A stretch of 32,000 nucleotides of DNA from Mesoplasma florum L1 (lineage in GTDB: Bacteria; Bacillota_I; Bacilli_A; Mycoplasmatales; Mycoplasmataceae), in contig NC_006055.1 in the NCBI RefSeq assembly GCF_000008305.1, positions 30,001 through 62,000 on the forward strand, read 5' to 3'. Numbering within the stretch: position 1 is the first letter of the stretch; the number at the start of each line of letters is the position of its first letter. The notes under the pieces are model-generated. The model had not been told where the DNA came from, did not search any database, and saw nothing but the letters and a program-made list of their open reading frames with translations. Below are positions 1 to 32,000 of this stretch, one piece after another. The translations under genes and the position numbers were made by a program.

Positions 1-27
1 CCATGAAACCTATTTCATGACTATAGG
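1..27 (+). promoter_or_regulatory. Purine-riboswitch-like aptamer, 3' portion only (cut by window edge)
   Basis: P3 hairpin catgaaa/ccta/tttcatg (2-19), then AC (20-21) and the 3' P1 strand tatagg (22-27). The layout matches the complete copies at 1006-1066 and 1977-2037. Confidence 0.6.
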
Positions 28-47
28 TCTTTATAAACACTTTAATT

Positions 48-90
48 AAAGTTTCTTTCAACATCAAAACTTGAAAGAAACTTTTTATTT
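48..90 (+). terminator. Intrinsic terminator / riboswitch expression platform
   Basis: 14-bp stem aaagtttctttcaa (48-61) / ttgaaagaaacttt (71-84), 9-nt loop, then a T-rich tail. It lies between the aptamer and the lipoprotein start. Confidence 0.75.
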
Positions 91-125
91 AGTTGAATTT
101 TTAATAAAAAGAAAGGAAAAACATA

Positions 126-965
126 ATGAAAAAATTAATAGCAATTTTAGGGGCAGTTGGATTAACTGCTACAGGTTCAGCAAGTTTATTAGTTTCTTGC
201 TCAACACCAGTTGAAAAAGATTTTTCTTCTGAAATAGGCAAAATGGTAAAAGATTACATAAAAATTGATCAGGGAACTATATATGAAGATTCAAATGAAA
301 TTTATACAAAATTGAAATCGTTTAATAAAGAAATGGAATCTGAAATTTTAAAATTAAAAAATGTAGATGGAGTTTCAAAGTTTAATGAAAAAGAAGGAAC
401 ATTTTCTGATCCTGATTCAAGCATTAAACCATCAAGCGCAGATGCGGTATGATTTCATTCAGTTTACACATCATCAAGTGTAAGCGAATTCTCAAATAAT
501 AATGATTTTAATAAGTGAACAATTACTATTCAATACAGAACACCAGCAACTAATAAAACAACTGGTGAATTATATTGAGGAAAATATAATAAAACTTACA
601 TAAATGATATTGAATTTTTTAAAGCTAAAAAACCTAATGCGATATTAAAAAACTCAGATGGAACAGAGCAATCAGAAAATTCTTTTACTCTTGTAGATAA
701 TGAAGTAAAGATTAGAGTAGATAAAGGTTATAATAGAGAAAACATAATTCTTAATGGAAATGAAAAAATTACGGATATAAATATTTCACTTGATACTCAA
801 TTATTTGAAGAACCTGAAATAAAATTAGGCAATGATAAATTCCCAACATATTTTGATTTAACACTTAAATTAAAACAGGGACAAACATTATCAGTAGACC
901 AAAAAATATTTATTAAATTACCATCATTTCAAGATATTAAACTAATAATTAAAGCACAAAATTAA
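126..965 (+). CDS. Lipoprotein of unknown function (279 aa)
   Basis: Signal peptide plus lipobox MKKLIAILGAVGLTATGSASLLVSC. RBS aaagga upstream. The track ORF 126-452 continues in frame through TGA codons to TAA at 963-965, and I found no in-frame TAA/TAG. Confidence 0.8.
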
Positions 966-971
966 TAACAG

Positions 972-980
972 TGATATAAT
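972..980 (+). promoter_or_regulatory. Candidate extended -10 promoter element (TGaTATAAT)
   Basis: tgatataat lies about 25 nt upstream of the P1 of the second aptamer. AT-rich sequence makes such matches common. Confidence 0.35.
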
Positions 981-1005
981 TTTGTTAACAACTTAATATG
1001 AAAAA

Positions 1006-1066
1006 CTTATACAGGGTAGCATATTGGGCTACTGTTCCGCCTCAAGACCAATCTTGAGACTATAAG
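1006..1066 (+). promoter_or_regulatory. Purine-riboswitch-fold aptamer (guanine/2'-deoxyguanosine-like variant)
   Basis: Three-way junction. P1 cttata (1006-1011) / tataag (1061-1066). P2 gtagc-atattgg-gctac. J2/3 tgttccgc. P3 ctcaaga-ccaa-tcttgag. J3/1 is AC, with the C at the position equivalent to the specificity residue C74. The L2 GG and L3 CC needed for loop-loop pairing are present. Confidence 0.8.
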
Positions 1067-1069
1067 TGT

Positions 1070-1105
1070 AAAGGTTTTTTGGTTATCAAAAAACCTTTTT
1101 TATTA
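1070..1105 (+). terminator. Intrinsic terminator / riboswitch expression platform
   Basis: Stem aaaggtttttt (1070-1080) / aaaaaaccttt (1088-1098), loop ggttatc, followed by ttttatt. It sits directly 3' of the aptamer. Confidence 0.8.
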
Positions 1106-1148
1106 TCTAAAGTTTTTCTTTAGGTTGTATTCAAAATTAGGGGGAAAT

Positions 1149-1826
1149 ATGAAAAAATTATTAGCAATTTTAGGAGCAGTTGGATTATCAGTAACAGGAG
1201 CTTCAATAGTAGTTTCTTGTGGTGGTAATGGTAATACTGATATTACAGATCCTGAAACAGGCTTAGTTGCATTATCAAAAATAAAAAATTTAACTTTAGA
1301 TTTAGGGGAAATTGGAGAAAACAGTTCGCTGAATATATCTAAAGCTTTTTTTGAAAAAAATGAATCTGTATTAAAAAAAGCTGTTGGAGATACATTAACT
1401 GCAAATATGTTTTATGTTTCAAAAATAACTTCAACTTCAGCAACAATTACAGGTAAAAATACTAACCAGGAATTATTAAGTCCATCTGCAGATTTTGCAG
1501 TAACAGTTAGTTTTACATCAGAAAGCGATGGAAGAATAGACTTAGCAAAATTAGAAGGTCTAGTTACAAGTAATTTAATTGTTAATAAAACAAAGTATCA
1601 AGGAACAGGAAATTATGACAAATCAAATGCTATTGCAGATGCATTAATAGAAGCAAATAAAGAACTACTAAAAGAAACAGTAGCAAAAGATTTTTATTTA
1701 TTAAAGTCTGATCTTGTTGAACCGTCAGACGGCAAACCTGGTGTAGCAAAATTAGAAGGTAGCACATCAAGTTTAAAAGTAAAAAGTGGTTCACCAGTAG
1801 AAATAACATTTACACTAAGCGAATAA
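1149..1826 (+). CDS. Lipoprotein of unknown function (225 aa), two similar internal half-domains
   Basis: ATG at 1149 is preceded by the RBS aggggga. Lipobox MKKLLAILGAVGLSVTGASIVVSC. The track start at 1125 (TTG) is an unlikely extension. The signal-peptide DNA closely resembles that of the 126-965 gene. Confidence 0.8.
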   Translation: MKKLLAILGAVGLSVTGASIVVSCGGNGNTDITDPETGLVALSKIKNLTLDLGEIGENSSLNISKAFFEKNESVLKKAVGDTLTANMFYVSKITSTSATITGKNTNQELLSPSADFAVTVSFTSESDGRIDLAKLEGLVTSNLIVNKTKYQGTGNYDKSNAIADALIEANKELLKETVAKDFYLLKSDLVEPSDGKPGVAKLEGSTSSLKVKSGSPVEITFTLSE

Positions 1827-1832
1827 AACAAA

Positions 1833-1857
1833 AAATAGACATTGGTCTATTTTCTTT
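1833..1857 (+). terminator. Intrinsic terminator
   Basis: Hairpin atagac/attg/gtctat (1835-1850) followed by tttcttt. Confidence 0.6.
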
Positions 1858-1976
1858 GTGACTCTTATTTAATTTGTATATATAATAATATCACAAAAAT
1901 TAACACTTAACATTGTATTTAGTTTTTATAAAAAATAAATAATATATTATAATATCTTTAACTTAATAAAAATTAA

Positions 1977-2037
1977 CTTATACATGATAACATATCGGGT
2001 TGTCGACCTGCCTTAAGACCGATCTTAAGACTATAAG
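1977..2037 (+). promoter_or_regulatory. Purine-riboswitch-fold aptamer (variant, junction differs from the copy at 1006)
   Basis: P1 cttata (1977-1982) / tataag (2032-2037). P2 ataac-atatcgg-gttgt. J2/3 cgacctgc. P3 cttaaga-ccga-tcttaag. J3/1 is AC. Confidence 0.75.
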
Positions 2038-2070
2038 AAAATAAATATTATAAAACATTAAGTTGCTTCT

Positions 2071-2091
2071 TTTATTAAGTAATAAGTTTTT
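2071..2091 (+). terminator. Weak candidate terminator / expression platform
   Basis: 6-bp AT-rich hairpin tttatt/aagt/aataag followed by ttttt. It lies between the aptamer and the ATG at 2116. Stability is marginal. Confidence 0.35.
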
Positions 2092-2115
2092 AAAAAATAG
2101 GGGGAATATTTTTAA

Positions 2116-4194
2116 ATGAAAAAATTATTATTAACTTTATCTTCTGTAACACTTGTTGGTACAGCAGGTATGAGCGTTATCTCATGTGGGGTAAAACCAG
2201 AAAAATCTGTTATATTTATGCTTCCAGGTGAAGCTGTGGGAGTAGGATCAACAGATAAAATTGATGCTTATAATGATTTAGTTGATGAATTCAATGAATT
2301 ACATAAAAATGATTCAGGATTTGCGCCAATTAAAGTAAAGTGATCAAAATCAGGAACAATCAATGATTCAATCTTAACAGGTGATAATTTACCTGATTTA
2401 TATATAAGTTATGCAGATGCAGTTTCATTGTATGCAAATACAAAAGTATCTAATCAAGTGAGAGACATGGAAGCTTCATTAGGTGAAGCAGGATTTGCAA
2501 ACTTAAAAAATGACATAATAGATGATGCTTTTTTACAAGAAGGACAATATAAAGAACAGGGAAGTGACAAAGCAACTCAAGTTGTTTTACCATTTGGTAA
2601 ATCAGTTGAAATGTCAGTTATTAACGTAAACTTTTTCTTAGAATTTATTTCAAAAATTAGTATTACAGATTTTGATGGAGCATCAATTTCGCCTAAAGTT
2701 AAAACTGAGTTTGAAAAATTTAATGTTAATGAAAGAAAAAATTTAACTAATGAAACAGGTGCAATGTCTAAAACAACAATTTTTAGTGATAAAACTCCTA
2801 AGTTAAATGAACAATGATTCACAGAACATGGTTTAAATGATGCTTTAACAACACTACAAACTGCTTTAGCACCATTAACAAGCGTTGGATCTAGTTCATA
2901 CACAGGAGAATCTGTAGATGATCTAATTAGAACTATTTTTGCTAAAAATGATAATATAATAGCTTTAGCACAAGTTTACAACGAGATATTTAATGTTGAA
3001 AGTAATATTGAAGTTAAATATGCAAGTAAAGACGGAAGCGTTGTTGTAGATCCTTCAAATGGAAAACATTTTTCATTTGGAATTGATTCTTTAGCAAATA
3101 AATATTTTATGGACCATGCGGCTAGAACTAATAGCGGTTTAATTGATATTACTAATGAAGATAATGGTTTTTTCTACAGTGCAAATTATGATAAAGCAAC
3201 TAGAGTAGCAAACGTTAACTTTAATAAGAATTCTGTAGGATTTAATGATACATCAGAATTCTTGCAAGCTTTTAAAGATATTGCTGTTAAAAACAATAAA
3301 AGTGGTGGTTCATACGCTGAACAATGAAATAACACATTAAATTTAAGTAGACAAGAAGGTACAACAAAATACTATACAAGTGATAGCTTTTTAAATGGTT
3401 CTTCATTTATGTCAAGTGGTTCATCAGCAGGGGCTTACAATTTTACCAAAACAAAATATGTAAATAATACAGGGTATAATCCTGTTACAAATGCTGATGT
3501 AATAACAACTTCAACTTCAACTAAAGAAGGGAAAAATTCAGTTTTCATGTCTCAAGGTCCAGGAATAGCAGGATTCAAATCAAATGGTTCAAATGCAGCT
3601 GAGAAAGAGAAAACAGTTACAGAATTCTTAAATTATATTATGCAACCAAAACAAGCAGCAGATTTTGCGCTTAAATCAAATTATATGCCTGCAACAAAAT
3701 CTGGTATGTCTATATACCAAAACTATGTAAATGGTAATTACAATAATACAAAAGCAAATAATCAATCAAATGCAATAGTAAATCCAGAAGCATTACAAAA
3801 TGTTGTTGCAGAACTTAACACAAAAGAAGGAACAACAAAATATACAGTAGATAATACTTTTACTGCGATTTATTCAACAAGTAAAGGTTCATTAAGTTCA
3901 CAAGCATCTCCAAATGCAGTTAACTCAGGATTTATTGAAAAATATTTAGTTGGAAATTCAGAAAGAATATTAGTTGCTTCTACACCTACACCTATTGGTA
4001 CAACAGTTCGTGATTCAATTGCAACAGCTATTACTGGTAGTGGAACAATTACAGATTTAAGTAAAGCACCGGGAATTAAATTTGTTGAAATATTAGATGC
4101 ATCAAATACAGTTTATACATTACAAAATTATGTAATGAAAAAAAATAACACAGATATGTTTAGCAAAATTAATTTAACTCACAATGCAAAATAA
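2116..4194 (+). CDS. ABC transporter solute-binding lipoprotein, family-1 (sugar/CUT1-like), 692 aa
   Basis: Lipobox MKKLLLTLSSVTLVGTAGMSVISC. Four track ORFs (2116, 2428, 3109, 3409) share one frame and join through TGA, and I checked the gaps for TAA/TAG. It is the first gene of an ABC operon. It is much longer than typical ~420-aa binding proteins. Confidence 0.75.
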
Positions 4195-4225
4195 AAGTAA
4201 ATTTAAATAGAAAGTTTTTAAAAAC

Positions 4226-6583
4226 ATGAGTATTAAACTAAAAAATATAACAATTGACTATGGAAATTTCTTGGCGGTAAATGACCTAAGTGTAAATATT
4301 AATAAAGGGGAACTAGTTTCTCTTTTAGGACCTTCTGGTTGTGGAAAAACAACCGCATTAAATGCTATCGCAGGATTAATAAATACAACATCAGGACAAA
4401 TTCTTTTTGATGGTGTTGATGTTACACACAAAACACCTCAGCAAAGAAATATAGGACTAGTTTTTCAAAGTTACGCATTATATTCACATATGAGTGTTTT
4501 TAAGAATATTGCATATCCTTTATATCACTCAAAAGATTTTAAAAAAGAATTAGCAAGAGACAATTTTAAATATAAAAATAGATTAAAAGATCTAAAACAA
4601 ACAAAATCATACGAATTAATAATTAAACAACAAAATGATTTTTTAAATGATCTTAAAAGCTTTTTAAAATTAACAAATAATAATATTAAATTGTTAGAAA
4701 CAGAGTTTTTAAAAAAACATAAAGATTCAATTATTTCATATACTGATCAACTTTTCATAAATTATGAAAATTCAGAAGTATTAAAAAATCATTTAGTTAG
4801 CTACTTATATGACAAACTAAAAATTAAATTTAATGAAATTGAATCTGTTATAGAGTCAACAATTTTAAAAAAATATAAATTGTTATTAACTCATAAATTA
4901 GACGTTAGATTTCAAGGAACAATTGGTTATTACAGTTGATTAAATGAAAAAAATGTAAAAGATAATAAAAAACACTTGGCAGAACTTATCAAAACTAGCA
5001 AAATTTCAAAAAAACAAATTAGAAAAGAACAAAAAAAAGTTAGTGCTGAATTAGATATTTTTACTGCTTCTTCAACAGAAAATGGGTATGATAATTATAT
5101 TAATTCTAAAAACTTAATTACAAATTCTTTTATTGAGAATGAAGTAGCAGAACTTGAAAAAGAAATAAATGATTATTTTGATAAAGTTTTATTAAAAACA
5201 AAAGAACCAATTATAAAAAACAATAAAATTGAAAATTCTATTTCAAATATTTCAAAAAAAATTAATGCATTTAAAGTAAGTTATTTAAGTAAACATGAAA
5301 AATTAATTGTTAAATATATAAAAAGTATTTCAAACAAATTTCCTAATGAAATAGAAATAAAAGATAATTTAATTAATTACTTGTTTAATATATCAAAAAT
5401 AGAATTTAATTCTGTTCAAGAAAAGTTAAATGAGTTGATTTTTGAAAATATGCAAAGTTTTGTAAATTCTTGTGATAAAGATGAGTTTACTCAGTTAATA
5501 AATTATTATCCTTTAAATGTGAATGCATATTTAGAAGTTAGTGAATCAAGTAATGAACTTTTAAAAATTAATAATGAATTACAAAAGAATACTGATTTTG
5601 ATACATTAAATGATAATGAACATTATAAAAATTATCTTACTGAAAAAGAACAATTAACAGAATCATTGCTTTCAGAATTTGTTGTAAAATTGGAAAACTT
5701 TATTTCTGAAACTTTTGATAAATTACCAATTTTAGTTAATAATGAATTATCAAAAAATTCAATAAAAATTGATATTTCGGAATTAGAATCAGAAATTAGA
5801 AAAAATATTTTTTCAAAAAAACGTAAAATAAGATCATTAGTTTTAGAAGCTGCAAAACAAGTTGAAATTGAAACACAATTAAATAAAAAACCAAGTGAAT
5901 TATCTGGTGGACAACAACAAAGGGTTGCTATCGCAAGGGCTGTTGTAAAAAAACCAAGTATTTTACTTATGGACGAACCATTATCAAATCTTGATGCAAA
6001 ATTACGTTTAACAACTAGAGAATGAATTAAAAAATTTCAACAAAAAGTTGGAATAACAACTGTTTTTGTTACTCACGATCAAGAAGAAGCAATGAGTATT
6101 TCTGACTCAATTTTTGTTATGAATAAAGGGGTTTTACAACAAGGCGGAACTCCATTAGAAATTTATAATAAACCAAAAAATAAATTTGTAGCAAACTTTA
6201 TAGGAACACCTAATATTAATTTCATTGATGTTAAAGTCAAAAAATCTATTTTTGAATTGCCTTCAGGCGAGGAAATGACTATTAAAAATTTAAAAATTGA
6301 AAAAGAAAATTGAACTTTAGGAATTAGACCTGAAAGAATAAGTATTTCAGGAACTAAAGGTAAAATTTTCATTGGAGAAGGTGAAGTTTCTCTTGTCGAA
6401 CAATTAGGAAAACAAAATCATATTAAAGTTCGCTTAAATAAAGAATTGGAAATTACTTTAATATTAGAGCCACATGAATGAAATAATTTAAAAAATTCTT
6501 CAGTGTTAAAGCTTTATGCTAGAAAAGAAGACTTATACTTATTTGATACAAATACAAATTTAGTAGAGGTAAAATATGCGTAA
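4226..6583 (+). CDS. ABC transporter ATP-binding protein, MalK/UgpC-like, with a ~430-aa insertion (785 aa)
   Basis: Walker [11 protein letters not shown]-loop VFQSYALY, signature [14 protein letters not shown], Walker [14 protein letters not shown]-loop VTHD, and a C-terminal regulatory-type domain (FIGTPNINF...). Track ORFs 4226, 4976 and 6092 are in one frame, ending at TAA 6581-6583. Confidence 0.9.
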
Positions 6584-7565
6584 AAATAAGAAAGATGAAG
6601 GTTTTGTTTTAATTGATGATAGAGTTATAAATCCTAAAGGTAAAAAAGCAAAATCTAAAAATATGGAAAAAGGAAGATTTGACCTAATAAACCAATTAAT
6701 TTGGGTTTTACCAGGTTTATTCTTTGTATGTATATTTTCATACTTTTCAATTTTTATTGTTTTTAAATATGGATTAAGTGCGAATGGTGCAAATGGTGTT
6801 TTTATATTAAGCATTAAAAATATAGGTAATTTATTTACTGAGCCTACGCATGAATTTCCAATAGCGTTAAGAAATACTTTAATTTATGTTTTAGTTTCAG
6901 TGCCAATTTCATTGCTGATTGCACTTTGAACTGCCAAAGCATTAAGTAACGTTTTAAGTAAAAGAGCTTTTGCTTTTTTCCAATCAGCTTTCTTTTTACC
7001 ATATGTAACATCAGCACTTGCTGTTGCTATGGCTTTCTCAATATTATTTTCAACAAGTGATACATCTCTTTTAACACAATTATTAGCTAAATTAGGTTTA
7101 TCAAGGGTTGATTGAAAAGAACCTAAAAATGCTATGATAATGTTAATCATTTATGGTGTTTGAAAAATGTTACCTTTTAAAATTATTATGTTTACAGCAG
7201 CATTTTTAAGAGTTGATAAGCGATTATATCAAGCAGCATCTATAGACGGTGTACCAAGATGACAACAATTTTGAAAAATTTCTGTTCCTCAAATTATGCC
7301 AGTTATTATTTATATGATTACAACTGGTATTATTGGTTCATTTAAATTTATGCCTTTTGGTTTATTTGCTAACTATGAGGAAGCGGTTAAATCACAAGCT
7401 CAAACAGCAGTGTTCTTTATCTTTTCAAGAATTAACTCTGGTTCAGGAGGATTACCATCATATAGTACTGGTGGAGCAGCTTCTATAGTATTAATGGTTA
7501 TTATTTTAATTATGACGTTAGCTAATAGACAATTAAGTAAGTACTTAAACAAAAAATATAGATAG
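6576..7565 (+). CDS. ABC transporter permease (MalF/UgpA-like), 329 aa
   Basis: The ATG overlaps the ATPase stop by 8 nt. Multiple hydrophobic segments. EAA-type loop ASIDGVPRWQQFWKISVPQIMP. ORFs 6576 and 7296 join in frame through TGA. Confidence 0.85.
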
Positions 7566-7573
7566 GATTCAGC

Positions 7574-8899
7574 ATGGAAAAAATAAATAACGAGTGAAGT
7601 AAAAAAACTAAAACTGAAGATTGAATTCACAAAAATTCATTTAAAAAGATTTCTGTTAAAGATAAATCTTTTAATCAATCTGAATCTAATGTTGATTCCA
7701 TTATTTATGTTGAAAAAACAACAAAAGTTGTTAGTTCTGAAAAAGATAAACATGAAATAGTTGTAAATAAATTAACAAGAAAAGAAAAATATGAAAATGA
7801 TTTAAAATTTCAAGAAGAACAAATAACTTTAAGAGAATCTAAAATTGTTGTTGAAGCTAACTTTTTTAAGAGAATATGATTAAAGTTTTGTTTATCATTA
7901 TTTTTATTTTGAAATAAAAAACATTTTAAAATTAAGCACGCATTTTATATAAGATCAGTAAATAAAAGAAAAGATAAAACAATTAAAATGGCTGGTGATG
8001 TTTGATATAGAAGAATAGGGTCAAATTTATCAAACTATACAGTTTTAATTATTATGCTTATCGCCATGATATTTCCTTTTTATTGAATGTTAATAACATC
8101 TTTTAAGCCTTATTCAGAAGTTGACACAGGAGTAATGGAATCTCTTTGACCAAAACATTGAACATTACAAGCATATAAAGATATGTTTACATTTGTTAAT
8201 AATTCTGGTGGTAGAGAATCAATTCCATTTTCAAGATTTTTCTTTAACTCATTGTTCATTGCGTTAGTTTCAACTTTAGTGCAATTATCAGTGTCAGTTA
8301 TTGGTGGATTTGCAATTTATAACTGAAGAACAAAATTTAATTCATTATTTATGATTATTATGTTTTCAATTATGATGGTTCCAGGTGAGGCTATGTTGCT
8401 TGGTAGATATTGAATTGCAGTTCAAATGCAATGAAGAGATACTTTATTTGCCTTAATTGTTCCATTTATCGGTAACGTATTTACCATATACTTAATGAGT
8501 AATGCTTTTTACGGATTAAATAGAGATTTAAAAAGAGCAGCTAAAGTAGATGGATTATCAAGTTTTCAATACTTTATGAAAATAGCTTTACCTGCAGTTA
8601 GTGCAACTATATTAACATCATTTATTATTTCATTTATTGAATCATGAAACTCTGTTTTATGACCAATAACAGTTATTGATAATCAATCTGGACAATGAAG
8701 AACAATTCCAATGCTTTTATATTCACTAATGAATGTTAGTGGTATGACATCAGAAGAATTCCCAATTGCTGATCCTATTAATGTAAAAATGGCTGCCTCA
8801 ATTTTAGCTATTTTACCAATGATTATTGTATTTATTGTTTTCAATAAATGAATTATTAATGGTTTAACAAAAAGAAGCGTTGGAGGAACTAAGGGATAA
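7574..8899 (+). CDS. ABC transporter permease (MalG/UgpE-like) with a ~140-aa N-terminal extension, 441 aa
   Basis: Absent from the track because it has 15 in-frame TGA codons by my count. Hand translation gives no TAA/TAG. EAA loop RAAKVDGLSSFQYFMKIALPAVS. Ends at TAA 8897-8899. Confidence 0.85.
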
Positions 8900-10035
8900 T
8901 GAGAAAAAAAATAAACTTGCTATTTTTAAGCATGATACTTACTTTAATAGCTTTTTTGTCTATTTTAACAGTTTCTTGTGGAACTAAAATAAAAGAAATT
9001 ACCGGCAATGTTTCATTTTATGTATTATCAATTGGAAGTGGAAATTTTACTTTTTTAGAAAAAGATGGTCATGCAGTTGTAATGGATTCTGGGGTTGGTA
9101 TTGGTGAAAATAACAATGGAGATTCAATTGATTCAATATCATCAGAAACATTTGCTTTAAATAACGGAAGTTGAGTAACTGCAAATCCAAGGGATGGTAA
9201 AGCAATTACAGATTTTATGAAGAATACAGCTGGAGTTCAAGTTATTGATGCTATATTTATTTCGCACAAACATTCAGATCATTATAGTGCTTTAAAATAT
9301 CTTGTTCAGGAATTTGAAGTAGGAACTGTTATTGCTCCTACAGATAGTGCAGGTTTAGAAAAAGCAATCAGAGGTTACCAACCAAAAGGTCAAATGCCAG
9401 TAGTTGATACAAATTTTTCGAAGACTTATGAATTTTTAGGTGGAACATTTGAAAATTTAACAGCATATTCTTCAAAAAATGTTGTTAAAAGTTTATACAC
9501 AACAGATGATCCAAATGCCAATAGTATGGTTTTAAGATTTAAGGTAAATGGTAAAACATTTTTATTACCTGGAGATATGGAAAATACTTCAAAAGTTATG
9601 AGCGACAAAAAATTTTTAAAAGCAGTTTCATCACAACCTGTGGACTTTTATTTACTTGCTCATCATGGGTCAACAAATGGGGCCACTGAATTAACACCAT
9701 TAATTGGTAATAAAGAACGCTCTCCAGAACATATAATAATATCTGGTACAGATAATATTGATGGTTTTGAAAATTGATCAGGACAAAGAAATGCAGTGAG
9801 CAATTCAAAAACTCCTGTTGGTGAAGTTTTAAAAACATATGGTATGAAAAAAGAACCTTATGTATACATAACAGGCTCAGTTTTAACTGAAACTTTAAAT
9901 GATTTTCCTGACATAGTTGATAAAGATAATGTAAAATCAACGTTTGAATATAAATTCTCTGATAACAAATGAAATTTTATAGTTCATGATGAAAATATTT
10001 CAAATGGGTTTAATCAACAGTTAATTACTAAATAA
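8899..10035 (+). CDS. Surface lipoprotein with ComEC/Rec2-type metallo-beta-lactamase-fold hydrolase domain, 378 aa
   Basis: TAATG overlap with the upstream permease. Lipobox LSILTVSCGT. MBL motifs VVMDSGVG, HKHSDH (HxHxDH), LLPGDME and LLAHHGS. ORFs 8899 and 9217 join in frame, ending at TAA 10033-10035. Confidence 0.8.
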
Positions 10036-10039
10036 ATAA

Positions 10040-10084
10040 TTAAAAAGTTTTGTTCATGTTTGAATAAAACTTTTTAATTTGTTT
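10040..10084 (+). terminator. Intrinsic terminator closing the ABC operon
   Basis: 12-bp stem ttaaaaagtttt (10040-10051) / aaaactttttaa (10067-10078), followed by tttgtttt. Confidence 0.7.
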
Positions 10085-10144
10085 TATAAGTTTTGTTGTT
10101 TGAATTTTATTTTGTTAAAATAAATAAAAGAAAAGAGTGATTTT

Positions 10145-10462
10145 ATGCCAATCTTAAAATTCAACGGTACTACTGAAGAAAAAGTAAAAGAATATTCAAA
10201 AAAAATAAACGAGATAGCTGACTTAATTGTTTCAAAGCCTGAAGCAATTTTAATGATGGTTAACAACAACAATATTTTTGTAGCTAAAAACACAAATAAA
10301 AGAATTTATGTTGAAGTAGACTGACTTAAAAGATCTGAAGAATCAAGAGTTTTATTAGTTCAACACTTAACCAATTTTTTTGGTAACCAAGGGGTTAATG
10401 TATCTGTAAAATTTACTGAAATAAATAATGACTTATACGTTAATAACGAAAAAAGAGGATAA
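10145..10462 (+). CDS. MIF / tautomerase-superfamily-like small protein, 105 aa
   Basis: Starts MPILKF, so Pro-1 would be exposed after Met removal. By eye it aligns with MIF: KPEAILMMVNNNNIFV against KPPQYIAVHVVPDQLMAF, and VNVSVKFTEINNDLYVNN against RVYINYYDMNAANVGWNN. One in-frame TGA. Absent from the track. Confidence 0.55.
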
Positions 10463-10464
10463 GT

Positions 10465-11442
10465 ATGAAAATAGGAAATGTAGAAATAAAAGGTAAATTA
10501 GTTCAAGGGCCAATGGCTGGTGTATCTAATCCACCATTTAGATTAATATCAAAAGAAAAAGGTGCTGATTTAGTTTGTGCTGAAATGGTTTCTGTAGAAG
10601 GAATGACACATAACAACAAAAAAACATTTAGCATGTTAGCAGTTGAAAAAAAAGAACACCCAATGAGTATGCAAATTTTTGGGAATGATGTTGAATCATT
10701 TATTGTGGCGACAAAGTGAATTGATGAAAATGTTGATTGTGACATTATAGATTTAAACATTGGTTGTCCTGCACCAAAAGTAGCTGTTAGATCAGCGAGT
10801 GGATCAAGTTTATTAAAGACACCGGAATTAATATATGACATTGTAAAAGCAGTTGTTGAAAATACATCAAAGCCAGTTACTGCAAAAATTAGATTAGGTT
10901 GAGATAAAGAAAGTGTTAATGCTGTTGAAGTTTCTAAATTAATTGAAAAAGCAGGAGCTAGCGGAATTACTGTTCATGGAAGAACAAGAAGTGAATTTTA
11001 TTCAGGCCATGCAGATTGAGAAAAAATAAAAGAAGTTAAAGAAGCTGTAAATATTCCAGTTATTGGTAATGGTGATGTTATTGACGGGCCAAGCGCAAAA
11101 GCAATGTTAGAATTAACTGGTTGTGATGGAGTAATGATTTCAAGAGGATGCCAAGGTAATCCTTGAATTTTTAGAGAAATTGCACACTTTTTAGAGACAG
11201 GTGAAGAATTAGATAAGCCAAGTTTTGCAGAATGAAAAGAAACAGTATTGAAGCATGCTAAAATGTTAATAGATTATAAACAAGACGAAGGTAGTGCAAT
11301 TAGAGAATTTAGAAAACATTTAACTTGATATTTTGCAGCATTGCCAAAAACAGAAATTTTAAATCAGTTAAAAGAAGAAGCAAATAAGATTAACACATTT
11401 AGTGATTTAGAAAATATTATAGAAAAGTATAAAGAGGTATAA
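10465..11442 (+). CDS. dusB: tRNA-dihydrouridine synthase
   Basis: N-terminus LVQGPMAGVSNPPFRLI...GADLVCAEMVS, then NIGCPAPKV, and HGRTR with conserved spacing. Joined through several TGA codons. The dusB-lysS adjacency is typical of Firmicutes and Mollicutes. Confidence 0.9.
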
Positions 11443-11443
11443 A

Positions 11444-12943
<1,500 letters not shown>

Positions 12944-12951
12944 TATGTTAA

Positions 12952-12980
12952 AAAACAAACCTTAATGGTTTGTTTTCTTT
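12952..12980. terminator. Bidirectional intrinsic terminator between convergent genes
   Basis: Stem aacaaacc (12954-12961) / ggtttgtt (12967-12974), flanked by an A-run and a T-run. Confidence 0.7.
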
Positions 12981-13698
12981 ATGCATTGGCTATACTGTTA
13001 GCTTCTTCGTCTAATATTAAGGTAAAGAAAGGATGTAGTGTTAATATTGAAGAAGGAACTTTTTCAATAACTGGACCATTAACAATTTGATCAATAACCT
13101 CAGCTTTGCCTTTTCCATTTGCAATCATAATAATATTTCTTGCAGCCATAATATCTCTAGGTCCCATTGTTACAAACTGATCATGAAATAAGTTTAGGTC
13201 TAGTTTAGGAACGCTAATATTTCCTTCTAAGTCAATATTATTTATAAGTCTTGTTTTGTCACCAAATTTTGTAACACCAGACATGTTTCCACAAAAATGA
13301 CCATCTATACCAATTCCCAAAAGAACGACATCTAGACCACCATCTTTGTATAATTGATCTATATATTCTTTATAATTTAGAACATTTAGTCTATGAATAT
13401 TTTTTTGTTTAATTTTTGCTTTGCTAAAAAGCAATTCTTCTAAATCTTTACTGGTAATACCTGTTGAAAGGTCATTTCTAAAAGGCACTTCATCAAAGTT
13501 ATAGAAGTGTATTTTATCTAAGTATGCAAGTTCATTTAAAATACTTATTATTTTTGAGTAAAATAGTTTTGGACTATTACCACCAGTTACAGAAACATTA
13601 ATTCGCTCTTTGTGCTTATTTTTTTCAAGTATTTCCATGAAAGCTTCAATTGTTTTATCGGTCATGCTTTCATAATCTTTTGTTTTTATTATTTTCAT
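12979..13698 (-). CDS. NagB/Pgl-family sugar-phosphate isomerase/deaminase or lactonase (glucosamine-6-P deaminase-like), 239 aa
   Basis: Intact 239-aa ORF with RBS aagagg. Family motifs VSVTGGNSP and LLGIGIDGH. The residues after DGH (FCGNMSG) differ from the NagB pattern I recall (IAFNEP), so the substrate is uncertain. Confidence 0.65.
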   Translation of the reverse strand: MKIIKTKDYESMTDKTIEAFMEILEKNKHKERINVSVTGGNSPKLFYSKIISILNELAYLDKIHFYNFDEVPFRNDLSTGITSKDLEELLFSKAKIKQKNIHRLNVLNYKEYIDQLYKDGGLDVVLLGIGIDGHFCGNMSGVTKFGDKTRLINNIDLEGNISVPKLDLNLFHDQFVTMGPRDIMAARNIIMIANGKGKAEVIDQIVNGPVIEKVPSSILTLHPFFTLILDEEANSIANA

Positions 13699-13809
13699 AT
13701 GTTTACCTCTTTGTATATAATTAATATAAGTTTTAATTTATTGAAATGTGTAAAAAATATTTTTTAAGTAAACTACTTTACTAATCTAAAATTTATTTCT
13801 AGGAGGATT

Positions 13810-14535
13810 ATGGAAAATTTTTACGAAAAACTAGAGTATCTATCAAAAGGTTATGTTGATTCTGCTTATAAAAATATGTCAGTAAGTTTATTGTCATCAA
13901 TTAGGAATGGGAATTTTAAAAAATCAAAAGAGTTGGCCGAAGAATGTTTTGTAAGTGAATCAACTGTTACAAAGTTTAGTAAGTACTTGGGTTTTTCTGG
14001 ATATAGAGAAATGATATTTTTTTTAAAAGAAGACCATAATTCTTTTTTTGTTAAAAAGACAACTAAAAAAAATAAGAATTTTTCTAGCTTAATAGAATGA
14101 ATATCATTGCATGAAGACTTTATTGATAAATTATGCAAAGCAATTGAAGTAAAGAATGTACAAGTTAATATATTTGGCTCATATCAGTTACAGGAATCTA
14201 TTAGTTTATTGAATAAACTTTTACTTTCATTTGACATTGATTCTAAAATACTTTATCAAAATGTTTTATTTGCTAACACTAAAATTTCAAAGCAAGCTGT
14301 AAACATTATATTTTTTTCTGGAAGAGATAACGAAACTTTAGAAATATTTTTGCAAGAAATAAATAAAAGCAAAAAGCAAATAAAAAACTTTTTAGTTATT
14401 AGTGAAAAACAAAAGAATAAAGTTAAGTTTGAATGCGAACAAATACAATTTAGTCAGGATCATTCTTTTGTTAACAGAAACTTATCTGTTATGATGATGT
14501 GTCATGAAATAGCAAATAAATTGTCGTTAAAGTAA
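13810..14535 (+). CDS. RpiR-family transcriptional regulator (HTH + SIS domain), 241 aa
   Basis: N-terminal HTH_6-like segment SKELAEECFVSESTVTKFSKYLGFSGYREM. ORFs 13810 and 14107 are in one frame, joined by TGA. Divergent from the NagB-family gene. Confidence 0.8.
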
Positions 14536-14549
14536 TTATTAAATAAAGA

Positions 14550-14592
14550 CAAGTACTTTACAAAAAGTAGGGCTTGTTTTTTTTTTTTTTTT
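14550..14592 (+). terminator. Intrinsic terminator ending in a T16 homopolymer
   Basis: Interrupted stem caagtacttt / aaagta(ggg)cttg (14550-14576), followed by 16 consecutive T (14577-14592). Confidence 0.6.
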
Positions 14593-14619
14593 GCTTTCTC
14601 CAAAATAGAACAATAAATT
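14591..14619 (+). promoter_or_regulatory. Candidate sigma-70-type promoter of the PTS-bgl operon
   Basis: -35 TTGCTT (14591-14596), a 17-nt spacer, -10 TAAATT (14614-14619). The -35 overlaps the end of the T16 tract. Confidence 0.4.
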
Positions 14620-14648
14620 GGAAAATATTATTGAAAGGAAATAAAAAT

Positions 14649-17225
14649 ATGGAAATTAAAATATATGCTCCCGTAAATTGTGAAGTTAAATCAATGCAAA
14701 AATGCAGTGACCCAACTTTTGCAGGAAAAATGCTAGGTGACGGAATCGTTATTGAACCCAAGAATAATGTTTTCACATCTCCATTTGAAAATGCAACATG
14801 CACAATGGTTTTCGAGACAAAACACGCGTACGGTTTTGAAGTTCAAGGTTGTGAGTTCTTAATTCACTGTGGAATAGACACTGTTAATTTAAATGGAAAA
14901 CCATTCAAAACTAATTTACGACAAAATATGTCTGTAAAATTAGGTGATCAAATTTTTTCAGTTGATTTAAAATCAATTAGAGAAAATAACCTTTCAACAG
15001 AAACACCTATAATTTTTACAAGTACAGATAAAAAAATAAAAATTAAAAAATTCAAAGAAGGAACTTATAAAAAAGGAGAATTAATTTGTGTTTTTGAGGT
15101 TACTTCTGAAATAAAAAAGAAAGCTAAAATCGAAAAAGAAAATGAAGATATTATTAAATTTGAAAGTAAGTATGCAAAAACAGCAAAAGAGTTCATTGAA
15201 CTAGTTGGTGGTAGACAAAACTTTTCTGATGTTTATAACTGTATGACAAGACTTAGATTCAAAATTAAAAATAAGGATCTTGTTGATTCAACCAAAATAG
15301 AAAAAAACTCTATTGTAAAAGGAATCAATTGAAATGGTTCAGAATTACAAGTTATTATTGGAGGTGAGTGCTACAAAGTTAAAGATGAAATTTTAAAACT
15401 TGATAATGCTCAAGTTGAAATATCATCACAAGGCACTGAAGAAATTGCAACTTCAACTTTATCTCAAAAAATATTTGCAGCCATTGCAGGTATTATGGCG
15501 CCCAACATTCCTATTTTAATGAGTGCAGGTATAATCGCTGCAATTTATTCAATACTAAATACTATTGGTGTAACAGTAGATTTAGGTAGTGGAGATAAAA
15601 CAATTGAAGCAGATATGCTGTCATTAATATTGTTCGTATTATCTAAATCAGGAATTTTACTAATTGGTGTGTTCTTTTGTTATAACACAACCAAATATTT
15701 TGGTGGAGACCCATTATATGGTTTGTTAATAGGAATAATATTAGCATCTAGATTCTTTATGGGAACAGGTGCTGAATCAAATGCTATAACTAATCCATCA
15801 GAATATGAATTTGGTAAATTTATAATGGATGCACAATTTGGTTCTAGAGGATGATACTTATTCTCAATTTCAAATTATCCAATTGTTATTAAATCTTATG
15901 AAGGTAGTGTTCTACCTTATCTAGCAGCAGGTATTATGGCTGTTTATATTGACATTTGAGTAAAAAAATGAATGCCAGCAGCAATTGATATTGTGTTTAG
16001 AGCAGCAATAGTTGTTGTTCTAACAGTAGTTCCTGTTTTATTTGTAATTGGACCGGCGTTATCATTAGTTGAATTTGGTATGACATATGTTGTAAAAGGG
16101 CTGGGATATATTCCGCTTGGAATAGGTGTAGGTTTATTTGCGATGATATGACAACCACTTGTTTTAACAGGGGTTCACGTGGGAGTGGCAATGACATTGT
16201 TAATTCCATTAATGACTCAACAAGAACCAAGTATATTCTTACCAGCATTGCAGATCGCTGTATTTGCTCAAGTAGGAGCCTGTTTAGGAGTTGCAATTCT
16301 AACTAAAAACCCAATGGAAAGAAGAGTAGCATTAGGAGCAATACCAGGAGGGGTATTTGGTATTACAGAACCAATTATTTACTCAACTAACTTGCCTAAA
16401 GTGAAACCTTTCTTAGTAGGTTGTGTTGCTGCCTTTGTAGGTGGAACAATTTCAGGTATTATTGGTATTGCTCAAGTTAACCCAGGTGCAGCACAGGGAT
16501 TCTTATACATCCTTGGTGTTGATGGTTTAACAAATCAACTATTACTTGCTCTGATCTTTGTTATAACAGTTGCAGTTGCTTTAGGACTTATGTTCTTAAC
16601 ATATTCACAAAAAGTAAATGAAACAAAATACTCACAAAAATTAAATAAAAAAATTGATTCAATTTTAAAAAATACAAAATTATCAGAAAAAGCTAAAAAA
16701 GAAATAAATGAAAAACTTTTAGCAATTACAGAAATGTTTAAAGAAAACAAAGAAGCTTATTTAAAATATGAAAAATACATTCAAAATATTTCAAAATTTG
16801 AAGCTTCATTAATTTCACTAGAAGAAAAAGAAGAAAAACATAAAACTAAATTATTTAACAGAGTTAATAAATTGAAAAAAGCTAAAAAACAAAATGCAGA
16901 ACTAGTTAAAAAAGCAATTGCTGAATTTAATTCTTATAGTTTAGAACAAGAAAAACAAAAAATAGCTGACGAAAAAGAAAATTACATTAAAGAAAATGCT
17001 GAATTAGTTTTAATTTATGAAAAAGCTAAAAAACAAAATGAATTAAGTATTCAGAAATATATTGATTATATTCAAAATCAAGAAACTGTTTCTGAGTTGG
17101 CTAACTATTCAAAACTTTATTCAAATGCCTTAAACAGTGTTGAAATTGGATATGGTTTACAAGATAAAGTCGTTTATAAAATGCCAAAAGAATTTAAAGT
17201 AAAATTAAAAAATAAAGAGGTGTAA
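14649..17225 (+). CDS. PTS transporter EIIA-EIIB-EIIC (glucose/beta-glucoside superfamily) with a 208-aa C-terminal coiled-coil tail, 858 aa
   Basis: EIIA-Glc motifs DPTFAGKMLGDGIVIEP and KHAYGF...LIHCGIDTVNLNG. EIIB motif NCMTRLRF. EIIC motif WQPLVLTGVH. Track ORFs 14574, 15495 and 16179 are in one frame. The real start is ATG 14649, after the RBS aaagga. Confidence 0.9.
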
Positions 17226-17226
17226 T

Positions 17227-18678
17227 ATGAAATTTGAAAAAAAAGATTTTTTATGAGGAGGTGCAACTTCAGCTTCTCAAGTTGAAGGAGCTTTTGATGC
17301 GGAAGGGAAATCATTAACAATTGCAGAAATGAGACCTTTCAATCCAAACCTAGATAGAAAAAGCGTAGATGAATTAAATAAATATACAAGATCTGATTAT
17401 GAGAAATCAATTGATAATAAAGATAACCTTCATTATCCAAAAAGAATTGGCATTGATTTTTATCACAGATATAAAGAAGATATAGCTTTATTCAAAGAAG
17501 CAGGAATGAACATTTATAGAATGTCAATTGCTTGATCAAGAATATTTCCTAATGGTGATGAAGCACAACCAAATGCAGCAGGTATTAAATTTTATAAAGA
17601 TGTATTTGAAGAATGCAAAAAAAATGGAATGGAAGTAATGTTAACTATTCAACATTATGATGTACCATATCCAATAACAAAAAAATATGGTGGTTGATCA
17701 AACAAAAAAGTTATTGATTTATACATTAAATTTGCAACAGTTATTATGAAAGAATACAAAGACTTAGTTAAATATTGATTACCATTCAATGAAATCAACG
17801 TAGCTACATTAGCTCCAACAACAGGTTTAGGTATTTTTAGAGAAGACTTTGATACTACTGAAGATTATAAAAATGCTTCATGACAAGGTTTACATAATCA
17901 ATTTTATGCCCAAGCAAAAGTTATTGAGCTAGCAAAATCTATTTCAAGCAATATTAAAATTGGGTGTATGGTTGCTAACATGACAACATACTCATCAGAT
18001 TGTAACCCTGTAAATATTTGAGAAAATTTAGCTACTCAACAAATGCAAAGATATTTCTACTATGATGTAATGGTAAAAGGAGATTATCCATCATATTCAA
18101 AAAGATATTTCAAAGAAAATAATATTAAATTTGAAACAACTCCTGAAGAAATGGAAGTAATTAAAAATAATAATATTCAATATATTACATTTAGTTACTA
18201 TATGACATCAACAATTTCAAAAGAATTAAAAGATGCAGCAGGTGGTAATTTAATGATGGGTGGAAAAAACCCATTCTTAAAAGCAACTGAATGGGGATGA
18301 CAAATTGATCCTATTGGTTTAAGAATAACTTTAAATGAACTATGAGATAGATATCAATTGCCTTTATTCATTTCAGAAAATGGAATTGGTGTAATTGAAA
18401 CTTTAAATGAAAATAACACAGTTGATGATGATTATAGAATAGAATATCTATCAAAACATTTTGAACAAATAAACGAAGCAATTAAAGATGGGGTTGATGT
18501 ATTTGGTTATACAATGTGAACTCCAATTGATGTTGTTAGTTTATCAACAAATGAAATGTCAAAAAGATATGGTTTAATATTTGTTGATTATGATGATTAT
18601 CATAAAGGAACTGGAAATAGATTTAAAAAGAAATCATTTGAGTGATTCAAAAACTTTATAAAAACAAAAGAATTATAA
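17227..18678 (+). CDS. 6-phospho-beta-glucosidase (glycoside hydrolase family 1), 483 aa
   Basis: N-terminus FLWGGATSASQVEGA, acid/base WLPFNEIN, nucleophile LFISENGIG. Joined across many TGA codons. Starts 2 nt after the PTS stop. Confidence 0.9.
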
Positions 18679-18682
18679 AAAT

Positions 18683-18710
18683 AAAAAACTTTCTTAGGAA
18701 AGTTTTTTGT
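18683..18710. terminator. Bidirectional intrinsic terminator
   Basis: Stem aaaaaactttc / gaaagtttttt with loop ttag, between convergent genes. Confidence 0.8.
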
Positions 18711-18711
18711 C

Positions 18712-19365
18712 TTAATATATTTTATTTTTCAACGGTGTTAATGTATAACAAATAATTGGTATTGTTATCAAATATAATAGTAAATCAAATACAGAGTTAA
18801 CTGCATTAACACTCATTGAATATATTCAAACCCCTTGACCTTCAGGGGCATATTGTCCATAAAATAAAACGCCCGCAAAAGTTTTTGATCAGAAGCCTAA
18901 AAATGAATAAATTATTATAACTAATATAAAAACCCATCTATTTAAAATTCATAAACTAATTCTTTTAACGTTGAATTTAACTCTGTCTCAAAATTTTAAA
19001 TTTACATTTGCTTTTTCTAAATATTGTTTGTACTCTCTTGGAATAAAAACACTGCATAAAGCAACTAAAAGAAGCGGAATAAAATAATCAAATAAATATG
19101 CCAAAGGAATTGCTGAATCGTAGTTTGCAGGCATGAAGAATGCTATTATACCTGCCAAGAAAACAACAATTAGTGTTCGTAATCAATCTGTATAACAAGC
19201 TAAAACAAATAATGGTATAAATTGTAAATTTAATGTTATAAAAAATGGCGGTATACTATATCCCGCTATTAAATTTAATACTAAATACAAAGATAACATC
19301 AAACCCATAACAGCAATATCTTTTGTTGTTATCTTTTTAATGCTCAAATAAAAATATCTTTTCAT
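18712..19365 (-). CDS. thiT: Thiamine transporter, ThiT-like membrane protein, 217 aa
   Basis: The track ORF 19183-19365 continues through TGA codons to TAA at 18712-18714 (frame checked). Polytopic hydrophobic protein. It lies directly downstream of a TPP riboswitch. The function is inferred mainly from that context. Confidence 0.65.
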
Positions 19366-19399
19366 GTAAAAGAACCTCCTACATAAAAAGACAGAAAAA

Positions 19400-19500
19400 A
19401 TATTTTAGGACTTCCTACGCTAGTATTAACTAGATCAGGTTCTAAGAGTATTTCTCAAGCTTTCGCTACCTCTGCCTTCTTACTCTTTAATAGTAGCATT
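19400..19500 (-). promoter_or_regulatory. TPP (THI-box) riboswitch
   Basis: The minus-strand RNA reads ...agcgaaagcuUGAGAaauacucuuagaACCUGAUCUAGUUAAUACUAGCGUAGGAAguccu... This matches the conserved UGAGA and ACCUGAUCUGGAUAAUGCCAGCGUAGGGAA cores of TPP riboswitches. I could not assign P1 confidently. Confidence 0.85.
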
Positions 19501-19556
19501 TTATTTTAAAAAAATAATTTGTTTTTTGGTAAAATTATAAATAACAATAATTATAG

Positions 19557-21100
<1,544 letters not shown>

Positions 21101-21101
<1 letters not shown>

Positions 21102-21124
21102 TGGCTTTATAAGCCATTTTTTTA
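21101..21124 (+). terminator. Intrinsic terminator
   Basis: Stem atggctt / aagccat with a 3-nt loop, followed by a T7 run. Confidence 0.8.
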
Positions 21125-21209
21125 ATATTAAACAAGGATAAAAGTTTGCTATTAAGCCCATAGAGAGTATAATAAATATAGGAATATTTTTTATTTTTTT
21201 ATGTTATTT

Positions 21210-21237
21210 TTGAAAAATTTTCCAAAATTGTATAAAT
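21210..21237 (+). promoter_or_regulatory. Candidate promoter of the nox-lplA-pdh cluster
   Basis: -35 TTGAAA (21210-21215). TG-extended -10 ttgTATAAAT (about 21229-21237). Confidence 0.45.
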
Positions 21238-21245
21238 TTACACAC

Positions 21246-21270
21246 TTTATTGGATATTTATTCCAATAAA
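21246..21270 (+). promoter_or_regulatory. Perfect 9-bp inverted repeat in the nox leader (operator or leader hairpin)
   Basis: tttattgga (21246-21254), 7-nt spacer, tccaataaa (21262-21270). It lies between the candidate -10 and the RBS aagaggag. Confidence 0.4.
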
Positions 21271-21297
21271 TAAAAATTATTAAGAGGAGTTATAAAT

Positions 21298-22656
21298 ATG
21301 AAAGTTATTGTTTTAGGTACTAACCATGCAGGAACAACTGCAGTTAGAACATTAAAAAGACTTAACCCAGAAATCGAAGTTACTACTTATGATAGAAATG
21401 ATGTTATTTCATTTTTAGGATGTGGAATCGCTTTATGAGTTAAAGGTGAAGTTAAAGATCCAAATGGATTATTTTACGCAACACCAGAAATTTTAGAATC
21501 AGAAGGAATCAATGTAAAAATGAAACATGAATGAGTTTCAATTGATGCTGATAAAAAAACTGTTTTAATTAAAAACTTAGAAACAGGTGAAACATTCGAA
21601 GACAATTACGATAAAGTTATTGTTGCAACAGGTACATGACCTTTATTACCACCAATCCCAGGATTAGACTTAAAAGGTGTACAAATTTGTAAAAACTATG
21701 ACCATGCTAAAAAAATTCAACAAGCAAACCTAGATGATTCAATCAAAAAAGTTACTGTTGTAGGAGCTGGATATATTGGAGTTGAATTAGTTGATGCATT
21801 TGTTGCTCATGGTAAAGAAGTTACATTAGTTGACTTTGCTGATAGAATCATGCCAGTATACTATGATGCAGAATTTACAAAACACGTTGAAGAAAGAATG
21901 GAAAAAGCTGGAGTTAAATTAGCTTTAAGCCAAGGTGTTAAAGAATTTAAAGGTGCTAATGGAAAAGTTACACATGTTGTTACTGACAAAGAAGAAATTC
22001 CAACTGATTACGTAATCTTCTCAGTTGGTGTAGTTGCTCAAACTAAACAATTAGAAGGTGTTGTTGAATTAAATGACAGAAAAGCTATTTTAACAAATGA
22101 ATACTGTCAATCATCAAACCCAGATATTTATGCAATTGGAGATTGTTCAACAGTTTTCAATAAAGCATTAAACATGGAAATGCCAATTCAATTAGCAACT
22201 ACTGCAGTTAGAACAGGTATTCTTGCAGCAGCAAATATTGTTAATGGAAATAAATTAGCATCACCAGGTTTCACAGGAGCAAATGGTATTGAAGTATTTG
22301 GATTTAAAATGGCTTCAGCTGGTGTAAGTGAAACAAGTGCTAAAAAAATGGGATTAGATTATGAAGCAATTTTATTATCTGATTCAGACCGTCCAGAATT
22401 TATGTCAACTTATAAAGAAGCTTGAATTAAATTAGTATGAGACAAAAAAACCAGAAAAATTATTGGAGCTCAAGTAGCTAGTGAAAATAACCATACAGAA
22501 ATTATGTATATGCTTTCATTAGGAATTCAAAAAGAATTAACTATTGATGAATTGCCATTAGTTGATATATTCTTCTTACCTCACTTCAACAAGCCATACA
22601 ACTTTGTTACATTAGCAGGTTTAGAAGTATTAGGATTAAATTACTTTAAAAAATAA
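21298..22656 (+). CDS. nox: NADH oxidase (pyridine nucleotide-disulfide oxidoreductase, Cys-sulfenic type), 452 aa
   Basis: N-terminal FAD fold KVIVLGTNHAGT. Redox cysteine context SFLGCGIALW. Second dinucleotide fold VTVVGAGYIGVE. Joined through TGA. Confidence 0.9.
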
Positions 22657-22657
22657 G

Positions 22658-23662
22658 ATGATTAATCTATTTATTTCAAAATCAAACGATCCAGCATACA
22701 ACTTAGCTGTTGAAGAGTATTTGACATATCATTACCAAACTAAAGACCCTATTTTGTATATTTGACAAAATAGCAACACAATTGTTGTTGGTAGAAATCA
22801 AAATACTTATGCTGAAATTAACATTGCTGAAGCGATGAAAGATGAAGTAAAAATTATAAGAAGAAACACGGGTGGAGGTACTGTTTTCCATGATATGGGA
22901 AATGTGTGTTATTCACTAATTGTTAACAATGATAAAAATTCACAATCTAACTTTGAAATTGCTTTACAACCAATTATTCAGTATTTAAGATCTGAAGGTT
23001 TAAATGCTAATTTCTCAGGAAGAAATGATATTGAAATTGACGGTTATAAAATATCAGGAAATGCACAATTAAAAACAAATAATAAAATTCTACAACATGG
23101 TACATTATTGTTTGATGTTGAATTACCAAGAATTTTAAAATATTTAAATGTAGATCCTGAAAAAATTAAACACCAAAAAGTTAAATCTAAACCAGCTAGA
23201 GTTGCAAATATAAAAGCACTTTTAGAAGGTATAAATAAAAATATTGAACTTACTGACTTTATAAACAATATAATAAATAGCTATACAAAAAATGAAGAAA
23301 CTAAATGAATCGAATTTAGTGAAACTGATGAATTAGCTATTAATAAATGTTTTGAAGAAAAGTATCAATCTCGTGATTGAACATTTGCTAAAAATGAAAA
23401 TTTTGAAATCAGTAACAAGAAATACTTAGAATCAAAAGGTTTAACAGAAATTAAAATAAATGTTGATAAGGGAAAAATCCAAAATATTAAAATTTATGGG
23501 GACTTCTTAGGGTACATTGGAACTGAAGCATTAGAATTTTCATTATTAAATGTTAATTATGATTATCACTCAGTTAAAAACATTCTAGATAAGTTTGCAT
23601 TAAAAGAAATATTTGGTGATAACTTTGAAGCAGAAGATATTTTGAATTTAATATTCAATTAA
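22658..23662 (+). CDS. lplA: Lipoate-protein ligase A, 334 aa
   Basis: Motifs RRNTGGGTVFHDMGN and KISGNAQ. Sits next to the pdh genes. The frame continues from ATG 22658 through ORF 22835 to TAA 23660-23662. Confidence 0.9.
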
Positions 23663-23675
23663 GAAAGGTATAAAT

Positions 23676-24788
23676 ATGAAATATATAGGAAAATTTGATC
23701 CTCAAAAAGATGAAATTGTTCGTGTAATGGATAAAGATGGTAAAATCATTAATCCTAAATTAGCTCCATCAATTTCTGATGAAGAATTAATAAAAGCATA
23801 CTCAATTATGAATCTTTCAAGAAGACAAGATGATTACCAAAACAAAATGCAAAGACAAGGAAGATTATTATCTTTCTTAAGTTCAACAGGACAAGAAGCT
23901 TGTGAAGTTGCATATACAATGGTTATTGATCCAAAGAACGATTTCTTCGTTTCTGGATATAGAAATAACGCAGCTTGATTGACAATGGGTCAAACAGTTA
24001 GAAACATTATGTTATATTGAGCAGGAAATGAAGCTGGAGCAAAAGCACCAGAAGGTGTTAATTCATTACCACCAAACATTATTATTGGTTCACAATACTC
24101 TCAAGCAACTGGAATTGCTTTTGCTGAAAAATACCAAGGTAAAAAAGGTGTAGCAGTTACAACAACTGGAGATGGTGGAATGAGTGAAGGTGAAACTTAT
24201 GAAGCAATGAACTTCGCTAAGTTACATGAATTACCAGTTGTATTTGTTTGTGAAAATAACAAATGAGCTATTTCAACTCCAACTGTTCAACAAACAAAAT
24301 CTTTAAATATTGCAGTTAAAGCAATAGCAACAGGAACTCCATCAATTAAAGTTGACGGAAATGACTTCTTAGCAAGTTATGCTGTAGCAAAAGAAGCTGT
24401 TGAATTTGCAAGAAGCGGAAACGGTCCTGTATTAATTGAATTTGATACATATAGACTTGGAGCCCACTCTTCATCAGATGCACCAGACGTTTACCGTCCA
24501 AAAGGTGAATTTGAAGATAGAGTTCCTTATGAACCATTAATAAGATTAAAAGCTTATATGATTGAAAAAGGAATTTGAAGTGAAGAAAAACAAACTGCTT
24601 TAAATGAAGAGCAAGATAAACATATTGCAGCTGAATTTGCTTGAGTAGAACAAAATAAAAACTACCCAATTGAAGATATATTCAACTATCAATATGCTGA
24701 ATTAACAAATGATTTAAAAGATCAACTAGCAGAAGCTAAAGAGTTTTTTGCTAAATACCCAGAAACTAAAGACGGAGGACACCACTAA
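23676..24788 (+). CDS. pdhA: Pyruvate dehydrogenase E1 alpha subunit, 370 aa
   Basis: TPP-binding motif TTGDGGMSEGETYEAMNFA. Hand translation to TAA 24786-24788 shows only TGA interruptions. Confidence 0.95.
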
Positions 24789-25777
24789 TGGCAGTTATTA
24801 ATAATATTAAAGCAGTTACTGAAGCACTTGATGTTGCAATGGACCGTGATAAAAACGTTATTGTTTTTGGTGAGGACGTTGGTTTAGAAGGTGGAGTTTT
24901 TAGAGCTACTCAAGGATTACAACAAAAATATGGAATTGAAAGAAGTTTTAATGCCCCTATTTCAGAAGCAATGTTTGCTGGTGTTGGATTAGGAATGGCA
25001 ATGAATGGTATGAAACCTGTTGTTGAATTACAATTCCAAGGTTTAGGATTACCAGCATTACAAAACGTTATTGCTAATATTTCACGTATGAGAAATAGAA
25101 GCCGTGGTAAATGAACAGCACCTATGGTTATTAGAATGCCAATGGGTGGAGGAATTAGAGCCTTAGAACATCACTCAGAAGCTTTAGAAGCTATCTTTGC
25201 ACATATTCCAGGTATTAAAACAGTTATGCCTTCTACACCTTATGATACAAAAGGTTTATTATTAGCAGCAATTGAATCACCAGATCCAGTTATTGTTTTA
25301 GAACCAACTAAGTTATACCGTGCATTTAAACAAGAAGTACCAGATGGATACTATACAGTTCCAATTGGTGAAGGTTACAAAATTCAAGAAGGAAATGATT
25401 TAACAATTGTTACATATGGAGCACAAACAGTGGACTGTATGAAAGCTGTTGAAATGATTAAATCAACTCACCCAACAGCATCAATTGAATTAATTGATTT
25501 ACGTTCAATTCAACCATGAGATAAAAAAATGGTAATTGAATCAGTTAAAAAAACAGGAAGATTATTAGTTGTTAGTGAAGCGGTTAGATCATTTGGTGTA
25601 CCTGCAGAAATTATTGCAACAGTTAATGAAAATTGTTTTGACTCGTTAAAAGCACCTTTAGCAAGATGTACTGGATATGATGTTGTTATTCCTTATGACA
25701 GAGGGGAAGGATTCCACCAAGTGAACCCACAGAAAGTTGTAGAAGCAATTAAAAAAGTGCTTGACTACAAATTTTAG
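24788..25777 (+). CDS. pdhB: Pyruvate dehydrogenase E1 beta subunit, 329 aa
   Basis: TAATG overlap with pdhA. Transketolase-like sequence (FGEDVG...GGVFRAT, PISEA). Three track ORFs are in one frame. Confidence 0.95.
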
Positions 25778-25797
25778 TAGAGAGGAATTAGAATAAT

Positions 25798-26030
25798 ATG
25801 TTTAAAGTAAAATTTGCCGACATTGGAGAAGGGCTTACTGAAGGAAAAGTAGCAGAAGTTCTTGTTAAATTAGGGCAAGAAATAAAAGAAGGAGATGCTT
25901 TATTTTTTGTTGAGACAGATAAAGTTAACTCTGAAATTCCAGCACCAGTTGGTGGAAAGATTGCAAATATTTTAATTTCTCAAGGACAAGAAATTAAAGT
26001 TGGAGATGTTGTTATTGAAATTGATGATGG
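25798..26030 (+). repeat. Direct repeat copy 1 (lipoyl-domain coding segment)
   Basis: 233 nt matching 27082-27314. The first 167 nt are identical and I count 4 mismatches overall. Confidence 0.9.
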
Positions 26031-27066
26031 TTCTTCAGCGGCTGAAGTAACACCTGTAGCAGAAATTAAAACTAAGAATGAACCAATTGAAGAAAATGCT
26101 TCAGTTGTAGGGTCAACACCTGTATCAAATGATGTTATTGCTTCAAGAGCAACAACAAATGCAGCAGCAGAAATTTCAAATAGTGGTGTTAAAGCAACAC
26201 CTTTAGCTAGAAAAATTGCAGCTGATAAAAAAATTGATTTATCAACAATTAAAGGTACTGGACCTCATGGAAGAATTTTAGTTTCTGATTTAGATTCAGC
26301 ACCAGTTGCCGTTCCAAATACAAACTCAGCAACTAAAACAGTTGTTAAATCTGTTGATGTAGATGCACCATTATCATGAGATTCAATCCCAATGAATGGA
26401 ATTAGAAAAGCAACTGTTAAAGCAATGGTTAAATCTCAATCAGAAAATGCAGCATTTACAGGAATGAAAAATATTAACATAACTCCAACATATGATATGC
26501 GTGCAATGTTAAAAGATGGATGTGAATCAAAAGGAATTAAATTAACTTACTTAGCATTCATCGTAAAAGCAGCTGCTAAAGTATTGGAAGAAATGCCTAA
26601 TATTAATGTTCGTATAGATGCTGAAAACAATGCAATCTTACAAGTACATAATATTAATATTGGTATCGCAGTTGATACTGAAAAAGGTTTAATGGTTCCT
26701 GTTATTAAAGGAGCAAACCATTTAACAATATTTGAAATCGCTAATAAAATTGGTGAATTAGCTAAAAAAGCTAGAGATGGTAAATTAGCAATGACTGAAA
26801 TGAAAGATGCAACTTTTACAGTTTCAAACTTTGGATCAGTTGGATTAGATTATGCCACACCAATTATTAATTCACCTGAGTCAGCAATCTTAGGAGTAGG
26901 TACAATGACAAAAACACCTATTTTTGTAAAAGATGAAATTAAAGCAGGTTGAATCATGCCATTCTCAATGACATGTGATCATAGAATAATTGATGGTGGA
27001 GATGCCGGAAGATTCTTAATGAAAATAGAAAATTATTTAAGTAATCCAGCATTACTATTAATGTAA
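25798..27066 (+). CDS. pdhC: Dihydrolipoamide acetyltransferase E2, 422 aa
   Basis: Lipoyl domain (ETDKVNSEI), subunit-binding domain (ATPLARKIAADKKIDLSTIKGTGPHGRI), and catalytic DHRIIDGG. Confidence 0.95.
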
Positions 27067-28890
<1,824 letters not shown>

Positions 28891-28891
28891 T

Positions 28892-29860
28892 ATGTATTCA
28901 GTAGAACAAATCAAAAAAATTCTAGTAGACTCAGATCATAAAAAAACCATAGTTTTACCCGAAGGTGAAGAACCTAAAATTCAAGAAGTAGCTAATACTC
29001 TTGTTAAAGAAAATATTTCAAAAGTTATTATGTTATTTCAAAAATCAGAATCAATACCGTCATCATTAGATTCAAAAATTGAAGTTATTGCAATTGATAA
29101 ATTGGATAAACAACCATTAATTGAAAAATTTATGGATTTAAGAAAAGACAAAACTAATTTAGAACAAGCAACTAAATTGATGGGACAGGCCAATTACATA
29201 GGTGCAATGTTGGTTAAAATGGAAAAAGCTGATTGTATGCTATGTGGAATAACATATACAACAGCTGATACTATAAGACCTGCATTACAAATTATTAAAA
29301 CATCACCAAATGTTGCGTTAGCAGCTAGTGTGTTTATTATGAACAAAGGTGAAGAAAATTACTTCTTTACAGATTGTGCATTAAATTTAAAACCCACAAG
29401 TCAACAATTAGCTGACATATCAAAAATGACAGCAAAATTTGCTCAATCATTTGATGTTAAAAATCCTGAAGTTGCTTTATTAAGTTACTCAACAGCAGGA
29501 TCAGGGGCTGGTGAAGACGTAGTTCGTGTTAAAGAAGCTGTTGAATTATTAGACTCTCAAACAGTTGATTTTAATTATGCTGGAGAAATTCAGTTTGATG
29601 CGGCTTGGGATAAAGAAATAAGAGATAAAAAATTTAAAGATTGTAAATTAACTAAACAAACACCTGACGTGTTTGTGTTCCCTGATATTAATGCAGGAAA
29701 CATTGGTTATAAAATTGCCCAAAGAATGGGTGGCTACGAAGCTATAGGTCCATTCATCCTTGGATTCAATAAACCAGTTAATGATTTAAGTCGTGGAGCT
29801 ACATTAACAGATATTATGAATACAGCTATTATTACAATTTATCAAGCATTGGAGGCGTAA
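28892..29860 (+). CDS. pta: Phosphate acetyltransferase, 322 aa
   Basis: Intact ORF. The C-terminal half carries Pta-type motifs (SYSTAGSG, DINAGNIGYKIAQR). Adjacent to ackA. Confidence 0.9.
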   Translation: MYSVEQIKKILVDSDHKKTIVLPEGEEPKIQEVANTLVKENISKVIMLFQKSESIPSSLDSKIEVIAIDKLDKQPLIEKFMDLRKDKTNLEQATKLMGQANYIGAMLVKMEKADCMLCGITYTTADTIRPALQIIKTSPNVALAASVFIMNKGEENYFFTDCALNLKPTSQQLADISKMTAKFAQSFDVKNPEVALLSYSTAGSGAGEDVVRVKEAVELLDSQTVDFNYAGEIQFDAAWDKEIRDKKFKDCKLTKQTPDVFVFPDINAGNIGYKIAQRMGGYEAIGPFILGFNKPVNDLSRGATLTDIMNTAIITIYQALEA

Positions 29861-29861
29861 T

Positions 29862-31052
29862 ATGATTTTAGTAGTTAATGCAGGAAGTAGTTCAATTAAA
29901 TTTAGATTATTTAATGATTTAGATAAAAGCAATCCAATTGATATTCTTGATGGTTTAGCAGAAAGAATAACTGTTGATGGTGCAGTTTCATTTAAATATG
30001 AAGGTAAAAAATATGAATATAATGTTGAATTACCAAATCATGAAGTAGCAATTAAGTTTATTTTAGATAAATTAATTGAATTAAATATTATCAGCAATGT
30101 AGATGATATAAATGCTGTAGGATTCAGGGTTGTTCATGGTGGAACAATAAGTAAATCTTCAATTATAGATCAAAAAGTCTTTGACACAATTAAAGATGCA
30201 GTTAAATTAGCACCATTGCATAATCCAGGGGCTATAACAGCCATTGAGGCCATTGAAAAAGTTATGCCTAAAGCTAAATTGGTAGCATGCTTTGATACAG
30301 CATATCATCAAACTTTAGCTGAAGAACAATATTTATACGCAGTTCCTTATTCTTGATATAAAGAACATGGTGTAAGAAAATACGGTTTTCATGGTATTAG
30401 TTACCAATACATAGCAGAAAAAATGTCAGAAGTATTAGCCAAACCTAAAGACCAATTAAATCTTATCGTTTGCCACTTAGGTAACGGTGCAAGTATAACA
30501 TGTATTAAAAATGGTAAATCATTTGATACAACAATGGGATTAACTCCTCTCGCTGGTGTAATGATGGGAACAAGAAGTGGTGATATTGATCCATCAATTA
30601 TCGAATACATGTGTAAAGAATTACAATTGGACGTTTCAAAAATAACAAATATTTTAAATAAAGAATCAGGTCTGTTAGGATTAAGCGGAAAATCAAGTGA
30701 TATGCGCGATGTAACTGGTGGATATTTTAAAGGTGATGAAGATTACAAAAGAGCACTTAACAAATATACACAAGTTTCTGCGGACTATATCATTAGATTT
30801 GCAAACTTATTAGGACACAATATTGATGGTATTGTTTTCACAGCTGGTGTTGGTGAAAATTCAATTCATACAAGACAATTTATTTTAGAAAAATTACCTT
30901 TATTAGATATTGAAATTGATAATGCTAAAAATGAAGAAAGTTATGGAGACTATAAATATATATCTTCACCAAATTCAAAAATAAAAGTATTAGCGGTTAG
31001 AACTAATGAAGAATTAATGATTTGTAAAGATACAATCAATTTAACTAAATAG
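29862..31052 (+). CDS. ackA: Acetate kinase, 396 aa
   Basis: N-terminus ILVVNAGSSSIKF, plus HRVVHGG-like FRVVHGG and GFHGIS. ORFs 29862 and 30423 are in one frame. Confidence 0.95.
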
Positions 31053-31056
31053 AATT

Positions 31057-31084
31057 AAAAATAACCATTAAGGTTATTTTTTTA
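31057..31084 (+). terminator. Intrinsic terminator
   Basis: Stem aaaataacc / ggttatttt with loop attaa, followed by a T-run. Confidence 0.75.
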
Positions 31085-31125
31085 TCTTTTAAATTATAAT
31101 TAATAATAAATAAATGAGGTGAAAC

Positions 31126-31926
31126 ATGAAAAGAGTATTATTTATAGGTTTAGGTCATATGGGTTCTTCACTTGTTAAGGGAGTTTTAAAAAATTCAAAT
31201 AATAAAATAGAAGTTTTTGGATACGATGTAATAAAAGAAGTTCAAGATAAAGCAATAAAAAATATTCAAGGGCTAAGACCTTTAAAAGATATTTCAGAAA
31301 TAGAACTTAAAAAAATAGATTATATTGTCATAGGGACAAGACCTATTGATGTTGAACCTTTATGTAAAAATATGGATCAATTAAACATTGATGGAAAAAC
31401 TATTATTTGTATGGCGAATGCAGTTACAATAGAAGATGTTCAGAATAATTTTGTAAAAAATAAGAAAGTTTCAGTAATTAGAATGATGCCAAACATGAAT
31501 GCTTCTATACAAAAATCTGTGACAGCTTTAGCAACTAAAAATGCATCAAATGAAACAATGAAATTTGTTTCTGAAATGTTTGAACTTTGTGGAATAGTGG
31601 AAAATATTGATGAAGATAAATTTGGAACACTAACAGCTATTTCTGGTTGCTCACCATCTTATATAATTTCATTTTTTAAAGCTATGACTGATTATGCAAT
31701 TGATAAAGGTTTCGAAAAAGAACAAGCCTTTAGAATAATAGAAGAGGCAATCATAGGAAGTGTTATGAATGCATCAAAATCAGAAGTAGAGTTAAGAACA
31801 ATGGTCGATCAAATTTGTGTTCCAAATGGATCAACTATTGAAGGGCAAAAAATTTTAGATAATAAAAACTTTGAAAAAATAATTCAAGAAGCACTGACAG
31901 CAGCAACTAAAAAAGCAACAAAATAA
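31126..31926 (+). CDS. proC: Pyrroline-5-carboxylate reductase family protein, 266 aa
   Basis: N-terminal Rossmann motif FIGLGHMGSSL. C-terminal dimerisation-domain motif resembling SPGGTT (VPNGSTIEG). Confidence 0.7.
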   Translation: MKRVLFIGLGHMGSSLVKGVLKNSNNKIEVFGYDVIKEVQDKAIKNIQGLRPLKDISEIELKKIDYIVIGTRPIDVEPLCKNMDQLNIDGKTIICMANAVTIEDVQNNFVKNKKVSVIRMMPNMNASIQKSVTALATKNASNETMKFVSEMFELCGIVENIDEDKFGTLTAISGCSPSYIISFFKAMTDYAIDKGFEKEQAFRIIEEAIIGSVMNASKSEVELRTMVDQICVPNGSTIEGQKILDNKNFEKIIQEALTAATKKATK

Positions 31927-31928
31927 AA

Positions 31929-31950
31929 AAATCGGGGAAACCCGATTTTA
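31929..31950. terminator. Bidirectional intrinsic terminator
   Basis: Stem atcggg / cccgat with GAAA tetraloop (31931-31946), flanked by an A-run and a T-run. Confidence 0.8.
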
Positions 31951-31952
31951 AT

Positions 31953-32000
31953 TTAAAATTTCTTAGCAGCAGCAATCAAATCAGAAGTTATTGATGAAAC
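31953..32000 (-). CDS. C-terminal end of an unidentified minus-strand gene (partial)
   Basis: The reverse strand reads ...VSSITSDLIAAAKKF then stop (TAA = complement of 31953-31955). Too short to identify. Confidence 0.4.
   Translation of the reverse strand, partial: VSSITSDLIAAAKKF

What the first reader, a model, noticed from the sequence alone, without database searches (positions are those of the whole stretch)
1..2091. Three tandem purine-riboswitch-fold aptamers with non-canonical binding pockets, each gating a lipoprotein gene
The same architecture occurs three times within 2.1 kb: P1 cttata/tataag, P2 with an AUAU(U/C)GG loop, a 7-bp P3, and AC before the 3' P1 strand. The first copy is cut by the window edge. 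Each is followed by a hairpin plus T-run and then a lipoprotein ORF. All three keep the C that in guanine-class riboswitches pairs with the ligand (the C74 equivalent). The two complete copies also keep the L2 GG, and all three keep the L3 CC. They depart from the canonical guanine aptamer as I recall it. J1/2 starts with C instead of U. L3 is only 4 nt (ccta, ccaa, ccga). J2/3 is UGUUCCGC in one complete copy and CGACCUGC in the other, against canonical GUUUCUAC. The two complete copies therefore have different pockets and may sense different purine compounds. No terminator follows the first lipoprotein gene, so copy 2 may also gate read-through transcripts. Mesoplasma florum is known to carry guanine-riboswitch variants selective for 2'-deoxyguanosine (Kim, Roth and Breaker 2007). 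I cannot tell from memory whether these exact loci were characterised.
Basis: partly seen in the sequence, partly recalled or inferred. Interest (0 to 1): 0.7.

Follow-up and report, generated by a model that had tools for sequence, protein, structure and literature searches.

The report
Known Mesoplasma florum 2'-deoxyguanosine riboswitches, three in tandem
The three RNA elements are real purine-type riboswitch aptamers, but they belong to the 2'-deoxyguanosine (2'-dG-I) riboswitch class already described in Mesoplasma florum, sitting in front of surface lipoprotein genes and a probable nucleic-acid-precursor importer, so this is a correct rediscovery and not a new element.

Summary
Window 1005-1067 and 1976-2038 are full-length hits to Rfam RF01510 (2dG-I; 85.6 and 81.3 bits against a cut-off of 51). 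Window 1-28 is the 3' end of a third copy, which scores 87.4 bits once the upstream DNA is added.

The window is M. florum L1, genome positions 30001-62000. That is the organism in which this class was defined (Kim, Roth and Breaker 2007). A published transcription-unit table for L1 already marks the leader terminators of copies 1 and 2 as riboswitch terminators. It also maps a separate transcription start in front of each aptamer.

Copy 1 is about 90% identical over its whole leader to the experimentally studied type I-A (nrd) riboswitch, with the same pocket. Copies 1 and 2 have strong terminators, and the antiterminator pairing is the one shown for I-A, so both are predicted OFF switches.

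Copy 3 differs in three ways:
- It has U where I-A has the ligand-contacting C58.
- It looks like a chimera of two aptamer types.
- It has no convincing terminator.

It precedes an ABC importer operon that ends in a ComEC-like metallo-hydrolase lipoprotein.

Novelty: already known. What remains open is the ligand and mechanism of copy 3. The class is also more widespread in Mesoplasma than the literature I could read states.

The parts
1..28 (+). 3' part of aptamer copy 1 (P3, L3, J3/1 and the 3' strand of P1). The full aptamer starts 36 nt before the window.
   Evidence: RF01510 model positions 36-63, 30.3 bits, cut at the 5' end. The complete copy is at L001 8817-8880, 87.4 bits. Every nucleotide outside the P3 stem and one P1 pair is identical to the published I-A aptamer.
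48..90 (+). Intrinsic terminator of riboswitch copy 1: 14-bp stem 48-61/71-84, then UUAUUU at 85-90. The 5' half (T strand) can alternatively pair with the 5' flank plus the 5' strand of P1.
   Evidence: Folding. Duplex energies are T:H -15.7 and P:T -8.8 kcal/mol. A terminator at 30050-30081 in L1 (-9.7 kcal/mol) is flagged as a riboswitch terminator. It is homologous to the I-A terminator.
126..965 (+). Lipoprotein gene, 279 aa (peg.21), three TGA = Trp codons, no known family.
   Evidence: Code 4 translation. Only the lipoprotein signal-peptide model matches. FPKM 3249 in L1.
972..987 (+). Promoter of riboswitch copy 2: TGATATAAT extended -10 at 972-980, mapped transcription start at 987.
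   Evidence: 5'-RACE start 30986-30987 and -10 box 30974-30980 in L1, RSPM 1704. Sequence.
1005..1067 (+). Aptamer copy 2, J2/3 GUUCCGC (probably Kim's type II-A; the label is from memory).
   Evidence: RF01510, 85.6 bits, full length. It differs at 3 of 63 positions from the M. coleopterae ortholog.
1000..1011 (+). P strand of copy 2 (5' flank plus the 5' strand of P1, GAAAAACUUAUA), predicted to pair with the 5' half of the terminator in the ligand-free state.
   Evidence: Growing-transcript folds at 90-100 nt. Duplex energy -9.4 kcal/mol. Flank and terminator change together in the M. coleopterae endonuclease leader (GCAAAAAC with GUUUUUGC). The same architecture is shown experimentally for I-A.
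1070..1104 (+). Intrinsic terminator of riboswitch copy 2: stem 1070-1098 (13 pairs) followed by a U-run.
   Evidence: The terminator scan found it as the only hit in the region. Folding. L1 terminator at 31072-31095, -8.1 kcal/mol.
1149..1826 (+). Lipoprotein gene, 225 aa (peg.22), an orphan restricted to the genus.
   Evidence: Only two homolog clusters in 5.8 billion proteins, both from Mesoplasma. No Pfam family. The structure model was unusable, pLDDT 38.
1834..1851 (+). Weak terminator hairpin after peg.22.
   Evidence: Sequence aatagacattggtctatt followed by ttctttg. L1 terminator at 31835-31849, -3.6 kcal/mol.
1945..1960 (+). Promoter of riboswitch copy 3 (TATTATAAT at 1945-1953), mapped transcription start at 1960.
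   Evidence: 5'-RACE start 31959-31960 and -10 box 31947-31953, RSPM 1288, 5'-UTR 156 nt, unit TU_023.
1976..2038 (+). Aptamer copy 3, J1/2 CAU, variant P2, J2/3 GACCUGC (probably Kim's type II-B; the label is from memory). It has U at the position of I-A C58.
   Evidence: RF01510, 81.3 bits. Its 5' half is 34/36 identical to the M. grammopterae guaA aptamer. Its 3' half is 27/27 identical to the M. coleopterae aptamer at the orthologous site.
2056..2093 (+). Conserved leader element after copy 3: two AUUAAGU repeats complementary to the transcript's 5' end, plus a weak hairpin at 2062-2083 followed by a U5 run. The expression platform is unresolved.
   Evidence: Folding. Comparison of four species. 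No terminator is listed in this leader for L1.
2116..10035 (+). Five-gene operon under copy 3: P68/P80-like substrate-binding lipoprotein (2116-4194), MalK/UgpC-type ATPase with a large insertion (4226-6583), two permeases (6576-7565 and 7574-8899), and a metallo-beta-lactamase-fold lipoprotein (8899-10035).
   Evidence: Pfam and NCBIfam. Homolog names and SBP_bac_8 in a homolog. PDB matches to sugar/UgpB binding proteins and to CbpE and the ComEC MBL domain. A single unit, TU_023, in L1.

Best explanation
These are three of the known 2'-dG-I class riboswitches of Mesoplasma florum L1. They are arranged as three consecutive, separately promoted leader RNAs.

Each aptamer is a shortened-loop version of the purine three-way junction. 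A guanine-type nucleoside is expected to pair with the conserved J3/1 cytosine (the C74/C80 equivalent).

Copies 1 and 2 (inferred). When ligand locks P1, the 5' strand of P1 cannot invade the downstream T strand. The terminator hairpin then forms and transcription stops before the lipoprotein gene. Without ligand, the 5' flank plus the 5' strand of P1 pairs with the T strand as an antiterminator, and the gene is transcribed. This is an OFF switch.

Copy 1 is a near-duplicate of the whole nrd (type I-A) riboswitch, so it should respond to 2'-deoxyguanosine in the same way.

Copy 3 (inferred). It controls an ABC importer operon that includes a ComEC-like metallo-hydrolase lipoprotein. This operon is probably a scavenging system for DNA breakdown products. 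Its altered pocket (U in place of C58) and the lack of a clear terminator mean that both its ligand preference and its read-out are uncertain.

What is shown: family membership, covariation, mapped transcription starts, the terminators of copies 1 and 2, and sequence identity to I-A.

What is inferred: ligand identity for each copy, OFF-switch behaviour, and transporter substrate.
For: Family and organism:
- RF01510 hits of 81-87 bits against a cut-off of 51 for all three copies.
- Window gene coordinates equal the L1 table coordinates minus 30000, and a 100% identical protein is named from M. florum L1.
- Published 5'-RACE starts lie 16-18 nt upstream of each aptamer. The authors' curation note says terminators in this cluster are riboswitch terminators.
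- McCown 2017 counts four 2'-dG-I examples, all in M. florum. One is the nrd riboswitch. I infer that the three here are the other three; I could not scan the rest of the genome to confirm this.

Mechanism of copies 1 and 2:
- The copy 1 leader is 152/169 identical to the published I-A sequence, including J1/2, L2, J2/3, L3, J3/1, the T and H strands and the U-tract.
- For I-A, NMR and SHAPE show that the antiterminator is formed by nts 9-23 (5' flank plus the 5' strand of P1) with the 5' half of the terminator.
- The same complementarity appears in the transcription-intermediate folds of copies 1 and 2. It is kept, with changed sequence, in orthologous leaders.

Fold: P2 and P3 covary.

Gene context fits a deoxynucleoside signal:
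- The last gene of the copy 3 operon matches the ComEC MBL nuclease domain and the CbpE phosphodiesterase.
- M. coleopterae has the same aptamer type in front of an Endonuclease_1 gene.
- 2'-dG-II riboswitches are reported upstream of ComEC and endonuclease I genes.
- The P80 lipoprotein-nuclease-ABC operon of M. agalactiae is proposed to import nucleic-acid precursors.
Against: - I could not read Kim et al. 2007. The ligand data for these three particular aptamers, and the labels I-B, II-A and II-B, rest on my memory and on secondary statements.
- Copy 3 carries U at the C58 position. That position is described as critical for nucleoside-versus-nucleobase selectivity, and C51U weakened 2'-dG binding 18-fold in a 2'-dG-II aptamer.
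- The same copy 3 core in M. grammopterae precedes guaA and a Bmp-type nucleoside transporter, genes typical of guanine riboswitch regulons.
- The copy 3 leader folds no better than shuffled sequence (z = 0.12) and has no terminator in the L1 table.
- All three downstream units are well expressed in rich medium (FPKM 681-5505). That gives no direct sign of repression.
- The transporter is annotated as a glycerol-3-phosphate type and its substrate is unknown.
Confidence: 0.88

Rival explanations
1. Copy 3 (and possibly copy 2) is not a 2'-dG-selective sensor. It would respond mainly to guanine, guanosine or the pooled guanine nucleosides, so the tandem array reads out more than one purine signal.
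For: - Copy 3 has U at the C58/U51 position, as guanine riboswitches do. That position governs base-versus-nucleoside choice.
- An almost identical sensing half (34/36) precedes guaA, and a similar one precedes a Bmp-type nucleoside ABC transporter in M. grammopterae, each with a clear terminator.
- From memory, the abstract of Kim 2007 says some M. florum variants still bind guanine or adenine and that 'one variant type' is 2'-dG selective.
Against: - Copy 3 keeps the J1/2 C (the C31 equivalent) and the G at the A52 position, as I-A does.
- Rfam scores it at 81 bits in the 2dG-I model.
- McCown 2017 counts four 2'-dG-I representatives in M. florum, which fits only if these copies are included.
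- The operon context (ComEC-like hydrolase) suits a DNA-derived signal.
Confidence: 0.3
2. Copy 3 is a decayed or non-regulating aptamer. It would be kept as a leader structure, for example for mRNA stability, with no ligand-dependent control of the operon.
For: - There is no convincing terminator, and no pairing with the Shine-Dalgarno sequence in any predicted fold.
- The leader's folding energy equals that of shuffles.
- The operon is highly expressed.
- The aptamer looks like a recombination product.
Against: - The aptamer is intact: all helices pair and the L2 GG and L3 CC are kept.
- It is identical in M. florum strains whose proteins differ by 4-9%.
- An aptamer is kept at the same site in three other species, together with conserved leader motifs downstream.
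Confidence: 0.1
3. The three elements are merely copies of a dispersed intergenic repeat with no sensing function.
For: The 5' flank, aptamer and terminator are duplicated as a block, and assemblies break at these repeats (several contigs start 10 nt before peg.22).
Against: - Compensatory changes in P2 and P3 preserve the fold.
- Junction nucleotides are nearly invariant.
- Each copy lies between a mapped start site and a start codon.
- The near-identical I-A copy is an experimentally proven riboswitch.
Confidence: 0.02

Closest known systems
2'-dG-I riboswitch class (Rfam RF01510), type I-A of the M. florum ribonucleotide reductase (nrd) leader; crystal structure 3SKI
   Same: - Same organism and same covariance model.
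- Same short L2 and L3 loops with GG-CC contacts, 7-bp P3, J1/2 C and J3/1 C.
- Copy 1 has the same junction and loop nucleotides and a homologous terminator and antiterminator (about 90% identity over the leader).
- Copy 2 has the same P/A/T/H layout.
   Different: - The downstream genes are lipoproteins and an ABC importer, not nrd.
- Copy 2 has J2/3 GUUCCGC, one nucleotide shorter than I-A.
- Copy 3 has GACCUGC with U at the C58 position, a different P2, and no clear terminator.
Guanine riboswitch (Rfam RF00167, B. subtilis xpt)
   Same: Three-way junction, loop-loop kissing through two G-C pairs, ligand pairing to C74, and an OFF switch by termination. Copy 3 shares U at position 51.
   Different: - J1/2 begins with C, not U22.
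- L3 has 4 nt and L2 has 7 nt with different contacts.
- J2/3 is C-rich.
- The 2dG-I model outscores the Purine model within the clan.
2'-dG-II riboswitches (environmental Bacteroidetes-type sequences)
   Same: Nucleoside-sensing derivatives of the guanine fold. They are reported upstream of ComEC and endonuclease I genes. The same gene families appear under 2dG-I aptamers here: an MBL ComEC-like lipoprotein in M. florum and Endonuclease_1 in M. coleopterae.
   Different: Different first-shell set (U22, C51, C74), xpt-like loops, and a distant phylum. They are regarded as an independent origin.
P80 lipoprotein - SNase - ABC transporter operon of Mycoplasma agalactiae and the M. hominis group
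   Same: A large surface lipoprotein predicted to be the binding protein, a sugar-type ABC ATPase, two permeases and a surface hydrolase in one operon, proposed to import nucleic-acid precursors. peg.23 hits the P68 family model below its cut-off, and one of its homologs is named a P80 family lipoprotein.
   Different: - The hydrolase here has a metallo-beta-lactamase fold, not SNase, and lies last in the operon.
- The similarity to P68/P80 is below the family cut-off.
- No riboswitch is reported for the M. agalactiae operon.

Membership tests
2'-dG-I riboswitch (RF01510) | Covariance-model score above the curated gathering score over the full aptamer | tested here: met
   87.4, 85.6 and 81.3 bits against a gathering score of 51, model positions 1-63 of 63.
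2'-dG-I riboswitch (RF01510) | Shortened loops (7-nt L2, 4-nt L3) keeping the L2 GG and L3 CC, with a 7-bp P3 | tested here: met
   Alignments to the model. P2 and P3 are supported by 8 pairs with compensatory changes.
2'-dG-I riboswitch (RF01510) | First-shell nucleotides C31, C58 and C80 (I-A numbering; equivalent to xpt U22, U51 and C74) | tested here: inconclusive
   Copies 1 and 2 have C, C, C. Copy 3 has C, U, C (numbering, checked against the I-A sequence).
2'-dG-I riboswitch (RF01510) | Selective binding of 2'-deoxyguanosine over guanine and guanosine | not testable with these tools
   This needs in-line probing or ITC. The primary paper with any such data for these copies could not be read.
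2'-dG-I riboswitch (RF01510) | Transcriptional OFF switch: a terminator whose 5' half can alternatively pair with the 5' flank plus the 5' strand of P1 | tested here: inconclusive
   Met for copies 1 and 2. Not met in any clear way for copy 3.
Guanine riboswitch (RF00167) | U22, U51 and C74 with xpt-type J2/3 and 7-nt kissing loops; best-scoring model within the purine clan | tested here: not met
   J1/2 starts with C in all copies and L3 has 4 nt. Within clan CL00123 the retained best hit is 2dG-I, not Purine.
P68/P80 family mollicute surface lipoprotein (binding protein of a nuclease-linked ABC importer) | Match to NCBIfam NF045826 above its cut-off | tested here: not met
   56.6 bits against a cut-off of 200. 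The relation is distant. One homolog carries SBP_bac_8 and one is named a P80 family lipoprotein.

The most novel reading that the evidence does not exclude
Copy 3 may be a functionally distinct sub-class. It would be a recombinant aptamer joining the sensing half found upstream of guaA and a nucleoside transporter in M. grammopterae to the local P3. It has U at the C58 position. It may sense guanine or guanosine rather than 2'-dG, and it may control the importer operon by something other than intrinsic termination. If so, the tandem array integrates two different purine signals over a DNA-scavenging gene island. It would also give the first regulatory evidence that the P80-type mollicute ABC systems import nucleic-acid breakdown products.
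Probability: 0.25. Interest if true: 0.45.

Novelty: already known. Interest (0 to 1): 0.15.

Why it matters
The call itself adds nothing new. These are riboswitches of the class defined in M. florum L1 and are already annotated there.

What this analysis adds:
- Copy 1 is a whole-leader duplicate of the heavily studied nrd riboswitch, so results on I-A should carry over to it.
- Copy 3 departs at a ligand-contacting nucleotide and lacks a normal expression platform. That makes it the one element here worth a binding and termination assay.
- The genes under this aptamer type across Mesoplasma include a ComEC-like hydrolase, endonuclease I, a P80-like importer, guaA and a Bmp transporter. This points to control of DNA and nucleoside scavenging.
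- The class is not confined to four copies in one species, as the papers I could read state.

Tried and rejected
- Primary literature. Reading Kim et al. 2007, Edwards and Batey 2009, Pikovskaya 2011 and Weinberg 2017 all failed because they are not held. The labels I-B, II-A and II-B and any binding constants for these copies could not be verified.
- Full-text searches for the aptamer sequences of copies 1-3 found nothing. A search for 'II-B' with deoxyguanosine and riboswitch found nothing useful.
- A pattern scan of one genome per species found only M. grammopterae. M. florum, M. coleopterae, M. entomophilum and M. tabanidae match the pattern but were not returned. That collection evidently lacks or masks them, so it cannot be used to judge distribution.
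- The same pattern found nothing in metagenome contigs.
- A structure prediction of the 225-aa lipoprotein from a three-sequence alignment was unusable (pLDDT 38), so no fold search was run.
- Pfam and NCBIfam gave no family for the two small lipoproteins beyond the signal peptide.
- For copy 3 I looked for a translational platform or a terminator with constrained and growing-transcript folds. No state-dependent pairing with the Shine-Dalgarno sequence emerged, and no conserved terminator.
- I rejected the reading that these are plain guanine riboswitches (see membership test) and the reading that they are a function-less repeat (covariation).
Full report
**What is in the sequence**

The region is AT-rich (28% G+C over the window) and uses TGA as tryptophan, so ORFs were called with genetic code 4. 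Rfam cmscan at curated thresholds returns two full-length hits to RF01510, '2dG-I riboswitch aptamer (M. florum)'. They lie at 1005-1067 (85.6 bits) and 1976-2038 (81.3 bits), against a gathering score of 51. A permissive scan adds window 1-28 as the 3' part of a third copy, covering model positions 36-63 and cut by the window edge.

Fetching the flanking DNA through an exact-protein look-up gave a record in which the first copy is complete (L001 8817-8880) and scores 87.4 bits.

**Where the window comes from**

The published transcription-unit table for M. florum L1 is Matteau et al. 2020, Dataset EV3. It lists these genes:
- peg.21 at 30125-30965
- peg.22 at 31148-31826
- peg.23-27 at 32115-40035

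These are the window's ORF coordinates plus 30000. The 692-aa protein is 100% identical to one named from M. florum L1 on a 793,224-bp contig. The window is therefore M. florum L1, positions 30001-62000, the organism in which this riboswitch class was defined.

[quoted passage not shown] The first two of those are the leader terminators of copies 1 and 2. The third, at 31835-31849, is the ordinary terminator after peg.22 and lies upstream of the copy 3 promoter.

McCown et al. 2017 state that only four 2'-dG-I examples are known, all in M. florum. One is the nrd (type I-A) riboswitch. I infer that the three here are the other three. From memory, these are Kim's I-B, II-A and II-B, but I could not open that paper to confirm the labels or its binding data.

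**Transcription architecture**

Each aptamer has its own promoter and a 5'-RACE-mapped transcription start 16-18 nt upstream:

| Copy | Start in L1 | Window position | -10 element | RSPM |
|---|---|---|---|---|
| 1 | 29946 | 53 nt before the window | 29934-29940 in L1 | 123 |
| 2 | 30986 | 987 | TGATATAAT, 972-980 | 1704 |
| 3 | 31959 | 1960 | TATTATAAT, 1945-1953 | 1288 |

No terminator follows peg.21. The authors' table includes units that run from the copy 1 promoter into the copy 2 terminator or through it (TU_018, TU_020, TU_021).

**Copies 1 and 2: mechanism**

Both aptamers are followed within a few nucleotides by strong hairpins and U-runs. Copy 1 has a 14-bp stem at 48-61/71-84, then UUAUUU. 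Copy 2 has a 13-pair stem at 1070-1098, then a U-run.

Folding growing transcripts shows what happens before the 3' half of each terminator is made. The 5' flank plus the 5' strand of P1 (AAGAAACUU in copy 1, GAAAAACUUAUAC in copy 2) pairs with the 5' half of the terminator. The duplex energies are -8.8 and -9.4 kcal/mol for this pairing, against -15.7 and -14.4 for the terminators themselves.

This is the P/A/T/H scheme established for the I-A riboswitch. NMR and SHAPE show an antiterminator between nts 9-23 and the 'AT strand', which 2'-dG binding disfavours.

Aligning the published I-A leader to copy 1 gives 152 identical of 169 aligned positions. The identity covers the 5' flank, J1/2, P2, L2, J2/3, L3, J3/1, the T and H strands, the U-tract and the region up to the Shine-Dalgarno sequence. 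The differences in P3 are compensatory. Copy 1 is thus a duplicate of the entire nrd riboswitch and should behave as a 2'-dG-responsive OFF switch.

Copy 2 shares the layout (82% identity) but has J2/3 GUUCCGC. Its M. coleopterae ortholog differs at only three positions, two of them in J2/3 (GACCCGC).

In orthologous leaders the flank and the terminator change together. In the M. coleopterae endonuclease leader, GCAAAAAC in the flank goes with GUUUUUGC in the terminator. This supports the antiterminator model.

**Copy 3: what differs**

- Pocket. Counting from the published I-A numbering (C31, C58, C80), copy 3 has C, U, C. The C58/U51 position is described as critical for nucleoside-versus-nucleobase selectivity, and a C51U change cost a 2'-dG-II aptamer 18-fold in 2'-dG affinity.
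- Origin. The 5' half of copy 3 (J1/2, P2, L2, J2/3) is 34/36 identical to an aptamer upstream of guaA in M. grammopterae, but only 26/36 identical to the aptamer at the orthologous site in M. coleopterae. Its 3' half (P3, L3, P1) is 27/27 identical to the M. coleopterae ortholog and 20/27 to the guaA type. This looks like recombination between aptamer types.
- Platform. The leader folds no better than shuffles (z = 0.12). The only hairpin before a U-run is 7 bp with two G-U pairs (2062-2083, -3.8 kcal/mol). The U-run is replaced by AAUUUGUA in three other species, while the hairpin and two AUUAAGU repeats are conserved. No terminator is listed in this leader for L1. Neither free nor aptamer-constrained folds change the pairing of the Shine-Dalgarno sequence.

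In M. grammopterae the same core sits in front of clear terminators at guaA and at a Bmp-type lipoprotein plus ABC ATPase. The ligand and read-out of copy 3 therefore remain open. I put about 0.3 on a guanine or guanosine preference.

**The genes controlled**

The two small lipoproteins (279 and 225 aa) have no family beyond the signal peptide. The 225-aa protein has homologs only in Mesoplasma, and its structure model was unusable.

The copy 3 operon encodes five proteins:
- A 692-aa lipoprotein distantly related to the P68/P80 mollicute lipoproteins and to sugar/UgpB binding proteins.
- A MalK/UgpC-type ATPase whose ABC domain is split by roughly 400 residues.
- Two permeases.
- A lipoprotein with a metallo-beta-lactamase fold. 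Its best matches are the ComEC/Rec2 nuclease domain and the CbpE phosphodiesterase.

In M. agalactiae, a P80 lipoprotein-nuclease-ABC operon has been proposed to import nucleic-acid precursors. 2'-dG-II riboswitches are reported upstream of ComEC and endonuclease I genes. In M. coleopterae an RF01510 aptamer directly precedes an Endonuclease_1 gene. Taken together, a role in scavenging DNA breakdown products, shut off when deoxyguanosine is plentiful, is the most economical reading. It remains an inference.

**Wider distribution**

Five orthologous loci of about 14 kb were scanned: two further M. florum strains, M. coleopterae, M. entomophilum and M. tabanidae. They contain 19 RF01510 hits of 64-91 bits, up to six per locus. 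M. grammopterae has three more. On 15 distinct sequences the fold is supported by 8 pairs with changes on both sides. The statements that the class is confined to M. florum therefore look outdated. I could not check whether Rfam's full alignment already lists these sites.

**Verdict**

The element is already known and annotated at these coordinates, so overall interest is low. The only open points are the specificity and mechanism of copy 3 and the substrate of the importer it controls.

Noticed in passing
window 19395-19483 (-): A TPP riboswitch (RF00059, 64.5 bits against a cut-off of 54.3) lies upstream of a 217-aa membrane protein gene at 18712-19365 (-), probably a thiamine transporter. 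The L1 table gives this gene (peg.35) a 118-nt 5'-UTR.
   Followed up: partly
L010 637-699, 1951-2012, 4147-4210, 4871-4933, 5857-5919, 13978-14039; L011; L012; L008; L009: RF01510 aptamers are abundant outside M. florum L1. There are 19 hits in five 14-kb loci from M. florum strains, M. coleopterae, M. entomophilum and M. tabanidae, including one directly upstream of an Endonuclease_1 gene. Published statements say there are only four examples, all in M. florum.
   Followed up: partly
L006 7206-7268 (+); L007 3007-3069 (-); L005 4732-4795 (-): M. grammopterae carries copy-3-type aptamers (J2/3 GACCUGC), each with a clear terminator, upstream of guaA and upstream of a Bmp-like lipoprotein plus ABC ATPase. 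It also has a type-I aptamer upstream of nrdF-nrdI-nrdE.
   Followed up: partly
window 1976-2038: Copy 3 looks chimeric. Its 5' half is 34/36 identical to the M. grammopterae guaA aptamer. Its 3' half is 27/27 identical to the aptamer at the orthologous site in M. coleopterae. This suggests recombination or gene conversion between aptamer copies.
   Followed up: partly
window 988-996 with 1120-1128; L001 8800-8809 with window 86-95; window 1960-1972 with 2056-2080: The first 10 or so nucleotides of each mapped transcript are complementary to a segment just after the terminator or late in the leader. They could form a long-range helix enclosing the whole riboswitch in read-through transcripts. 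The pairing is kept, with changed sequence, in other species and in the nrd leader. Its function is unknown; protection of the 5' end is one possibility.
   Followed up: partly
window 4226-6583 (+): The ABC ATPase of the operon has its nucleotide-binding domain split by a Lys/Glu/Asn-rich insertion of roughly 400 residues. Pfam ABC_tran matches residues 18-115, and the match resumes after about residue 530.
   Followed up: no
window 25798-25964 and 27082-27248 (+): Two adjacent genes of 422 and 602 aa start with the same 167 nt (56 identical residues, [17 protein letters not shown]...). From its sequence I take this shared start to be a duplicated lipoyl-type domain, and the genes to be the E2 and E3 components of a 2-oxoacid dehydrogenase operon. 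No family search was run.
   Followed up: partly
L010 13978-14039; L012 13979-14041; compare window 10036-10144: M. coleopterae and M. tabanidae have a degenerate RF01510 aptamer (64-71 bits) right after the metallo-hydrolase lipoprotein gene. The equivalent M. florum intergenic region has only a terminator-like hairpin and no aptamer hit.
   Followed up: partly
L001 6622-8739 (upstream of the window): A 705-aa paralog (about 41% identity) of the operon's binding lipoprotein lies immediately upstream of copy 1, preceded by another ABC ATPase gene. The lipoprotein at the peg.21 position varies widely in size between strains and species (279, 277, 188, 172 and 164 aa).
   Followed up: no
M. florum L1 95278-95429 (outside the window): The L1 transcription-unit table flags a 151-nt leader with a predicted terminator upstream of purA (peg.74) as a 'Possible new riboswitch?'.
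   Followed up: no

Follow-up and report, generated by a model that had tools for sequence, protein, structure and literature searches.

A purine-family riboswitch, an ABC importer and a surface hydrolase in one Mesoplasma florum operon: a candidate system for scavenging nucleic-acid products

Genes and transcripts at the mfl021-mfl027 locus

The window analyzed here is a 32,000-nt stretch of DNA from Mesoplasma florum L1, in which genome position equals window position plus 30000. Reading it with genetic code 4 (TGA = Trp; GC content ~27%), we recovered every element listed in the first-pass annotation of this DNA. That annotation had described a single unit of tightly packed or overlapping genes running from an aptamer to a terminator, and published mapping by 5′-RACE and RNA-seq agrees: mfl023-mfl027 form one five-gene transcript, TU_023, extending from genome position 31959 to 40085, and all five products (5/5) were found by mass spectrometry (Matteau et al. 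2020, PMC7745072). The same study places the operon gTSS at genome positions 31959-31960, a promoter motif at 31947-31953 and a terminator at 40046-40070 (window ~10046-10070), the last concurring with the hairpin and U-rich tract that we find at the operon end (Table 1). Within the operon, mfl024 and mfl025 share 8 nt (6576-6583), and mfl026 and mfl027 are joined by the sequence TAATG (8897-8901).

Table 1. Features of the mfl021-mfl027 region, in window coordinates
Feature	Position	Strand	Remarks
Third 2dG-type aptamer, 3′ part (P3 and P1 3′ strand)	1..27	+	truncated by window start
Intrinsic terminator of the window-edge riboswitch, before mfl021	47..88	+	published hairpin at genome 30050-30081
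mfl021, 279-aa lipoprotein	126..965	+	conserved riboswitch-regulon member
2dG-I aptamer controlling mfl022	1005..1067	+	Rfam, 85.6 bits
Intrinsic terminator of the mfl022 riboswitch	1070..1105	+	13-bp stem and T run; published at genome 31072-31095
mfl022, 225-aa lipoprotein	1149..1826	+	LP_plasma signal
Operon promoter and mapped TSS	1948..1960	+	-10 box TATAAT at 1948-1953; TSS A1960
Predicted long-range helix, 5′ strand	1961..1981	+	covers transcript 5′ end and P1 5′ strand
Purine-family aptamer of the operon leader, Rfam 2dG-I	1976..2038	+	Rfam search
Predicted long-range helix, 3′ strand	2058..2081	+	anti-P1 UUAAGUU, then complement of transcript 5′ end, UUUUAUUAAGU
mfl023, solute-binding lipoprotein, 692 aa	2116..4194	+	predicted UgpB/CUT1 fold, ~290 extra residues
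mfl024, UgpC/MalK-type ATPase, 785 aa	4226..6583	+	C-terminal OB/TOBE domain
mfl025, UgpA/MalF-like permease, 329 aa	6576..7565	+	
mfl026, UgpE/MalG-like permease, 441 aa	7574..8899	+	~147-aa N-terminal extension
mfl027, surface lipoprotein, 378 aa	8899..10035	+	ComEC/Pce clade of metallo-beta-lactamase-fold phosphodiesterases
Operon intrinsic terminator	10038..10079	+	hairpin -18 kcal/mol, U-rich tract next

Just 5′ of the operon lie two more riboswitches of the same class, which had been overlooked earlier. One is cut by the window edge; its remnant, CCAUGAAACCUAUUUCAUGACUAUAGG, matches the orthologous complete aptamers at L001:1366-1429 and L002:297-360, and its TSS lies at genome position 29946 (Matteau et al. 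2020, PMC7745072). The gene that follows, mfl021, is homologous to that of a 263-aa lipoprotein of Spiroplasma culicicola (BLASTP, 6e-21), which also stands behind an aptamer, directly upstream of the S. culicicola version of the operon. By core typing, the second aptamer, in front of mfl022, has the classic C22/C51/G52/C74 core. Riboswitches of the 2′-dG-I class (Rfam RF01510) were reportedly described in M. florum by Kim, Roth & Breaker in 2007, with the prototype I-A upstream of nrdF, and we take the three aptamer copies at the mfl021-mfl023 locus to be, almost certainly, among the variants catalogued then. Because earlier publications already cover the transcription unit, this class of riboswitch and the idea of a nuclease acting with an ABC importer (proposed for Mycoplasma), the novelty of this locus is lower than the first-pass annotation had implied.

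The operon aptamer and its leader

The assignment of the operon aptamer to the purine/2′-dG class was confirmed by Rfam: the 2dG-I model scores 81.3 bits (E = 1.7e-16), where the gathering score is 51. Among the six leaders compared, compensatory changes occur at 8 of the 19 pairs in P1-P3. The aptamer shares with the 2′-dG-I riboswitches the three-way junction, the C22-G52 pair and C74, as well as the organism and the location in a 5′ UTR. Its core is, however, typed as C22/U51/G52/C74, with U51 in place of the C51 found in the prototype, and nucleoside-versus-base selectivity is credited to C51. Given this substitution, 2′-dG is not assured as the ligand, which may be guanine; the core of the aptamer copy in the S. 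culicicola operon is wholly guanine-like.

The operon aptamer also differs from the prototype in what it controls, an importer rather than a biosynthetic enzyme, and in what follows it. In the mfl023 leader, from the aptamer to the initial ATG, we found no intrinsic terminator and no convincing SD-sequestering helix, and no expression platform was identifiable there; this terminator gap had gone unremarked. The leader instead contains a predicted long-range duplex that would compete with P1 (-13.0 kcal/mol; z = -3.9 against shuffles).

It is doubtful, though with some small chance of being right, that regulation in M. florum L1 is a relic, the aptamer having ceased to control the operon once its terminator was lost and the operon having become effectively constitutive. 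Such a reading could draw on the U51 change and on the terminators present in the operon leaders of M. corruscae and '[A.] multilocale' as well as in the mfl021 and mfl022 leaders. It could likewise draw on a crude FPKM/TSS ratio of 2.7 for the mfl023 operon versus 0.4-0.5 for mfl022 and nrdF, which suggests little attenuation of the operon in rich medium. Yet compensatory changes keep the aptamer helices intact in five leaders that lack a terminator, drawn from two paralogous lineages, and the leader-specific P1-competing pairing is preserved in the paralogous leaders despite their different sequences, with matching insertions.

The importer proteins and the surface hydrolase

Mfl023 had been described as an unusually long family-1 binding lipoprotein. 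Its length and lipobox (VISC|G) agree with that description, but a Pfam search matched it to no model, and its place in the UgpB/CUT1 fold comes from a predicted structure and the family profile. The AlphaFold2 model (pLDDT 88, pTM 0.90) appears UgpB-like, with UgpB, a dinucleotide-binding protein of T. thermophilus and sugar-binding proteins as top Foldseek matches; the sugar binders are about equally similar in fold, and many of the top matches bind maltose, trehalose or glucan. At the sequence level, Mfl023 is homologous to the binding protein of the S. culicicola operon (E = 3e-42) and matches the NCBIfam P68 lipoprotein family under the cut-off (E = 1.6e-15), a sub-threshold tie to the P68/P80 lipoproteins of Mycoplasma. 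The best PDB profile match of the Mfl023 family is the T. thermophilus UgpB-like dinucleotide (UpG)-binding protein, over a region that includes the conserved (G/N)Y(V/M)P motif, at just ~12-14% identity. This protein is reportedly the subject of Chandravanshi et al. 2021 (PDB 7C0F and related). It, UgpB and Mfl023 all belong to the CUT1/UgpB clade, and phosphate-containing ligands are bound by the first two and putatively by Mfl023, which is lipid-anchored and ~290 residues longer than the T. thermophilus protein.

The MalK-like ATPase and the MalF- and MalG-like permeases proposed for the next three genes were found as such. Their best NCBIfam matches are UgpC, UgpA and UgpE, all far under the equivalog cut-offs, and KEGG annotates them as msmX and multiple-sugar permeases (Matteau et al. 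2020, PMC7745072). A further feature of the ATPase, not remarked on before, is an insertion of ~414 aa at residues ~116-529.

For Mfl027, the earlier description of a lipoprotein with a ComEC/Rec2-type metallo-beta-lactamase (MBL) part was borne out by its lipobox (TVSC|G), by the motifs HKHSDH (residue 123), PGDME (224) and AHHGS (254), and by matches to Pfam Lactamase_B (5e-10) and TIGR00361 ComEC_Rec2 (2.4e-9). Residues H123, H125, D127, H128, N206, D226, H255 and H256 are invariant in 15 family members, the Asn aligned to the DDNSNS motif of Pce being among the invariant positions, and the putatively binuclear metal-ligand site is intact as judged from these residues. Pce is the top PDB match both by sequence (profile E = 8e-15) and by fold (E = 2e-10), with the ComEC C-terminal domain also among the matches of both kinds; Mfl027 is at least as similar to this phosphorylcholine esterase as to ComEC.

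The ComEC C-terminal domain is reported to be an experimentally shown metal-dependent nuclease (PMC8579336, PMC12455585, PMC13539106). Mfl027 shares its MBL subfamily, extracytoplasmic location and metal-ligand motifs, but is a free-standing lipoprotein that lacks the OB-fold and channel domains, has a C-terminal region of ~100 extra aa and is encoded beside ABC importer genes. It is also acidic in its mature form (pI 5.4, net charge -9), an uncommon property among proteins that grip polymeric DNA. Pce/CbpE of Streptococcus pneumoniae, a teichoic-acid phosphorylcholine esterase, is likewise a surface-exposed MBL phosphodiesterase, but Mfl027 lacks choline-binding repeats and its context points to nucleic-acid metabolism; Mollicutes are not known to have teichoic acid.

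The module in other genomes and its possible function

A G-type purine-family aptamer precedes the five-gene module at 10 of the 11 loci examined in Mesoplasma, Spiroplasma and '[Acholeplasma] multilocale'. These are the modules of M. florum L1, M. coleopterae, M. tabanidae and M. corruscae, a paralogous second module in M. florum W37 and M. chauliocola, and the modules of S. culicicola, a Spiroplasma endosymbiont, '[A.] multilocale' (46 bits, under the Rfam gathering score) and S. helicoides (where the aptamer is classed as Rfam Purine). All three Spiroplasma operons (3/3) contain a DHH/DHHA1 gene for an NrnA-type nano-nuclease, the S. culicicola protein matching B. subtilis NrnA with E = 2e-72. 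The hydrolase gene is always last, with overlapping stop and start codons, across Mesoplasma, Spiroplasma and the paralogous module. In '[A.] multilocale', a Bmp-type nucleoside transporter is preceded by the same aptamer class, and in rich medium expression of mfl023-mfl027 is accompanied by that of nrd and the dAK/dGK kinase.

On this comparative evidence, mfl023-mfl027 is probably, though far from certainly, a riboswitch-tied system for scavenging and importing extracellular nucleic-acid products, the likeliest being short oligo(deoxy)nucleotides or nucleotides. The first-pass annotation had proposed a module that senses purines, breaks down external DNA or oligonucleotides and takes up what this yields. 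That proposal is strengthened by the linkage of aptamer and module, the Spiroplasma NrnA genes, the kinship of Mfl023 with a dinucleotide binder and the Bmp importer behind an aptamer, but it is only partly supported because the hydrolase is acidic and Pce-like, the aptamer carries U51 and no expression platform was found.

In the scheme we envisage, the operon is transcribed as an 8.1-kb mRNA, mapped in published data from A1960 to the terminator at ~10040-10080. Lipid-anchored Mfl027 at the cell surface would cleave external DNA or oligonucleotides at their phosphodiester bonds, and Mfl023 would capture phosphate-containing fragments for the Mfl025/Mfl026 permease, powered by Mfl024. Cytoplasmic NrnA-type nano-nucleases, nucleotidases and the expressed deoxyadenosine/deoxyguanosine kinase would then feed the dNTP pool. 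Expression would be tied to the guanine/2′-deoxyguanosine status of the cell through the purine-family riboswitch: in what is the weakest part of the scheme, the ligand-bound aptamer might lock P1 against the long-range helix (1961-1981/2058-2081) and expression would fall, in parallel with the known 2′-dG OFF switch at ribonucleotide reductase.

The GenBank name 'sn-glycerol-3-phosphate ABC transporter', the leading UgpC, UgpA and UgpE matches in NCBIfam, the presence of UgpB among the top fold matches of the binding protein and the lead of Pce among those of the acidic hydrolase would all suit a Ugp-type glycerophosphodiester/phosphocholine-ester system. Here a Pce-like Mfl027 esterase at the cell surface would act on lipids and polymers of the host or the environment, freeing phosphocholine or G3P, and Mfl023-Mfl026 would import the phosphate ester. 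We consider this unlikely, as it leaves unexplained the ten aptamer-led loci, the NrnA genes of the Spiroplasma operons and the same aptamer class at ribonucleotide reductase and the Bmp nucleoside transporter. The Ugp matches are, moreover, all sub-threshold, choline-binding repeats are absent from the hydrolase, and Pce is the known closest structure to the ComEC nuclease domain (PMC5031224).

A plain sugar or oligosaccharide CUT1 importer with the hydrolase gene as an unrelated passenger is hardly credible, even with the KEGG names msmX and 'multiple sugar transport', the MalK-type OB/TOBE tail of the ATPase and the many sugar binders among the fold matches. The position and overlap of the hydrolase gene are kept across the Mesoplasma and Spiroplasma modules, the paralogous one included, a purine-family riboswitch and a co-operonic NrnA would make no sense, and M. 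florum sugars enter via PTS systems, some of them encoded nearby. Quite improbable, too, is that Mfl027 is a detached ComEC nuclease domain that works in transformation, bringing in DNA for that purpose and not as a nutrient. Its naming in GenBank, as 'ComEC/Rec2 family competence protein' and as 'DNA uptake protein', and the match to the ComEC C-terminal domain would fit, as would a published table listing mfl369 (comEC proper, 619 aa) with a 'ComEC superfamily' domain only, such that it may lack an MBL domain of its own. However, published values show mfl369 to be essentially unexpressed and mfl027 well expressed, and homologues of mfl027 are co-operonic with ABC importer genes at every locus examined and never with competence genes, the module having been duplicated whole.

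The scavenging reading can be set beside Mycoplasma operons of co-transcribed genes for a lipoprotein, a surface nuclease and a Ugp-like ABC transporter, for which a role in importing nucleic-acid precursors has been proposed (PMC3585158, PMC9740415). We compared M. agalactiae MAG_5030-5070, M. hyopneumoniae mhp379, M. genitalium MG_186, M. pneumoniae Mpn133 and M. gallisepticum MslA/MGA_0676; MslA is reported as a polynucleotide-binding lipoprotein. Both kinds of operon combine a large sugar-binder-like surface lipoprotein, a lipid-anchored phosphodiesterase, an ATPase and two Ugp/sugar-type permeases. They differ in the hydrolase fold (ComEC/Pce-type MBL in M. florum, staphylococcal nuclease, TNASE_3, in Mycoplasma) and in gene order, the hydrolase gene being last in M. 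florum whereas the Mycoplasma nuclease gene precedes that of the ATPase. Riboswitch control in M. florum and the added NrnA of the Spiroplasma versions are further differences.

Bacteroidetes 2′-dG-II riboswitches (Weinberg et al. 2017) are reported to lie upstream of genes for ComEC, endonuclease I and phospholipase D (PMC8872408). They resemble the M. florum operon in that a 2′-dG-type aptamer goes with genes whose products cleave DNA or are of the ComEC type. They belong to a different phylum, and no ABC importer is reported in the Bacteroidetes setting. Their signature, U22/C51/C74, is common to the operon aptamers of the Spiroplasma endosymbiont and '[A.] multilocale'.

Organization and transcription of the mfl023-mfl027 operon

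The first-pass annotation had proposed a single, tightly packed transcription unit that starts with a 2dG-class aptamer, ends at a terminator near 10040 and closes with a hydrolase carrying the motifs HKHSDH, PGDME and AHHGS. Every element that it listed is present, including the 8-nt overlap and the TAATG stop/start at the gene junctions. The window has a G+C content of ~27%, and its genes, fragmented under genetic code 11, are intact under code 4 (TGA = Trp), with which all proteins were translated. Published transcript mapping experimentally establishes one 8126-nt unit, TU_023, that comprises mfl023-mfl027 (Matteau et al. 2020, PMC7745072). By the gene coordinates of that study, each window position is the L1 genome position minus 30000. 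Its genes are expressed at 1274-5505 FPKM, and mass spectrometry detects all five proteins (PMC7745072).

Features of the operon and of other riboswitch-associated loci, in window positions
Feature	Position	Strand	Basis or remark
Third 2dG-type aptamer	1-27		P3 and 3′ strand of P1
Terminator hairpin of third aptamer	~50-81		
mfl021, lipoprotein	126-965		
mfl022 riboswitch unit	987-1148		TSS 987
mfl022 aptamer, 2dG-I	1005-1067		complete; classic C51 core
mfl022 terminator	1070-1105		strong
TU_023 -10 box	1948-1953		PMC7745072
TU_023 TSS	1960		PMC7745072
Operon aptamer, 2dG-I	1976-2038		RF01510, 81.3 bits
Long-range helix	1961-1981 with 2058-2081		-13.0 kcal/mol
mfl023, binding lipoprotein	2116-4194	+	ORF, code 4
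mfl024, ATPase	4226-6583	+	ORF, code 4
mfl024 insertion	~4571-5812		residues ~116-529
mfl025, permease	6576-7565	+	ORF, code 4
mfl026, permease	7574-8899	+	ORF, code 4
mfl026 N-terminal extension	7574-8014		residues 1-147
mfl027, hydrolase lipoprotein	8899-10035	+	ORF, code 4
Operon terminator	10038-10079	+	strong A/U-rich hairpin; published prediction 10046-10070 (PMC7745072)
Hydrolase-DUF1904 spacer	10036-10144		ordinary promoter only
Thia_YuaJ thiamine transporter gene	18712-19365	-	
TPP riboswitch	19395-19483	-	64.5 bits

The hydrolase and the importer

The hydrolase mfl027 combines a lipobox (TVSC|G) with a metallo-beta-lactamase (MBL) domain (Pfam Lactamase_B), and it matches the C-terminal region of the ComEC/Rec2 model (2.4e-9). 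An HMMER scan of 1.84 billion representatives returned 998 relatives at E <= 1e-3 and only 18 at E <= 1e-10, the closest with a source name belonging to Mesoplasma, Entomoplasma, '[Acholeplasma] multilocale' and Spiroplasma. All 15 family members compared share H123, H125, D127, H128, N186, N206, S209, D226, H255 and H256. The HxHxDH motif and downstream Asp/His metal ligands of the MBL fold are thus present in mfl027, and its binuclear metal site is intact.

Against solved structures, the mfl027 family profile matched Pce/CbpE, the phosphorylcholine esterase of S. pneumoniae, at 8e-15 and full-length ComEC at 1.6e-13 to 1.5e-12. Similarly, a Foldseek search with a fold model of moderate confidence (pTM 0.76) ranked Pce first (2e-10) and the beta-lactamase-like C-terminal domain of Moorella ComEC next (1e-8). 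Pce is the closest known structure to the ComEC domain, and the two form one clade (PMC5031224). Profile and model searches together place mfl027 within this Pce/ComEC clade of extracytoplasmic phosphodiesterases, not clearly on either side. The proposed ComEC-type MBL lipoprotein stands as regards the metal site, the ComEC/Rec2 match, the free-standing form and the lipoprotein signal, with the qualification that Pce is at least as close. The ComEC domain is a metal-dependent nuclease by experiment (PMC8579336, PMC12455585, PMC13539106). The ComEC channel architecture (OB fold and competence domain) is absent from mfl027, a free-standing 378-aa lipoprotein whose mature form is acidic (pI 5.4), a mild argument against its binding polymeric DNA tightly.

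The genuine comEC of this genome is mfl369 (619 aa, genome positions 429810-431670), whose one domain in the published table is 'ComEC superfamily'; the gene shows next to no expression, and the protein was not detected. Should mfl369 lack an MBL domain, as it may, mfl027 would be the sole ComEC-type hydrolase of the cell.

The 692-aa binding protein mfl023, 100% identical to an M. florum L1 database entry, itself matched no Pfam model, though three of its paralogues match PF13416. An AlphaFold2 model built from a 21-sequence family alignment (pLDDT 88, pTM 0.90) predicts a type-2 periplasmic binding protein fold of the SBP_bac_1/8 kind, with CUT1-type binders as the best matches in the PDB (TM-scores of 0.6-0.66 per target for UgpB and MalE-type proteins). 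The top matches are a cyclic-maltosyl-maltose binder, the E. coli and M. tuberculosis UgpB proteins and a dinucleotide-binding protein from T. thermophilus, the last of which was crystallised with UpG and has been assigned to the phosphate-ester binders of the UgpB clade (PMC12718374). The best match of the family sequence profile is this dinucleotide binder (E = 5e-4), followed by UgpB (E = 0.025), and the matches cover a region with a conserved (G/N)Y(V/M)P motif, the signature region of the UgpB clade. The label of family-1 binding lipoprotein is thus supported by fold and family profile, but not by a Pfam match of its own. The NCBIfam model for P68 family surface lipoproteins also matches mfl023 (E = 1.6e-15), but its 57 bits fall well short of the cut-off of 200; 16 of 21 family members match this model. 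UniRef names one paralogue 'P80 family lipoprotein'.

As the first-pass annotation had it, the remaining genes encode a MalK-like ATPase and MalF- and MalG-like permeases: mfl024 is of the UgpC/MalK type with a C-terminal OB/TOBE domain, and mfl025 and mfl026 are UgpA- and UgpE-like BPD_transp_1 permeases (NCBIfam, Pfam). This is the composition of a CUT1/Ugp importer, with all scores falling below the equivalog cut-offs. The ATPase contains a K/E/N-rich insertion of ~414 aa that separates its Walker A/Q-loop half from its signature/Walker B half; the ABC_tran match is split in every orthologue, whose lengths are 608-795 aa. The permease mfl026 carries a lysine-rich N-terminal extension of ~147 aa outside the UgpE family model.

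Riboswitch control of the module in other genomes

The gene order of this five-gene module is kept in 10 further loci. M. coleopterae, M. tabanidae and M. corruscae each have the complete module, with the hydrolase gene last, and M. florum W37 and M. chauliocola have a paralogous second module after lysS; each of these five Mesoplasma copies lies directly behind an Rfam 2dG-I aptamer (64-90 bits). In M. melaleucae the locus is rearranged, with at least ~900 nt between its aptamers and the binding-protein gene downstream. In S. culicicola, a 2dG-I aptamer (58 bits) precedes genes for the binding protein, a DHH/DHHA1 protein, the ATPase, two permeases and the hydrolase; S. helicoides has the same order behind an Rfam Purine match (47 bits), and in the Spiroplasma endosymbiont of Crioceris asparagi (2dG-I, 66 bits) the DHH/DHHA1 gene comes first. 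Two tandem modules in '[A.] multilocale' lie behind a 2dG-I match of 46 bits, below the gathering score, followed by a terminator. The binding proteins of M. florum and S. culicicola are homologous (E = 3e-42), as are mfl021 and the lipoprotein that precedes the S. culicicola operon under riboswitch control (E = 6e-21).

The DHH/DHHA1 protein is homologous to NrnA (E = 2e-72 to B. subtilis NrnA, with the NCBIfam NrnA model as top match). NrnA acts in the cytoplasmic breakdown of 2-5-nt oligonucleotides and of pAp. Its gene within an importer operon would be most simply explained by short oligonucleotides as cargo. Taken together, the comparison across genomes is the strongest new evidence presented here.

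Several loci differ locally. M. florum L1 lacks the second module after lysS (window 12944-12978; compare loci L003 and L004 of M. florum W37 and M. chauliocola). A 2dG-I aptamer with terminator separates the hydrolase gene from DUF1904-dus-lysS in M. coleopterae (L001:11154-11215) and M. tabanidae (L002:11128-11190); the corresponding spacer in L1 contains no aptamer. Adjoining the tandem modules of '[A.] multilocale', a 69-bit 2dG-I aptamer with a U22/C51 core (L019:10480-10543) precedes a Bmp-type nucleoside ABC transporter.

In the window, the operon aptamer scores above the threshold of the 2dG-I family, a purine-type three-way junction of P1, P2 and P3 with an L2-L3 loop interaction, and 2dG-I is its best model within the purine clan (gathering score 51). 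The aptamer fold is common to six operon leaders, in which compensatory changes support 8 of its 19 pairs. We numbered the core residues after Wacker et al. 2011, in which C74 is the Watson-Crick partner of a guanine-type ligand and C51 is credited with selectivity for nucleoside over nucleobase (PMC3159443). The operon copy has C74 and the C22-G52 pair (alignment A6) and reads GACCUGCC, which places U at position 51; its M. coleopterae and M. tabanidae orthologues, like the neighbouring mfl022 aptamer, have C51. The classic C22/C51/G52 core occurs in most Mesoplasma copies, including that of mfl022. C22/U51/G52 is shared by the operon copies of L1 and M. corruscae and by the M. tabanidae copy in front of DUF1904, U22/C51/A52 (the 2′-dG-II signature) by the Spiroplasma endosymbiont and '[A.] multilocale', and the guanine-like U22/U51/A52 is found in S. 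culicicola. All copies typed have C74, so the operon would, from sequence, always be expected to respond to a G-type purine compound. For the L1 copy this would be 2′-dG or guanine, between which the sequence does not decide.

Leader architecture and candidate cargo

In the I-A prototype, the expression platform is an intrinsic terminator that forms upon ligand binding. We found no intrinsic terminator between 2039 and 2115 of the operon leader, either in our search or in the published terminator predictions. Terminators do accompany the mfl021 and mfl022 riboswitches, and M. corruscae and '[A.] multilocale' have them in their operon leaders. Two other candidate elements were rejected: a hairpin at 2062-2083 before a U5 run (7 bp with one G-C, two G-U and otherwise A-U pairs) is too weak for a terminator and is not conserved, and anti-Shine-Dalgarno pairing of CUUCUU (2066-2071) with AGGGGG depends on G-U pairs and is missing in paralogous leaders.

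Instead, all leaders that lack a terminator have a long-range helix in their minimum-energy fold; in the window it joins the mapped 5′ end and the 5′ strand of P1 to a downstream segment. RNAalifold on whole leaders recovered the aptamer alone, as indels disrupt the alignment of this helix; we therefore scored it by per-sequence duplex energies against shuffles, obtaining z from -2.0 to -6.1 in six leaders. The helix is kept despite different sequences and with matching insertions in paralogous leaders, which argues that it is real. It is predicted to compete with P1, so that ligand binding should choose between P1 and the helix. The ratio of FPKM to TSS signal, a crude measure, is 2.7 for the operon, 0.4 for mfl022 and 0.5 for nrdF, which suggests little attenuation of the operon in rich medium. 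By analogy with nrd and the terminator-bearing orthologues, ligand probably turns the operon off.

Terminator-containing lipoprotein leaders also pair their 5′ end with a segment near the Shine-Dalgarno (SD) sequence. The Mesoplasma 2dG-type leaders examined start at a conserved 5′ AACUUAAUA or its variant AACUAAAUA, the 5′ end being mapped experimentally in M. florum L1 only. This element pairs upstream of the SD in both the mfl022 leader (990-1009 with 1110-1128) and the operon leader, and the complementarity holds even across an intervening terminator. The resulting structure may be a 5′-end-sequestering helix of read-through transcripts.

Mollicutes lack de novo nucleotide synthesis, and the assumption for ~30 years has been that surface nucleases coupled to an ABC transporter let them live on nucleic acids of the host or the environment. 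To our knowledge, the substrate of such a transporter has never been established. In Mycoplasma, a P80-type lipoprotein, an SNase-type surface nuclease and a Ugp/sugar-like ABC transporter are co-transcribed and were proposed to import nucleic-acid precursors (PMC3585158, PMC9740415). The operon shares with the MAG_5030-5070 type of this set a co-transcribed large lipoprotein, a surface phosphodiesterase, an ATPase and two permeases. In contrast to the staphylococcal-nuclease (TNASE_3) lipoprotein of that set, whose class the first-pass annotation had named, the M. florum hydrolase has an MBL fold, and Pfam and NCBIfam detect no SNase domain in any operon protein. In Bacteroidetes, genes for ComEC and endonuclease I have been reported behind 2′-dG-II riboswitches (PMC8872408). 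In the dataset that covers the operon, M. florum expresses ribonucleotide reductase, which is under the prototype 2′-dG OFF switch, and a deoxyadenosine/deoxyguanosine kinase. The operon context fits all of these.

We lean towards a system, tied to a purine riboswitch, that would cleave external nucleic acid at the cell surface and import the fragments. Three independent pointers, none from pathogenic Mycoplasma systems, suggest such fragments as cargo: purine-family riboswitch control at ten loci, NrnA in Spiroplasma operons, and a dinucleotide binder among the nearest solved relatives of the binding protein. These favour the purine-sensing scavenging of DNA or oligonucleotides put forward in the first-pass annotation, whereas U51, the lack of a platform terminator and the Pce-like, acidic hydrolase count against it. 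A relic riboswitch in strain L1, which concerns regulation only, would accommodate U51 and the missing terminator, but seems unlikely beside the compensatory changes in the aptamer helices and the long-range helix. That the Pce match and the UgpB kinship reflect a Ugp/Pce-type phosphate-ester system is quite unlikely, with NrnA and the purine-family aptamers on the other side. Despite the ComEC/Rec2 match, a competence accessory role for mfl027 is improbable in a protein co-transcribed with an importer, and a plain sugar importer, to which the CUT1 composition and MalE-type folds could point, is highly improbable next to the riboswitch and the hydrolase.

A fuller version of the favoured scavenging system can be offered only tentatively: a dedicated bacterial ABC importer of short oligo(deoxy)nucleotides, in which the ComEC/Pce-type surface hydrolase would trim external DNA, the UgpB-derived lipoprotein bind the fragments and NrnA finish their breakdown inside, under a terminator-less riboswitch acting through competition of P1 with a helix between the very 5′ end of the mRNA and a stretch beside the ribosome-binding site. 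The riboswitch output would then be mRNA stability or translation; we know of no purine riboswitch described with an output of this kind through such a helix, and the leader may represent another mode of purine riboswitch action. If scavenging holds, a free-standing, lipid-anchored ComEC/Pce-type hydrolase would be a new fold among mollicute surface nucleases. M. florum is fast-growing, non-pathogenic and genetically tractable and has transcript and protein maps, and the cargo question is therefore directly testable. While earlier publications cover the aptamer class, the transcription unit and the general idea of a nuclease paired with an ABC transporter, the placement of the hydrolase partner in the ComEC/Pce MBL clade, the cross-genus conservation of riboswitch control over the module, NrnA within Spiroplasma operons, the kinship of the binding protein to a dinucleotide binder and the terminator-less leader architecture are new.

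The operon is the last of three riboswitch-controlled units in tandem. Upstream of it, a third 2dG-type aptamer, cut by the window start, and its terminator hairpin control the lipoprotein gene mfl021, and mfl022, which encodes a 225-aa lipoprotein, is under a second complete 2dG-I riboswitch; Pfam and NCBIfam detect a lipoprotein signal in both and no family besides. Canonical Purine riboswitches (RF00167) in M. coleopterae (L001:19946-20042) and M. tabanidae (L002:14207-14303) precede phosphoribosyltransferase and xanthine/uracil permease genes, equivalents of which are absent from that position in the L1 window. The TPP riboswitch in the window lies upstream of a thiamine transporter gene, an ordinary arrangement.

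Follow-up and report, generated by a model that had tools for sequence, protein, structure and literature searches.

The ATPase of a type I ABC importer is viewed as a compact motor of 240 residues with an optional C-terminal regulatory domain. The gene mfl024 of Mesoplasma florum L1, located in the window analysed here (a stretch of 32,000 nucleotides, positions 30,001 to 62,000 of the forward strand of contig NC_006055.1), appears to hold a second, larger domain inside the importer motor, at the loop touching the coupling helices, and raises the question of whether this domain is real, how it grew and whether it has a role. The parts of the gene are as follows, in window coordinates:

4226..6583, plus strand: mfl024, 785-residue MalK/MsmX-type ABC ATPase with insertion (translation table 4, TGA read as Trp)
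4226..4537, plus strand: nucleotide-binding domain, N-terminal piece (residues 1-104), with Walker A, the Q-loop and helix 1 of the helical subdomain
4538..5818, plus strand: inserted domain, predicted to be all-alpha (residues ~105-531), without counterpart in MalK-family profiles or structures
5819..6205, plus strand: nucleotide-binding domain, C-terminal piece (residues 532-660), with helix 2 of the helical subdomain, LSGGQ, Walker B, D-loop and H-loop, aligning to MalK 105-~240
6206..6580, plus strand: C-terminal MalK-type regulatory domain (OB/TOBE beta-barrels), from Pfam TOBE_2, OB_MalK and modelled strands

Investigation of the host protein, listed as mfl024 / YP_053264.1 at genome positions 34226-36583 in passages of the published supplements (PMC7745072; PMC5893858), revealed GPSGCGKT at residues 35-42, Q81, LSGGQ at 559-563 (nt 5900), ILLMDEP at 579-585, SNLD at 587-590 and H617, so that Walker A, Q-loop, signature, Walker B with the catalytic Glu, D-loop and H-loop form a complete set, which is invariant in 82 Mollicute homologues. 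The translation agrees with the preliminary description, in which Walker A and the Q-loop fell within residues 35-85 and LSGGQ was delayed to residue 559. That description also placed two TGA codons for Trp correctly (4937-4939, W238, and 6023-6025, W600); further downstream, W696 and W752 are also encoded by TGA. In alignment the N-terminal piece covers PH0203 (2it1) residues 3-110 and the MalK/UgpC profiles over positions 1-~105, with the flank up to L99 invariant in the 82 homologues. At the C-terminus TOBE_2 reaches 24.5 bits, where the cut-off is 21, OB_MalK reaches 23 bits, under its cut-off of 27, and beta strands span residues 665-780 in the AlphaFold2 model. The modelled core has a MalK-like fold (TM 0.80-0.88 against MalK structures, normalised to the target), and sequence matches to solved MalK-family chains reach E values of 1e-67 to 1e-80.

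Regarding genomic context, the following elements accompany mfl024:

1976..2038, plus strand: 2'-deoxyguanosine (2dG-I) riboswitch aptamer in the operon leader (Rfam RF01510, 81.3 bits where the gathering score is 51)
2116..4194, plus strand: mfl023, 692-residue surface lipoprotein and probable substrate-binding protein (weak P68 lipoprotein family match, lipoprotein signal)
6576..7565, plus strand: mfl025, MalF/UgpA-like permease (BPD_transp_1 and a UgpA-like match)
7574..8899, plus strand: mfl026, MalG/UgpE-like permease with a ~140-residue N-terminal extension (BPD_transp_1 at residues 243-429, UgpE profile from residue 148)
8899..10035, plus strand: mfl027, metallo-beta-lactamase (MBL)-fold protein annotated as ComEC-like, the last gene of TU_023 (Lactamase_B match on the orthologue at locus L031)

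Published table passages give a transcription start site at genome position 31959 and a transcription unit of five genes, TU_023, covering 31959-40085 (PMC7745072). The CDD label for mfl023 is 'Periplasmic_Binding_Protein_Type_2' (PMC5893858 supplement), and in Spiroplasma helicoides a SBP_bac_8 protein occupies the orthologous position. The Mollicute orthologues of mfl024, compared here as proteins P0011-P0124, adjoin nuclease or phosphoesterase genes (SNase, DHH or MBL) and a lipoprotein of the MG185 type or a binding protein; we take these nuclease-linked importer ATPases to be the group of M. genitalium MG187 and M. pneumoniae MPN134. The length of the insert bears no clear relation to that of the MalG-like permease extension in four operons (ATPase/permease lengths of 785/441, 632/379, 621/460 and 600/327).

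The features by which a CUT1 ATPase was recognised here are present: the motifs, the OB/TOBE domain, and two BPD_transp_1 permeases and a binding protein encoded alongside. In our best explanation, which as a whole we hold to be slightly favoured, mfl024 works in a CUT1-type ABC importer as its active, ATP-hydrolysing subunit. Its scores lie under the curated NCBIfam equivalog and subfamily cut-offs (UgpC 345.7 against 432, MalK 292.3 against 568, PotA 293 against 482), and the substrate is therefore not readable from a family name; the riboswitch and the nuclease-linked setting point away from a UgpC or MalK assignment. The insert pushes such proteins under curated family cut-offs and attracts spurious labels, as with 'PotA' and 'V_ATPase_I' in published tables.

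Regarding the extent of the insertion, the NCBIfam MalK/UgpC profiles and the solved MalK-family chains each match mfl024 in two pieces, query residues 2-109 aligning to target residues 3-110 and query residues 530/532-778 to target residues 104-107 onward. The ~425 residues between them (~105-531; nt ~4538-5818) are therefore a pure insertion, in agreement with the ~430 residues previously placed at 4526-5815. The spacing from Walker A to LSGGQ is accordingly 524, against ~98 in canonical proteins. The insertion point corresponds to E. coli MalK residue ~104-105 and maps by alignment to the region equivalent to the MalK 'HD region 99-112', which was described from MalFGK2 simulation as external, flexible, nucleotide-sensitive and touching the coupling helices directly (PMC3150292), in keeping with the earlier proposal that the insertion projects from the helical subdomain beside the coupling-helix surface.

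Residues 101-530 are rich in K (14%), L (12%), N (12%), E (10%), I (10%) and S (9%), and the GC content of the insert is 18-20%, compared with 25-30% in the flanks. We consider it highly improbable that the insert reflects misassembly, a pseudogene with a frameshift or the joint reading of two genes, and nothing was found in favour of such an artefact or decay. No TAA or TAG occurs in the coding frame across the 430 insert codons, as had been described, whereas each of the other five frames has 12-47, and the chance of an open frame given the base composition is ~5e-19. An independently assembled M. florum strain matches exactly in length and differs in the insert by 40 synonymous and 40 non-synonymous changes. 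The frame is intact in five of five loci checked (this strain and four loci of related species, with similar insert lengths), and orthologues are intact in many species. The table passages of PMC7745072 list a single transcription unit and no internal start inside mfl024, and its Dataset EV6 reports the protein (785 aa, 90.6 kDa) from mass spectrometry with 36 validated unique peptides and ~131 molecules per cell; the peptide coverage there is 45.1%, with positions not given, a figure that happens to coincide with the fraction of the protein lying beyond the insert (PMC7745072).

Regarding selection, dN/dS in the insert compared with the core is 0.197 against 0.034 in the strain pair, and 0.20 against 0.04 and 0.32 against 0.05 in two other comparisons, the insert evolving at 4-6 times the rate of the core; in a species pair further apart the value is 0.84, with dS there near saturation. 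There are no insert indels between the M. florum strains at dS ~0.2.

AlphaFold2 predicts about nine long helices in the insert with a pLDDT of 88 (full-length protein: pLDDT 88.0, pTM 0.75), and the insert modelled alone yields the same helices as the full-length model (pLDDT 88.3, pTM 0.76). The modelled helices span residues 103-125, 130-176, 184-222, 230-272, 288-326, 334-371, 376-415, 442-455, 465-498, 500-511 and 518-526. We infer that the insert folds as modelled. With the catalytic motifs intact, purifying selection, a confident model, an open frame in independent assemblies and the protein detected, the preliminary reading of a functional domain insertion and not decay is supported, and the insert is very probably a real, maintained and folded domain.

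The composition had been called heptad-like and typical of coiled coils, which the hydrophobic periodicity does not confirm: in all seven insert helices of at least 34 residues it is stronger at 3.6-3.67 than at 3.5, with a Fourier power of 0.01-0.30 at 3.5 and 0.23-1.35 at 3.67, as measured by a simple Fourier test and not by a trained coiled-coil predictor. The prediction is of an all-alpha domain of the bundle type, as opposed to a canonical coiled coil with heptads. A two-stranded coiled-coil arm in the manner of SMC or Rad50, which would dimerise or cluster transporters by pairing with the arm of the second ATPase subunit or with further complexes, could be suspected from the length of the helices (34-47 residues), from a position between the Q-loop and the signature motif like that of the SMC and Rad50 coiled coils, and from weak precomputed Pfam matches to SMC_N and AAA_21 on homologues. 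We regard such an arm as improbable, given the periodicity and given that loops break the helices every ~40 residues and the chain folds back, for which an intramolecular bundle is the fitting form with a single-chain pTM of 0.76. In the MalK dimer, moreover, the helical subdomains sit at opposite ends. Foldseek found no match of the insert model in the PDB at E <=0.001 (best E 0.065, TM 0.14-0.16), and no solved helical-repeat domain (spectrin-like and similar), SMC, Rad50 or coiled-coil protein matched its fold.

Regarding the internal structure of the insert, two repeat modules and one basic stretch stand out:

4646..5125, plus strand: repeat module 1 (residues 141-300), from an hhalign self-match, common to single-module orthologues and containing the first 21-mer
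4964..5038, plus strand: residues 247-271, where basic charge (net +8 over 25 residues) and conservation are the highest in the insert, with a K-T-x-K-x-x-K-K motif
5222..5662, plus strand: repeat module 2 (residues 333-479), the younger, faster-evolving copy, containing the second 21-mer

Profile-profile comparison with hhalign matches residues 141-300 to residues 333-479 over 147 columns (probability 93.7%, E 1.8e-7, score 53), while reversed and column-shuffled controls score at most 17. Two related 21-mers starting at residues 188 and 380 (nt 4787-4849 and 5363-5425) had been taken as the related modules; the pair is real, since the top ungapped 21-mer pair across the whole insert, 186-206 and 378-398, is the same pair shifted by 2 and has a BLOSUM62 score of 54 against 36 +/- 3.8 in shuffles, with 0 of 300 shuffles reaching 54, but both 21-mers are parts of a larger tandem duplication of ~150-190 residues. 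The duplication was revealed only by the windowed score test and the profile-profile comparison, self-BLAST of the insert having found no internal repeat. Module 1 is present in the 632-residue orthologue of M. melaleucae, and module 2 is missing from orthologues of 610-640 residues and partial in those of 711-747 residues. In the lineage of M. florum, M. coleopterae and M. tabanidae the domain probably grew from the ~250-280 residues of related species to ~430 by tandem duplication of a 150-190-residue module. The modules differ in dN/dS, at 0.10 for module 1 and 0.43 for module 2. Across 19 sequences, with insert identity down to 24%, the residues Y172, Y193, L194, D196, T257, K262, I265, I278, F279 and Y288 are invariant; T257, K262 and I265 lie in the basic stretch, where K259 is nearly invariant (18 sequences).

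Comparison with homologues shows that inserts at this site are widespread. In nearly all of the best 120 long homologues the spacing from Walker A to LSGGQ is 294-534 and the site has 200-435 extra residues, every named one of these homologues being a Mollicute; the exceptions are P0044, which has canonical spacing, and four in which the signature pattern was not found. The M. florum clade has the longest inserts (425-435 residues), against 200-340 in the other Mollicute orthologues and ~250-280 in the nearest single-module relatives. Such an insert is not special to mfl024, which marks the extreme of a property that the orthologous group has across the Mollicutes. When the insert alone was searched with HMMER against 1.84 billion representatives, only four matches were returned, all Mesoplasma-clade ATPases of the same family, so that it is without detectable sequence relative in other protein contexts. 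Inserts of different Mollicute orders share no detectable similarity past the first ~25 residues, and the profile-profile score of Entomoplasmatales/Spiroplasma against Mycoplasma-group inserts (19.3) is close to the reversed control (17.2); a conserved specific interaction across Mollicutes is therefore unsupported. At the same site, relatives from non-recoded gut metagenome-assembled genomes (MAGs) have inserts of 78, 181 and 274 residues, and the mfl024-type inserts match these three insert types only at control level. The OppD and OppF proteins of M. florum L1 also carry large inserts.

These observations bear on whether the domain does anything for transport. One reading, which deserves serious weight at well short of an even chance, is that of a tolerated passenger: a permissive loop would have gained sequence by duplication or slippage under AT bias and kept it soluble and helical, without partner or transport role. 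It is favoured by the unrelated inserts at the same site in gut MAGs and Mollicutes and their lack of detectable similarity between orders, by the highly variable insert length with a whole module gained in one clade, by the dN/dS of the younger module, by a K/N/I/E-rich composition and 18% GC such as AT-biased mutation is expected to leave, and by the OppD/OppF inserts, which suggest a general Mollicute tendency and not a transporter-specific function. It sits less easily with a dN/dS of 0.1-0.2 both in module 1 and, in two independent pairs, over the entire insert, with the lack of indels between strains, with aromatic and basic positions invariant at low identity, with the prediction of confident tertiary structure instead of disorder, and with retention in very small genomes otherwise under strong deletion pressure.

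The explanation that we prefer, and that as a whole we hold to be slightly favoured, is that an all-alpha domain of ~425 residues, folding independently, was grafted into the surface loop that joins helices 1 and 2 of the helical subdomain (MalK 104-105), where its roughly nine amphipathic helices of ~40 residues would pack as bundles. The importer would consist of the lipoprotein binding protein, the two permeases, the MBL-fold protein and mfl024, under control of the 2'-deoxyguanosine riboswitch. As the host loop contacts the permease coupling helices and reportedly moves most between nucleotide states, the insert may serve as a rigid arm, either offering a docking surface for a partner or allowing a bound partner to modulate coupling. 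Candidate partners are a protein, a membrane lipid or a nucleic-acid-derived substrate, and the conserved basic helix 247-271 would be the best candidate docking surface. Such a docking or lever role is tentatively inferred as the likeliest role, at well short of an even chance. More speculative still, and rather unlikely, is a Mollicute-specific mechanical or regulatory arm that is carried by the ATPase element most responsive to nucleotide and couples the ATP cycle to a cytoplasmic partner through the basic helix, handing nucleic-acid breakdown products to salvage or gating import by a cytoplasmic signal; if true, this would be a new built-in accessory domain for type I ABC importers, repeatedly replaced by unrelated domains at the same hot spot.

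Nearly all of the best long homologues examined, from many Mollicute genera, have some such insert, although their genomes rank with the smallest known. A domain with a role would represent an unstudied way to regulate or extend an ABC importer; a domain without one would clearly exemplify how duplication can add a large neutral domain in a streamlined genome. The role is directly testable, M. florum being a non-pathogenic, genetically tractable near-minimal organism in which mfl024 is dispensable, having been reported as non-essential in rich medium (PMC5893858).

Regarding known systems, mfl024 resembles the MalK/MsmX/UgpC/SugC ATPases (2it1, 1q12, 2r6g, 6yir, 8ja7) in motifs, OB/TOBE domain, fold and operon make-up, and differs from them by the ~425 extra residues at MalK ~104-105. 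With the Mollicute nuclease-linked importer ATPases it shares the insertion site (flanks invariant to L99 and again from ~V539) and the operon type, whereas their inserts have 200-340 residues and those of the mfl024 clade 425-435 after module duplication. The coiled coils of SMC and Rad50 and the 'arm' of ABC-F proteins are long helical elements placed between the Q-loop and the signature of an ABC-type ATPase, and as in mfl024 the helical insert rides on the lobe that moves with nucleotide state; the mfl024 insert, in contrast, is without heptad periodicity, hinge, zinc hook or fold match to them, and it is hosted by a subunit of a transporter instead of an ATPase that binds DNA or ribosomes. 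In uncultured Bacilli of gut and rumen (for example at locus L020), MalK-type ATPases belong to the same ATPase family and use the same host loop, after an F-P-L motif, but the L020-type insert of ~274 residues is mixed alpha/beta with normal composition and has no similarity to the Mollicute all-alpha inserts. In the literature searched, the insertion is undescribed in MG187, MPN134 or Mollicute MalK-type ATPases, and one paper that built a MalK-based model of an Mpn134 dimer makes no mention of the insert; the sole exception is MMSYN1_0138 of JCVI-syn3.0 / Mycoplasma mycoides, which was not recognised in mycoides-group genomes with the whole mfl024 protein or its C-terminal domain as queries and is likened here by its published description. 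Its AlphaFold model has an ABC-type alpha/beta domain split at ~residue 95 by a ~290-residue alpha-helical insert, and two small C-terminal beta-barrels, and its Walker A and B motifs were reported as mutated and read as those of an inactive ATPase (PMC13621843). Thus mfl024 and MMSYN1_0138 have the same three-part architecture, and differ in that the motifs are intact in mfl024 and mutated in MMSYN1_0138.

All features tested place mfl024, the 785-aa ABC ATPase, in the MalK/MsmX family. Walker A begins at residue 35 and the LSGGQ signature stands at residue 559, exactly as the preliminary description placed them, and the further motifs are the Q-loop glutamine Q81, Walker B at 579 and the H-loop histidine H617. 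The NCBIfam MalK, UgpC, GlcV and PotA profiles align to the protein in two pieces, the second joining profile position ~105 to residue ~530; likewise, phmmer against solved structures places residues 2-109 on PH0203 3-110 and residues 532-778 on PH0203 107-354, and against E. coli MalK residue 530 meets MalK 104-105. Given these two-piece alignments, the extra sequence is a pure insertion of ~425 residues (~105-531, nt ~4538-5818) between helices 1 and 2 of the helical subdomain, close to the ~430 aa first proposed for that subdomain. It is rich in K, L, N, E, I and S, with a GC content of 18-20%.

Regarding the reading frame, which had been described as open throughout, no TAA or TAG occurs in 430 codons of the insert, while the other five frames hold 12-47 (chance ~5e-19 from base composition). 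Both TGA codons originally listed are correct, with W238 alone falling within the insert; TGA occurs four times in the whole gene. An artefact is an unlikely source of the insert in view of this open frame and of its intact state in the other M. florum strain CP022512, which likewise has 785 codons and differs in the insert by 40 synonymous and 40 non-synonymous changes, without any indel, and at four further species loci, where frames are intact and the spacing from Walker A to the signature is 451-534. The published mass spectrometry shows that mfl024 is expressed, with an entry in Dataset EV6 of 785 aa and 90.6 kDa, 36 validated unique peptides, 144 validated PSMs and ~131 molecules per cell (PMC7745072); its coverage is 45.1%, in a table that omits peptide positions and so by itself does not prove the presence of the insert in the mature protein (PMC7745072). 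Whether by coincidence or not, this coverage matches the 45% of mfl024 found outside the insert. According to transposon data, mfl024 belongs to the core genes of M. florum strains and is non-essential (PMC5893858).

The large insert is class-wide and not unique to mfl024. When 5.8 billion proteins were searched under a length restriction, the named long homologues among the best 120 were all Mollicutes (Mesoplasma, Entomoplasma, Williamsoniiplasma, Spiroplasma, Mycoplasma, Mycoplasmopsis, Metamycoplasma and Mesomycoplasma), and Walker A to LSGGQ spacing was 294-534 in nearly all of these 120, against a canonical ~98, the clade of M. florum lying at the upper end; the spacing was canonical in one protein (P0044), and four gave no match to the signature pattern. 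Flanks invariant to L99 and anew from about V539 in an alignment of 82 sequences indicate one common insertion site. A search of a 1.84-billion-protein library with the insert sequence returned four matches, all Mesoplasma-clade ATPases, and profile comparison of inserts between orders remained at control level, save for a common [S/D]-K-x-[F/W]-K...N start. Among non-recoded relatives, which come from uncultured gut MAGs with labels that include Erysipelotrichaceae and Candidatus Enteromonas, MalK-type ATPases read with the standard code carry inserts at the same F-P-L loop:

Inserts in non-recoded MalK-type ATPases of uncultured Bacilli MAGs (locus and positions)
L020:349-2247, insert of 274 residues
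L014:279-1925, insert of 181 residues
L021:1345-2655, insert of 78 residues

These are unrelated in kind to the Mollicute insert, the 274-residue one having a mixed alpha/beta appearance with a repeated unit. Since differing inserts occur at one place in relatives, the host loop is a recurrent insertion hot spot in the orthologous group.

Large inserts also occur in two proteins encoded elsewhere in the same genome, beyond the window at G000:C1:117070-120490 (L042:171-3594): OppD (522 aa) and OppF (620 aa), with Walker A to signature spacings of 286 and 406. Their scores pass the thresholds of two Mollicute-specific NCBIfam equivalogs, MMSYN1_0167 and MMSYN1_0168, and these profiles take in the inserts (lengths 561 and 649 vs ~320-334 in canonical OppD/F); the extra sequence of OppD precedes profile position 77, a site other than that of the MalK-type insert. 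A canonical-length ABC ATPase (~363 codons by open-frame length, spacing 98) is also encoded outside the window at G000:C1:603170-604258, so the cell has, besides the insert-bearing ATPase, another ABC ATPase that shows this motif pattern.

Regarding internal repeats, plain self-BLAST of the insert found none. The top ungapped 21-mer pair, residues 186-206 and 378-398 (offset 192), is the originally reported pair moved by two residues and scores 54 vs 36 +/- 3.8 in shuffles, a value reached in 0/300. Profile-profile comparison, with sub-alignments built from 11 close homologues, aligned residues 141-300 (module 1) with 333-479 (module 2) over 147 columns (probability 93.7%, E 1.8e-7, score 53); controls gave 14-15 with one side reversed, at most 17 in 40 column shuffles and 50 with both sides reversed. 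Matched landmarks (a 12-residue pair, a 19-residue pair, IGYYSWLN/INYYPLN and YDNYINSK/YKNYLTEK) follow in identical order in both copies. On these alignments the repeats are a tandem duplication of a 150-190-residue module, and the two related segments noted earlier are real, as parts of this duplication. Orthologues of 610-640 aa, such as P0011 of M. melaleucae, carry the first module only, those of 711-747 aa add a second module that is shorter, and both modules occur in the group of M. florum, M. coleopterae and M. tabanidae.

AlphaFold2 modelling gave pLDDT 88.0 and pTM 0.75 for whole mfl024 (82-sequence alignment) and 88.3 and 0.76 for the insert by itself, with unchanged secondary structure (predicted helices 103-125, 130-176, 184-222, 230-272, 288-326, 334-371, 376-415, 442-455, 465-498, 500-511 and 518-526). 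The TM-scores of 0.80-0.88 (normalised to target) between the whole model and MalK-family structures show that the core is undisturbed. The insert model had no significant match in the PDB (best E 0.065, TM ~0.15), and neither sequence nor fold assigns the domain to a known family. A canonical coiled-coil arm, as the heptad-like reading of the composition had implied, is unlikely, as all seven long helices show a stronger hydrophobic periodicity at 3.6-3.67 than at 3.5, alike in both module copies; this periodicity makes the insert look like bundles of straight amphipathic helices. The second published-table label of mfl024 (labels of such ATPases include 'PotA' and 'V_ATPase_I') is most likely a spurious match to the helical, low-complexity insert.

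Purifying selection acts on the insert, yet it evolves several-fold faster than the catalytic core, and module 2, the younger one, is the least constrained:

dN/dS (Nei-Gojobori) in core and insert
Window vs strain CP022512: core 0.034; insert 0.197 (module 1, 0.10; module 2, 0.43)
Independent pair of related genomes: core 0.04; insert 0.20
Window vs one genome of that pair: core 0.05; insert 0.32
More distant pair: core 0.17; insert 0.84 (dS near saturation, little weight)

Ten residues (Y172, Y193, L194, D196, T257, K262, I265, I278, F279 and Y288) are invariant in 19/19 Mesoplasma, Entomoplasma and Spiroplasma sequences, down to 24% insert identity. Residues 247-271, with a net charge of +8 in 25 residues, are the most basic stretch and among the best conserved in an insert that is nearly neutral as a whole (+1).

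The gene lies in a compact operon (ORFs read with the Mycoplasma/Spiroplasma code):

Features of the mfl024 operon region (window positions)
1976-2038, 2dG-I riboswitch aptamer (Rfam)
2116-4194, + strand, lipoprotein, 692 aa (ORF)
4226-6583, + strand, ABC ATPase mfl024 / YP_053264.1, 785 aa (ORF; published coordinates and named homologues)
6576-7565, + strand, first BPD_transp_1 permease (domain match)
7574-8899, + strand, second BPD_transp_1 permease (domain match)
8899-10035, + strand, metallo-beta-lactamase-fold (MBL) protein (ORF)

According to the transcript map in PMC7745072, transcription starts at genome position 31959 and all five genes form one unit. The importer operon is kept across Mollicutes, adjoined by differing nucleic-acid-degrading enzymes: M. 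melaleucae has the lipoprotein, ATPase, two permeases and MBL fragments; Spiroplasma helicoides an SBP_bac_8 protein, a DHH/DHHA1 phosphoesterase, ATPase, two permeases and an MBL protein; and Mycoplasmopsis pulmonis an MG185-type lipoprotein, an SNase nuclease, ATPase and two permeases. These varied neighbours and the 2'-dG riboswitch fit an importer for nucleic-acid breakdown products and not for sugars or glycerol-3-phosphate. As mfl024 falls below the curated UgpC, MalK and PotA cut-offs of NCBIfam, its database names are unsafe as substrate assignments. In the MalG/UgpE-like permease, ~140 residues (window 7574-7990) extend the N-terminus ahead of the conserved core, the UgpE profile beginning at residue 148; orthologue lengths in four species (441, 379, 460 and 327 aa) do not track ATPase insert length.

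The insert as first described is confirmed, and its original interpretation as a functional domain insertion and not decay is supported, with three corrections regarding the coiled coil, the repeats and the class-wide spread. The host loop is the counterpart of MalK 99-112, which a MalFGK2 simulation describes as a flexible external region that touches the coupling helices directly and is more sensitive to the nucleotide state than any other part (PMC3150292). For this reason we tentatively prefer, as one possibility, that the insert serves for docking or as a lever: a rigid helical domain on this loop would follow the helical subdomain through every ATP cycle, and a partner bound to it could in turn affect coupling. 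The basic, conserved helix 247-271 would be the likeliest surface for such contacts. The main rival, also somewhat doubtful, is a tolerated passenger, enlarged by duplication under AT bias and kept merely well-behaved, for which the hot-spot behaviour of the loop, the dissimilarity of inserts across orders and the relaxed constraint on module 2 speak.

A literature search found no description of the insert in active Mollicute ATPases; in one paper the Mpn134 dimer was modelled on MalK with the insert unmentioned. The arms of SMC/Rad50 and ABC-F are topological analogues only. The closest published description is that of MMSYN1_0138 of JCVI-syn3.0: an alpha-helical insert interrupts its ABC-type domain near residue 95 and a pair of small beta-barrels comes after it, but its Walker motifs are reported to be mutated (PMC13621843).
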